The position numbers and the translations under genes were made by a program. From positions 3,534,001 to 3,598,000 of the forward strand of contig OU015569.1 in the NCBI GenBank assembly GCA_907165135.1: a stretch of 64,000 nt of DNA. The letters are read 5' to 3'. The notes beneath the pieces were generated by a model. It was not told the origin of the DNA, made no database searches, and worked only from the letters and a program-made list of their open reading frames with translations. This stretch comes from Oikopleura dioica. Lineage: Eukaryota; Animalia; Chordata. Below, in pieces: positions 1-64,000 of this stretch. How positions within the stretch are numbered: position 1 is the stretch's first letter; each line of letters begins with the position of its first letter.

Positions 1-643
1 CGCTCCAAAAATGGCTTTGGCCTTGTCTACAAAATTAAATGAATCATTTGAAGCATCACACTGGCACAAAAGATGAGCCAGAGTCTCCCTATTTGGGCAT
101 TTTTCAAACTTTAAAGAAATCAATGCGGTCGATCGAAGGTAGCAAAAAGCATGTTACCTAACGGTTTCCACTGCGTAGTAATTGTCGACTCGCAGATTTC
201 GGTATAAATCCAGACTCTTTTCCGGTGTGTCAATTCCCCGACAATTTGGGAATGCACACCCACAGCTTCACTTGCGTAAACTTTGGCAGCTTTAAGAAAC
301 AAATTAGGTCGCAATTCAAAACGAAGTGTCAGAACACTTACTTGCGTTTCCTTCCGTAGCCATGATCGCCTTCAACATTTCTACAGTGTCGGTAACATCA
401 CTCTCGTTGTTTAGTTCAAGCTTCATATAAACGAATTATTAACTTTTGCTCTTTTATTGAAAGCAAATACCTCAGTTGGTTCTAGCTTCTTGCTAATGCA
501 CAACTTATCAATCACTCCACTAGCATTCGTGATGGTCGTTTCGTCGGGAATGTAGTTCTCCATTGTTCTCAACTGCTTCTCTTCCTTGTTTTCACCGGTC
601 GCTTTCAGTAAAATCACAAAAAGCGACCGACTTACGCAGCCAT
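1..643 (-). CDS. Uncharacterised multi-exon protein, 5' part only (runs off the window start)
   Basis: ATG at 643 (MAA), GT-AG intron (gtaagtcgg...actgaaag), then TGENKEEKQLRTMENYIPD...KKLEPTE | LELNNESDVTDTVEMLKAIM... | AKVYASEAVG...; joins ORFs 423-668 and 120-314 through canonical introns. No family recognised. Confidence 0.6.
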
Positions 644-816
644 GGCTAAACGGCCCCAGATTAAGCATTTCACATAATTTTTATGAATATATAAGTTTAT
701 GCTTGGTATTGCGGAAGTCCCGGAGCAGTTTAAAAGTTGGGGCGTGTATATGTGACAGAAAGAAGGTCGACAGAAAGTTCATAATTAATACTAAAGCAAA
801 TGTGGTCTCTGGCAAG

Positions 817-3686
817 TCAAATAGACAAGCCCTGTTGTAAAAGTTGAGTTATCGAAGTGATTTCATGAACAAACTCGGTTTTATTTTCGAGAGTGGCGTT
901 CTTCGTGTAATTTTCGACGGTGCCTTTTAGAAGTGACAGGCGCTCTTTCTCACTCTCGTGATCGTCTAGCCATTGCGAGTATCTAGGGAATAAGACAAGG
1001 TAACACCAGTTGTAAATTGTCAAACTACTAGTACCTGCTACGGCTCCAGTCTGCTACTTCAAAAGGCGATTTTAATTCTTCGGCTGCCCTTGATATTAAT
1101 AGCGTGATACAAGTAGAGTGAGGAACGCTTTCTCCAATACATCCACTATTTAGGATATCTTCTTCGGTGGCGCAGACGAGTGGCCTCACCGCTCGGAAGG
1201 TCTGATAAACTTTATCCAGGTCACATAGTCTCGAACAGAGTGGCGAAAGAGCCTCTTCGAAAAATTTGAAGTCATTGGAAATCTTCTGCTTGCCGCCTTG
1301 ACTGATCGGACGAATGAGGGTTATGTGGCGTATAAACAGTTTTAACGCACGACCAGCTAGAGGGCTTAAATTCTGTGCAAGAAAAGCGCGAGCATGGATA
1401 AAACTGAAATGGTCCTTGTATGAGTTCAGTCTGCTACTAGTAGATTCATAATATCTTTGTGAATGAAAATGGCAACAATAAAACTTCGAACTCGATTCCT
1501 TCGCGACACGTTTGATGAAGGTCTCAAGCTCTCTGATGAAAAGGGACGGCTTGTCTGTTACGCTGGACTCGTCTATAGAAAAATCCTCCTTGTGCATAGT
1601 AAGTATGATTGATTCTATTGCATCAGCGACAGAGGCAAAGATCGGTTCCATGATCGTCTCCTTGAGCTGTTCGCATGAGTCCAACATCGAAGTAAAGCCG
1701 ATTTTCGCGGTTTCAGTAAGGCTTTCTCTTTTATTTCGGATGGCCAAAGAAAGGATTAAATGATTTTTCGTTAAAAAGAACAATCCGTGCCTATGATCTG
1801 CCTGTGTTCCTTCCAAGTACTCAGACAATATATATGTGGAGTTAACAAGGCCGTAGTTTTGAACCTGAGTGTCATTCATTGGTCCAATAACTTGAGCACT
1901 ATTCGGTGTTCTCGTGACGAGCCCTTCGACTTTTGCAATGTAAAGATTAACAGCCTGCTCAATGTTCTTTATGATATCGTTTTGTAGTTCGTCATCAAAG
2001 AGAATTGAGCTTATCTCAGAATTGATTTCCTTGGATACTGAATCCACATCTGCCACGACGATAGTCTTGTTGTTTGAAATATGCGGCTAAAAATAACAAT
2101 TAGTTCAGACCTGAGTGTTCGTTTCCCGCACCTGGAAGGAATTGTTCACATGAGTCAGGAGATTGTTCAACGAATTTGAAACATACGCGGCTTTGAAAGA
2201 GGCGATCGAGTTTCTAAGATCCTGTTCTGGGTTGTACTCTGTGTCCTGTGAGCCAAACATCAAACTGAAGCCTTCTTTATTTTGCTGGACTTTGTCCCAT
2301 AGAGATAGCAGAATTCGCAGGAGTCTTGGGTATTCTATACATTTCCATTTACTCTCTATTGTTTTATCCAGACCAACCTTGTTCGAAGGTCGTTTTAATG
2401 ACGACATTGTATTGCGCCGATTTCTTGAGAGCTTTTTGAATATGGCTGACTAGATTGCGCCAAAAGACCAAACTCAAATTCGTCTGGCAACCTTCTTTTG
2501 CCATAAGTTCGGAGAAGAGAAGATGCGTAACTGGGTCGCGTTTTTTCAAAATCACTTTTTGAATTTGCTGCACATTCATTATCATCACATGAAGATACTC
2601 CACCATTTCGTCCAATGATGCCCAGAGATTGGCTTTCAAGTTGACCTTATGATGATTTATTTTTTCAAGCATTCAATCGCTTTTCAGAGTATTTACTTGA
2701 TTAGATATATTCATGTTCGCTCTTCCAGGTCGAGCTCCTTGTGACGACGAGCTATCTGTTAGAAGACGGACGTCAACGGCCTCTTGAATTGACTTCTCAG
2801 CATTTGTTTTGCAATCTTCGACTTGCCTATTCACAGCGCTACTCAGTTGGCCGAGATTAAAGAAGACCTACGACTTTATGTAAGGGATATACTCCTTTCG
2901 AAGCAATACCTGAAGAGAGGTGGCCACTTGCGATGGGTTCTCGCCTGAGATGCCTTTCTCTAAAAGACGATGTGCTTCTACTTCAACATCCTTCCGTGAC
3001 TTTGATATAAACTCTAAATCTTCTTGGATGATAGTTATCTTCGGCAAGACTTCATTATCTTGCTGTAGAAAGTCGAGTTCATTCAGAGTTTGGGCAGCCT
3101 TCGTAACTTCTTTCATTCCTTGCGAAATTTGTGTTCTCAAGCGTTTCGTCAGATACAACAAACGAATCAGTCGACGAAGGAGATCCGTCGCGTCCTATCG
3201 AAAGACTCGTCAAAGGCCTACAATAGCTAACCCTACCTGCAGTCGCGATAATTGAAGTGTTCTCGCTTCCATTTTAGCAAAGGGCTCGCTAATTCTCGCA
3301 GATATTCTTCCCACTACATCTTTGAGGGACGAGATCCGCGAGGTCATTACGTCGAGCACAGACTCAAGGGACTCGATGCCCGTCGTTTGTGCGAGAAGAT
3401 CTTCGTGTCTTGCAGAGATTTGATTTTGAAGTTCGTTATTTAGAAGGTTCACTGAGTTCTTGTCGGAAGAGTTGAAATATTATTTTCGAAATTGACCTAT
3501 TTTCGCCTTTTAAATATAGGAAGAATATGTTCAACTCTCCTGCAAATTGACGAGAACATTGGAAACGACACTGGATTTTAGCACCTGCATGGCGTATTGC
3601 TCAGTTTTAAAGTCATTCTCAAGGAATTGTGCAAGATGAGGATCCTGCTTTGTCAAGCGCTGGACGACTTCGTTTACATTGGCCAT
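817..3686 (-). CDS. COG5: Conserved oligomeric Golgi complex subunit 5
   Basis: ISARHEDLLAQTTGIESLESVL, EVTKAAQTLNELDFL, ENPSQVATSLQV and C-terminal RYSQWLDDHESEKERLSLL match metazoan COG5. ATG at 3686 follows tttcacag/a. Multi-exon. Confidence 0.95.
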
Positions 3687-3811
3687 TCTGTGAAAGAAAC
3701 AAATTCAGACTCCCAGAAGAATAGTCGAATAGCTTTATTTCGAATGTCAACATTTTCTTTGAATAAAATATACAACCATAAACATACAGAGAAAAAGAAT
3801 CACTGATTAGG

Positions 3812-5236
3812 TTATTTTAGGGAAGATGAGTTAGAATTAATTTGAAAATTAAGCTGCGGCGAATGTGCAGTTCGTTTTTCTTCTCTCTGAGCTCGCACTC
3901 TTAACTCATCCATGCTCAATTCATCAAGCTTCTTGCTCTTATTACTCTTCTTTTGATGAGTAGACGCGTTGAAATCCCGGTGTTTGGTGCTCCTTGCATT
4001 TCTCTCTGGCCCCAGTTCATTCTTTTCTTCGTCAATTTTCTTGATCCGATTCTTATAAGGGCTAATTTAAATGTTTCTATTTGTAAAACGATTGATTTAT
4101 TAGTCCATTTTCCTTTGATTGGTGGCTTGTAGCGTTGAAATCTTTGAATGTCGAGCTTCTTGCATTTCTCGAAAAAGCCGCATGCATGTATTTCTCCTCA
4201 CGAGTTTTATCTAACTCCCGCTGCTGCTTTTCTCTCTTTCTGCTCAACTCTTGAGCATCACTGGAGTCACTTGCTTTAGCGCGATTTTTCGACTGGTGCG
4301 TTGAAGCGTTAAAATCTCTAAAACCTGACGGATCGACAATCGGCATCTTGTGCATTCGTGGCGCCAGGATATCATTTGAGTCTGTTCTGTTTACTGTTTT
4401 CCGCACAAACTCACTCTTTTCGCCAGCTAAGCGCTGTCGTTCTAGTTCTTCTCGCTCTTTTCGTCGAATTCTATGGAATACATTATTATGTGACATACAA
4501 GACATCACGCACTCATTGGACTCGAGCCGATTTTTGACATATTTCTTGTGTTTGAGCGCAGACCAGGTATAGTCTTTATCCATCATGAAATGCAAGAGGA
4601 TTTGTTTCCAAAGTGGTGGACGGCTGTTATCTTCGATTTGCCCAAACTGCAGTTGTCGAGCCACCGTTAAAACATACATGACAATTACTAAACAAAACAC
4701 TCCATAATCGGCGTAGATGCGCTCTTACCAGTAGGTACAAACGTCTTCATGAACTGGCGATCTTTGAACTGTTCCTCCTCTTCGTGTTCTTGTCTCTTTC
4801 TTTCCTCGTCCATTGTCTTCTTAATGAAGTCAGAATGAGTTCGAAAGTCGGAACGCGTTGTGTGGTCTTGATACTGAGTGTAAGTGGTGGTTTGAGGCGG
4901 AGGAGCTCGATAATTTGATGCTCTTCTCCGGCTCTTTTGCTTTTCTTCGTAAAAATCGAAAGCCTCCTTCAGCTCAAGAAACTGTTCCTACTCAAATTAA
5001 GGTCGAAATCCTTTAAAACTTCAACGAACCTCTGTAGAATTGGGATTTCTGTCCGGATGAAGCTCCTTCGCTTTCTGAAGATAAGCAGCCTTAATCTCGT
5101 CGTAAGTAGAGTCCTCGGGTACCCCAAGGATTTTATGCGGCGCTCTCTTCCTTCGATACTTTTTGGGGAATGAGAAGAACCTAGTGGAGACCAAGGGTTG
5201 GAAGGCCGGCTGACCAGCAGCAGCCCGGGAAAGCAT
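3812..5236 (-). CDS. DnaJ/Hsp40 J-domain protein with N-terminal mitochondrial-like presequence, one hydrophobic segment and a C-terminal repeated motif
   Basis: PHKILGVPEDSTYDEIKAAYLQKAKELHPDRNP (HPD motif), continuing EQFLELKEAFDF after a GT-AG intron; later exons in ORF 4077-4700 and 3812-4070. Confidence 0.85.
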
Positions 5237-5332
5237 GGCGTTTCTCTCGTATTTTAACGATCTCGACAAATCTTAAAATAGAAGAGATAATTGTAAATTT
5301 CTTGAACGGCAGTGGACAGAATTTGATAATAA

Positions 5333-7080
5333 CTAAAAGTCATCAGTATTGGCGCGCCAAGCTTCAGTGACTTGAATTCTCTTTTCGTTGTGATACGTGA
5401 AAAGCTTTGTTTCAAATCCAGTTGATCGATCTGAAACATAACCACCTTTAGAACGCTTATATAAATGCTTATGATTACCGACGCCGTCCCAGCGATATCC
5501 AGGAAGGATTCCAAACCGATTCGGGGCAGTGCTTGAGCCGGTATACATCTTTTTGTTCGACTGTTGTCTTGCCTAAGTTGATAAATACAGTTCCTGTCGA
5601 ATAACTCTTTCTGTACCTTTTTGGTTTTGGTTTTGTTTTTACTCATCATGTACTCGTACATTGGATCGTCTGCAAACATCTCAGCCTTCTTCATACTAGA
5701 GCACATAGAATATCTTTCACTTTTTAGACATCTTACTCGTTGAAATCTTTATCATCTTTGTATCGAGCGAGGGGTTTTTCAATTTCTTTGAGATAGCTTT
5801 GGATCTAAAAGACAGTCTTGTAAAAAAGAATGACTTGAGTGAGATCTCTTACGTTTTCCTCTTTTTGTTCTAATTGCTTCTTTCCCTTATTCCAGACTTT
5901 ATAATTCTTGAGTTCCTCTTCCTTCCGTGCCCTCTCGGCTTCGTCAAGTTCCTCTTCTTTTTTAAAGTCCCGCTTCTTGCCAGATTTATCTCGATAAATT
6001 GTCTCGGCATTTTTTGCCTCGTCGATGATTTTTTGAAGATTCGAATTTTTGCCCATCTGGGGTTTCATCGCCAAGAATTCCGACTTTGTGTTTAACCCTG
6101 ATTTCGTCCCGTCCATCATTTTCTGTCTTTTTACGGACTCGCAATAGTAAAAATAGATGAGAAACTGATTTGAGGCGAGATCCATTCCTTGAATTAGCTT
6201 GTTCATCATCGGAATCGGAGTCAACACGCTTTCTTCTTGGAGGTGACTCGTCAGAATCAACTCGTTTTCTTCTAGGAGGCGATGAGTCGGAATCTTTGCG
6301 CTTTCTTCTTGGCGGAGAAGCATCCGAATCGGCTCGTTTTCTCCTGGGTGGCGAAGAATCGGAGTCTTTTCGACTTCTTCTTGGCGGAGAATCATCAGAA
6401 TCAACCCTTTTCCTTCTTTGAGGAGACGAATCCGAATCTTTCCGGCTTCTTCTTGGAGGAGAGCTATCAGAATCGACCCTTCTTCTTCTTGGGGGAGATG
6501 TGTCCGAGTCTTTTCTACTTCTTCTTGGAGGAGAAGAGCTTGAATCCTTTCGTTTTCGGCGGGGTGGCGACGAGCTAGAATTCTTTTTCTGTCTTCTGGG
6601 CGGAGATTCTGAATCCTTACGAGGAGCTTTTCTTCGTGGTGGAGAGCTGTCTGAAGGCGAAGAGTCTTTCCTGGCTCTTCGCGGAGACGCTCTTTTGATC
6701 GACCTAAAGCACTCAATTTCAAGCTTTACATCTAATTCCTACCTTTTCGGGGAGTCGTCTCTGCTTTGGCCTCCAATTTTCTTCCACCCATCTTGCTTCC
6801 TCTTTACTGCATCAGACCTGCTATCGACAATATTAACAACTTGCGGTGCGTCTTCTTCGTGCTCATCTGCTTTCATTTCGTCCCAGTTCACATCGTTGTC
6901 AATGATCGCGATATTGCCTCATTTCGGATGTAAAATATAATCTTTCTTGAGATTCAAAAATGAAGGAGAACTGGTGAAAATGTGTCCGATTCCTTTGACT
7001 TTCTTTTTCTTCCTCTTCTTTTTTTCTTTCTCCTTTGTATCATCGGTCATATATTTCTTCAAATAGTCGGCCTTCGACAT
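5333..7080 (-). CDS. BUD13: BUD13 homolog (RES splicing complex)
   Basis: N-terminus MSKADYLKKY, DSDSSPPRR repeat block, C-terminal APNRFGILPGYRWDGV/DRSTGFE across a GT-AG intron. Confidence 0.95.
6200..6700 (-). repeat. Coding tandem repeat (D-S-D-S-S-P-P-R-R-K-R, ~33 nt unit, roughly a dozen copies) in BUD13
   Basis: Repeated units visible in DNA and in shadow ORFs 6170-6421 and 6500-6940. Confidence 0.9.
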
Positions 7081-7249
7081 TTTGAAATCTTTCGATTTCT
7101 CAATCTAAACTCTTCCACAAAGATATTAACAATGAAGCTATCGAAATTTCTCGTTATTGTTAAAGATCGAAGCAGATAATTGAAAAACGTACCGCAATTT
7201 TTCTGCACAGTATCAATTAAAAAAAACTGTAGTCAATCAATTTAGATAG

Positions 7250-7649
7250 TTATGAGTCGAACTCGCTCTTGGTAAAAGTTTCCACGCGAATCATATGGAT
7301 CTCTTGCATATACGGCTTGATTACTTTATTCACCATTCGATTTCGATTAACTGCTCGTTTTCCTTCAAAGGAATCGCAAATAACCTAAAGTGGAACCTTG
7401 ATAAACGCGAATAATTTACTGATTTGTCACCTGGATATTAAAATTAGTTCCGCATCCATTAGAAGCATCTTCGACTGAGACCTTTCCTTCTGGAAAAGCC
7501 TTTTCGATTTCGTTCTTCAAGTCCTGCTCCTTGACGAGTAAACTCGGGGTTTGCGAAAATGCTCTGGCCGAAATTCGTGAATTCTGTGCAACTCCAATCG
7601 ACAAGCTCGTTCTTCTGACGCCGCTGTTTATCGCCCGTAAAAGGTTCAT
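7250..7649 (-). CDS. BOLA3: BolA-family protein, BOLA3-like (mitochondrial Fe-S assembly)
   Basis: VSVEDASNGCGTNFNIQ | VICDSFEGKRAVNRNRMVNKVIK...EIHMIRVETF aligns with BOLA3 VTDISGGCGAMYEI...FKEKRTVQQHQMVNQAL...MHGLRI; basic N-terminal presequence. Confidence 0.8.
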
Positions 7650-7859
7650 TTTTACTTTCTTTCTCTCTTTTCGACGATCTTTTTTTGGATGATCCTGGAC
7701 TTTCTTGTCTCCGCGACAGAGCGCCAATCAGGGTGCCGCTAGCGCTGTTGCGCGCAAATTGGATAAAAATAATGGAACAAATTCATGATCAAAAGTTCTG
7801 ATCCGGAATTGAACGTCTTTTATTAACTTGTCCTGAGACTTAATTATGTTTTAACAAGG

Positions 7860-9208
7860 AATTGACTGCACAAATTATTATGCGTTGGTTTGAAAGTGGC
7901 GCTGTAAGCACTGATTGGCTCTGACTAAATAAGGAAGTTGTGTCTTGTCGAGAAAAATAGCGGAAGAACGGGTTTTATGTTATCCGCCAGTTCCAAGAGA
8001 GTGAGCAGCTCCAGTAAGAAGATTGTCACATGGCAGAAACTAGGCTCGCCGCTTCGACCAGGTCAGAATAACAACTTGATCTCTTTCGCTAACTGTTTCA
8101 ATAGAAAGATCGCTTCAAAAATCTTACAGTATTGGTACTGAATTCATCCACAAGAATCTCTCGTACAGGCACGGTGCTCACTTGAGCTGAATCATTCTTC
8201 ATTTTGTGCAGTTTCATTAGAAAATAAGTGATCATCGTTGATTTTCAGTGGCATCATTTGCTCGCCTCTAAAAACAGTGGACGAAAATGGTGCTCTTGTA
8301 AAAGGCTTCTATTTGGCTATGGCGACGAGTAACATTTCGCCAGGCAAGAACTTCTTGTTCTCGCCTTCCGACTTGGAGTACGACTTAGAAAAAGCTGAAG
8401 GGCAAATTGGCCTGCAAAGAGACAAGCATTCATGTTTGATTAGGGTTCAATTCGGCGCACTTATTTTCAATAGCGCTACTATTCTTGAACCCAGAACGGG
8501 ATATCGTCAGCTCCGAAGACATTCTTCCATTCCTGCCAGTTGATTATTTCGAAGCAACTTCAAAGTATTCAAACGAGTGGCTTCGACGAGACGAGCGCGA
8601 GATTCTTCGAAAAGTCGGCATAAAGAAAACTTTGATGAAGCCGGAAAAACTTGATCATATTCGCCAGCTTAGTCCGCTCACGCGTTACTCGAACATCTCT
8701 ACTGATGAAAAAGTGTTTGATTTTACCGTGAAAACTCTTTTCCTTTCTAAAACGAAATTACGCTCATTCGGAGTTTTGCCACTTGGTGGGATGGTCGAAA
8801 GCGCTGTTATTAAAAACGATGGGTTACTGGGAATCGATACGGAGCAAATAACATTTAATTATTCCGATGGGGAGACCTGCGATGCCGTTACTTCCTGGCT
8901 AGCAATTATTAGGTAAAAGCATCGAGGTTGATATTCTCACAAAACTCTCGCTCAGAATTAAGAACGTCTCAAAATCGGCCCGAAGCTTGCGCAACTTGGA
9001 GTTTTCATTTTACGCAAAAGATGGAGCCTTTGCCAAAGCCTCCTCAACAGTAAAAACTCTGAAAAAAGTACTTGCTCCTGGAGAAGTAACCCAAAATACT
9101 TTGAAAATTACGCTCTTCGAACCATTTACTGTCAAAACTTGTTTGAAGTACTCTTCAGGGAGGCGCAACTCAACTGTTTCAATTGATGGTATAAGTTTGA
9201 ATTCCTGA
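7860..9208 (+). CDS. Uncharacterised multi-exon protein (C-terminal beta-sandwich-like segment); start uncertain
   Basis: ORFs 7938-8141, 8238-8543, 8485-8916 and 8987-9208 link through short GT-AG introns; divergent from BOLA3. No family recognised. Confidence 0.55.
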
Positions 9209-9326
9209 ATTTTGCAATAAAAAAAACAAGGATGCAATCATATTTACTTTATTGAGGCCATGAAATTTAATGGAAAAGTAATAGGAGGATAAACAGAGAA
9301 AAATAAAGATGAGGAACAATTTTCAT

Positions 9327-9950
9327 CTAATAGCAGGATGCGCAGCGGCATTCGTCCAAGTTGATTTTCTTGAAGGATCTGGAGAGGTGGCTCGACATCA
9401 TTTTGTGTAGGAAGTACTCATTTGCCGTCATATTTTTCGTGATGCCCGCTTCGGCAGCGAGGGCAAGTCCAACTTCGAGCATGACGTGTACTGAATTTTC
9501 ATTTTTCCAAAGTTGACTTGATGATTGTTCTTCTGTGCAAACGACCGGCACGTTGCTGTAGCAGTCGTCCATTCTGATGAGGATGGCAGCATATTGCTCC
9601 AACTGAACGCCTTCTCGTAGGACATTGGCGAAGTCGAATAGCTCTTCGGGAACCATTCGGTCAAATCCACAAGGGACTGACTCTTTGACGAGGAATACGT
9701 TGACCGGCTGGAATCGCTTCTTGGCCTTGAACCGACAAGGCTTGTTCATCGTGAAGGGATCGTGGTCGGTCTCGTAGAACTTCATCTGAATTGCAAAGCA
9801 AGGAAGGCTTTCTTCTATCTTCAGCGTGAACCAGCATCCGAGCTGCGGTGAAAAATGGAGAGCTTGTCTTCCGACTTTTTGAGGATACAGCGGCGATGGA
9901 TGTCTCATTTTGAAATCATCGTTTGGTGGGATGGTTTCCAGGACTTTCAT
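9327..9950 (-). CDS. Uncharacterised single-exon 207-aa protein
   Basis: Uninterrupted ORF with a TATA box (TATAAATAG) about 60 nt upstream of the ATG. Confidence 0.6.
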   Translation of the reverse strand: MKVLETIPPNDDFKMRHPSPLYPQKVGRQALHFSPQLGCWFTLKIEESLPCFAIQMKFYETDHDPFTMNKPCRFKAKKRFQPVNVFLVKESVPCGFDRMVPEELFDFANVLREGVQLEQYAAILIRMDDCYSNVPVVCTEEQSSSQLWKNENSVHVMLEVGLALAAEAGITKNMTANEYFLHKMMSSHLSRSFKKINLDECRCASCY

Positions 9951-10009
9951 TTTTGGCTAAGGAGATCGTCGATTTTGTCTTTTTTTGTACTTTTAGCACA
10001 TTTGGCGTT

Positions 10010-10018
10010 CTATTTATA
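10010..10018 (-). promoter_or_regulatory. TATA box of the 9327-9950 gene
   Basis: TATAAATAG on the minus strand at promoter-like spacing from ATG 9950. Confidence 0.5.
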
Positions 10019-10369
10019 CTGTATTTTGCGTTATAGGTGGCGCCTCAGAACGACTACGTTAGTTCAAGACAGCGGGTGAGCAGTGCTGATTGTCAACGAT
10101 AAACCTCGATTCTAGCTGCTTATCGCTGGCGATCAGGAAATTTAAATTCCATCTGGCGAAAAAAACGGCGATATCGAAGATTTTCTAGAGCTTATGATTA
10201 TTTATTGTAGGAGAGTTTTAGTGCTGTATTTTAACGGCGCGTCGGTGGTCATTTCGGGAATCCAGAGGTCTGCAAGTCTTTTCGGAGCAGGGGCGGATGA
10301 AATTTTGTTTCCAAACAAAACAATCAGGTTATGTTTTAATATAGAGTTTTCAGTCCAGCCAGCAGACAG

Positions 10370-13300
10370 TCTCAATGACTGCTGATAAGCAAGATGAAAG
10401 TCAGGCTATAGGCATTCAGACGATGGAACTTGACGTCTCCAACATTGGACAAAGGATTGGTTTACCATCAAAGTTTGACGATCATCTAAGATAATGTGAC
10501 ATTACTAACGTCTTTTAAAATTTAGTAAACCTGAAATAAGAACAGCTGTGTCTCGTTCCGAAAGATCAAAGGATAAAAACGACCACCTTGCCGAGGTGTT
10601 CCCGATCGAACAGACGGCGCCGAAAGAGTATGACTCTCCTGAGTTTACTGTCTTTTTCTAATTCCATTTTTCCAGAAATTAAAAGGTCTACTTGCTGAGG
10701 GTGACGGAAGGAAACGATCACTGGTGGCCGTTGGCAAAAATGTCAAAGCCTTTACTAAAGGAACGCTTTCAAACTCATATCAAATGCTGTATTGAAAAAT
10801 ATCACATTTTAACAGCTAATAAAGATGGAGAATCAACTGAAATTCCCGGATCAGACGACAGTGCTTCTAGGATTCGCCTTGCTGAAGCTTGTGTTCGACA
10901 AACTGCGTCGAGCATTCCTGTTGGTTTTGGTCGTTTTGGCAAAGGAAGGGCTACAACTATTCGTGTTTCCAAAATCTTTCAACAAGAAGATAGATTTTGG
11001 AAAGTATGAACTGCTCTGTAAAATTTTGAGCCACAAAAAAGGTACAAAGAACAGTATTCTCAATGTCAAGCAAAAAACCCAATCTGAAACAGCCCTTGAC
11101 GAAGACGAAAGCATAGGCTCGGATTCACTTTCTGTCGTAATGCGTGTATCGCCAAAACGAAGGTTCAGTATGCATCTTTGAATCCTCTCTAGAATCATCA
11201 ATATCCTCTCTTCTTGATGTGAAAAAAGTCAACAGCGCAGCCTAGAACCAAAGCGATCAGTTTCACCTGTTATAAAATCTTAGTTACTGACTGTTAAAAT
11301 AAAACTGGTGTATGTATGTATCTAAGATTGTAGTCATTATTTCTTGAAAACTGATGGAAGGGATTCTTTGGAGAATTCGAATTAGTCGACTGTTGAGATA
11401 TGAAAGCATTTCTGAAGACATCTTCATAGCCATTAGATAAGAGAACAGGGCATGTTCAACAGACCTTTTATAGAAGGTGCTGCACTGTCTGACAGCCGGA
11501 GTCAAGGTCGCGATATCGAAGTTATGAGTCACCATTTTTCGACAACCAATAATAGGTTACTCTTAATTTTACTGACCTTAGTACCATATTTCTGTAATCA
11601 TTTTTAGTCAAAGACAGGAGAGAAAATTGACGAATGCTGGCGAGTTTGTACAAAGGGAAAGAGTTATTAATGTCTGCAGACTTCTAGATTTAAGAATTTA
11701 GGTTTGACGAGAATAATATATCTCTGAGAAGTCGATAAATTACGCGAAAGAGTCGATGAGACGATCAAGTACTTTTCGCCGATCGGGATGGGCTGGTTTT
11801 ATGAACGAGTCTTTAACTATCCCTTATCGATAGTAATACGTAATTGCCGAGTTGATTCATATAAACATATCTTTTTTATTAATAAATTAAAGACTCAACT
11901 GGAGGCGAAAGTTATCATCATCATTGGGATCAACGTAAATCCAATTTGTTCGATGCTGAGTTTTCACGAGGCCTTCGAATGTGAGGGCTTTGATGACGAC
12001 CAAGGATGCCAGGTTCTCTGTTCGCAACGATACGCGCCAATCTCCAGCAAGGACTTCTGGAACTTGCAAATTTTCGTCACGCTTCTTCCGTTCGTTTTCT
12101 TTCAAAGTTTCACGAGGTCCAGTGTTGTTTCTTGTCGCTTTATGAGAGCTGCTTTTAGAAAACACATCGAGCGCAACTCAGCAGAAATCGATGTTCCTTA
12201 TCCGTCTTTCTCCAAGGTAATATCTTTCTCCTCTAACGACCTAAAAAAAACGATTTACAGTTCAAGCTCAAGCAACGAACAGTGAATTTGAAGATTGAAA
12301 AGTTTGCAGAAGATCGAATGATACGTATAACCAAACTCGTAACGCTTTTTACACAACTTGTACTCGAAGGAATCGGTTTTTGTTTTAGAATTATGAAATC
12401 AAGGAAGAACACTTTCTAAACCGAGTAAGTGGCATCTTTGATTGCAATCGCAGATCTGCAGCGCCGGCGATATAACATGACAAGCGAGGATCTTGGGTAA
12501 GTAGATTTCTTCTCTTTTGGAGCATCATTTTTAGACTTCAACTGATTGGTGACTTCACTAACTTCACACGTACAATTTTCCTGATGCCTGAACACTACCG
12601 CTGTCATATGGCAGAATTCCGACACAAATCATTCTTCAACTTCACTTGGGAAGAAGATGTAACTTTATTAAATCCGCAAAAAAACCTGACTTCATTAAGT
12701 TTAATGGATATCATCCTTGCATCACTGCCGGAGATCTTGGGACATGCTGGACCACTAGAAGCGTTGAGGAAGGTTTTTGAATTGCGATTTTGAGAATAGA
12801 CGTGTATAAGTTGAATCGATGTCAAAAACACCACCTAGTCGAGTATCATTCAAACAATTCTTGTGGGATTGTTGATCCTCGGACTCTTTACAAACATTGG
12901 CGAAATCGTTTACATTTTATGCCGCTCATTCAAACCTGCTTATCGACTTACAAAGAAGCTGTCGAACCAAGTTCAGAACTTGTCGAAAAAGGATGAGCAG
13001 CCGTATACAGAAAGAGCTCAAAATACGGATTTAGCGTTAATTACATCTCAGACACAACAGTCGGTCTTATCATGAGCTCCGTTAATAGAAAGAATTTACA
13101 CGGAACAAATGGTTCAGGTATATGTCCTTTTATGTTGTAAAATTTTTAATTAATATTTGCTAGGACGAAATAAGAGCAAGTAATTTCAACCTTCACCGTC
13201 AGGATCGGGTCTATGAGTCGTTTTATTTCTTTTGAAGTCGTAAATGAATTGAAAATAAGAGCCGTGAAAGACTAGTCCAGAGTTCCAAAAAGGACGATTT

Positions 13301-14860
13301 CAAACTAATCCCGAGAAGGAAGAGAAACAAGTTCTACAGCTCTTCGAATATACAGGATTGAACTTCAGATGCACCCCTTGATTTAGTGAATGGCCAGCTC
13401 CAGTACTTTATAAATCAATTTAACAATATTCTTTCTGAATTTCTGTTTGAGGCAACAAGAAACGAATAGAGTGACGAAGATGAATGTTGGGAGAAGGAAA
13501 TTGATCCGCTACGGTTTCGGTGTCGCCATAAAATTGCACTGCCAAATTTTCTTCACTAAATAAATCCAGCCCGTGCTTAATTTGTGTGTAATTAACCTCA
13601 GCAGGTTAGACAGGCGATCACGAGAGCCAACGCAAGAATCGATTCTGAAATATTCTGAGCTAGCTGAAACGGAAATAGAGCATTTTGAAAAGAAAAATCG
13701 GCGTTTTTTTAAGAGAATGACCGTCGGGGTTCAAATTTCGCAGGCGAACAAAACAAAGACTTCGATTCCTACAGGGCTGGGTCACAGACACATAGAATAC
13801 TTAGGGGGGTTCAAGGATTAATTGAATAACTTTATGGAGGGATACACAAATTAGGCTTCAATCAAAACAGTTTGGTGAGACAAAATTTACTTTCAAAATA
13901 AACGGAAGGTTTTTCCGCTAAATATTTGCCTTCTTGATTTGTTTCAAAGAAATATTATTTTGCCAAAAACTGTAACCCTTCCGTTCGAATTGGACAGTTT
14001 TGGAAAGGACATCGGACGAAGTTTGGCGAGTCTTCTTGCATCTTGGGGAGACGAAGATAGTGCCTCGAAAAGTCTTTTGCGACGTATTTCGACAAAATCG
14101 AGGAAATTTTTGAAAAAGAAAAAACGACACTTTGACGAAGAAGAATTCACCGAAGATGTTTTAGAAAAAGATGGCAAGCGCGTTGAAAGCGTGGGGCCAG
14201 AGGACACCCCAAGTCCTCTTATGAATACTGTTGAGGAGATTCCTCTGAAACCACCAGCCCTGTTTTCCTCCAAGAGTATTAGACAACGTAATTCCCTCGT
14301 ATTTGTATTTGAGTTTATTTTCTGTCTAGCTCCAGATCATTTAAGCCGCACACTGACTTACCGAAGACTACCGCGCTTTCAAGATCCAAATGTAAGACAA
14401 ACAAAGAGTCCCTCTTTTAAAACGCCTCCTAGCCAAAGCAGGAGATTACTTCAGACACTGAGATTCTTTGGCAAAATGCAATTAGCAAAAAGAATGAAGA
14501 TGATACAAGAACCAATCTCACTGATCCAGATTATGCGACGAAGGCGCCCGTGACCTGTGCCTTCAATACTAGGTTAATTGACGCGAAAAAAGAGCAAAGT
14601 TCAATCTGGGCGTAGCGTGTCGGAACTAAGTAAACTGGAAGATCAACACCTATTTAGGGTTCGTTATGTTTCTTATCGCCAGGCAAGGATGCGTTCGAAG
14701 AGCCTGGGTCGAGGTATGGATGCGCCGAGAGCACAGTTTCAGCCCTGCGCAGCTCCAGAAGACATTGGAAAAGGGATCAAAAGACTTATCTTTGGATGAT
14801 GCCCGAATCGACCCTTTTTCATGTTCGCCTAATTATCGCAATAAACCACGTATTTGAGTG
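10370..14860 (+). CDS. Unresolved multi-exon coding region(s), probably one or two fast-evolving genes
   Basis: Chain of exon-sized ORFs (10692-11009, 11788-12285, 12584-12996, 13573-13821, 13939-14553 with a KKKKR NLS-like patch) flanked by splice-like signals. Strand and structure could not be fully resolved; a competing minus ORF lies at 11284-11535. Confidence 0.3.
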
Positions 14861-16701
14861 TTAAAAAGGGGTGGTGTCCGATATAAATAAATAATATCAT
14901 TTCCCTAAAGGCATGGCAGTCGGCGAGAAGAATCGAGTCACGTTATTTCATTTAGTTAAATTATTTTTCCATCACCATCTTTTACTTACGAAGGTAAGTC
15001 TTTACCCCGCGGCGCGCTAGCTCGGTTTTACGAGTGGCAATCCGATTGTACCATTCAATTACAAATACGACATTCATTCACTTGACCGCATGCCAACTTG
15101 TTTTTGATTATTTTAATTACGTTCACAGACTTCTGCTCTGGCTCATTCAGAGAAAAAGTGCAAAGTAGATCTCTGCAAATAGAGAGGAAGTTTCGAAGGC
15201 AAATCGCTATCTGATGGCGATACTATCTTTAGTGTTTGCGCGAAAGATAACTAAAGACGTGCAAGAAGTTCCAAGTGAATTGTTCTTATTCAAAAGAAAA
15301 TTAAAACCTTTAGCGAGCGGAAGTCAAGGAAGTTCTAAGGAGCAAATGTAGAACAAATAAAAAAAACATTATTTATTATTTTATATTTTGAGGATTAGAC
15401 AGTCTACCCTAGACTCACCAAAAAACACGCGAGAAAAGGTCAACTTTCTTGGCGCCCTAAACGTGCGTGACCTACTAATCTATTCTGGCTCTCGAAGTTT
15501 CTAGCTTTTCAACAAATGAGGACGCATGATTGGTATCTAGGCGTGTGAATGAGATGCACTGAACAAGAGTAGTAGAATGGCTTCGGAGCAGCCCGCTGAA
15601 CTGGATGAGTCACTGCGCTTTCTTCTCTGAAGAGGAGATGGGGGTGTAGCCGCGCCACGTAACGCGCCCCAAGTCAGCACTCAACCTTTTCTCAGCCTTT
15701 CTAGAACACTTACTGCTTTCGAACATCCGAACATTAGCAAAGGAAGTTTATTATTTTTTATTCAGAGAAACGCGGCGAATTTATCGTCGAATGCTACAGC
15801 GACTAAGCAAACGAACTTTAGCAAGTGGATACAGGCTTAGCTACGGATTCACAGATTGCACTTGAGTTAATTTCATGTGAAACAAAGAACATGAAAAAAA
15901 GTTTGAAAGATAGAAGTTAATCCATTTGATCAGACAGCAACAACAATATCAACCGAATAATGACGACGTTTCTCCCCAAGGAATAGGTAAAAAGAGGAGA
16001 ATATAGACTCTTGCATATAGTCCATTGACTGCAGTGGTTAAGTTTATCTAAAAATACTGTAATGTTCTTAGGGCTCTTAATTGACTCTAAGATTAATCCT
16101 AGAGACTCTAGTTATTTCGGTACTCGCACTCTGTAAACCGGATCCAGATGACATTAGATGCATATTAGTGCTTGTTTTACACGAGCGAGTGCCGTATTTA
16201 AAGCAGCTCACGTGCGACTAACAGATCGGAGGACGGAACAAGCTTAGTTTGAAATTCAAACTTTGAATTATTGATAAAGAACTTGGGCATACATTTTTGC
16301 GTGTATTCAATAAAGGCGTAAAGAACGAAGATGATAAGTGGTGATTTCAGATAATAAAAATGGTGAGTCAAAGACCAACGAAAATCAAAATCAGTGCATG
16401 CTTTCCAACCGAAATTATCGCCATTTAGCACATTTATCGTTTCATCTTACTGCACCATAAAATTATCTTAAAAATCGTAATTTATTTGTCTTAGGAAAGG
16501 AGACACGATATGTGAAGCAAGGCAATGCGAAGGCCGACTGGTGGCTTCAGGCACGCTCCAGGAACGGTTCCAAAGTTACGTCGGTTTTAGAGAATAATTA
16601 TTTTCATAAAGCTAAATTCGTCGTACCACTATGTTCAGCGGAAAGCGTCATTTCATTTGAACATTGAATTCATGTGTAAGTTTATTCTTGAACCTTGAAA
16701 G

Positions 16702-19700
16702 ACTAAACCGCCAGTTTGATATCGAAACAGATCGAAAATTGACGTTTACGGATCATAAATTCGCATTCCAGTCCAAGACAACTGCGGAACTCTTGCGTGC
16801 ATCGCTATGTTTCAACTTGTTCAGCATCAAATACGTAAGCCAGTGGTTTAGTGAAAACGAAGCTTTTCAAAAAAGTCTCTAGCTTGTGGAGAACAACGAA
16901 AAAATCATGGCCGTGATGTCAAAAGTTCTCGGAGAAAAGGCCTTTCATGCGCTTATGAAGGCGACTGTCTACGGTCAATTTGTCGCTGGCGAGGACAAGG
17001 ACAAAATCAAGGTAGCTATTTCTGACGTTATCTGGACGAGTTCGATTGTATTCCTTTCTTGTCATTAATCGCATAATTCATCGTGGAGCGGTGCCCACTT
17101 GGGAATAACAAAGTGTTTCTAAAAGACTTGGATCTCTTTCTAAAGTGCACTCTTGATATTTTCCGCAATGGAAATTTGTTTTCGCAAATAAAGTTATTGC
17201 AAGTTGCACAATTAGATGCATTTTTGCTCAGAAGAATTCTGAACTTGTTGAATTCAAATCGTAATCCTTCGAACGAACACGAAGAGTTTTGCACAAAACA
17301 ATTCACATTGAGTAAATCCAGTGGTCACAACGTAACGTGTGCCCGGGCGTGTTCTTTTCAAAACATGCTGGCCATAAGAATGATCGAGTGTTTTTAGGGC
17401 TGCGTTGAGCGGCTTACTGGTGCCGGCGTCGGAAGCATTCTGGATTACGCAGTCGAGGAAGATATAGATGAGGACGAAGCTGTCGAACTCGAAATGGACT
17501 CTTGTTTGTCAACGGAAGAACACTTGGCGGAGATTGGTGATCTTCCCAGCCAGAGTTTTGACAAAAATCAAGATGACAAGCTAAAGGTGAGTAGCTGCTA
17601 GCTGGGATCGCCACATGCTGTAGGGTTCCCGGAGTTGTAGTGAGGGATTGGTGGCCTGTGATAAGCTAAGAAAAAGAACACTGTTCGATGATAAGCTTAA
17701 GCACTCCAATACTCCTACATACTTCGTGGAATCTTTCGCTTTGCTTAGCCCGGAAGTTGTGAGATTTCTCTTGCAAACCTCTCGAGGTGGGCTGGCTGAA
17801 ATCTTTAAAGCTTTTCGGTTTGCGCTTATTATTTACAAGGAGGCGATTCGAGAAGCTCTCATTTCTCTATTCAGTTTAGAACCCCGAGCCAGTATAATGA
17901 CTATGAAATGGTATGAACAAACACCTTAAATGGAACCTTTAGCAGACGCCATTTATCACTCTGCACGCTTATCTTTGCTTCTTTCACATTAACCTCACGG
18001 TCTTCACTTAAATTCACAATTAAATTTAACAAATGCATCCAGACTGAATGATCTAGTAACATCTTTTTAGCATAAAGAGGCACGTTCTGAGGTGATGGAA
18101 AATTTAGTAAAATTCACGGATCATTTACCATCTTCCTGTAGAGCTTTTCTCTACAGTTTTTACCAAAATAATAATAATGAATAGGAACTCAATTTTGCTT
18201 CAGTATCGAGCTCATAAAGAATTCGCAGATCGTCGAATGGGAGTAACATCTGCCCGAACTTACTTTTACAAAGACGAGGAAAAGTGTGACAAGTACATGG
18301 AGCATTTTCTATACTGCATCAATGGTAAGTAGAATACAAGCAAGAGTAAGCTTATGGCACCCCTCTGACCCCCTGGCGTATTTAATCCTCAGTTCTAATG
18401 GAACCCGAGGATACACGTGAGTAATGGATAAGAGCGAGCTAGAATCTTTCGTTGTGCATTAAACTTCACGCAAGAATGCCCAAAATTGAAACGCTAATTT
18501 CGCTGCCATGGCTATAACCTTCGTTCGAGCTAATTCCGTAAACCTAATCCAGTTCTAATCGAGCTCAAGAATGGAGGAATTAAGACGCTTGCCGTATTTG
18601 CGGCTACTTGAACTCGAGGCCAACCTCAATCTCCCTGTCAAACCTACTAATGAACGCGTTCAGCTGCTGGTGGTGCTTCCGACCACGGCTTTGCCGCGAT
18701 CAAGCTCACTGCCCTTGGACGACCGCAGTTTCTTTTACAGTTTTCTGACGCCCTCGTCTCCTCCCGGCAACTGTTTGAAGAGCTAGCGGGAGCAACAAAG
18801 GCAACAGGCTTCTACCTTTTTAGTCTTGCAAAAGATGGCACACGTAATTTAGTCAGGGCACATATATTTTGAAAGGCGATTTGAAAGTTAAAATCTTCGT
18901 TAATTTTTCTTCAGATTTTTACTCGTCGACAGCAAGAGAGATTCTCCAAAATTTGATGATAAAATTAACTGCCGTCCTCGCGACTTTAGTTTTCTTAAAA
19001 TTTAACCAAATTAAAGAAACATAAAAATATTAAATTTACCATTTCTTCGAGCACTTTGGGTTGCGCGCCAGCGGAAGGAGTAGGCACAGTGTACTTTTTC
19101 TCACTGTTACGCTTGAAAAATCCCATTTTTTGAGCTCAGACGTTGAAACTGATGCTTTGAAGAAAAATCTAAAAAAATCAACAAGAGTTCTAGAGATTCT
19201 CCGAATTTTGCTGTAGAAGCCTCTTTTGAGGATATAAACGCGCAGAAATCAGTTCTTGAGCTTGGATTCGACGAGTCTCGATTCATTGACAAAGCAGGAC
19301 GAATGGGACTGGCACGTTCTAGAGGCGACTTGCTGGAAACGTTCACTTTCATGCGGGAGGAAGCCGATTCTGAATGGATCGACTTGCTCGACTGGAATAA
19401 TCTCATGGACAGAAACAAGTCCTTCGGCGATATTTTTGTAATTGACAACAACGGCGAAACCGTGAGACTGATGAAAGGAACAGTTACTGACGGCTTCGTA
19501 GTACTGTCATCGTAAACGCGAGACTACGACAGTTTGACGTGCTCACGCAACAAGAACTTTGCCGGCTTCTCACGATAAGGATTAGGATTAAGGCATTTCG
19601 TAACTTTGAACAGATCTGACTACGGATGAAGAGGACCAAATGAAGAGAATGTTGGAGAGAATCAACACTCTTGCTTCAGAAGCCAAGCGCCAGGGTGTTC

Positions 19701-21600
19701 GCCTGATGATCGATGCCGAACAGACCTACTTTCAACCTGCGATCTCAAGGTTACTTTTGAACATTCTCGGGATTTCTTTTCCAAATACGACGTTCAGAAT
19801 TGCCGTTGAATGTATGCGAGAGTTCAACAACGACAACCCGGTTATTTTTAATACCTATCAGTGCTACCTGAAACAGGCCTTCAAAAACTTCGTCATTGAT
19901 TTGGAACAGGTACGTTTCGCTTTTATTTTTATTTTCAGTAGTTAGAATTTTTTCAATGTTTTTTCAGTGTAGAATAATATTTAATTTCCTATAATATGTA
20001 TCAGCGAAACACTAAGTTAACAATTTGTCCGGTCTGATTTTTTTCTTAGCCTACCATATTCGTGGTAGTCTCTCATCTAATGCGTCGATCTTTATCTGCT
20101 GTTTCTAAATGAATTTTCGCTAGATGCGTATTATAGAAAAATACTTGCCTTGAGATATTCTTTTGCCTTTTCAACATCTTTTCGAATCGATCTAACACAA
20201 CCATGCCCCTCGCAAATTTGATACTCGGCCGCGCAGCAATCGCACCTTAAATTTTTATCATAAAGTTTGAAATTAAGCGATAATTTTGTAAGGCGAATGT
20301 TAATTACCTCGCCCATCCAAGGCAGTTCTTTTTCAAGTGTTCTTTTATGTCGGAGTAGGAGACTGTTTGCTGACAAGCTTTATCCCGACATTTTACCTTG
20401 AGTGATTTCAGAGTTTTTAAATAAAACTTTGAGGGCTCATGGTACGGTGTTGGCTTCGATGGCTGACAAACAGGACACCTGAATTTTGTAATTGATCTAT
20501 ATAAGTAATGAACTTACTTCTCAGTCAAATGTAAATTGTACGTGTCATGATGGTATCGATTCTCTGGTGTCAAGCACTCCTGACAGAAAGCTCTGTTACA
20601 GCAAGCCATGATTTTCGGCTCTTGAATAACGTCATCGCACTTTCTGCATAGGAAATCTTTCAATCCGAGCGTTTTAGGCCCACTGTACTGCCAGGATTGA
20701 TGCTTTTGGACAACGACGCCGTCGAAAGTCTTAACAAGTTTTTCGATTTGTTCGTCCTCGTCGGAATCCGAAAATCTTATCATTTTTCCTGAAAGGTTTT
20801 CTGTTTGCGACAAATAGCCTGCGCGGCCATTTATATAGTGACATAGACCTTTCGCGACGTTTCAGTAACAACCAAGATTGCAGATTTCTTTTCATGACAA
20901 ATAATATTGCCAAAATCAGTATGACCATTTAGGCTCGTCGAGAAGGTTTCCACTTTGGTGCAAAGATCGTCCGTGGTGCTTACATGGAGCAAGAACGAAT
21001 TCGTGCTGACAAACTCGGCTACGAGGATCCCATTCACGTGAGTCCATAATTTCTTCGCAAAAATTTAAATAAAGGCAAGGTTGATTACGAAGCGACGTCT
21101 CGCTGCTACCACAGGACGATGGATGTAGGGCTCGAATACATCCACAGTCACGGAGACGCAAACATCATGATCGCTTCTCACAATATTGACAGTATCAAGG
21201 TAACGTTTGTGGTTGCTCCTTTTCCTTATTGGTTTAGTATGCCATTTCCCGAATGGAATCGCTCGACATTTCCCGCTCAGAGGGAAAAGTATTTTCGGAC
21301 AACTTCTGGGCATGTGCGATCAGCTTACTTTCCCACTCGGCCAAGCTGGCTATCCTGCTTACAAGGTTACAACCAGCGCTTGCGTATTATTTGACAGTTA
21401 CTTTCAGTATGTCCCGTTCGGCCCTGTCGCTGACGTACTGCCCTATTTATCCAGAAGAGCGAAAGAAAACTCCGCGATTATGGAAGGAGCAAAGGTGACT
21501 TTGACTCAAATTCGAATCGAGAATTACAAAATTATTTTAGGCGGAAAAGCAAATCATCCATCGCGAACTCTTCCGACGATTGCGCACATTTCAATTATAA
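16702..21600 (+). CDS. PRODH: Proline dehydrogenase, mitochondrial (5' start approximate; apparent 1-nt frameshift at 21292-21295)
   Basis: [122 protein letters not shown]; stop TAA at 21598-21600. Confidence 0.95.
20051..20783 (-). CDS. RING + TRAF/SIAH-like zinc-finger protein nested antisense in a PRODH intron
   Basis: Four exons: [10 protein letters not shown]...CRKC-x11[10 protein letters not shown]...K | CPVC...KVKCRDKAC...EHLKKNC | CDCC...HGC...EYLK | [17 protein letters not shown]; lies wholly within PRODH intron 19910-20932. Confidence 0.8.
20830..20837 (-). promoter_or_regulatory. TATA box of the nested RING gene
   Basis: TATATAAA on the minus strand 47 nt upstream of ATG 20783. 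Confidence 0.5.
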
Positions 21601-22237
21601 ATTCCACGTTTATAGAAGGTGTTCGTAATTCTCAAAGTCTCCATGTGCTAAGCTCGCCAAACTAATGAATGCTACTTTATTGACATTGAATTACTGTTTC
21701 TCTAGCTTCAATTTTTATCATCATCTGTCAAACGGCTAACTAAAACTCAATCTTAAAAGAAAATATGTTCTGAATAATATAAACGCTGTACTTGCTGCCC
21801 AGCTTGCATGCGACCTCCACAGTTGCGTTGAACGTGCCAGCATAAACACATCTTTACTGAGTCAATTTATATCCTTATCTCTCTCTCTGGTGTTCTTGTA
21901 AAAATAAATAAAATAATTCAATCAAAATTCGTTTTTTTTTCTACTGAGTCCTTCAAAAATTGGACTCCTGACATTTAGGTACTTTAAAAAAATCTTCAAA
22001 ATTTGAAACTTTTTAATAACAACCCGAAAAACAAAATGAACTTTTTCGTACGAAAATAACTAGCACGTGAGACATCCACAGAAATACGCAAGAACTTTCG
22101 AATGAATTGCATGTGACAGTCTTACTCTAGCGCCCTCGGAGTTCGTACGATCGTAATCCTAGAGCGCTTCTCAAAAGTTGTACAAAACCCAGAATCACAT
22201 CGATAAAATAATTCAGTTCTCTTTTTAAATAACGAAG

Positions 22238-22878
22238 ATGATATTATCTGTTATTTTTTGCTTGTTTAATTTGTCTGCCGCTGATCGTTTTCCAACGATA
22301 CAGTGCTTTACCTGCGTTGGATATTCTCTCGAAGATTGTCAGAGAAATGGAAAGGTGATGGAATGCAGGGGAAATGAAGAAGTTTGCCAATTAGAGGCGC
22401 GAAAGCGAAACGGAAAGACGGAAATGGTAGGTTTTCTCGATATTTGCATAGAATTAAAAAGAAGCGATCATTTGTATTTTTTTAATAAAATCTTCATCAG
22501 ATTTCTATGGGCTGCAAAAGCCTTGACGCCTGCAAAAATAACCGTCTCCAAAATTTCTCCAACCGCTGGCATCCTCAATGCCGTCCCGACAAAACGCGCG
22601 GACCTTCAGTCTGTCGCCAATGCTGCGATAAATCGCCAGACTGCGGACAGAAGATTATGAGCTGGAGTCTCAACAAAGTTTGGGGCTGGAAGAATCCAAA
22701 CTTTGTCACTTACAAACCTGGAAAGCTCTCGAGCTCAGAAGCTAAGTCAGCTACTACACATTGGGAAGATAGGCCATCCAAATCTGACACTGGTTTTCAA
22801 GTGAGTCGGGAGAAAGAAATTGAAACCGAAGAACGAATAGAAGGTTCCCGTGCGTTTCAAAGAGCGTACTCGTCTTAA
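22238..22878 (+). CDS. Secreted Cys-rich protein with a Ly6/uPAR (three-finger)-like domain
   Basis: Signal peptide MILSVIFCLFNLSAA, then CFTC...C...C...VCQLE | MGCK...AC...QC...VCRQCC...C across one GT-AG intron. 3' end approximate. Confidence 0.7.
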
Positions 22879-23083
22879 AACGATGATTCATCGTCGATGA
22901 ATCGCTGAAATGTCCAATTAACTTCAACCCTCCTCCTCTTTGCACATAATCTGCCGACTAACATTTTTCGATTAAAATGCGATCATCACAAAATATTTCA
23001 CATAGTTTCGAATGTGTAAATTGGAGAAAATCAAACAGAATCGCAGGAGAAAGAGAGGCAGATAATCAAAATCGAGAACATCG

Positions 23084-26000
23084 TCAGCAGGAAATCGTTC
23101 CACCGTTTGGTTTCCAGGAACGACCGCGGTCGCATTTGTAAACGAGTTTTTGTACAACTTTTTTGGCCTTAAAGTTTTATTTCTAAAATTAGAAATATAT
23201 TTGTTGAATATCTTTAATAACTTCATATTTGGATAAATCATTAAAGCCGTTCCTGTTCCATCTGGCCAAGTGTAATTGACAGGCGATCCAGTGTTCTTAC
23301 ATTTAGCCTGGCAGATGTTTCCCTTGCAGTTGACGATTATTTCTTCAGCGTTGACATTGTACATATCAAAGAAGTTCGTCTTGCACGTCGGGCCATCTAG
23401 TTTGACTTGACTACTTTCGTCAAGCTGAGAAAGTAAATCACCCCCAGCAAGTTTCGCTCCAAGAGAGCAGCTGGCTTCAACAACTTTAGGAAGGACCTTC
23501 TTTTTCTTGCAGATGATACTCTGAGTTTCCCACTTAGCAGAATCGGTGTCAAAAGAATGGAGAGGGTTTACGCAGGAAAGTCTGCAGTTATTAGCCGTGC
23601 AGGACATCTGAAAAGACAGAGATTTAAATTCGAACTAGAAAATTGATTGCTGATGAATACCTGAACTGACGAGTCTATTCGGTTTACAATCCTTTTGTTT
23701 TTCGGGTTCATCAAATCTCCGCATTTTCCAAGAACAGTATTCGTCGATGATTGAGAAGTACCTCCATCAAGAGGCCTCGGTGCTTCGACTGATCCTTTTT
23801 CTTCGGCACTGCAAGTAACCGACCCCTTTGCTGGTTTGTGTTGTTTTTTCTTTGCCTTGAAGCATGTTATTGTTTTGATACTAGGAACTTGGCCATCAGG
23901 ACAAGTTGGCTGACAAGTTTTGACCCCGTCACAGTTAGGATCAACATTTTCTCCAAATGAAAATTTGGCGTCTATTGGGCCGCATTTAGTCACTCGTGAT
24001 TTAGGTATACAGCTCAATGATCCGCTCTTTGGAAAGAACTTTTTCCCTCTGCATTTGAGAGTAGAAGAGCCGCTTAGAGAAGAGTTTGGATCTTCACATC
24101 TGGCCGAGCAATTCAGAAGTTTTCCTTTTCTCCCGCATTGAACAGACACGCTATCTGCAATATCCACTTTTTCGAATAAGTTGCAACTCATGGTTGAGGC
24201 CATTGCCACATGTTTCTTTTCAGTTGGCGTTGTTGTGCTCGTCGATGTTGTGGTAGTAGTTGTAGAAGTAGTTGTAGAAGTAGTTGTTGTCGTGGTTGTT
24301 GTCGTAGTCGTGGTTGTTGTCGTAGTCGTGGTTGTTGTCGTAGTCGTTGTTGTCGTCGTGGTTGTTGTCGTAGTTGTTGTTGTCGTCGTGGTTGTTGTCG
24401 TAGTCGTGGTTGTTGTAGTAGTCGTGGTCGTAGTTGTAGTTGTCGTCGTGGTTGTCGTGGTTGTTGTCGTAGTTGTTGTCGTAGTCGTTGTCGTGGTTGT
24501 TGTGGTGGTCGTAGTGGTCGTAGTGGTAGTAGTCGTAGTGGTCGTAGTGGTAGTAGTCGTCGTGGTCGTAGTTGTTGTCGTCGTAGTTGTTGTCGTAGTC
24601 GTTGTCGTGGTTGTTGTGGTGGTCGTAGTGGTCGTAGTGGTAGTAGTCGTAGTGGTCGTAGTGGTAGTAGTCGTCGTGGTCGTAGTTGTAGTAGTAGTCG
24701 TGGTTGTCGTGGTTGTTGTCGTAGTTGTTGTCGTGGTGGTCGTTGTGGTCGTAGTGGTCGTTGTGGTCGTAGTGGTAGTAGTTGTCGTGGTCGTTGTCGT
24801 AGTTGTTGTCGTGGTTGTGGTTGTAGTTGTAGTAGTAGTCGTGGTTGTCGTGGTTGTTGTCGTGGTTGTTGTCGTAGTTGTTGTCGTGGTGGTCGTAGTG
24901 GTCGTAGTGGTAGTAGTTGTCGTGGTCGTTGTCGTTGTTGTTGGCGTGGTTGAGGTTGATGTTGTTGTGGTTGTAGTCGTAGTCGTTGTCGTCGTGGTTG
25001 TAGAAGTGGTACTCGTTGTAGTGGAAGTCGTAGTAGTTGATGTAGTGGTGGTTGATGTAGTTGTGGTTGGAGTTGTGGCAGCACGCTTCCAATGTGAGAA
25101 ATCAATTTCACCGAACTCCTGCGCACAAGAGAGACGAGGATTGGCGTTACCGAAGAAAGCTTGATTCGCTTGCACAAATGGGAATCGTTGAATAGTCTGC
25201 AAGTCGTCTTCTTGAAGAGCGTGGCACAAGAATCCCGAGAGTGTTCCAAATTTTCTAATCTCGTCTAACTGAGCGACAGTAAACTGTCCTTCTCTTTCGT
25301 AGTATTTGCGATCACCGTGCTTAAGAGCAATGAACTGGTCAAGATTAACACAGATAGCAGTGGGTCCAGCAATAGCTCCTTTCTGTGGTACTTCATTGAG
25401 CATACCGACGTATAAATCAACATCTTTTTCTTGGTTACTGTACATTTGTGAAATAATAACCGGCCACAATCGTGTCATCCTAACTTCTCTCGCAGTTCTG
25501 GCATTATAGAATTTTTTATACAGCCCATGCTGCATACATCGGTCCCTTACTTCCGTGTAAGAGGCAAGGCCGTGGTCTCGACCTCTCATGATATTAACTA
25601 TGTTGAGTGATTAGAGATCGAATATATCATTGAGTACATACTTGCTTGAAGATCTATTCCATGAGCTGCAAAATTAGGCTTGAAGAACATGTGAACGGTA
25701 TCCTCAACCCATTTAGAGCTCATTTTCATCGGTTGTTCACGCGCAGCTGCTCGGATAAGTTGTCCTGGTGTTACTCCCGATGCCTCAGATAGAATTTGTG
25801 GATCAAAGAAGTTATCTCGCAAGAATGCCGTTTTGATTCGTGTTCCCATTTCATTTATGGCGAAAATTTCAGATCTTTGCATCGAATGTCCCCAACGGAA
25901 AAGAGCAGCCCCAAACTCGTTTCGAATTGAAGGGTCAGTTTTGCTTGGAAAGCCGTCGAAGCCGAATTTTGCATTTTCGGGGTTGTTATCTGCATTATCG

Positions 26001-27745
26001 TCGTTGACTCTCCCCATTTGTTGCCCTGGAGGAAGGGGGAAAAGATCAGGAGTGTCGAAGATGTTGTTTCCAATTACCAATGGCATGAATTCAGTAAAAG
26101 AAATATGTTGGAACACGGCAATGTTTATTTGACGAGCTTCCATGAAGATTTCATCTTCCGTTGCGTCTTCCATGACACCCTTGAGGCCAGCAGCAAGTTT
26201 ATTGTGCATGCGGAGGAAGGCCGTGTGAAGAGATGTTAACATGGGGTTTTCAGCGCATCGGGTGTCACCTGCAATCGGAAATGGCAGTTTCTTCTCGTTT
26301 AAAAACTCTGGTGGCTAAAAATATCAATGAAAATTCAATCCTTTTGTAGATTTTTATTCACAAATTACCTCGAATCTTTTCAGAGTCAACTCATCATCGC
26401 TAAAATTTTCGTCAAGGTTGTTTGGAAGCATGGTTCCTTGAGAGGGTGAGTTTTTCACTTTGAGCATAGTTCTATCAGCGGGATCCCGAAGTTGTTCTGC
26501 CTGTCTTTCGGATTGCCCATAAACTCCAGAAAGGTCAACAAATGACGGAAGTTGATTGAATTGTTCTAAGAGTAAATTATTTTCGAAGTATAAAAATGAT
26601 AACATTATATCTTTATTGTTAACAGGCTAGCGTTAGTATTAGATTTAGAGTTAGGGTTAGCTATAAATAAAGGTATTAACAATTGAAATTCACAAGACTA
26701 ATCCCATTTTAGTCTCTTTTTTACTTGGAGACCCTGATTTACCTTTGACGAGTTTTCCGTCTTGCTGGAGGAGACCACCAGTCGATTTAGTGATAAACAT
26801 ACACTTGAAAGAAAACATGATCGGCTCGCTTGTTTCTCTGCCAATGGGAATTGTAAAACATTCATCTTTTTTGGTACAAGAGTTACAAATTGAGTCTCCA
26901 TCTCCTTGCAGGTCTGGTGTCTAAAGTAAAGTTGAGCTTCTAACTAGATGTGAAAAAATTACCTGCATGATATTATGGGTTAAAAATTGACCCCAATCAA
27001 TCATCAGCCTCGTGTGAAAAGGGTTCGTTTCTATTTGACCCATTTGCCCGAAAAGAGAAACGATTCGGGGATTAGTTAGTTCTGTTTTGAATGTTGTGCA
27101 ACGATTTGTATCCCGATCATTACAATAGTTCGCCGGCGCCCATCGAATGTAAGGCGTAAGGACAGAACCCTTATTCTGAGGGTGATTACAGGTACCATCG
27201 AACGAATGAAGTCGCGGATCGCACTCTGCCATATAGGTTAAAAAGAACTATCGGAAGAAAACTTACTGTCAGCTTCTTCTCCAGTAGAACGAGTGAAGTT
27301 AAGCGATCTCTGAGCAGCCATTTCAAGTTCAAACTCGCTTCTGGTTTGAGCAAAAGGGTTCAGTGCTACTTCTTCATCAAGTTCTCTTAATATAAATTAG
27401 AATATTTCACTTTGTAGATTCGTACTGAAGATATTCCTTGACAAATTTTTCGGCCATTCGAAGACCGGCTGATTTTTCTGGTGACAATTTGGCAGCTCTG
27501 ATCATTCTATGGGCGGCGGCAATCGTGTCCATCGGATTAACTCGGCCACGAATAGGCTTGATGGGCTCAGGATGACCGATTCCGTCAACGTAGTTTTGCC
27601 CTTCTGGCCAAACATCAGGCACAACAATATCATCTTTTGGAAGAGGTGGAAGAGGCTCTGATTTCATATCATTCGTCGGCCATTTAAAAAGTTCCGGGGT
27701 CACTTGAGCCCCGGTGACCGCTAAAAGAAATGTCTTTAACTTCAT
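23084..27745 (-). CDS. Secreted animal heme peroxidase with poly-Thr mucin-like stalk and four C-terminal 6-Cys modules
   Basis: Signal peptide MKLKTFLLAVTGA; peroxidase motifs SFDGTCNH, WGQFLTH, QLPSFVDLSGVYG, AGDTRCAENP, FRWGH, RGRDHGL, DVDLYVG; last exon ends ...KPNGGTISC* at 23084. Confidence 0.9.
24222..25076 (-). repeat. Coding (ACN)n poly-threonine tract, ~285 codons
   Basis: Nearly pure Thr run in ORF 23568-25589; all four Thr codons used; internal 114-bp duplication (24487 vs 24601). Confidence 0.95.
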
Positions 27746-27804
27746 GCGGGCAGTATTCTTGATTTCAGATTACCGCGCCAGCAAGAATGGCACTTGCGCC
27801 CGCT

Positions 27805-27816
27805 CTTATATATAGG
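27805..27816 (-). promoter_or_regulatory. TATA box of the peroxidase gene
   Basis: CCTATATATAAG on the minus strand about 60 nt upstream of ATG 27745. Confidence 0.55.
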
Positions 27817-28229
27817 CCGCGGTACAATCCAAAGCATTGAATTCGATTTTCCACCCTTTTTCGCGAGAAAAGGTCAGACTCTGCACGGACCGCCACACGA
27901 TCACGGGTTCTTTTCTGTTCTGATTTCGGTGGACTCAATCAGCTCGGAGATTAAACCTGATTTTCCATTTTCCCGCATGCTCTCTTTTTCAGGTAGCTAG
28001 TTTGATTCGATTCGTAAATTTTTCTATTAGAAAAACTTGAGGAAAGTTGACCTTCAGAACGTTTTGGTCAGCAGTTTAAGGATTGAGTTTTGGCATTTAG
28101 AAGGACAACGCAGAAGGTTCATGCAAACTGGGAAAGGCGAAGCATTAGGTAAACCGATCAAATCGCATTCACCTTCCAAGGCTCGTTGTCATTTTTGTCG
28201 TTGCGTCATTTATTACTGAATATTTAGGA

Positions 28230-28323
28230 CAGGGATGGAACTATGGCCGAATTTTCCGGCGGCAACGGCACGGCACGACCCGAATACCCGTGGAGTGCCG
28301 TGCCGCTCATATTTCGATCCCTG
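28230..28323. mobile_element. 94-bp hAT-type MITE
   Basis: TIR CAGGGATGGAA / TTCGATCCCTG (1 mismatch), internal inverted CGGCACGGCAC / GTGCCGTGCCG, flanking 8-bp near-duplication ATTTAGGA / ATTTCGGA. Confidence 0.75.
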
Positions 28324-28393
28324 ATTTCGGACAGAAACATTTATTTTGCGGTAGATAAAGCAGTAAGATTTTTTCGTGACATTATTGTTGTTA

Positions 28394-30171
28394 TCATAGT
28401 TCTCCAAAGCAGCAATATTTCAATTCAGTGAACTCATCTGTGCCAACTAGGCCACCTTCTCGCCCAAGTCCAGATTTTTTAACGCCTCCGAAAGGAGCTT
28501 CACAACACGAGATTGCACCTGTATTGATACCAACCATTCCAACTTCGAGTTTCTCGGCAACTCGAAAGCATTGTCGTTGATCTAAATTTAGCGGTTTCTT
28601 CGTGTGTATTACGTGAGATTGTTTTAAATAAACCTGTACTAAAGAAATATCCAGCGAGGCCAAATTCAGATGCGTTAGCGCTTGCCAAAACTTCCTCCTC
28701 GGAGTCGAAACCACGAATAGCACATAAAGGACCAAATACTTCCGATGAGAAACACTTGGAATCGCTTGGGACGTCAGTTAAAAGAGTCGGTTCAAAATGA
28801 GTCTCATCAATCGCAGAACCGCCCATTTGTATCGTCGCTCCCTTTTCGATCGCGTCGGTTACAAGTTGCGAGACTTTTACTGCACCACGGGAATTAATCA
28901 AACAACCTTATTATTTTTAAATTAGCAAGAAAAAAACAGTATAAAATACCGACTGTAGTTGAGCTGTCGAATACATCCCCCAATTTCAGGCGAGACATTT
29001 CTAACTTGAACGCCTCGATAAAATTACTCATCACAGAATTCTGTACAAAAACGTTATTGGCAGCAATACACGTTTGACCTATAAATATAAGTAGAATGAA
29101 GTATCGGACGAAGTAGAAATACCCGTATTTCTGAATTTTGCTGCTATAAGAGCTTTGGCAGCGACAGACAAATCTGCACTGTCAAAGACGATGAAGGGCG
29201 CCAGGCCTCCTAGTTCTAATGAAACCTTCTTGACGGTGGATGCCGATTGCCTTAGCAAAATTTCGCCGACTTGAGTCTAGTTGTAACTATTGAAATATGT
29301 CCAGTTAATTTTTTTACCGATCCTGTAAAGGAAATTGCTCGAATATCTGGATGCTCGCAGATAGCTTTCCCAATAGAAGGTGTTTCATCGCGGCAAGCAG
29401 GGAGAACATGAAAACACTCCGGAGGAACGCCAGCTTGTAGAGCAAGTTCTCCAAGAGCTAGTGCGGTGAGAGGCGTGTCTTCAGAAGGCTTGAGAATAAC
29501 AGGACAGCCCACGGCTAGTGCAGGAGCCGCTTTACGGGTGACCATCGCCGCTGGGAAATTCCAAGGAGTTATCATTCCCACAACGCCGATAGGTTGCTTT
29601 AGCGTTAAAATTCGTTTATCTGCGAAGGGCGAGGGAACAGATCCAGAGCCAAGTCGGCGGCCTTCCGCTGCACTCCATTCGCAAAAAGACGAAGCATAAC
29701 CAACCTCTCCTCTACTCTCGAAAATCGGCTTTCCTCCTTCCAACGTTATCAACTACAGACATAAAACTAAGTTATTGGTTATGTTCGATATTGTTCTGCA
29801 CCTTTGCAAGCGACTCTTGATTTTCATCGATTAGAGAGCCCCATTTATTGACTATAGAAGCGCGCTCTTTAGCCGTCTTTGCCTTCCACAGTTCGAATCC
29901 CTCTTTTGAAGCTTCCACTGCTTCTCGCACTTGATCAACCTGGCAATTCGACACGTTAGCAATATTTTCTCCACTATTTGGGTGGGCGACTGAAAACTTC
30001 TGAGGCAAGTTTCTCCAGGTGCCGTTGAGAAGAGCTTCAGAGCGAAATAAACCCTTCGGTATTTGGGAGATTTGTTCTTTACGTTGTTTGAATATTAATT
30101 TTTAATTGCTCGTAAAAGTGATAGCTCAAACACATTCCCGCCAAGCTGGTAAACTTCGGTCTTCCGAACAT
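28394..30171 (-). CDS. ALDH5A1: Succinate-semialdehyde dehydrogenase, mitochondrial
   Basis: [57 protein letters not shown] (catalytic Glu), FRNTGQTC (catalytic Cys), [19 protein letters not shown]...ELKYCCFG; C-terminus is SSADH-type. Confidence 0.9.
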
Positions 30172-30672
30172 AGTTTTATGAAAACCTCTCTTGAAATAAT
30201 AGTTTATGGTTGCCGATTGGCTAATGCTGGCCAATGAAATGGCAATTCTCCTTTTTGATAGCAAGGAAGACTACCCACCCAGATAACCTGCGCACTCGGA
30301 AATAGCAAGACCTTTCTACGATTGCACTTGCAGACAAAGGAAATATTGGACAATGTTAGATTGTCAATGTATGATGTAGGACAACATACACAGTATGAAA
30401 ATATTTGAATTTGTGACGTGTATTCCTTTTCTAGTGGATGTGCTCAATTGAAAATTATACAGATCAGCAAGCAGTTTCTTTCTCAGATGTTGAAATAAAT
30501 AAGGGCAGAAATCATTCTCTTCTCAATTAGACATGGACGGCAGAATCATGCAGCAGAAATTTAGTTGAATCAGCGGAACCGCCCGAGTCATCGGATGCTT
30601 TTGATGTTTTCAGAGCTGTAGCTTTTCTCCGTTTTTTAAACTTTATCCATATTTCATAAGATGCTCAAAGTT

Positions 30673-32503
30673 TTAAACGGTTCCTTCATCAGCAATAGAA
30701 AGCTCAGAATCACGGCGACTGATGGATGCGATTCCCGAATCTTGGCTCACCTTCGCGTTTGCACTTTCCGCTTGTTTCACCTTCTTTATGTTATTGAAAG
30801 AAGAGGTATTATGTGTGTCACTCTTCGCCTTTTCATCTACCGGATTGCTTTTTTCCAGCTCTTTTTCTTCTGGTTCTTCATCCTCTTTGCTTGACTTTTC
30901 GGAAGTGTCCTCGAGGGTCTTCTCATCGCTTGTTTTCTCCTCGTTGGAAGGTTCACTCTCTTTTCTTTCTTCCTGCGACTTTGGAGCAGGCGGTGATTTG
31001 GGAGATTTCGGTGACTTTGGCGATTTGGGTGACTTGGTTGACCTTGGCGATTCAGGGGACTTCTTTGCTTTCCCGTCTGGTAATGAGTTCAGGACTTCTG
31101 AGAGAGGCTAAAATATATTATTAATAGAAACTGAGTTTGCGTCACACCTTTGTCATATTTGGTATATGAAGTTTGAGCAATGCTTTGAAGGGCTTTCGGC
31201 AGATAGGACAAGAGGACTGTTGATATCGAATCTTTTCGGCGCATTCGGCGCACACGGCTAGATGGCGACAAGGCAGTATTAACGTATCGCGTGGGTCGTC
31301 CCAACAAATAGCACATTCTGACTCTAATTCTTCGCCTTTCGTTTTCTTCTCGATTCCGTAAATTTCTAAGAAGCTCATTTACAAACAGTTGGTCAATTTT
31401 GCTTGATTACCTTGGAGGGAGAAAGCGAATTTTCCGATACGCACACGTTGTTTTACAGCTTTTAGTGACCAATTATCTACCCACTTTTTTAATAGTCGAC
31501 TTTTATCAGAAAATACCTTGAGAATTTTTTTCGAAGACGCAATAAGTAAAGAAGATTTGTTCGGTCGGTTCACTTTTTGTTCTTAGTTGAATTACGACTT
31601 CGATGTGCTCCCAAGTCCATCTTTCCTCCTCTTTGTCGGATTTTTTGAGCTTGGACGGGCAAATTCTGTGGTTGAGCATGCAAAACTGTTGATCCATGCC
31701 AGCGGCGAACTCGAGCTGATCAGATTTCGTTGACGACTCTGAAACTGGAACTAGCTGCCCTTTCGGCGTCTCCTTCACTCCATAGTGAATCCTTGCTAGG
31801 CAAGGGACAGAGCAGTCGACAGTAAACTCGACATGAAACCATTGAAATTTCTCGGCCTCTTCTTTTGTTTCCTCGAGACTTTTGAAGCGGATAAGAAGTT
31901 TTCGTCAATAAGTCATTGATAAATGTTGAATGATTTTATCCGGTCCCTGGGAGCTCTTACAAGTCGCACTGAGTGTTTGCGTACATTGATGAGCACGTTT
32001 ATCGGGCGAACGTAGCCAGGGTGGCTATTCGTTCCGCGAAGGTTCAGCTTTGGCAAGTTTGACGAGTCCGATCCTGCTGGGCCGTACGGACCTTTGGAAA
32101 CGATTAAAATCATGGAAATAAGAAAAAGAGTACCCAAGTAATTTAAGTCCGAGATAGAGCCAAATAAAAACTTCTGCGGATCGGTCGTTTCGAACTTCTG
32201 CCCGCCCATGATGTAGTTCGGCGTGAAAATGCCAGTTTCCGCATTTTCGTTGAAGTAATAACGCTGCTCGCCACTTGAAGAGTTCTGGTTTTCGTCGCTT
32301 TCACGATAACGATATCCCGGCAGCGCGCTTAATTTATTTTACGATTACTTTCAGAAAAAATTATTTATAAAAAATAACCACGAAAGGAAATACAAAAGAA
32401 GGGGAATCAAAAGACTGAAATTGAATAAGCAACTGGCCATTGTGTCCAGCAGCATCAGATGTCAGACTGACAAAGCCCTAAATTACCTTAGAGCCGATCC
32501 CAT
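30673..32503 (-). CDS. MGRN1: Mahogunin/RNF157-family RING E3 ligase
   Basis: MGSALS N-myristoylation-type start, MGGQKFETTDPQKFLFGSISDLNYLG, RING CAICWDDPRDTLILPCRHLAVCAECAEKIRYQQSSCPICR; low-complexity tail with KSP repeats. Confidence 0.9.
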
Positions 32504-32772
32504 AGACGCGGCAGTGACTTCAGAATATCATCATTTCTTCTCAATTCGCAGTGATATTTTCTCTCCTCAACTGTGCGACTCTCGAATTTTTGCTCGTTGG
32601 ATTTTTTTCGCATTCAACCCTAATGTGAAATCATTCGACTCTTTTTTTTTTGTAGCCCGCGGCGGCCTACGCAGATGAGAACTCCCCGCGGCGGACTCTG
32701 TCAGCGCAGCGCGTCATCGACCCGAAGAGTTCGATTTTTTAGCCAGCTTCCGATATTTTCAGAACTCATTTC

Positions 32773-35700
32773 AAGTCTACTTACAGTAGGATAGGTAGTT
32801 CAAGGATTGGGGGCTCTTAAACCAACGCTTTTTGAAATCAAAAATTGCATTTGTACTCAAACACCAACGACTGATTATTAAAAATAAGTTTCTATTTTAA
32901 AAATAAACTTGAACAGAAAGCATAACATATAAACGGCTTGAGGTACAGGAGTGCATAGTGACAAAAAAAACTGAATCAGAAAAGTGTTCCAGTTGAGTTG
33001 GACTTCTTCATCGTCGACGAGGGCAATCTAACAGTAGATGAGTCGCCCATGTCCAAATCCTTGAACATTATAAGCGGGTCTTTTTCTTGCTTTTGAGAAA
33101 AGTCGGTGCCCGCATTTGAAGTTGTTTCTGCTTCTTTCTCGGGTGGTTTAACTGACGAGGAGAAGTTTGTCCCTGAAGAGCTTGCTTCTGAGTTCGAAAA
33201 TGTTGTTCCTGATGTTCTTGGAGTTTTATCAAAGCTTGTTTTGGCTAAAGTAATCAATACATTTGCTGAAAGATTGCTTCGACTTACCTGATGGTTTTTT
33301 CAAAGCAGACTTTTTCGTCAATGCCCAGGCGCCTGTTTTACGAAGTTTCGAGGTTTTATCCTTTTCTTCGCCAACAGCAAACTTCACACCCCTCGGAACT
33401 GTTGGATAAGGATTAACCGGGTCAAAGGAGTCATTCGCATTTGAGAAGGAAGTCTCTACCGTCTCTATTTCTACATCTGCGGGAGAGGTGAAAGACGGAT
33501 TATTGAGTCCCTTTTTCAGATGAGTTATTTCCGCGAAAACACTCTCGTCCGACATTCGTCGCCCTGACTTGTCTACGTGGTCGGCCAATCGATCAAGACT
33601 ATCGTCAGAATCAGCAGCGCTGTCTTGCGAATCTCCAGAAATTTCAGAATCGCGGGGTTGTTCGTTCACCCTTTTTAGCCGCTGTTTTTCCTGAAGAAAA
33701 TGTAATCAGTTGAATTTTAAATATTTCATTTCTGATTTCCCTTTCAGTTTGATGTACAAACATTTGATCGAATTTCTATTAATGTTCGTGCGTAACAAGT
33801 TATTACCAGTTTTAATTGCTTTTCTTCGATCGTGCGCCTCTCATCAGGAATTCGGATGTGTGCCATATAATGGTAAAATGTCGATATTCTAAAACAGTAG
33901 TTTTACGCTTCCGCTTTCCAAGTTCTAATGCGACCTGTGAGAAATCATACAAATGAATTGAATGACAATCAAAACAATATAAAAGGCCATAAAGCAAAGA
34001 GTAAGCGGCTGAATTTCAATCTGGTACGTCGGATCTGGCTCCGTGTTATTTAGTCCTGGAAAAAGTCCTGGCCCTCCAGGAAGCAGACTGTCTCGAGGAG
34101 CAAAATGACTGAAGGATGAGAAGGAAATCTGAGCTTCCGTGTCAGGTTCGCAAAAATCAGGAGCATCGTAGCCAATTTGTAGAAGACGATCACCAAATTG
34201 ACGGAGCATCAGTCCGATCGTCTAAGCAATTTATTAGAAGGTTATATTCGGTCAAGAGAGCACGGCGCTTACCATCCACAAGATGTTAGCGACAATGTAG
34301 AAAAGAAAGATATCATTTCTGAATTTAGCAAGTGCTTTCTTTCTTTCATTCTGGAGTCGCTCTTTATCCACGTCAGAATACTCGCTGTCGACAATCTTGA
34401 GATGGCCATTTGCAGGATCCTGCAGACTTTTCCAAAAATTGTATTCTGGATCAGCTAGAGTATAAATTCGTGTTGTTGGCTCGAACGGCGCGTTGGGTTC
34501 CAAAAACCAGGAAAAGTAATCCAAATTACCGCGCATGGCACATTCGCTGTATTCTCTTAGTCGAATCTTGCGTATTTTTATTGTTTCATGATGAGTAGCA
34601 CGGGGAACTGGAGACTATCACTTATGATTTCATGAGAATTCGGAACAGAAATATTACCTTTGACTTTGTTGGATAGGTGAAATACTCAAGGAGAAGGGAC
34701 AAATGAATTGGTTCGGTGATAGTTGACACATTCAGAACTTGAAACAGTTTCCGCATAGTTTTCTATAATACAAATTAACATCATTAAAAACGAATTAATT
34801 GATACCCTTGTAACGCCTCCATAGTTGAGGTAGGATCGTTTCACCAGCTCGGTATCTCTACTCGAGTCATCAATGTCGATAGTCAGAACCTTTTTGATAT
34901 TCTTGTATTGAGAGCTGATTAGTTCATTGAAAGATTTGTTGTGCTTCATCAATGATTTTCTGAGGGAACACGCAGATTTCGACGAGACAACAGACTGCCG
35001 ATTGTCTGTATTTTTTCTTAGCGAGTTGGTTACTCGTCTTTTTGTCAATCGCTTCGTATGAGTACTCGAGTCGGGATTTGCTTTTTCTGTCTGCAATGGC
35101 GTAAAAACTTGAACTGGTTGGGTTGGAGGTGGAGCTAACTTTTTGGGAGATTTTTTCTTTTGCGCAACTGATGTTGTCTTTGTGTAGTCGAATCCTTCGT
35201 CGCGAATATTAAAGCCAAGCTCAGCTGTTGTGTATCTTTTCTTGATTTCTCCTGCTTCTACCGTTGTCGAGCTGTGCAATTCCATATCAGAGTGTCGCCG
35301 TAGTCGATGACTTGATGAATTTTATAGGATGATAATCGAACGGATGGGTACCTGAAATCAAACCATCCGTCTTCGTGGACAACCTCTTTCTTAACAATTT
35401 CTTCTTCATAGTCGTTGTTGTCTTCAGAGCTCTGATCTGTTTGAGTTTGCTGCTCTGCAACTAAAGTTGCTTGTTTGGGTTCTTCTTTGATAATTGAGTC
35501 CTTTTTGAGTGAGTTTCGCGTTAGTTCTAGGTCTTCTTCGTTGTTCGTATTTGGTTTGCTTTCGTTGGGACAGCAGCATTCATTGCAAGAAGATTCGCCT
35601 TAATATTTTCAAAGATAGTTTGATTTTAAAAATCATACCCATGCACATGGAGCAAAAAGAGTTCATAATTCCACCAAATATTCCCATATCTTTCTTCTTC

Positions 35701-38700
35701 TTTGATGCTTCACCCGCGTTTTGTCGTGTTCCCCAAGAAATATCATTAAGATTTGCCACCATATACAGCTGGAGAAATATGAAGCAGCTCGGTATGAACA
35801 TAAAATAAATTATTCCACACATCAAATTAACGATTTCTCCGTGGCTCAGGGCAGCGATTCCATAAATAGCAGCTAAAGCTAAGAAAAAGAGGACATTTGG
35901 ATCAGCAACGCACTCGATCGCGTCAACTAACAACCCAATCATAACAGTGACCATCAGAATCGCATAGATAAATGTCAGGAATGATGCAAGTCCGATCTGC
36001 ACATTTTGGTTGTCGTAAAATCGACAAACTAGGGCAAAAATGACCACAGGGGTGCAAATGATGATGTATGCTAGGGCCGCTTCATCAGTAGGCATTTTGA
36101 TTGCAAAATTAAAGGCCTCAGAAAGCATCATCAGTGTTGTCGAGAGGCCGATAACTGTGAAGATAAGATTGAAGCCTTGGTACAAAACATAAGGAAACGA
36201 GATGTATGGGTTGTTTTTTCTGGCAAGCCATTGTTGCTGTATCAAGTCGTAAATATTTGCAGTAGTGCTCGGTCCCCATCGTTTTCGTTGCTTGAAAAAC
36301 TCCTCTAACTCTTCTGGTGCAAATGTAAAGCAATGTGAACCAGCTTCGTACTCGATTCGACCACCCTGCATAAGCATAAGAGTGCAAAGCCAACGATCTT
36401 CTCCCATGTCATACTGAAGCTTCTGCATCGGCGTTTCTGCATATTGACGGTACCGGGCCATCACGTTGTTGAATCGGAGATGATGGACTCGCATCAATGA
36501 AAAACAGCCTGGCGAGCAAAGAACACATCCCAAAACATGTTCGGTTGCCTTTTGTAGCCAGTGGCCAACTCCATATTCAAAACGTTGGTACCAGTTTATC
36601 CAACCGCCTCCAACGGGATGAATGCGCCCGCAAACAGCAGCCACTTTATCATTTCGAAGCATGCGCTCTAAGCAAAGTTCTAGAGCCGATGGTTTAAATC
36701 GAACATCACCATCCAAAGCTAAGATAAGTCTACTTACAGTAGGATAGGTAGTTCAAGGATTGGGGGCTCTTAAACCAACGCTTTTTGAAATCAAAAATTG
36801 CATTTGTACTCAAACACCAACGACTGATTATTAAAAATAAGTTTCTATTTTAAAAATAAACTTGAACAGAAAGCATAACATATAAACGGCTTGAGGTACA
36901 GGAGTGCATAGTGACAAAAAAAACTGAATCAGAAAAGTGTTCCAGTTGAGTTGGACTTCTTCATCGTCGACGAGGGCAATCTAACAGTAGATGAGTCGCC
37001 CATGTCCAAATCCTTGAACATTATAAGCGGGTCTTTTTCTTGCTTTTGAGAAAAGTCGGTGCCCGCATTTGAAGTTGTTTCTGCTTCTTTCTCGGGTGGT
37101 TTAACTGACGAGGAGAAGTTTGTCCCTGAAGAGCTTGCTTCTGAGTTCGAAAATGTTGTTCCTGATGTTCTTGGAGTTTTATCAAAGCTTGTTTTGGCTA
37201 AAGTAATCAATACATTTGCTGAAAGATTGCTTCGACTTACCTGATGGTTTTTTCAAAGCAGACTTTTTCGTCAATGCCCAGGCGCCTGTTTTACGAAGTT
37301 TCGAGGTTTTATCCTTTTCTTCGCCAACAGCAAACTTCACACCCCTCGGAACTGTTGGATAAGGATTAACCGGGTCAAAGGAGTCATTCGCATTTGAGAA
37401 GGAAGTCTCTACCGTCTCTATTTCTACATCTGCGGGAGAGGTGAAAGACGGATTATTGAGTCCCTTTTTCAGATGAGTTATTTCCGCGAAAACACTCTCG
37501 TCCGACATTCGTCGCCCTGACTTGTCTACGTGGTCGGCCAATCGATCAAGACTATCGTCAGAATCAGCAGCGCTGTCTTGCGAATCTCCAGAAATTTCAG
37601 AATCGCGGGGTTGTTCGTTCACCCTTTTTAGCCGCTGTTTTTCCTGAAGAAAATGTAATCAGTTGAATTTTAAATATTTCATTTCTGATTTCCCTTTCAG
37701 TTTGATGTACAAACATTTGATCGAATTTCTATTAATGTTCGTGCGTAACAAGTTATTACCAGTTTTAATTGCTTTTCTTCGATCGTGCGCCTCTCATCAG
37801 GAATTCGGATGTGTGCCATATAATGGTAAAATGTCGATATTCTAAAACAGTAGTTTTACGCTTCCGCTTTCCAAGTTCTAATGCGACCTGTGAGAAATCA
37901 TACAAATGAATTGAATGACAATCAAAACAATATAAAAGGCCATAAAGCAAAGAGTAAGCGGCTGAATTTCAATCTGGTACGTCGGATCTGGCTCCGTGTT
38001 ATTTAGTCCTGGAAAAAGTCCTGGCCCTCCAGGAAGCAGACTGTCTCGAGGAGCAAAATGACTGAAGGATGAGAAGGAAATCTGAGCTTCCGTGTCAGGT
38101 TCGCAAAAATCAGGAGCATCGTAGCCAATTTGTAGAAGACGATCACCAAATTGACGGAGCATCAGTCCGATCGTCTAAGCAATTTATTAGAAGGTTATAT
38201 TCGGTCAAGAGAGCACGGCGCTTACCATCCACAAGATGTTAGCGACAATGTAGAAAAGAAAGATATCATTTCTGAATTTAGCAAGTGCTTTCTTTCTTTC
38301 ATTCTGGAGTCGCTCTTTATCCACGTCAGAATACTCGCTGTCGACAATCTTGAGATGGCCATTTGCAGGATCCTGCAGACTTTTCCAAAAATTGTATTCT
38401 GGATCAGCTAGAGTATAAATTCGTGTTGTTGGCTCGAACGGCGCGTTGGGTTCCAAAAACCAGGAAAAGTAATCCAAATTACCGCGCATGGCACATTCGC
38501 TGTATTCTCTTAGTCGAATCTTGCGTATTTTTATTGTTTCATGATGAGTAGCACGGGGAACTGGAGACTATCACTTATGATTTCATGAGAATTCGGAACA
38601 GAAATATTACCTTTGACTTTGTTGGATAGGTGAAATACTCAAGGAGAAGGGACAAATGAATTGGTTCGGTGATAGTTGACACATTCAGAACTTGAAACAG

Positions 38701-40677
38701 TTTCCGCATAGTTTTCTATAATACAAATTAACATCATTAAAAACGAATTAATTGATACCCTTGTAACGCCTCCATAGTTGAGGTAGGATCGTTTCACCAG
38801 CTCGGTATCTCTACTCGAGTCATCAATGTCGATAGTCAGAACCTTTTTGATATTCTTGTATTGAGAGCTGATTAGTTCATTGAAAGATTTGTTGTGCTTC
38901 ATCAATGATTTTCTGAGGGAACACGCAGATTTCGACGAGACAACAGACTGCCGATTGTCTGTATTTTTTCTTAGCGAGTTGGTTACTCGTCTTTTTGTCA
39001 ATCGCTTCGTATGAGTACTCGAGTCGGGATTTGCTTTTTCTGTCTGCAATGGCGTAAAAACTTGAACTGGTTGGGTTGGAGGTGGAGCTAACTTTTTGGG
39101 AGATTTTTTCTTTTGCGCAACTGATGTTGTCTTTGTGTAGTCGAATCCTTCGTCGCGAATATTAAAGCCAAGCTCAGCTGTTGTGTATCTTTTCTTGATT
39201 TCTCCTGCTTCTACCGTTGTCGAGCTGTGCAATTCCATATCAGAGTGTCGCCGTAGTCGATGACTTGATGAATTTTATAGGATGATAATCGAACGGATGG
39301 GTACCTGAAATCAAACCATCCGTCTTCGTGGACAACCTCTTTCTTAACAATTTCTTCTTCATAGTCGTTGTTGTCTTCAGAGCTCTGATCTGTTTGAGTT
39401 TGCTGCTCTGCAACTAAAGTTGCTTGTTTGGGTTCTTCTTTGATAATTGAGTCCTTTTTGAGTGAGTTTCGCGTTAGTTCTAGGTCTTCTTCGTTGTTCG
39501 TATTTGGTTTGCTTTCGTTGGGACAGCAGCATTCATTGCAAGAAGATTCGCCTTAATATTTTCAAAGATAGTTTGATTTTAAAAATCATACCCATGCACA
39601 TGGAGCAAAAAGAGTTCATAATTCCACCAAATATTCCCATATCTTTCTTCTTCTTTGATGCTTCACCCGCGTTTTGTCGTGTTCCCCAAGAAATATCATT
39701 AAGATTTGCCACCATATACAGCTGGAGAAATATGAAGCAGCTCGGTATGAACATAAAATAAATTATTCCACACATCAAATTAACGATTTCTCCGTGGCTC
39801 AGGGCAGCGATTCCATAAATAGCAGCTAAAGCTAAGAAAAAGAGGACATTTGGATCAGCAACGCACTCGATCGCGTCAACTAACAACCCAATCATAACAG
39901 TGACCATCAGAATCGCATAGATAAATGTCAGGAATGATGCAAGTCCGATCTGCACATTTTGGTTGTCGTAAAATCGACAAACTAGGGCAAAAATGACCAC
40001 AGGGGTGCAAATGATGATGTATGCTAGGGCCGCTTCATCAGTAGGCATTTTGATTGCAAAATTAAAGGCCTCAGAAAGCATCATCAGTGTTGTCGAGAGG
40101 CCGATAACTGTGAAGATAAGATTGAAGCCTTGGTACAAAACATAAGGAAACGAGATGTATGGGTTGTTTTTCTGGCAAGCCATTGTTGCTGTATCAAGTC
40201 GTAAATATTTGCAGTAGTGCTCGGTCCCCATCGTTTTCGTTGCTTGAAAAACTCCTCTAACTCTTCTGGTGCAAATGTAAAGCAATGTGAACCAGCTTCG
40301 TACTCGATTCGACCACCCTGCATAAGCATAAGAGTGCAAAGCCAACGATCTTCTCCCATGTCATACTGAAGCTTCTGCATCGGCGTTTCTGCATATTGAC
40401 GGTACCGGGCCATCACGTTGTTGAATCGGAGATGATGGACTCGCATCAATGAAAAACAGCCTGGCGAGCAAAGAACACATCCCAAAACATGTTCGGTTGC
40501 CTTTTGTAGCCAGTGGCCAACTCCATATTCAAAACGTTGGTACCAGTTTATCCAACCGCCTCCAACGGGATGAATGCGCCCGCAAACAGCAGCCACTTTA
40601 TCATTTCGAAGCATGCGCTCTAAGCAAAGTTCTAGAGCCGATGGTTTAAATCGAACATCACCATCCAAAGCTAAGAT
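32773..40677. repeat. Direct tandem duplication, unit 3,953 bp (32773-36725 and 36726-40677)
   Basis: The ORF set recurs at a +3953 offset with identical translations except at one T-run; junction ...AAGCTAAGAT/AAGTCTACTTAC with 1-bp microhomology. Confidence 0.95.
32976..36725 (-). pseudogene. 5'-truncated duplicate of the chitin synthase 3' half (or an assembly duplicate)
   Basis: Begins mid-exon at ILALDGDVRFK; contains GEDRW and QRKRW and all downstream exons; no start or promoter. Confidence 0.7.
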
Positions 40678-43459
40678 ATACGTTTTCTTTCTTTCCAAGT
40701 GTTCACTCTTTCCTTGTCCACCAGGCATGCTATACTTGCATGCATCCATCTTCCAGCCGATCAAATAATACATATACATGACCTGACTCCATCGCTTTCC
40801 CTTTTGGACAAGTTCTGCGTCCTTCAAGTGCACATGCATATTTGTCTGCCCAAAACTATAGTCTATCCGACCGCCATAAGGTGTAACCATCAAGACTTCA
40901 GTATTGATAACTTCAGATACACGTTCTTGTATTACTAGCTTCTTCAAAATCCGCTTGAACTGCTTGACAAAAAAATTAACGACTTTGTGTTCGTTTCCAC
41001 CATCGTCTGTCCAAATTTCATAACAATTGTCAAATAGAATATGGATTTCGATATTATAAAAATCACTGAGGTTCTTGCTACGTCGTTCTTCAACAGTTTT
41101 GATCAGTCGTATAAGAGATGTCATCAGAGTTGTCATTTCGGCTTCGTTTTCGTGCCAAAGAGTGGTGCAGACAAAGACCATTGGGATCGTTTGACCTTTG
41201 TTCCATAAGGCAGTTTTTATAGTGGTCCGTGAGCGATCAAAATTTACAGTCAACCGGGAAACTCGCTCTTCATATGTCTCCACTTCTTCCATGTCGACCG
41301 TATTCCGGTTCAGTATAACATCGAGTGCTGTGAACATTGCCCTGTATCCAGGGAGTATCATTATTTGCCGATCAAGTGCGTAAGTAGTTGAGTAGTCGGA
41401 CCAGATGTGTTCGGAAAGAATGATGAAAGAGAAAGTTCCGCAAACGATTCCAATGATGATTAAGTTGGTCGTAACAGCATCCGGAATCGTTGGATACCAA
41501 AGGTCACTTACTTCAAATATCTCGAAACATAACTGAAGAGCACATGCTGCTGGTGTCGCTAACAGCAGTGGAGCGCTAAAGCAGGCATACTGCAGTTTAA
41601 GTTTCACTGCAAGACGAGCAAAGTAAGAAGTAAGGAAGCCGGAAATGAGATGAACGCATACGAGAACGTCCATCCAACCTGCCTCAGTTAAACCATTCTC
41701 ATCTGTTTGGAACACCCCTAATAAAACATTTATTTGACTAGATGATACAGCAGCCATTTTGCTAATAAAATTTGTGGAAAGCTCTAATTATCCAAACAGG
41801 AGCTACGATATTAGGAGTGCTAACAGAGCTGGCAAAACTAAAAGCTCAAACATTTTCAGAACGAGTGAACTTTCGAAGCTCAAAAGATAGATTTGATTTC
41901 ACGAATTAAAATCCTTCGAGAATCTTCTATGATTTCAATAGAAACCTAACCTTCATAATGTTCGTGACTGAAGATGTTTGTCAGGGTCCCATCTTTAACA
42001 TAAACGGAAACAACAAACACAATCGTTATGACCACCATCTTGATTGACGAAATCATTGCGTAGAGTGGAAATATCTGAAGAGTAGGGTCCACGACTTGGG
42101 TATCAACCACATCAAATAATTGCGCCAAAGCTTTCTCCATCCCCAAAATCTCATTTGCACACTTCTTGACCTTTGAGCTGTCTGGTAATAATCTGGCAAA
42201 GTTCTTCCACCAAATTCCGCTCATTAAAATTATGCTCAGCGGAGCTAGACTTTTGAAAGGGTTAATCGAAATACAGTATTCCCATAAGTGTTTAAATAAT
42301 GAGCGAGAATTGACGGAAACGATATTTTCGATTACCCTAAATGAGATCGTAGACCATAAAGTTTGGAGACATAAAGACGGCGGCGATAATTGCTGCGGCT
42401 CCAGCAATGAAGGCAAGCACACAGACAGAACATTTCACGATTTTTAAAGTTTTATCTCTTCGCCAACGCAAATCTCTTACAGTAAGTCTTCAATATCTCT
42501 TTCAAGTAAACATTAAAACACATTCGCTTGATGTTAAATCATAAGACCTTCCTGAATTCTGAAAATTCCGCGACTATTTTGAAGATAAGCGGGACAAAAG
42601 TAACAAGTTGTCCAGATGCAATAATCAGGGGTCTTACCATGAGAGGGCAGATAAAGAAAGCGAAAATGCTTAGAAAATATAATTTCATCGTCAAATGAAA
42701 AAACAAAAAACCTTTGTGCTGCTACGAAAACCAATTCTAGTCCGGCAGGGAGCAAAATATGAAACCAGTCGATACTCTTGTCATTTTTTCGTATCAGCTG
42801 CGCCTGACGAAATATGCAGAAGTAAATGCAATTTGCGAAAGTATAAAGATTCGGGAGAATGAGCGCAAGCCAGAGATTGAAGCTATATCTTCCTAAAAGC
42901 TCGGGAGTAAATGCTGGCAGCTCAGAGAAAAGACTCTGTGCTCTGCCTACAGCTGGCACTAGATGAGAGGCGAGGACTGAAAATGTTCCCTGTTGTGTGA
43001 CCGCAGCTCTAAATGTTTTGTTTCATTTATAACAATTAATTTATTTACCCAAAAGTCAAAGCACTTAGAGTGAGCGCGAAGAGTACTCTCAGAAATATCT
43101 TCCAGTAGTGAATGAAGAAGGATATCTCTTCCGAGGTGTCCGGGTCTGCGCGAGCTTTGTTCCAATCTTTATCCTTGAAGGGATTTTTATCGACAAGACT
43201 CTCATCTTCTTGTAGAACACGCTCACTCTCAGCCCCACTGTTATCCGAGTTCAAAAATTATCGTTAGAGTTGGGTCAACAAAGAAACGTTTGAAACTCGT
43301 ACTTAGGTCACTTACATCGTCTGAAGGCTGCCGGCTCAGAAATGATCCGGCTGATTGTGCTGATCGAACGGAAGCTGCAGATGGTCGTGTAAGGTTAAAT
43401 CTGACAGTGGTCCTCGATCTCTCCTTTGGAATGTTTTCTGATGATTTTCTCTGTTCCAT
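36929..43459 (-). CDS. CHS: Chitin synthase (GT2), multi-exon; apparent 1-nt frameshift at 40167-40171; 5' start approximate
   Basis: CTTLWHE, HLKD..LVQKGKRWSQVMYMYYL, LALDGDV, CGRIHP, QRFEY...HWLQKATEHVLGCVLCSPGCFSL.R, QYDMGEDRWLCTL, QRKRW, NLNDISWGTR; multiple TM segments at both ends. Confidence 0.93.
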
Positions 43460-43789
43460 AGTTTAGAAATGGCTCACCTGGACCATGAAATAAACCGTTT
43501 TCTTGTTTCACTTCAGCTGAAATTGTTTGATATTCCTGAAACACACACTAGCACCTGTTTAAACGCGCACTTAGGCAATGATAGTGCTGCAGGACAGTGG
43601 CATTTGCGGGGCAGTTAGCCAGGAGACGCAAAGGAAAGCACCATGATCACACAACTTACCAACTAATCACTGTAAATGTTATTCTAAGACTGTGAACTCT
43701 TCCTTACATCGTTCAAACGGTTCGCTTTCAGAATAAATGAATAGTTTAGTTGTTACGTGGCAAATACTTTTTTTTAATTTATAGCTAAA

Positions 43790-43845
43790 CAAGGGATGAA
43801 ATTATGGCTAAATTTTCTGGCGGCACCGGCACGGCACAACCCGGT
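43790..43845 (+). mobile_element. Diverged 5' fragment of the same MITE family as 28230-28323
   Basis: CAAGGGATGAAATTATGGCTAAATTTTCTGGCGGCACCGGCACGGCACAACCC aligns with CAGGGATGGAACTATGGCCGAATTTTCCGGCGGCAACGGCACGGCACGACCC. Confidence 0.65.
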
Positions 43846-44071
43846 GGTGGTAGTGCCTTTACTCGATGAGTGTAGTGCGCATGCGACATAAGAAGAGGAA
43901 AACAAATTCCCGACTCGACTCATTTTTTGCTGACCCGGAAGATTACCTGATTGGCCCCTAATTCGCCATCGCAAGAGATCTCGAGGAATTTCAACGGTGA
44001 TTCGTCCTAACTCACCTAAAAAAGTAGACGTATTACTGCCAGTACGTTTTAATAGGAACTCTGATTCAGAT

Positions 44072-45105
44072 ATGGACTGGAAAAATGCGGGTCGCAGAAG
44101 AGAAGAAACCTCACGAAGCCTATACGAAGAAGGTAATTTTTCACCTTACTCTTTGCGAGATAAGAACATGAAATTCTCACCGTGTTTTTGAGGGAGTTAG
44201 CAATTATTTAAGATCTTTCTGATGGACCACTTATGAACAAGGAACCATCTTCCCTCGACGATTCTCGCCGATTCGCGAAAAGAATAATCGCCATCGGGAT
44301 TTCTGAAATCTGTAGAAGAAGATTGGCCATTCCAGATGAGGAGTTCCTCGTCCGATGTGCCAGTTATCGTGGAACGATAGTCAAGGTATGACTTCAATTT
44401 CGATTGATTCGCTATGTTTATTTTCAGGTGTTGCATCCATTTATAGAGGGCAAAGATAGGAGAACGAATCGAGTAAGGAGATGGCTACGAACGATTTTAG
44501 ACTTGACCGAAAAGGACTGGCTGGAAAGCGTTTCTTTAGTGATTTGCAAAGAGGTAGAGATTTATCTTCTCGCGGTTATCTTGAGTCCATGATTTTTAGA
44601 AGTGCCGCCGATGTGCATTGAATCGATGGAGGGACACGCATTGTGCCAAATGCACCACTGAGAATCCAACGGAAGTCTATAATTTCCAGGTGGAAAAGTC
44701 TCTCTCGGGTGAAGTCAACGAGCAAGGGATCATCGATGATGTTCGGGTCGAGTTAACGAAAATTAGCGACAAGATGGTGTTTCAAAATTCCACACAAGAG
44801 CTTATCGAAGGAATCAAAAACAAAAACTTCACTTGTTACCCGCCAGGAACAAAACTATACTATGCGATAGTAAGGCAGCTAAACCGTTTTCCGCAAAATA
44901 TTTTTCTTAGCGTTTAACCTTGAACAAGAATGCGCCAGCCGTTTACAACGATGATCTGGGTGATCTCTGTGACCATGGCTGGCTCAACGGGTCAAAGCTC
45001 AGGAGAGTCAAAAATCCTTGCACCCCTCTTTCATATAAAGTCAAGACAAGGTTTCACGAGATTTCTGTCACTGGAATAGAGACTGCGGTCACTTATGATT
45101 GGTAG
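44072..45105 (+). CDS. HORMA-domain protein, Hop1/HORMAD-like
   Basis: DSRRFAKRIIAIGISEICRRRLAIPDEEF, TIVKVLHP, RVRRWLRTILDLTEKDWLESVSLVI, PTEVYNFQV, VKTRFHEISV align by eye with HORMAD1 [78 protein letters not shown]. Confidence 0.7.
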
Positions 45106-45356
45106 TCTCTGTCTCCGTTTCTTTTTTACTTGCAACTGCCCATCATTTGTTATGTACTCAGGCCCAAACCGAGCAGATAATATGAGCTGGAACCTCCAGC
45201 ATGGAGGGTGCAAATTTTGTCGCTTTTCCCATTTCCGAATCTTCCTCGCTTCTGATTGGGCGCTCCAATCAAGAGCGCGCCCCGAATTTCTCGAGATCAG
45301 CCAGTTTGTTCTTTTTAGAGTTTGATTACGACTAAAATTCCTTTTTTTATCCTAGA

Positions 45357-46824
45357 ATGGAGAGTAGTGACGACGAATTTTATGGCTACGATGATGATGA
45401 TGACATGGAGATCGGACCAGATGCTCAAGATGCGATCGACCAGATGTCTGATTCTGACGAAGAAGTTGCCGTGCCAGCTCCTGCTCCTGTCAATCCGGTG
45501 GGACGAAGGGAACGGTAAAGACTTCATTTTTTATTTCTCTTTTGAGTGATTTGTAAGACGCGACTCGGACAACAACTACTTTGCTGAATACGACGATAAC
45601 GGCTACCGAGTCCCGCGGCGAGAGCTTAGAGGTGGAACCTTGACGAGTGCTCCAAATCAGAATTATCGCTCTTCGCATTCTCCTTCCCGGGAAGCTAACA
45701 AGGAGAACTTGGACAGGTCTGTCAAGGAACATGCCGCGAAAACCATCGATCAGATCGACCAGGGCATGAAGTTAGCCACGATTACTTACAAAAACAGTAT
45801 ATCTTACAAAGTACGACAGAATTTAAAAATAAAGACTATCTATTCTTTAGCTTGATCTAGATAATATCGGAATTGCGCAAATTCCCGAAATGATCTACAA
45901 CTATCAAGTCCAGCTCGACTTCGATCTCTTAGACGACTTCGAAGAAAAGCTGCTTAGCGACCCATCGGGCATCAAGGCCGATATGGTTGCGAACGGCCTG
46001 ATGACCTGCTCGGAGGATGATAAGTTGGAAAATTTTCTGTGAGTCGTTGATAATTTATTATAATTCTGAATGTTATTTTGTAGTTTCGCGAAGCATGAGA
46101 ACAACGAAATAATCGCCGTAAACCAGTCGAAATACAAGAAGTTCAAGAAGGGAATTACGAAGAAAGCCGTCAAAGAGCTGAAAGAAACGGAGTGGAAGCT
46201 ACCAGAAGAAAAGATCAAAGAATGCGTTGATGCTGTCAAAGTGATTTCCGGCGAGGTACTTCGCGCGAAGCATATCAGTAACATTTACAAAAACCGCTCG
46301 AATTTCCCCATCGACAAATTAGATGAGGGTGAGTCTTTTCTCTCGTAGGATCGGAGAAACCTTTCTTATAGAACTTGATCGTCGGGAAGACATTTTCGAA
46401 GCTGATGTAGACGCTGAGGGCGCTGAGACAATGGCTCGCTTCACAAACAGCATGAAGCAATATCGACATCTCTTCAGAAACTACCTGGGAGACCAGGATA
46501 GCGAGGACGACGATCTTGTTATGGAGGAGGAGGATTTGGTTTCCAAATGCCCGATTTCGAAGACACCCATTCGAATGGCTGCCAGAACAACGGTACCGAA
46601 CTTCAACTAACGCTGTAGTAAAACGTTTTTAGTGCAAGCATATCTTCGACTATAACTCTTTGATCAATATTTACGAGCAGAAATTCGGAAAAAGAATCAA
46701 AGACAGACCAGAAGTATGCCCTCAGCCCGGCTGCCAGGCTGAATTTACGAAGCTCGATATCCGCAAGGACGAAATCTACCAACGAAAGCTTGACCTCGCC
46801 CGTGAAAATGGAGAAATCGATTAA
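45357..46824 (+). CDS. NSMCE2: E3 SUMO ligase NSE2/MMS21 (SMC5/6 complex)
   Basis: C-terminal SP-RING KCPISKTPIRMAARTT | CKHIFD...CPQPGC; acidic N-terminus; ATG follows ttttatcctag/a. Confidence 0.75.
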
Positions 46825-47666
46825 ATATGTCTGTTTTCCTCTCACTAAAAGAAAATCAAATCTAGTTAACTTCTGCCATCTCATGTATTTTTATCGCTCT
46901 TTCTAAGGCACCCCGTCAGTATTTTTTTTCTTGGCTAGTTGGCTCATCTAGCTAGGCAAATAAAATTGCTGAGGGGGTTTCCCTCCAAATTTTTTTATCT
47001 ATTCAATTTGAAACCTCATAGAAACTCTTTCTATGAATCTTGCTTATTATAACTGAAATATCACTAAAAAAAACTCTAAATATTCCTAACGGTTGAACAA
47101 GCGTAATGTTTGCTTGCCTTTTTTGCACTGCCGCATACGCTGCATTGTAACAGAAAAGTTCAAAACGAATAAATAACTTCTATTGCAGTAGTTTTCATTC
47201 GTTAATTCTTTATGCTGAGGAACGCGACAGGGCAGGGATATTTACTTACTGCGAGAGACCAGATAGGTGGCTTAGACTTTTCAAAATCGCCACGGTATCG
47301 CCAGCATCTGGGGAAGAATTTCATATGAATTTCAAAATTCACGGACCCTTACAAAAGGGCAATAAGATTTGGTTCGGTTCTTATTTTCGAAGTTGTTTTT
47401 ACCGTTTTTGCGCCTTAATTTTGACTCTGGCGACATTTTTATCTGATGTGGGGTTTGTCTATGCGCGACCTTTTTTTCGGTTTCATTCGGCGTTCGAATC
47501 GCGCAGAGACAACCACCCTTGCACTTTTAGAGAGCAAAAAATCGGTTAGTAAAGGATTCAAGTTAATTCGCAGTTCTTTCGAACTCAATAGCATGCATGG
47601 AATGATAAAGCAGTACTGAGTGAATTTTGATACTCAAGAATCGAGATTTATTTGTTGTTTTTAGAA

Positions 47667-50600
47667 ATGGGAGACCAAGAGGAGGACTTGTCGAAATTGG
47701 CGACTTTCGACCTGGTCCAGCATAGCAACTGGAAGGGACGCAAGATGGGATATGAGCGGCTCTTGAAAGAGGTCCCAACTTATGTCCTTGAGCCAGAGAA
47801 GCTGAAGAAATTCTGCCCTTTGTTGAAAGGACTCGTCAGCGAGAAGAATGAGCTCAGCAGAATCCTCTCTTCTGAGCTAGCGTTTCTCATTCTCGAATCA
47901 GCAGAAACGAAAACAGTTGCCAAGTAAGCTATCTTACCCAAAAATCTCTTCTCTAAAATTCCGTTCAGGCACGTTTCTTCTGTGGTGGATGGGGTCATCA
48001 ACAACTGCTTCAGCTCGAAACCAAAAACGAAGCAGAACGGCGTTGATTGTGTCATGCAGTTTATCGAGCATGAGAAACACGCTGAAGCTTGCGCGGGGCT
48101 CTTGGAAGGCGTCAAAAACAAGAACCCAAAAGTCGTGACGGCGGCCGTCGAGACCTTGAATCAGGCTCTCTGCGAGTTTGGTCCAAAGGTCGTTCAATTG
48201 AAGCCGCTTTTCGATGAGCTTCCGAAACTTTTTCAGCACCGCGACAAAAATGTGCGAAACGCGACGAAGGACTTCTTTGTTGAAGCTTACTGCTGGGTGG
48301 GTGCAGCTGTGAAAAGCCAGCTCGAAAAAATCCCAAAAATCGAGCAGAACATCAAAGAATGCGAAGATGCTTGGAAAGACATGAAAAGCAAGGTAAAAGA
48401 GAGTAATTTTTTAATAAATAAGTAACTCATCTTTTAGAGCAAGCCGACTCGCTTTTTCAAGCGTCTCCAAGCTGAAAAAGAAGCAGAGGCGGCGACTGTA
48501 AACGAGGCTGGCGACGCTGGAGAAGCATGTGAAGAAGCAGCCAACGAAGAAGCGTTCGCTCAAGATGCGTGGGAGTATGCTCCCAAAATTGATCTTGGCG
48601 AGATTAAATCTGTGAAGTACGGAGAAGACAAGCTATCGTTTGCGGACGCGATGGCATCGAAGAAATGGAAGGACAGGGGTGCCGCTTTGGATAAGCTCAT
48701 GGAAATATTGAAGATCGACAAAGATACGATCATCAAAGTTCCTAAGGGTGACTACATCGCACTCATCACCGATCTTAAAGTCGTCATCAAGAAGGACACG
48801 AATGTTCTGCTAATCTCAAAAGCTTTGAAAATTGTTAAAGCTCTCGCGGATGGCATGAGGATGGGCTTTTCTCAGTACGGTGCTATCTTACTCCCTGAAA
48901 TCATCGCTCGCTTCAAGGAAAAGAAGGCCGCAGTTCTCGAGGTCGCGCGTGCAGCTGCTGATTCGATCGCTCTCGTGACGAAATTTCCAGACAGCTCGAT
49001 GGAGCTCGTTCTTTCTTCCCTCGAAGATAAAAATCCTGGTGTTCGTGCGGAAACGATGTCTTACATTTTCAGAAACGCGAGACCGAAGACAATCAAGTTT
49101 CAAAAAACCGTCATCAAAGAATTTTTAACTAAGGTGACGAAAAACATCGAGCATTCCGATAAAGGCGTCCGAGAAGCAGCTTATCGTGTGCTGGCACTGA
49201 TGAGCACTAAACTTGACGCAAAGATAATGAACACCTTCACAGCAGACTTTAAAGACGATCGTATGAAGCTTTATGAAGACGCTAAAGCGGAGCTAGCCAA
49301 AGCGCCCGCTCAGCAGATCATACAAGCTTCTCCTGCCACTTCAGCCGCCTCTGCGCCGCCGAAAAAAGTACCGCCTCCTGTAAAGAAAGTGCCGTCAAAA
49401 TCAAAAACTGCGCCTATGAAAAAAGCAAAGAAAGTACCTGACAAGAGAAAATGCCCAAAAGAGAACTCTGGAGATGCCGGGCCACCTTTAGAACCTGAAA
49501 TTGACGAACTAGCCGCTGTCGATATCTGCAATGAACTCTACGGAGAAGCGACGATCAAAAAAGTACAAGATAAAATCTGGAAAGTCCGCTTGGAGGGCCT
49601 TCAGGAGCTGTTCCAAAAAGCAGAGATAGAAGCCCCCGAGGAGATAAAGACGCAGGCGATTCTCAAAACACTGTCTCTCGCGCCTGGTTTCAAGGACTCA
49701 AACTTCCAATGCAACCAGGAGAAATTCAAAATCATCAAGGTTGCTGTGCGAAACCCAAAGCTGTCTGATACCTCGATCAACATTGTCTTTGGCTACTGTC
49801 TCGATAAGATCGCTGATCCGAAATGCTCTGCTGGATCCAAAGAGTCGCTTTCTTCAATGGCTGATTCTGTTTCACTTGCTCATCTTGCGCCTCGAGTGCT
49901 GTGCGAGGGAAATAAACTCAAAAGCGTCAAAAATGTAGCGGAGTGTTGGAGATGGTTCAGCGATGCTCTCCCTCAGTTTGGCTTTGGCAAGTTGGAACTC
50001 AAAGTAATAATCGAAGAAGCTGTGAAAGCTCTTGGTAACACTAATGCGATCGTCCGTAGTAATGCAGTCGACGCTATCGCCGCTCTTATCCGGTACGTTC
50101 CCCAGCTCCGTCCTAAGTTCGACGATCAAAAAGAAGCCATCAAGGCCCAAATAGACTCAGCAGTAGCAAAGTTCGACGGTCCACCACCTGCACCCACTCG
50201 TGGACCTGTGCTCAAAGCGCTAGTAGCTAAATCAGACAATAACGAAGACGATAATAATGCTGTGAACGAAGACGCTGAAGAGGACGATCTTATTCCACGT
50301 GAGTCAATCTCGAGCTCATTCACTCAAGATTTACTGGACAAACTCGGCGACAAGAACTGGAAACTGCGCAAAGAAGCACTCGAAGAGGTGAAAACGATCT
50401 TTGATAAGAATAAGTTCATAGCACCTGATCTTGGAGATCTTCCGCTTCCACTCTGCAAGCGACTTGTGGATGTAAACAAGGTCCTAGTTCAGATGGCTTT
50501 CGAAATCACAAGTGCAATTCCAGCTAGTCTTGGTGCAAAAGGAGCGAGAGCACATTGCCGCACCTTTACCGTGGCGATAATTGGAGCATTGAATGATTCA

Positions 50601-53600
50601 AAAGTTCAAATCCGTGAAAAGGGTATCAGTGCACTCGAAGCTTGGCTTAAAGAAGCACCTCTTTCCTACTGGTTCGACGACTCCAATTCCATTGCGGAAC
50701 TTCTCAGCGATGCTAAAAAAGTACATTTGCGGTATACCTTCTTGTCCTGGCTGTCCGATCATCTAGCTACCGCGAAAAAACTATCGTCCAGTTCACTGTC
50801 GGCTTGTCTTCCTCACCTGTACAATTGCCTTGAAGATCGCGATGCAAAAGTCCGTGAAGCAGCGACTAAATCGCTGGTCAGCTTTATGATCCATCTCGGC
50901 TTTCCAAAAATGGTCAAAGCTTGTGGAACCAACCAAAAAGTTCGCCTCGAGTTAGAAAAGGCCAGAGAAGCTCTTCCAAAAGTTGAAGTCAAAGCCGAAG
51001 TCATTAATCCTGATGTCTTGATGACGACTAAAGATTGTGGATCCCCGCCCACCAAGAAAACTAAAAAATCCGAAGAAAAGACTTCCACGGAAAAAGTCGA
51101 AAAGAAACCGGAAAAGAAGACACTCAAGAAGTCGAAGTCCTCTTCAAGATCGCTGAAGTTGGACAAGGATGATATCGGAGAAATTATCACGGGTATGTCA
51201 AAGATCTTTTTGCAAAAATATACTAACTCTTGTTTTTCAGGAACAGAGAAGGCCAAAGATAAACGGCGTCTCGAAGACCGAAAAAAGAAAACACTGACTT
51301 GTAGGGTAGGCCAAAAAAAAATGGAAGGTCCGTTTCATCCCTTTTTTCAATTTCAAATTAAAGTTAGTATAAAAACTGACTTTTTTTGTTTTGATTGTCA
51401 TACCCTCACGCGAGGGGAAGACACATTTTTAAGCCCTTCAAAACCGAAGGGCTTGAGGAAAAAATGGCGGCGCCGGGAATCGAACCCAAAACCTCCAGCT
51501 TGGTGGAGGACTGCGCTCACCACCAAGCCATCTCGACTTGGAGGTGGAGTAAAATAAAACATTTTTATATGATTTTTGATATTTTTAATATAAATTTTAT
51601 GAAAAAAATTCATTTTTTATTAAAAAAAAATTACTTTTTTTATAATTTGCCACAAGTGGCAGCAAGGAGCAGCCATTTTCGTCGTTGGTGGAGCAGGAGC
51701 ACGGATTTTCTTCCAGATTTCGAACTCTGGCGGAGAGACAGCGCAATATTTGCGCTTTTTTTCTAGGTGGTCGAGTGCCACGCTGGCAAATTTTGCCGGT
51801 GTTCAGTGCCGCCCGGCCTCCTTAGCATGGCCAGTTTTTTTTTAATTTTGAATTTATTTAAAATTTTAAAGAAGCTGGTCCCCCTTCCCCTAGAATTTAT
51901 GGTAAGATGGGGGCGGGCGCCGGCCAGTTCCGTCGCCGAGCCCCATTTCCCCAGAAACCCACCAGGGATGGTTTCGTCGAACCAGCCCGGCCCTAGCACC
52001 GCGAGGGGGGTCTAAGTGGTGGGTCTGGGGTTGCCCCCTGAAGCCGCGGTGACCGGACCGCTTTAGAGCAAGCCCTGCAGCTCCCTTGAGCAAGGAGTGC
52101 TGGTCTCTTTAGGCCAGCGGCAGGGCCCGAGCCCTTAGGATCCCACCGGCCGGGGCACTTGCCTGAGGCGGGATTATTATCCCACAACCCGAGCCTCTTA
52201 AGGGCAGTGCCCCCTGCCACCCCGACCGTTCCCCTGCCTAATCCGGATCTACGGGCAGGGGGCCCAAGCAAGCCAGGGGGGGGCTTTGCCCTTCCTTGGT
52301 GTGCCAGAAGAGAGCAGTCCACCCACCAGCACGGGTGACTCCCGGCGCGCCCCAACCCGTCCCCGGGATCGAGGGACTTGGTTTTGCCTCGGGCGAAATC
52401 AAGGCCCACCTGGCCCTTGGCTTAACAGCCTTGCGCCGGGCGAACCCGAAATGGGGGAAACTACGGGGGGCACTGGTGGGATTAGGGGGGCTGCCTGGCA
52501 CACGGGCTGTCGGGGTAAAAGTGGAAAAAAGGAGACGGGTCATGCCCAAATTTTGATTTTTTTTTTGTTTTTTAAAAAGAACTTTAAAATGATTTTAATG
52601 GTTAGTATGACTGTTCACAAGACTATTAACTATTCTAAGGTCATTTTTTAGTCAATAAAAAACAGAGATGATCGAAATTATGGCTGAGGGAGTAGGACTG
52701 TAGTGATTATTCATATTTATATGATCAGTTTCTTTAAACACAAGGATGATATAAATTGAATTATCGAGTCCCAAACCGAATAGGCATTGTGAACATTATT
52801 ACTTTCTTTATCGACGTACACATGGAACCGACGACTATTATCCAGGAATATTGCTTATTTTAAAAATCTTTTTGCAAGCAATCTCTGCAGACACAGACGA
52901 CTGGAACCGACGACTCATGGAACACCGCATATTCAACTTATACCAGAACATTCTCCATTTTTTTTGAAAGAGGAATCTACAAAAGCATTTTTACAATTAT
53001 TTTTTCCACACAATATTTTTTGTACTTTTTTCTTCTTTTGTTCATTCAGAAAATAGGTTTATAAATAACTAACGGGACTTTTTTTAGAAATCTCGGTATT
53101 TGTGAAATGTCCGCTTCGAAAATCTCCATCGACTCGAGTGTTCTCTCTGAACCAATGAAAATTGCTGAGCTTGCGAATCGTGCTGGTGTTCCTATCGAGA
53201 AGCTTGTTGCCCTTGCGAAAAAGAAACGAAATGCCAAAGAAAGGGAGGCAGCTAGCTCAAAGCTTGCGAGGAAAATTCTCAGCCACGCGTTCGCCTCCCG
53301 AGAATTCCTTCAAAAAAACACCCGAATTCTGGCAAGTCAACTCCTTACTTTCCCGAACAATGACGAAGTACAGCTTTTTGTTGGGCAACAGCAGGATTCA
53401 ATTCTTGATGCTTCAATGAGAAGCGAGACGAGCCTTGAAGAGTCTATGGGAGAAGACCATGGCTACGACACAACTGTCAATAGTCTCGATGTGTCTCATG
53501 CCATGTCATGTGACGATAGTGAGCTTGTCGAGGAAGACATCATTTCTTCTGGAATCAAGGATGATGCCATCGAAGAAGAACAAACAGCAACAGATAGTTC

Positions 53601-56600
53601 CTCCGTGTTGAAGGATCAAGTCATCCAGGCGATTATCAATTTTCCGAGATTCCGGGCGCATCACATGGAAAAAATACTGGAAATACTTAATGTTGATGTT
53701 GTGAATCCAGATGTGCCGTCCGATACCGAGTCGACCACTGATGCAGAGTCAGTCGCTTCTAATTTCAGTGATTCTTTGGAAGACGAGAAACTCCCCACAT
53801 TGGACAATAACCGAGAAAAATTTTCTCTTTTGAAGTTGATGTCAGAAAGCAACTTGAGGTGAATTTCTTTCTCATAAAATTTATAATAATATCTTTTTCA
53901 GTTCCTATCAAGCTCAAAATGTCGCAGAAGAACTCATTCAACCTGAAAAAGCCCGAGGGCTTAGTTCGCGAAATCTTCGAAGGCTGACAAACTGTTCTGA
54001 AGAGTTGAGCACGGAGCAACTCATCCGGGTCATCGAGAATTCCGACGAATTTGTCCTTGGAACTGACGGCTCGAAAATCGCTTCGAAAAATTCCAAAGTT
54101 ACACCATCCGAGCCGGGCAAGAGTGTTACATCTTTCGAATGGTCAACATCCCAAACGAAGTTTCTGAAACCGTTTGTGAAGCATTTACGACTTATCTGTC
54201 GGAGTTTCCTCGAGAGACTCAAATACAGTTTGCGTCAAAGGTAAACTTAAACGCATTTATTCAAACCAACATTATTATATAGTGCATTGCATTGAGCAGT
54301 GATTCCGCCCCGTCCGCATTGAAAGCCTGCAGGCTCATCATGTCAGCCTTGGACAAGATTCATCCCCGAGAAAGGCTCCAGTTGAAGTGCAGTATGCATA
54401 GGGTTGTACATTGTGAGAAAGGAATCCGATCATGCATAAAGGGTGTCTTCGATTCGATCTTGGAGTTTTGCGAAGCCTACCTTACCTGCAGCCGTAATCA
54501 CGGACTACACTCAAGCAAGGGCCAGCAGCTCGAAGTTTACTTGCAGGCTCTGCGTCTTCGGGACGGACTGGAGAGAGTGACAAAGCCTCTAGAAATGCAA
54601 AGCCATGTTCGGTAAAAGATCTCATTAAAATCCGATTTACATAAGTCTTCTAGCTTTGGCAATCTCACGCATAACACCCAACGTTTGGTCGTTAATTACA
54701 CCGACATCACCAGCTTTGTTCGCTATGAACTTGAACTCGAAGACGATGCGAAAGTTATGGAAGAGAACAAATCGAAAGCAGTTTGCGAATTCGCCAGCTC
54801 TGCATTGGTTTACAGTGTTATCGTTGCGCCATATTGGAGTCGTGTGTCTGGATTGTTGTCATCAGAGAATTATTTGGGGCTTGAAGAATACTTCATTAAA
54901 ATTCTTCGAGATGTTGCGGAATGCGCTTCTCCAGCTTTATTTCTCCTTGAAGAAGCTAAAAAGACTGAAGTCGAGTGGGAGTGTGGCTTTGAAATGGCTG
55001 TTTTGCAATTGACTGCTGACCAGAACACGTCCAAATATCTTGATGATTGTATAAAGCTTCGACTCAAAGCTGTGAATGAGCGATTTTCCAAGTTTGCTAT
55101 CGACTGCTCATTTCCTTTTACCAAGGAAATAACGTTTACGAATCAGGTTTACTCAGCAATTTATTTCAAAAAATAATTTTAATAAGGACTGCGAAAGAAG
55201 CTTTTCAAACGCGAAAGATCTCTTTTCCCGGAAATTCAACATGGACACGAAGAAATTCGAGACCAATGTCATGACTCGATTTAACATGACCTACAGTTTT
55301 TGGCAACGTCAGCCGGATTTCGAAGAAAAACTCTCGAAGATATTGGCTAAGGCCTCTTCAAAAGAAGCAAAGAATACGGAGAGACGAAAGTCTTTACGAA
55401 TTGAGTCGGCGGCGAGAAAACTTGAGGAAATCCAAGAAGGTGAAGCGAGACGGACACGATTGGCCGTTTTTCATGCTGTTATCGGGGAGAACAAGCTCTG
55501 GCCTTCTGACGATAATGAGGTTAAAGAGTTCATTCATATAAAATAACAAATATTTATAGAACGACGAGAACGAATGCTTCGAAAAGTTTCTACAACTCAT
55601 CAAGCCAAGCTTTACCGGAAAAGTTTCTCTTCGAGAATTTCGTGGACATGTTTTGGATTTCTTGAACAGTCAATTGTCCGAAGAGGACAGGAATGTCATC
55701 AATTCAACCCTGAAGAAAAAGAGATCGAAAAAAGAGCTGTTCACCCAAACTGTTGAGTTTTACAATAAAAATCAATGATTTATCAAAGTACTTAAATTTC
55801 TTGTTTTTATTTTTTCGAAAAAAAAATTGGTTTTACTGGGATTCGAACTCGTGCCTCTTGTATTTGTGACTCTTGCTTATTGTATTTTTAAAGTCTAAAT
55901 CGTTTCAATAGATTGATATATGGCGCCTTAACAGCTAACATTTTGATATTTGATTTTTTGGACATTTTTATATAATTTTGATCTCACGTGACATCACATG
56001 ACCCTCGATTACCAAGAGTCACGTGTCAAAATAATCAGTGGATCATAAGCTTTCGTTTGATATGTTAATCATCCCTATAAAGGGTTGTTTAAAAAAAATT
56101 GATTTTACTACTCCGCGTAAATACGTATGCGGTACACCTTCTTATGAAATTTTGAATGTCTTCCCCTCGCGCTAGATGGTCTGTCAGATACTCAAAATGT
56201 TCGTCTTTTTAAGATCTTTCTAATAAAGTAAAAAAAACTTCTGAAACGCAGGTACAAAAAAAGTTATGAGCCAAAAACCGTATTTTTAGGTTTTGAACCC
56301 TCCGGAAAGTAGGGAAGAAAAAATTTTTTTGGATTTTTTTTTGTTAAAAATTTATTTATGGGCAAAAAACATTAATCTCGTAAAGTTTAAAGGAAATCTA
56401 AGGACCATCCCTTTTTTTGGCCTACCCTACTGACTTGGTACTTCGACCCAGGAACCGCTTGTGGTAAAGAGCTCATCGAGCAACTGAATAGGCAGATATC
56501 GTCTTCTTTTGGGGAAAAGTTCGCCGCTCTCATGCATAAATCCGACTCAACAGCCATTGGTCGAGTCCTGGACATCATTCAGTCCCAGCCTACTGATAAG

Positions 56601-59051
56601 CTCACCAGTGTGCTGGATATAGTTCTCCGGTGGTCGACGATCCGACTGAATGAAAAGAACTCGACTATCACCATGCGGGTGCTCAACTATCTCCACTCAG
56701 TCGTTGAACAGTTGCGCAAGGAGGAATACTTCATGTCTCCCTTTGAAGCCATCCCTCTGTTGCCGCACTTGATTTTAAAGCTCGGAGAAGCTCGTGTTGA
56801 AGTTCGAACTCTTGTCGAACAGATTCTCAATGAAATCCGTCTTCTTTTTCCGGAGAAACAAATTTTCGAAGAGTTACTTCAGGGTGCAAAGTCGAAAAAC
56901 TCTCGTCAACGAGCGGCTTGTTTAACCATCTGCGCTGGAATGATCCAGAATTCGGGCATTGAAATCATTGGTGATCCAACGAAAGGAAATTACAAAGAGA
57001 TTGGTGCTCATATTTCTGATAAGGATCAAAACGTACGATCAAGTGCGATGAATTGCCTTGTCGAAGCCTATAAAACAGTTGGTGAGGAGCTTTTCAAATC
57101 AAGAATGGTCGGCAAGCTTGGAGACAAGGAAGAGTCTTACTTGAGAGAGCGGATTAAACGAACACTCGGAACGTCAGATACGTCAGCCAACGAAGCTCCA
57201 GTTCTTGCTCCGAAAAAGGCATCTGAGACTCCACGCCGAGGAACAGTAACGCTTAAAAAGGGTGCTACACAACCTGTTAAACGAGATCTGCCTGAGGTGT
57301 CTAAGAGCGTGGACAGCAAGCTTATGGAACGATTCGGCTTCAAAGTGCCAACATCAGCTTCTATCGATTTTAAGTCACCAGTGATGAAGTCTGTCAACAG
57401 CGAAAGCATCAGTAAGGTTCCCCGTCCGCCGAGTGCTAGTAGCCGTATTCCGAAACTCGAGAAAGAAAAAGAGATTGAAGAGCTAGCGAATCTTGTTGAT
57501 CACTTCTATCTTACCGAAAACAAGATAGAAGATTTGCGAAAAAAGCTAAACACGCTCAATCTTGCGACTTTCAGAGATGGTGCGAAGACCTTGAAAATTA
57601 TTCTGAATGAGACAGAAAAGCCGATTTCTCTCTCAGATCAAGAGCTTTCTGGTCTTCTCTTGCCTGTCGCGAAAAATGGTCTCCAGCTCTCAAAGCAAGC
57701 CATCGATCAAGGCGAGCTTCGTAAGTTCTTTTTCGATAAAATAATAATATAAAATACTCTTTTAAGGTGTCACGCAGCATGTGACAATCCTTTGCTGTAG
57801 CATTCTCCAGAAGTTTATCAAAGGAAAAGACTACCGCGATCGGATTAACGGAGATGACTTGGCTGCAATTGGAGCATTTCTATTCACCATGCTCAAATGC
57901 AGAGAAGCCCAGGTAGAACGGCATAAGTGCTTGAATTTTAATAATGATTGTAGGAGATCATCAAGACCATTGATCCTAAGTTTACTTCTGCGATCCTACA
58001 GGTGATCAGTGATGTCTCAAAGCAGTGCAAACATGACCGAGTATCCCTCGTAAGTATTCTTTGTTAAGAATTTTCAAATTTTATTCGTTATTAAATTCGG
58101 TTTAGATGTACTTGGATCTCATTTCAAGCGCCCTTCGTGATGAAAAACTGGAAGAAATTCAAGCGATTAGCAACAATTTCTACAAGTTTTTCACACTTCG
58201 CAATACGACGGAGAAGCTGAATGAGAACGACGTCTCGAAAGTCTACTATCCAGCAGAAAGTTTCTTCGCGGAGTTTCCTAAAAGTCACCAGGTGTTCAAA
58301 AAGAACCCTGAGTATTTCAACGCGCTGAGGTTTTATTTCAATAAGTAAGATATGAACTAACTATCTCTCGTAGAACGGTTGTCACATTTACAACTAACCT
58401 GACTCGCCACAACGGCGACGCTGTCGAAAGATTCATCAGGAAGTTCCAGCCAAAGAAATCAAGTCTTTTGAGCCTCATCGAAAAGGAACTTCTCAAGAAA
58501 AAAGCGAAGGATTCTCAGGATGAAAATGCTCGGCAAGCTTTGTAAGTAGCCCTCATAAATGCTCTTTTTTAAAACAATTGCTTCAGCACAAATGCTCTCG
58601 CTCAAATCAAGAAAGTAGAGAGCCATGACGCCGGATTAGAAGCTTTGCATCAGTTTGTCTCGGCGAACCCAGAATTCGATCTTGATGCGGGACTTTCTAA
58701 AGAGGACGAAAAGTTCAAGGCTTACGTCAATAAGAAGCTCGGCGATAAAAAAGCTGGTAAGTTTTTAGTCAACATTTATTATTCTCAATTAATAAATCAT
58801 GATTAGGTCACGAAGTTACGATGATCAGCAGCGCTCCACCAACTGCAAGCGCTATCGAACAACGGGCAAAAGTAATGAGCGAGAAATACTCTCTCATTTC
58901 CCAGCCCAGTAAACTGAAGAAGCCGACTGCAAAGGACGAAAAAGAAAACGTCTCGACAGCGGCGCCAGTCGAAGCTCGGAAAGTGCCCTCGAAGAGCACC
59001 CTGGACGAGTATCGAAGACGACTGGAGCAGCTGCGCAACGCTAGAAAGTAG
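47667..59051 (+). CDS. CKAP5: Microtubule polymerase CKAP5/XMAP215/ch-TOG, interrupted by a transposon at 51302-56429
   Basis: Tandem TOG domains (HSNWKGRKMGYE, SKKWKDRGAAL, DKIWKVRLEGL, DKNWKLRKEAL); the sequence resumes after the insert as LTWYFDPG..KELIEQL; C-terminus LDEYRRRLEQLRNARK*. Confidence 0.95.
51465..51537 (-). other. tRNA-like / Pol III promoter relic inside the transposon's left end
   Basis: 73 nt with A-box TGGCTTGGTGG, D-stem GCTT/GAGC, B-box GGTTCGATTCC, ending CCA followed by T6; the acceptor stem does not pair. Confidence 0.6.
53107..55778 (+). CDS. hAT-like DDE transposase, 6 exons; apparent 1-nt frameshift at A-run 54086-54090
   Basis: FVLGTDGS (D1), CIALSSDSAP (D2), LKCSMH (CxxH), HVRF (RW-equivalent), TNQDCERSFS (E); five GT-AG introns. 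Confidence 0.8.
55828..55890 (-). other. Second, more degenerate tRNA-like relic near the transposon's right end
   Basis: B-box GAGTTCGAATCCC (55838-55850) followed by ...CCA and an oligo-T run on the minus strand. Confidence 0.35.
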
Positions 59052-59057
59052 CGATAC

Positions 59058-59141
59058 CCCTCCCATTTTCACTAACCCAGTTTCTCCCGTTTCACTGATC
59101 CCTCCCCCTTTCACTAACCCAATTTCTACCGTTTCACTGAC
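59058..59141 (+). repeat. Two 42-bp tandem copies in the CKAP5 3' UTR
   Basis: ccctcccattttcactaacccagtttctcccgtttcactgat / ccctccccctttcactaacccaatttctaccgtttcactgac. Confidence 0.8.
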
Positions 59142-59474
59142 CACCCCCAAATTCCAAAACTAATATCTCGCGCTTATCACATTCCCCTAACTGTTCACAT
59201 TCCTAGGTTCAAACACTCATTTAACTGCCACTACAATACAATAAAACCCACAGTTTTACTCCGCATTTGTTAACTTGGTTATAAGCAAGTTATGGCTTTG
59301 TAGTTTATTGAATCATTTCATTTCAGGGCAGTTTTTTGACGCATTTTTTTATAATCGTTTTGCAGGTGTCGAAGCAATCTTAGTTCTGCGACAATTTTTT
59401 CAGTTGGCTAAAAACATGTTTTCAAATCCTCGGAAAACCATCGTTCTGGTGGCCAAAAGCTAGTTTTTCATACA

Positions 59475-60086
59475 ATGAAGATTTTCACCAAAGAGTCACT
59501 GCAGGAGAGCAAAGGGTTCACACCAGAGCAAGAAACTTTTGCGAGGAACAGACTAGAAATATCTCTTGGTGACATTTCCGACCTGTCGAAGGAGACTGGG
59601 CGTCTATTCATTTGCGGATTTTGCAAGTAAGCAGCTTTTATGAAAAATTATAAAGTAACATTATCAAAAGCTTACTCGCGGAAGGACCCCTAACTCACTT
59701 GCCGTGTGGGCATATTTGTTGCAAGATTGAGTACCAAGCGGATGAATTTGGCCTCTGTCCGACTTGCTATGAAGAGACAGGTAATTTTGAGCTGCAGAAT
59801 TCTCCAAGAGTACATTTCAGAATCCAAAGGAAATAATAAAAAAGCGCCTCGCTCTCTTTCCATTCTGGAGATGTCGATTTATAACTCCCTTTTCATCAAA
59901 TGCCCGTCCGGCTGTGGAAAAGATCAGAAGCTCAACAATGTAAAGATTCACCAAAGCTGTTGCTCTGCGATCGTTGCCTGTCCTTACTGCTCGAAAAAGA
60001 TCCGACAAGTGGCGTTTTTCGTTCACAAAGAATCATGCCAAGCTTATAGACATTGGCTAAAATACTTCATAAATATAAAAACATAA
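59475..60086 (+). CDS. Small RING-like + TRAF/SIAH-type zinc-finger protein
   Basis: Three exons joined by GT-AG introns: ...FICGFC | NLLAEGPLTHLPCGHICCKIE...CPTC | ...IKCPSGC...KIHQSCC..VACPYC...VHKESC. Confidence 0.75.
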
Positions 60087-60488
60087 CTGGTGTATTAGCT
60101 CGTATAAGAAACTTAAAATTGGAATACGGATTGAAAACCCAACAAAAGGACGAGCAAAATGAAGACCACTTCTCTACCCATTTGGCAGCTGACAGAGCTT
60201 TGGGATAGACCACAAACTGGACTCAATAAGATATCTTTCCTGATTCACCATATCACTGTTACTTGATAAAAACGAAACTCAAGAACACAAAATTTGTCAA
60301 AGAAGAACTTTCAATTCAAAGCGCTTCTTTTGAGTGTTTTTAGTACATGATGAGTCCAGGTAGCTTGGAATACTTTTATCTTTTATTAAAATTGAACGTA
60401 AAATTGTAAATATGCAGGCGCCCATTCGCTGGTACATGTATCTGTGCGTATGTCTAGAAAGATGAATGTGTCTAAATCGAGTGAAAAG

Positions 60489-61388
60489 TTATCCAGAGTA
60501 GAATTTTGGCAGCTCATTTCCCAGGACAACGTCGCGTTCGACGCCGTCTTTGGTGATCGTGGCTAGTCGAATGACGCCACCGGAAGACGCATCGCGGTCC
60601 ATAGCGTGTGCGACGCACATTTTCACGAATCTGAACGTAATTTGATTTCTCCTGCGGGGAGAAAGTGGCGTTACTCTTTTGTCTCTTCTTTTGACATGCC
60701 TTCCTTGAATTGATTATCCACGAGACCGTAGATCCAGGTCGAGCCGGAGCCGCCGATTGCCACTTTCTGGCGGATCTTCATGCCTCCAAGAGGTATGCTA
60801 AATACCTAGACGACATTGAAGATCATTGCTGATGAATACGTTTTATTCACCTGTCCGCCCTTGATTGGGTCCCAGCCAGCGACGAGAATACCAGCGGAGA
60901 AGTGATCTCTGTACTCGTAACAATATTCCTTGAAAGACTTCTTTTAAACGCGCATATGTGACCGTGTTACCTTGAAAAGAGTAGCAGCAGTTTCGACAGA
61001 AGGGTTTTCTTCGTCGATCATGATCGCGTGACCTTCGAGTCTGGTTTTGACGGCGGTGGCGATGAACTGAGATATTTACAATGGAATGTTGCCGATTGAA
61101 ACGGAGCATTACCTGTGTATCGGCGGCGGATCCAGATCGGCAGCAGTAGATTCGCTCGTGCACCTTTGTAAGCTTGTCAGTGACTCGGTTGACGATGTAG
61201 GCGCCGGCCGAGGTACGAGAATCGGCACCGATGACAACTCCGCCGTCGAATTCGACCGCCATGATCGTGGTTCCGAGATCGGCGGGGATCTTCTGGATGG
61301 AGCTGGGGGTAGGAGTGCCCTGATGCAGCGGAGTGGGATAGGGAGAGAGAAAGGTCCTCGAGGGATCTTCAACGAACACACCCGACAT
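60489..61388 (-). CDS. PSMB6: Proteasome subunit beta type-6 (beta1)
   Basis: Propeptide, then [36 protein letters not shown]...[10 protein letters not shown]; C-terminal [17 protein letters not shown]...LPKFYSG*. Confidence 0.95.
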
Positions 61389-62929
61389 GTTTCTGAAGTG
61401 GAAGTTTTTCGATTTTGTGTTTTTGATTTAAATTTGAAAATTAGCAAGTTCAATAAAAGCAAAATTAGACAAACATCTAGAAAATCGTATAGTTGACTTA
61501 ATCACAGTAACATCGATCATCTGTCTGAAGTTGAGCTCCTGAGGGTGCATTTCTCGTCCTGTGACTCTTTTTTTGGCGATTTTAGCTGAATGTAGCTGTC
61601 CAGCGTGGGCGAGAAGGCAAAAACGCGCTCACTCCGCCGCGCTCCGAATTTAATCACTCGCGCCCGCGTTTCGCGGAAAATCGAAAAAAAGAAATTCCAA
61701 GAGAACTTTCTTGGAATTAATAAAAGCCACATATTATTCTCACGATGTCCGAGATCTTGATCTGAGAAGCCTACCGCAGAAAAAAATATTAAAAGTAAGT
61801 AAAGATATCAGATGAATAAGACTTTAATTATTATTGATAGATTATTTATTAGATTAATTAAAAAATGGTGCCTATTAATTAAATTGCTTTATCGTTCTGC
61901 GCATAGAATCTTTGGCACAAGAAATTCATACATTGATTTATGCCCGAAGTGGCAGAAAAACAAGAAAAAAGTCATGTGATTTCTGAAACCTAATGGCAGA
62001 AATAAAAATGTCAACTAGATCAAACCAAGTTTCACTTTCTTCTTGCTAGGTATCTTGAAGTATGATAAGCTATCACATTATTGTCATTTTTTTCCTAAAA
62101 AAATATATCGGATTTATATTTTTCAAGTGTAAAAACCAGTTGGTTTCTGACAAAGCTGTACTCGGCAACCTGTGTAAAAGGCCTGTGTCAGGGCCTGAAC
62201 TGACTTTTTTAAAATGTGAGCCGCAAAGCCTGTTTAAAAAAGCCGCAGCGCGGCTTTTAATGTAAGATCTAAGGACCCTGACTCAGGTTCGGAGCCCAGT
62301 GACATGACGATCTTCTTATTCTATTTATAAATTATAATGTTAATTATTCTCAATTCTTTATCTTGGTCCAGATCTAAAAATATGTTTTTGGTGGAATTCC
62401 AGCGCTCGGCTTGATTGGCATTTTTTTTCGCGTGATGTGATGAGCCCTCTGGAAAGTTATCCCCTCTCGTCAATAATAAGTTAGAAAGGTCGAAATTGGA
62501 AAAGTAAAAATTTACTCTCTTTTTTGGAAAATCGATGCTCGGAAGTAGCGCGACGCAGACTCTTATTTGGAGCGCGAGTTTTGTCTAGCTTTTTCTTTTG
62601 GCGAGTTTGGCCGCCAAAATATGTTTTCGATTTTTGGCGAGTAAAGCCGTTTTTCCCGAAAATAGGATTGAAATTCCGATAAACCGAGTGTAGAGAAAAC
62701 GAATCTTGGAGTCTTCATCTTGGTGCAATTTAATGCACGTCTCTTATGTCCGCGAGACAGATGGGTAAATTCAAACTTGCGTCAAATCTCCATTTGATTG
62801 TCTCACTAGTTTCGATTCAAGGCTTTCTCTGTTTTCATAGTACACTGTGTTAGTGTAAATGTAAACAATTAGAAAAAGAAAAATGGGTTGAAAAATAAGT
62901 TAAATTTCAGCGGTCCGCGGTGCTCGGTG

Positions 62930-64000
62930 ATGTTCAACGCAGAACCGCCAGGATTCGAAGAAGGCCGTCGCTTTGTATCCGACTCGGAAGACTCCGATGG
63001 TGAGAACGCACCTATCCACAACGTTACCCAGTCTCACCAGAGGAAGAATCGTTGGCACCATGTTCAAGGTTCGAATCATTTTTTAATGATAAAAAGACAT
63101 CCCGTCTCAACCCAGTTTTGACCTTTTTTCTTCAGATTTGGACAGTTTTTTCACGCGCGTTTACCAGTACCACCAGCAGCACGGGCTCACGTGCATGGTC
63201 CTATCAAGCTCGTTCGAGCTGTTCCGCTTTTTCTTCATTGTTTGGTTCTCGACGGAGTTGCGCCATTGCGTGGACTACTCGATCCTCTTCCGCGATCACG
63301 ACAACGAGCACGTGACGCTTTTTGACGGACTCAAGAATCGCACCGAGTGCCACAAAAGCATCCGCGAAGATGCTACTTGGGTCTTTTTCCTGCTTTTTGC
63401 CTTTTTCTATGGTGCTACGCAGTCAATCAAGCTGGCCTTGCGACTATTCAACTTCCTCGATATCAAAAACTTTTATCAAGAGGCGCTTGGAATTTCCGCC
63501 GAGAAGCTTGAGCATCTCTCTTGGTTACAGATCCAGGAGAAACTTCTCGATGCCCAGAAGCTCAATCAAATGTGCATTCACAAAGAGGAGCTCACTGAAC
63601 TTGACGTTCACAATCGAATTCTTCGCTACAAAAACTATATGATTGCCATGGTAAGACCCTCTCTTCTCCCGCCGAAACCTCACCACTTCTAGATCGATCG
63701 TCATATTCTTCCGTTGCAAAGCCGTGTCCCTTTTCTTGGCGAGATAACTTTCCTTACTGAAGGGCTGAGGATAAATTTGGAGTGGCTCCTTTTCGGAAAA
63801 CATCTCAACAATCCATGGGCGCCATTTTCCTCCTTTCAACTCAAACGTAAACAGCTTCCTCAAAACCAATAAATAAAATGCAAAATTTAGCTCAATACAA
63901 AAGAAGGGCTTGTAGAGATGAGCGCGCGCAGGATCTGTCCAAGCGCATTCTTATTCTGGGAATCATCAACTTGCTTGCTATGCCCGTCGTTTTCATCTTT
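62930..64000 (+). CDS. ATG9A: Autophagy-related protein 9, 5' part (continues beyond the window)
   Basis: RWHHVQ | DLDSFFTRVYQYHQQHGLTCM, CVDYSILF, LTELDVHNRILRYKNYMIAM, FLTEGLRINLEWLLF. Confidence 0.93.

Follow-up and report, generated by a model that had tools for sequence, protein, structure and literature searches.

The locus examined here, which lies in a window of 64,000 nucleotides (the whole stretch of Oikopleura dioica DNA that was analyzed), raises the question of how an animal can carry a complete transposon in a coding exon of CKAP5/ch-TOG and still mature. To our knowledge, spindles require CKAP5 across all model animals. A young autonomous hAT element sits in the TOG5-starting exon of the X-linked CKAP5 gene, and on balance we lean towards the reading that it has given rise to a truncating, tolerated allele. 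What is new here is the location of the interrupted allele on the X-specific region (XSR) and its origin from a single mature male.

The host gene and the insertion site

The host gene is an ortholog of XMAP215/CKAP5, as indicated by Pfam TOG matches on three of its exon pieces, by PDB matches and by a collinear ortholog, P0036. The latter is an uninterrupted protein of 1,945 residues from another O. dioica lineage, which is collinear in tblastn searches with positions 47667-59048 of the window and whose cluster mates carry the JGI name cytoskeleton-associated protein 5. The 5' part of the gene (47667-51301, + strand) corresponds in these searches to residues 1-1163 of the ortholog, encompassing TOG1-4 (Pfam XMAP215_CLASP_TOG) and the basic linker, and contains an ordinary GT..AG intron of 48 nt (51192-51239, + strand). 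The 3' part (56438-59048, + strand) corresponds to residues 1164-1945, comprising TOG5 and the C-terminal domain, and matches XMAP215, TOG5 of Msps and TOG3 of ZYG-9 in the PDB.

Between these parts lies the entire transposon (51302-56429, + strand), which measures 5,128 bp in the assembly and 5,133 bp in the reads. It is bounded by a perfect 18-bp terminal inverted repeat (TIR), TAGGGTAGGCCAAAAAAA (51302-51319 on the + strand and 56412-56429 on the - strand; 0.13 matches are expected by chance in the window with 3 mismatches allowed), and flanked by an 8-bp target-site duplication (TSD), CTGACTTG, with its left copy at 51294-51301 and its right copy at 56430-56437. Deletion of 51302-56437 yields the contiguous reading ...KKKTLTWYFDPGTACGKELIEQL..., the same as that of the empty-site alleles described below. 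The initial annotation had thus correctly described a full-length element with a perfect 8-bp TSD in a CKAP5 coding exon, whose deletion restores the frame. Its recognition of homology to CKAP5 likewise stands, but the insertion does not fall in a linker far ahead of the last TOG region, since it lies only 11 residues before the start of the PDB homology to TOG5, in the coding exon that opens this domain.

The same annotation had named a lack of junction-spanning reads as the sign of a mis-assembly. Small homopolymer errors do exist in the assembled element, the reads having AAA inserted after 51458, C after 51886 and A after 54085, and might raise the suspicion that a transposon copy had been wrongly put into CKAP5. 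However, the left and right junctions lie within independent short-read contigs (10.9 kb and 18.9 kb) from the source individual (run X1), and in another sample the left one is crossed by a cDNA-like contig. As the X1 contigs cross both junctions, a mis-join is excluded, and the probability of an assembly artefact is negligible.

From the filled allele, the predicted protein would retain TOG1-4 and the basic linker and be cut short thereafter. In Drosophila, polymerase activity and spindle function depend on TOG5 and the C-terminal domain (PMC5461023), which leads one to expect severe impairment of a product with TOG1-4. Between O. dioica lineages, the 3' half of CKAP5 is 64% identical, a degree of conservation which argues that it is not dispensable in the long term.

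The element and its transposase

The element encodes a transposase (53107-55775, + strand), for which our exon model has six exons (53107-53858, 53902-54240, 54283-54611, 54654-55146, 55187-55519 and 55560-55775) separated by five GT..AG introns of 40-56 nt. Its annotated product is P0001, and a homolog, P0007, supports the model. The A after 54085 that is missing from the assembly is present in all reads; counting it gives an uninterrupted frame of 821 aa that agrees with P0007. An exact-protein look-up with the 251-aa ORF of the first exon gave no record, and six relatives of the transposase were found among 1.84 billion representative proteins.

The affinities of the transposase emerge from structural comparisons. 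For residues 250-680 of P0001, the ESM Atlas model aligns, over residues 250-670, with TM scores of 0.62-0.76 to GTF2IRD2, ZMYM1, ZBED1, DUF659 and DUF4371/Dimer_Tnp_hAT clusters; Foldseek against Swiss-Prot returns FAM200A/B at the top, followed by ZMYM6 and ZBED5; and the Hermes transposase is the single best match among 48,161 PDB chains (Z 9.2, over its insertion domain). To judge from these model-based matches, the protein probably combines the RNase-H-like core and the all-alpha insertion domain by which hAT transposases are recognized. The structural matches cover the C-terminal region and fall in clusters bearing PF05699, the hAT dimerisation domain. Sequence searches gave no Pfam hAT match on any single exon, the spliced C-terminal 84 residues, P0001 or P0007, and phmmer and a family profile run against PDB sequences returned nothing relevant for the transposase and no match to Hermes. 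With an AF2 model of P0007 (pLDDT 66, with a poor beta-strand part), Foldseek on the PDB and an ESM Atlas shape search produced only noise, and a search of AFDB clusters retrieved mainly unnamed invertebrate proteins. Candidate catalytic D, D and E residues were picked out by eye in GTDGS, SSDSA and CERSFS; they are conserved between P0001 (with the read-corrected exon 2) and P0007, the CERSFS motif being kept in P0006 as well. No residue-level alignment of the transposase to a solved hAT enzyme was obtained. Within hAT, the transposase represents a lineage too divergent for sequence profiles to recognize.

Two further features lie upstream of the transposase gene. The first is a tRNA-like fragment followed by a T run (51465-51532, - strand), which ARAGORN calls as tRNA-Trp-like at a relaxed threshold only, with no call at the default; Rfam on 51000-57000 gave sub-threshold noise only. 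The second is a block of 65% G+C (51870-52545), which is multi-copy in run X5, from another individual, and has no match in a relative of the element on chr2. This relative, of 3.26 kb, has the same design, with the TIR TAGGGTTGGCCAAAAA and the TSD ATACCGGG on both sides. Searching metagenomes for the 18-bp TIR brought up 42 matches, all of them single, due to chance and otherwise unlike the element. The element is an autonomous cut-and-paste transposon of the hAT superfamily; the earlier designation as a full-length hAT is upheld by its own transposase gene, intact in the reads, by hAT-type ends with an 8-bp TSD and by the hAT fold matches.

Age and polymorphism of the insertion

The site is empty, with an uninterrupted reading, in three wild metagenome contigs (from Tara and other metagenomes), which show 98-99% identity. 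It is also empty in the DNA contigs of run X5, with 11 SNPs in about 665 nt of flank, and the reading is likewise uninterrupted in P0036. The empty sites carry a single copy of CTGACTTG. In X5 a copy of the element occurs at another locus with other flanks, and over about 3.6 kb its interior departs from that of the window at only 3 positions. The earlier claim of a young, segregating insertion is borne out: empty sites exist in the wild contigs and X5, and a near-identical copy resides elsewhere in X5.

A hemizygous carrier male

The locus lies on the XSR (12,959,145 bp) of Okinawa O. dioica. The individual assembled was a single, fully mature male (PMC8008620), in whom the XSR is haploid (Nanopore coverage of 140 versus about 255 for the autosomes). 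He thus had no copy of this locus other than the interrupted allele. The X1 contigs show the filled site only, with no empty joint seen, such contigs being blind to rare empty molecules.

These data speak against the proposal in the initial annotation of a heterozygous null allele. Empty alleles exist in the population, and an assembler could in principle have picked a recessive null from a heterozygote; yet the region is haploid in the male, and the X1 contigs run unbroken over both junctions without an empty joint, which makes this explanation very improbable. Maturation of the hemizygous male implies that the filled allele is not recessive lethal and that such an animal either copes with the interruption or gets round it.

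Transcripts at the junctions and the question of splicing

Run X2 is labelled only 'DNA?', and its identity as the pooled RNA-seq of the study is inferred. We take it as cDNA because the 48-nt CKAP5 intron is skipped, with zero depth on the intron; depth on the G+C-rich block is also near zero. If X2 is that RNA, the insertion seems to have lasted in culture from the RNA sampling at generation 30-31 to generation 47.

Two forms are represented at the insertion site in X2. The major one, at a depth of 160, is the exact uninterrupted joint, whose flanks show no difference from the window haplotype across 626 nt. The other is an unbroken read-in contig (51272-51992) extending at least 690 nt into the element, with a depth of 13.3 versus 97, such that read-through from exon into element accounts for about 14% of CKAP5 transcripts in these cDNA-like contigs from pooled culture animals. 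Translation of this form would add a tail of 85 codons (51302-51557, + strand, within the ORF 48612-51557) ending at the stop 51555-51557; the annotated host model of 1,184 aa (OKI2018_I69.XSR.g14271) ends here, inside the element. An exact-protein look-up with a 406-aa ORF specific to the filled allele gave no record. In X2, no right-junction RNA or read-out at the right end was seen, and retention of the neighboring normal intron was undetectable. In the X2 contig the transposase gene retains its introns, which gives no hint of abundant transposase. Among other runs, the RNA raw-read run X11 gave 8 partial reads, none on CKAP5 exons, and was taken as another lineage; none of the query words was found in the remaining RNA runs labelled as this species.

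The initial annotation had offered tolerance through splicing as an option. In-frame GT..AG pairs near the ends exist, such as 51328/56451, use of which would add 12 nt net. At the in-frame GT donors there is no break in either the X2 read-in contig or the upstream exon contig, and no cryptic GT-AG splice out of the element was seen in X2 contigs; removal of a GT-AG intron through TIR-borne donors is thus rejected. Exact removal could be effected by ten possible cuts, with the ends AC..CT, CT..TA, TG..AC, GA..CT, AC..TG, CT..GA, TT..AC, TG..CT, GT..TT and TA..TG. None of these matches the O. dioica intron classes compared (GT-AG, GA-AG, GC-AG, GG-AG, GT-CG and GT-AA) or the AG-AC and AG-AT classes of Fritillaria. 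So far, the splicing option finds no support: the contig entering the element is unbroken, and the exact-cut dinucleotides are not known from O. dioica introns.

The larvacean Fritillaria borealis splices MITE-derived AG-AC and AG-AT introns (PMC11282704), and this precedent invites the idea that the element, together with one TSD copy, is spliced exactly from CKAP5 pre-mRNA as an unconventional, possibly TIR-guided, newborn intron. Filled alleles would then make normal mRNA, in keeping with the maturity of the hemizygous male and with the exact joint being the major pooled form on flanks identical to the window haplotype; a fresh transposon in an essential X-linked exon would have been harmless from generation one. 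The source of that joint is, however, ambiguous, because the animals were pooled and empty alleles exist, so it can be explained without splicing. The unfamiliar dinucleotides also weigh against this idea, as does read-in of about 14% where retention of the neighboring intron is undetectable, and we regard it as quite unlikely.

Reversion, a back-up gene and tolerance

Excision of the element offers another route. The two 8-bp TSD copies would be ideal microhomology for restoring the original exon, and exact reversion upon excision may help tolerance. O. dioica has lost classical NHEJ (PMC6635534; 10.1101/2023.05.09.539028), a circumstance that favors such joining. As the main rescue, reversion mosaicism would entail that the element's own transposase excises it from some chromosomes, microhomology joining restores the exon, and revertants in the polyploid soma and syncytial germ line supply CKAP5. 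The intact transposase ORF and the presence of the element at different loci in different individuals are consistent with this, and the depth of the element in X1 (78-84) is below that of the flanks (97-116), so that a minority of empty chromosomes could be accommodated; yet mean depths of contigs are a rough measure, and the DNA had undergone amplification. No empty-site contig is present in X1, the transposase introns are unspliced in X2, and frequent reversion would erode the allele, at odds with its persistence in culture between the generations given above (if X2 is that RNA). Reversion is accordingly unlikely to be the main rescue.

A back-up CKAP5-like gene, either an autosomal paralog or a Y-linked copy, might cover the function of the interrupted one and render it dispensable. 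The P0036 search returned no second O. dioica CKAP5 protein among 8,000 word-sharing candidates, a search that also missed the known 1,184-aa model. The locus itself is otherwise intact, collinear with the ortholog, expressed and conserved in wild contigs, and a back-up gene appears improbable.

We tentatively favor a tolerated hypomorph over these alternatives. The case constitutes a natural experiment, with a CKAP5 exon insertion on the only X chromosome of a sexually mature male, and as one PCR-genotypable locus it makes testable the question of how larvaceans survive exon transposons. Candidate answers are unconventional splicing, exact microhomology reversion and real tolerance of a truncated polymerase.

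Relationship to known transposon and intron systems

The element resembles the hAT transposons (Ac/Ds, hobo, Hermes, Tol2) in its 8-bp TSD, in its short TIRs of the form 5'-YARNG (here TAGGG) and in its single transposase gene. The usual blocks can be discerned by eye, namely the D in GTDGS, the D in SSDSA, the C-x2-H in KCSMHRVVH and CERSFS near the C-terminus, with RFGN replacing RWNS. It differs in having no Pfam hAT-dimerisation or BED match, an acidic N-terminal region of 250 residues without a zinc finger, about 150 extra residues after the CERSFS block, five tiny introns, the tRNA-like piece and the G+C-rich block. The top named structural neighbors are Buster/Charlie-type derivatives (FAM200A/B, ZBED5, ZMYM6, GTF2IRD2; DUF4371), but these are domesticated host genes without ends, whereas the present element is mobile, with perfect TIRs and a TSD. 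Buster elements have a TSD with a central TA, which is lacking in both CTGACTTG and ATACCGGG.

Exon insertions of maize Ds/Ac are partly spliced from the pre-mRNA, and the use of donors in them results in leaky alleles. Comparable donor-like GT sites occur here, namely AG|GTAGGC in the TIR and AAG|GTCCGT 26 nt inside, but the cDNA-like contig does not branch at either of them.

A further comparison is with transposon-derived introns, whether introners of the Micromonas type or the introns with AG-AC and AG-AT ends that arose from MITEs in Fritillaria borealis (PMC11282704). What the present case has in common with such systems is a DNA transposon with TIRs and a TSD within a coding exon, here of a larvacean gene, in a viable carrier. 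It differs in that the element is autonomous and 5 kb long, where a MITE is short, in RNA that continues into the element, and in exact-removal dinucleotides that fit neither class.

Structure of the insertion and its host gene

The locus carries a real, young and polymorphic insertion of an autonomous, divergent hAT-type transposon in an essential X-linked exon, that of the Oikopleura dioica CKAP5/ch-TOG gene. The element, 5,128 bp long in the assembly (window 51302-56429), is flanked in the window sequence by CTGACTTG at both 51294-51301 and 56430-56437, and the outermost 18 bases at each of its ends form the perfect inverted repeat TAGGGTAGGCCAAAAAAA. A search of the window for this 18-bp end with up to three mismatches recovered only the two element copies and one poor match (0.13 expected by chance). 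Upon deletion of 51302-56437 the reading ...KKKTLTWYFDPGTACGKELIEQL... is regained, and the 8-bp CTGACTTG duplication, inverted ends and restored reading with which the initial annotation described the insertion are all present in the sequence.

XMAP215/CLASP TOG domains are encoded in ORFs on both flanks (Pfam), and the downstream piece matches Xenopus CKAP5-A, the TOG5 of Drosophila Msps and the TOG3 of C. elegans ZYG-9 in the PDB, with the match beginning 11 residues past the insertion. The 1,945-aa orthologue from another O. dioica lineage (P0036), whose cluster mates bear the JGI name cytoskeleton-associated protein 5, is collinear with the window, its residues 1-1163 corresponding to 47667-51299 and its residues 1162-1945 to 56430-59048. 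Because this alignment extends over both flanks, the gene is complete except for the insertion, which separates P0036 residue 1163 from residue 1164 where TOG5 is about to begin. In the public annotation CKAP5 is broken up into two models, a 1,184-aa 5' model that ends inside the transposon (positions 4561-8446 of the host-locus record L001, window 47667-51552) and a 745-aa 3' model that starts at the first ATG past it (L001 13426-15945, window 56532-59051); orthology tables using those models will miscount the gene.

Transposase, superfamily assignment and other contents of the element

The transposase gene (53107-55775, forward strand) has five GT..AG introns of 40-56 nt, and its annotated product P0001 (773 aa; Oidioi.mRNA.OKI2018_I69.XSR.g14271) shows 58-64% identity to the paralogous P0007 (chr2.g3968), with part of exon 2 being homologous in another frame. 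Four sequencing runs were compared with window 51000-56800, including X1 (short-read contigs, probably from the source animal), X5 (DNA of another individual) and X2 (labelled "DNA?" but cDNA by content). Relative to the assembly, all three informative runs contain an extra A after 54085; all read sets likewise have three additional bases, AAA, after 51458 and one additional C after 51886, and the assembly has homopolymer errors at these places. With the read-supported A after 54085, the six exons join into a frame that is open for 821 aa, intron 2 being 54241-54282, and hence the transposase gene is intact. Since the missing A breaks the frame, the annotated P0001 model includes a false intron, and the read data likewise explain the homology of exon 2 to P0007 in the other frame.

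No Pfam match was obtained with any exon, the spliced C-terminal stretch, P0001 or P0007, the transposase had no PDB sequence match, and a search of 1.84 billion representative proteins yielded just six relatives. Unlike these sequence profiles, which fail to classify the protein, comparisons of the predicted structures are mutually consistent. Residues 250-680 of P0001 (ESM Atlas model) align with TM 0.62-0.76 to GTF2IRD2, ZMYM1, ZBED1, DUF659 and DUF4371/Dimer_Tnp_hAT clusters. The AlphaFold model of P0007, itself mediocre (pLDDT 66), has FAM200A, FAM200B, ZMYM6 and ZBED5 as its best Swiss-Prot matches, and against 48,161 PDB chains the Hermes transposase ranks first with Z 9.2, the sole match above 8. 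By eye, GTDGS, SSDSA, KCSMHRVVH, RFGN and CERSFS stand out in the transposase, which we take to be hAT blocks. The chr2 relative that encodes P0007 (3.26 kb; positions 7076-10353 of the record L005, OU015567.1), located with a cation-efflux gene on one side and a zf-CCHC gene on the other, has the same design of terminal inverted repeats (TAGGGTTGGCCAAAAA) and an 8-bp target-site duplication (ATACCGGG); it shares 64-70% DNA identity with the X-linked element and is without the left 1.8 kb of the latter. The modeled fold matches, taken together with this shared design and the TAGGG terminus, identify the element as a hAT, divergent yet still recognisable.

The left part of the element contains a tRNA-like fragment (51465-51532, reverse strand, ending in ...GGTTCGATTCCCGGCGCCGCCA and then TTTTTT), which ARAGORN reports as tRNA-Trp-like at a relaxed threshold only and which is repeated elsewhere, given that contigs break there. 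The 676-bp block at 51870-52545, with 65% G+C against ~40% for the genome and a CpG observed/expected ratio of 0.59, has no counterpart in the chr2 relative and is multi-copy and diverged in X5; neither an Rfam match nor a convincing ORF was found in it, and it could represent cargo carried by the element or a repeat nested within it. The element also includes a short repeat of very high copy number: the 34 nt at 51696-51729 reach a depth of ~1,150 in the source run as against ~100 around them. In X1 and X5, depth at the terminal repeats exceeds that of the flanks many-fold, and a transcribed 1.7-kb contig, record 11 of X2, aligns with window 51301-51321 and 56413-56433 and has 587 other letters between these ends. 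Short relatives of the element therefore exist, the X2 record being a non-autonomous one at another locus.

Polymorphism, age and hemizygosity

X1 bridges both the left junction (10.9-kb contig) and the right junction (18.9-kb contig), and no empty-site joint was found among its contigs. X5 carries the empty site on a haplotype that differs at 11 positions in ~665 nt of flank, while its element-interior contigs show 3 differences from the window in ~3.6 kb and run on into other flanks, which places a nearly identical copy elsewhere in that genome. The empty site is also found in three wild metagenome contigs, 98-99% identical. The near-identity of the interior in X5, as against the divergence of the flanking haplotype, indicates a recent transposition of the element, far later than the divergence between the host alleles; the young insertion proposed at the outset is thus borne out by the X5 copy at another locus and by the empty sites in X5 and wild contigs.

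P0001 is encoded once in GCA_907165135.1, on OU015569.1 (12,959,145 bp). The X-specific region (XSR) spans 12.9591 Mbp, with a Nanopore coverage of 140 versus ~255 on autosomes (supplementary table, PMC8008620), the gene name XSR.g14271 itself marks this region, and the assembly derives from one male, I69 (PMC8008620). Given that the locus lies on the XSR and the source animal was male, the filled CKAP5 allele is the sole copy at this locus in I69, in accord with X1 holding the filled form only. The earlier suggestion of a heterozygous null allele fails for I69 on these grounds.

Transcripts across the locus

X2 is cDNA-like, because one of its contigs skips an ordinary 48-nt CKAP5 intron (51192-51239), the depth arithmetic for the bin of this intron leaves zero for the intron, and the G+C-rich block has nearly no depth. 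The study that produced X1 and X2 used oligo-dT RNA from pools of embryos, of immature adults and of adults at generations 30-31 (PMC8008620), and we infer that X2 is one of its pooled RNA libraries. The X2 assembly graph forks exactly at the target-site duplication, where the upstream exon contig (depth 97) continues either by an exact joint into the downstream exon (depth 160, flanks same as in the window) or into transposon sequence, as contig 51272-51992 (depth 13.3). Accordingly, ~14% of transcripts at this site enter the transposon in these cDNA-like contigs, and their CKAP5 frame stops 85 codons into the element. The right junction is not crossed by any contig of X2. In that run the interior (52524-56429) forms a single contig of depth 29 that still includes each of the five transposase introns; this RNA may be antisense, nuclear, or spliced only in particular cells, as is that of the P element.

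Tolerance of the filled allele

An X-linked male-lethal allele would halve in each generation and never occur in an adult male. The filled allele, being present in RNA of generation 30-31 (if the assignment of X2 holds) and in the mature male of generation 47, is therefore not lethal, and the viability of this hemizygous carrier is the point of interest. Tolerance of a truncation to TOG1-4 is surprising, as TOG5 and the C-terminal domain are needed for polymerase activity and spindle function in Drosophila (PMC5461023). We tentatively favor a route in which the filled allele would be a truncating, tolerated hypomorph. Exact reversion as the main rescue, by excision and subsequent repair that uses the 8-bp duplication as microhomology, would be consistent with the lack of classical end joining in O. 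dioica (PMC6635534; 10.1101/2023.05.09.539028) and with an X1 element depth of 70-80% of the flank depth, and is considered unlikely. Compensation by a second CKAP5 gene appears unlikely; a shallow search with P0036 gave no second O. dioica copy.

Donor-like sites are present in the terminal repeat region at 51301, 51306 and 51328, and enumeration shows that in-frame GT..AG removal is possible (e.g. for the pair 51328/56451, which would add a net 12 nt). Splicing at these three sites was not detectable in X2, whose read-in contig 51272-51992 is unbroken there, which speaks against GT-AG splicing out of the element. Exact removal of the element from the RNA has ten possible placements, with ends AC..CT, CT..TA, TG..AC, GA..CT, AC..TG, CT..GA, TT..AC, TG..CT, GT..TT and TA..TG; none fits the GT-AG, GA-AG, GC-AG, GG-AG, GT-CG and GT-AA introns admitted by the O. 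dioica annotation (10.1101/2023.05.09.539028), or the AG-AC and AG-AT ends of MITE-derived introns in Fritillaria (PMC11282704). As empty alleles exist and the RNA was pooled, the exact joint is most simply read as coming from empty alleles. Unconventional exact removal is unlikely, and tolerance through splicing, as first envisaged, finds no positive support in either the exact-removal ends or a branch at the donor-like sites.

The class to which the element belongs is already known. New here are the autonomous copy with a corrected, intact transposase, the fold-based hAT assignment, the hemizygous-male argument, and the cDNA-like evidence against GT-AG splicing of the element, whose exact-removal ends set it apart from the MITE-derived introns of Fritillaria.

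Follow-up and report, generated by a model that had tools for sequence, protein, structure and literature searches.

A young, polymorphic hAT-type transposon in a CKAP5-like coding exon of Oikopleura dioica, with candidate splice sites near its ends

The stretch of Oikopleura dioica DNA analysed here (the window, 64,000 nucleotides) contains a hAT-type element of 5128 bp, which carries its own gene and lies inside a coding exon of a CKAP5/XMAP215 gene. This insertion is a young, polymorphic allele. The reading that we favour, with a probability of about 0.6, is that it affects one of two CKAP5/XMAP215 paralogs, that the host message would be disrupted or badly processed, and that a pair of splice sites capable of removing the element in frame is coincidental. 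A sequence-only reading of this stretch had proposed that the ends of the transposon supply such sites and thereby make it a candidate intron: this observation is partly confirmed.

The anatomy of the mobile element within the CKAP5-like exon is real (Table 1). The two terminal inverted repeats (TIRs), TAGGGTAGGCCAAAAAAA, form a perfect 18-bp inverted repeat that starts with TAGGG, and the two copies of the 8-bp target-site duplication (TSD), CTGACTTG, are identical. hAT elements are characterized by short TIRs beginning 5'-YARNG, by a DDE transposase with an RNase-H-like core and a hAT C-terminal dimerisation domain, and by a TSD preference of the form nTnnnnAn. The TAGGG terminus fits the 5'-YARNG pattern. 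The first 61 nt of the exon precede the element, which entered where the fifth TOG domain begins. The GC-rich module in the interior of the element has one further copy in the genome, in the C4 element at 96% identity, and corresponds to no Rfam family; scans of the element revealed neither a tRNA nor an Rfam family that came close to its gathering score.

Table 1. Features of the insertion and of the interrupted exon, in window coordinates
Feature	Position	Strand	Evidence or remark
5' part of interrupted CKAP5-like exon, codons ...TEKAKDKRRLEDRKKKTLT	51241-51301	+	After 48-nt intron 51193-51240; open frame
Left TSD copy CTGACTTG	51294-51301	.	Identical to 56430-56437
hAT-type DNA transposon, own gene inside	51302-56429	+	TIR and TSD; site lacks element in X5 and four metagenome contigs
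Left TIR TAGGGTAGGCCAAAAAAA	51302-51319	+	100% complementary to 56412-56429
Candidate donor GTAGGC in left TIR	51306-51311	+	Exon end would be 51305, phase 0; rough PWM 5.2
GC-rich internal module	51880-52540	.	Composition profile: ~66% G+C vs roughly 40% for the genome
Six-exon gene, public model OKI2018_I69.XSR.g14271	53107-55778	+	ORFs, frames; P0006 identical to exons
Exons of g14271	~53107-53858, 53902-54240, 54283-54611, 54654-55146, 55187-55528, 55560-55778	+	Boundaries +/- 1-2 nt
Candidate acceptor AG	56401-56402	+	Exon would restart at 56403; rough PWM 3.8
Right TIR, opening with T7 run 56412-56418	56412-56429	+	Inverted-repeat match to left TIR; X1 contig gap-free here
Right TSD copy CTGACTTG	56430-56437	.	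Identical to left copy
3' part of interrupted exon, WYFDPGTACGKELIEQL..., TOG5-like domain	56438-57749	+	Open for 440 codons from 56430; Pfam XMAP215_CLASP_TOG E = 3.4e-11

The allele is young and polymorphic because the same site is empty in another sample, X5 (joint 51292->56429, which skips 5136 positions) and in four ocean metagenome contigs (L059-L062), across which the exon junction is uninterrupted. Rebuilding the empty site by removal of the element and one TSD copy restores an open frame, ...KKKTLT|WYFDPGTACGKELIEQL. X5 additionally possesses a near-identical element at another locus, with 0 differing letters over 51302-51495 and with other flanking DNA. The mobility of the element is thus seen both as presence/absence polymorphism and as a copy at a new site: the Okinawan lineage of O. 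dioica has hAT elements that are mobile at present.

The wider family displays the same signature, with a perfect 8-bp TSD in 18 of its 19 complete copies. The TSDs have T at position 2 in 16/19 and A at position 7 in 13/19, and this bias fits the hAT target preference. The core pattern of the TIR occurs 40 times in the genome, as against 0 occurrences of the reversed control. A long ORF runs across the rebuilt empty site for the CKAP5 copy, for L054 (in a carboxypeptidase exon) and perhaps for L040 and L046; the rest of the 19 are found in short-ORF DNA. A usable donor is furnished only by the GTAGG variant of the TIR, with the GTCGG form scoring -1.4.

The window belongs to the X-specific region (XSR) of the male reference OKI2018_I69, which is haploid in the sequenced male. 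Hence, this male had only the interrupted allele: he was hemizygous here, yet reached maturity. Pfam recognizes XMAP215_CLASP_TOG at three places in the upstream exon, which encodes 918 aa (E = 4.8e-28), and at one place in the downstream exon. The CKAP5-like gene is not single-copy, with one fragment and one full-length paralog, the latter at C2:4163163-4167028, 575 kb away, 48-58% identical and without stops. An argument from an essential single-copy gene at this locus was rejected in view of the full-length paralog. Because the paralog is intact, the need for the interrupted copy to work is weakened, and it provides another reason for the viability of the male.

Several components of the proposed intron are borne out by the sequence. 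The GT at 51306-51307 (AGG|GTAGGC) is in phase 0 and lies inside the left TIR as had been described. The AG at 56401-56402 is likewise in frame at the right end of the element; its position is subterminal and outside the right TIR, as it is 10 nt internal to it. Joining 51305 to 56403 produces the predicted KTLT-CRDHPFFWPTLLT-WYFD, which is open and longer by 39 nt, i.e. 13 extra residues. Since both sites are part of the element, every target would be left with the same remnant of 39 nt (4 + 27 + 8). The sequence-only reading had made the frame conditional on the length of the T run in the right TIR. In X1, a set of short-read contigs from what is probably the source sample, a contig of 18.9 kb spans 56391-56800 without gaps or differing letters, and T7 therefore stands; a T6 form of the run is present in other family copies in X5.

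The strength of the two sites was assessed with matrices that are rough and iterative, being derived from heuristically inferred introns (median length 47 nt, matching the species). By this measure the donor at 51306 is average, at about the 28th percentile among inferred real donors; among all GT it reaches the 93rd. The acceptor at 56402 is weak, at about the 6th percentile when set against inferred real acceptors and at the 83rd against all AG. No pyrimidine tract precedes the acceptor. Inside the element, 55 AGs match or outscore it, with stronger acceptors at 51433, 51871, 53901, 56213 and 56289, and there are strong internal donors and five strong introns of the element's own gene (scores 5-9), on the same strand as the host.

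It had further been claimed that other GT/AG pairs in the vicinity lead to stops or frameshifts; this did not hold up. Pairing the usable donors among 12 GT at 51250-51559 with acceptors at 55900-56519 gives 336 combinations, 27 of which (8%) are open in frame, i.e. 26 besides the proposed one; at L054, the family member in the carboxypeptidase exon that served as a control, 22/155 are open. An in-frame pair is hence at chance level. Exact removal of the element with one TSD copy, inspected by eye, would have GT-AG ends in 0 of 10 registers, the aligned register being AC..CT. Two oligo-dT raw-read RNA runs (X11, X12) had 0 reads on the CKAP5 exons at a likeness of at least 90% and only low-complexity partial matches; as these exons are without coverage, the runs are uninformative and do not constitute evidence against splicing. 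The GT(51306)...AG(56402) pair would appear to be a sequence coincidence of ordinary strength, although some transcripts may use it.

In the favoured scenario, a mobile hAT with its own gene would have entered a CKAP5-like coding exon in the X-specific region in the Okinawa lineage, with disruption or bad processing of the CKAP5 message as the most likely outcome. This could take several routes: read-through to the stop at 51555-51557; capture by the splice sites of the element; or early polyadenylation. AATAAA occurs within the element on the strand of the host at 51553, 52654, 55764 and 56222. The sequenced male would have tolerated the allele by virtue of the intact paralog, or because males can do without the interrupted copy. 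Several points weigh against this scenario: aberrant processing is conjectured on the same footing as clean splicing; a mature male with the interrupted allele alone is also predicted by splicing rescue; the donor at 51306 is a reasonable one, preceded by a mini-exon of 65 nt whose upstream acceptor is strong; the spliced product is plausibly functional, as the TSD recreates ...LT|WYFD; Ds insertions in maize exons are reportedly spliced via terminal sites; and the splice-site matrices are rough.

It is possible, though a good deal less probable, that another cryptic in-frame pair removes the element from some transcripts, resulting in a leaky, hypomorphic allele. Such a pair could be formed, for instance, by the donor at 51363 (AAA|GTTAGT) or 51306 and the acceptor at 56402 or 56480. 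There are 26 alternative open pairs, the donor at 51363 (6.35) and the acceptor at 56480 (6.65) both score above the proposed sites, and the maize Ds insertions in exons provide precedents; against this, in several of the resulting products the conserved WYFDPG with which TOG5 starts would be lost or exchanged for other residues, and the same internal splice sites and AATAAA motifs would compete.

That the donor at 51306 and the acceptor at 56402 are themselves used, yielding a functional CKAP5 with a linker lengthened by 13 residues ahead of TOG5, appears improbable to us. The weak acceptor, at the 6th percentile and without a pyrimidine tract, would have to prevail over rival acceptors and donors, five own introns of the element and four AATAAA, all on the same strand, and an intron of 5.1 kb would exceed the median length in the inferred intron set (47 nt) about 100-fold. 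Open in-frame pairs are common by chance, the paralog takes away the need for rescue, and the 18-bp TIRs could pair in the RNA and mask the donor. In its favour, the pair is in frame and open with T7 confirmed, the donor score of 5.2 is one that inferred real donors also have, the male was viable as a hemizygote, and the addition is a fixed 39 nt with a TSD that restores the residues beside the conserved WYF at the start of TOG5. We regard as similarly doubtful the proposition that an active transposase-encoding hAT, with the donor placed in its TIR and the acceptor subterminal, would on entering an exon of a hemizygous essential-type gene be hidden immediately as a gene-bearing 5.1-kb intron.

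An artefactual join, in which mis-assembly or a chimeric long read would have placed an element not truly present here, might be suspected in a Nanopore-based assembly with homopolymer errors, and is rejected as extremely improbable: it is contradicted by X1 contigs of 10.9 kb (left) and 18.9 kb (right) that cross the junctions unbranched and without differing letters, and the perfect 8-bp TSD on both sides of the element speaks against it. The homopolymer errors for which the sequence-only reading had cautioned are present, with X1 showing +AAA after 51458, +C after 51886 and +A after 54085. A search of X1 for an empty-site contig found none. The depth of X1 is 78-84 over the element vs 97-116 over the flanks, which leaves room for some empty sites.

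hAT elements of maize (Ac/Ds) inserted in exons are spliced from the message via sites in the element ends, and spliced RNAs are said to have been demonstrated for Ds. The O. dioica insertion resembles the maize Ac/Ds cases in being a hAT with an 8-bp TSD in a coding exon, in possessing a candidate terminal donor, and in the short remnant, possibly in frame, that would stay behind after its removal. Spliced RNAs like those of maize were not seen in the two O. dioica runs, which lacked coverage of the CKAP5 exons. Further, the maize cases are mostly short non-autonomous Ds, whereas the present element is 5.1 kb long and contains a sense-oriented gene of its own with several exons, and the host is an animal with 47-nt introns.

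Two other comparisons draw on PMC11282704. In the larvacean Fritillaria borealis, as described there, thousands of short fixed introns are derived from MITEs, have AG-AC or AG-AT ends and are removed together with one TSD copy (Henriet et al. 2019, in PMC11282704). On that description the two cases share a larvacean host and transposons with TIRs and TSDs at intron positions; the O. dioica candidate differs in being GT-AG, in leaving 39 nt and in being a single polymorphic allele. Introners are depicted in the same review as short, non-autonomous and efficiently spliced elements, many copies of which are introns (Huff et al. 2016; Gozashti et al. 2022; PMC11282704). The likeness to introners so depicted is a DNA transposon whose sequence could supply splice signals. 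In contrast to them, most of the 19 complete O. dioica copies are at sites without a spanning long ORF, and many copies acting as introns were not found among these 19.

If carriers of the allele were to splice the element out, a chordate whose genome is very compact would offer a live, genotypable case of an autonomous DNA transposon giving birth to an intron. Intron gain by such an element would have been caught at its first step, with the allele still segregating. The case would connect what has been observed for Ds in maize with larvacean intron turnover and would be testable in laboratory culture. Users of the annotation should know that, in the OKI2018_I69 reference, the allele of this conserved gene on the hemizygous X is interrupted and that the CKAP5-like gene therefore cannot be modelled there as a single unit.

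The product of the element's own gene, g14271, is probably a divergent hAT transposase. The public model is distorted by an assembly frameshift: the frameshift in exon 2 is present in the assembly only, with +A after 54085 in both X1 and X5, and exon 2 is read in one frame in the paralogs P0013 and L042. Pfam was blank for every exon of the gene and for the paralogs, a PDB sequence search with the transposase candidate gave no match, and a look-up of contigs encoding the protein had none on record. An AlphaFold model of the paralog P0013 (9-row alignment) has a mean pLDDT of 62 with a poor catalytic part, and Foldseek against the PDB returned 0 matches at E <= 0.001; as the model is poor, this blank says nothing on the fold. 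HMMER recovered only 7 relatives among 1.84 billion representatives, all apparently from Oikopleura. At the level of a lead, the language-model neighbours in the Atlas are nearly all hAT proteins (ZBED RNase-like, DUF659, DUF4371, Dimer_Tnp_hAT), at 0.77-0.87. Motifs read by eye in the candidate transposase include GTDGS, SSDSAPSALKA, CSMH and CERSFS.

The insertion in the exon is genuine: a young hAT allele of a CKAP5 paralog, carried on the hemizygous X of the male that supplied the reference. The element begins and ends with a perfect 18-bp terminal inverted repeat (TIR), TAGGGTAGGCCAAAAAAA, and is flanked by an 8-bp direct duplication. Deleting the element together with one duplication copy reopens the frame, so that ...EDRKKKTLT runs directly into WYFDPGTACGKELIEQL.... 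The insertion point is 61 nt into an exon of ~1.37 kb, shortly after a small intron. The host gene had been called CKAP5 from the sequence, and this identity stands because XMAP215/CLASP TOG domains are found both upstream and downstream of the insertion.

The assembly (64,281,565 bases in 19 contigs, the contig of the window being 12,959,145 bp) comes from a single mature male sequenced with Nanopore and Illumina; it is described as 64.3 Mbp in 19 scaffolds, with an X-specific region of 12.9591 Mb whose read depth is half the autosomal value (PMC8008620). The window lies in this half-depth region, so that a single allele of it was present in the sequenced animal. In X1, a run of the probable source sample, unbranched short-read contigs cross the left (10.9 kb) and right (18.9 kb) junctions; no empty-site contig was seen among the X1 contigs, which drop rare variants, and depth is somewhat lower in the element (78-84) than in its flanks (97-116).

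The uninterrupted state is found elsewhere. In X5, a run from a different study with a different organism label, a 2.7-kb contig joins 51292 to 56429. The site is likewise empty in four ocean-metagenome contigs, which retain the upstream intron (protein identity ~99% in three and 87% in one), and a 74%-identical protein of another lineage reads KTLTWYFDPG. It follows that the insertion is a derived state, of recent origin, and polymorphic. X5 also holds a copy of the element: an 8.8-kb contig begins exactly at 51302 with zero differing letters and runs on into other DNA, and internal parts show 1-2 differences per 1.3-2.3 kb. Judged from these sequences, the element is evidently active.

Coordinates of the insertion, the proposed splice sites and related features (splice scores from rough matrices)
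Feature	Position	Strand	Details
hAT-type element	51302-56429		5128 bp
Direct duplication	51294-51301, 56430-56437		CTGACTTG
Upstream intron	51193-51240		48 nt
Proposed donor	51306		score 5.2; 28th percentile of inferred real donors, 93rd of all GT
Proposed acceptor	56402		score 3.8; 6th percentile of inferred real acceptors, 83rd of all AG
Element's own gene	53107-55778	+	six exons
GC-rich module	51880-52540		about 650 bp, ~66% G+C
Nested unit	51690-51729		40 bp; 15 or more genome copies, 93-95% identity; X1 depth about 600
Nested repeat	55975-56112		~135 bp; 14 or more copies, 74-81%
tRNA-like fragment	51460-51535	-	GGCGCCGGGAATCGAACCC...
tRNA-like fragment	55838-55860		GGGATTCGAACTCG...
Control element	L054:1501-4169 = G000:C5:1988414-1991082		2669 bp; GTCGG TIR variant; TSD TCCTACAC
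CKAP5/XMAP215 paralog	G000:C2:4163163-4167028	-	full-length, without stops; 48-58% identity
CKAP5 fragment	G000:C4:14060109-14060736		chr1; contains stops

The sequence-only reading proposed that the element is spliced out in frame, and its geometry is correct: the GT at 51306-51307 is inside the left TIR (AGG/GTAGGC, phase 0), the AG at 56401-56402 lies 10 nt internal to the right TIR, and joining 51305 to 56403 gives KTLT-CRDHPFFWPTLLT-WYFD, an open frame with 39 additional nt. Its caveat about the T7 run is settled by the 18.9-kb X1 contig, which spans 56391-56800 with zero differing letters or gaps; the homopolymer errors it suspected in this assembly do occur nearby (by X1, +AAA after 51458, +C after 51886 and +A after 54085). 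Since donor and acceptor are both part of the element, the pair would add a fixed 4 + 27 + 8 = 39 nt at any target; an in-frame remnant of this length is a one-in-three coincidence, and by our own reading two of its three phases lack stops.

The in-frame pair is no more than chance. Other nearby GT/AG pairs were said to give stops or frameshifts, which proved wrong: 27 of 336 pairs around the ends are open and in-frame, as are 22 of 155 at the control locus L054, where another family copy splits a carboxypeptidase-like ORF (384 open codons when rebuilt) between ...GPLSY and TFELRDEGRFGF, just before TFELRD. The matrices used for scoring derive from ~120 heuristically inferred introns (median 47 nt). 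The acceptor has no pyrimidine tract, and 55 rival AGs inside the element score at least as high, 18 of them at 6.5 or more. Reading 3' from the donor, the first good acceptors come at 51433 and 51871; splice sites belonging to the transposase gene have scores of about 5-9, and four AATAAA motifs lie on the same strand. By these scores competition within the element is heavy. Given this and the weak acceptor, CKAP5 transcripts entering the element would be likelier to be mis-spliced, captured or terminated than to lose 5.1 kb cleanly.

Were the gene essential and unique, a mature male with the interrupted allele alone would be strong indirect support for splicing. The gene is not unique: a full-length paralog lies ~575 kb from the insertion, also in the X-specific region, and the male's viability is hence not strong support; either compensation by this paralog or a sex-limited role of the interrupted copy would suffice. 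A run search found no RNA run that contains the stretch, and two raw-read oligo-dT RNA runs (X11, X12) have 0 reads on the host exons at 90% likeness or more, which is not evidence against splicing. Removal through exactly 51306/56402 would be possible but is unsupported (probability about 0.1); in-frame rescue by any splicing appears unlikely, if less so.

Maize Ds elements, reportedly spliced from exon sequences, are the closest precedents. MITE-derived introns of Fritillaria borealis and introners (PMC11282704) are also close; introners are marked by many intronic copies, which this family lacks, and the element has no GT-AG ends that would allow its exact removal.

The genome has 19 complete copies with TAGGGTnGGCC termini, 18 with perfect 8-bp duplications, and the target duplications prefer T at position 2 and A at 7; at the sequence level, the TAGGG terminus with such duplications is a hAT signature. 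Just four family copies have the gene: the window element, a truncated relative on contig C4 and two on C5. Its product, a probable divergent hAT transposase, had no match in Pfam or PDB sequence searches (it is very divergent) or, as a mediocre predicted model, in Foldseek; a complete HMMER search of 1.84 billion representatives found 7 relatives, and of the clusters returned by two language-model look-ups almost every one is hAT RNase-H-like or hAT-dimerisation, with scores at lead level. We infer hAT-like motifs in GTDGS, SSDSAPSALKA, CSMH and CERSFS. The public model (Oidioi.mRNA.OKI2018_I69.XSR.g14271, Oikopleura dioica) agrees with the six exons except for half of exon 2, some 50 catalytic-core residues, skipped because the assembly misses the A after 54085; this A is present in short-read contigs of X1 and X5 and removes the apparent frameshift, and exon 2 is a single frame in paralogs.

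GTCGG-TIR copies examined for ORFs had no transposase-like ORF and carried tandem repeats instead. Those examined (L032, L034, L037, L040, L041, L046, L053) are 3.5-4.5 kb, with long arrays whose unit translates as ...RVGLAPYLTESKKRGWPPL..., and look like satellite-carrying non-autonomous hAT elements. Within the window element, ARAGORN calls no tRNA at the two tRNA-like fragments, which may be what is left of a tRNA-derived element. The GC-rich module has no Rfam match; it is 96% identical to the C4 copy, neighbouring parts being just 75-87%, and in X5 it is covered 2-6x as deeply as the remainder of the element.
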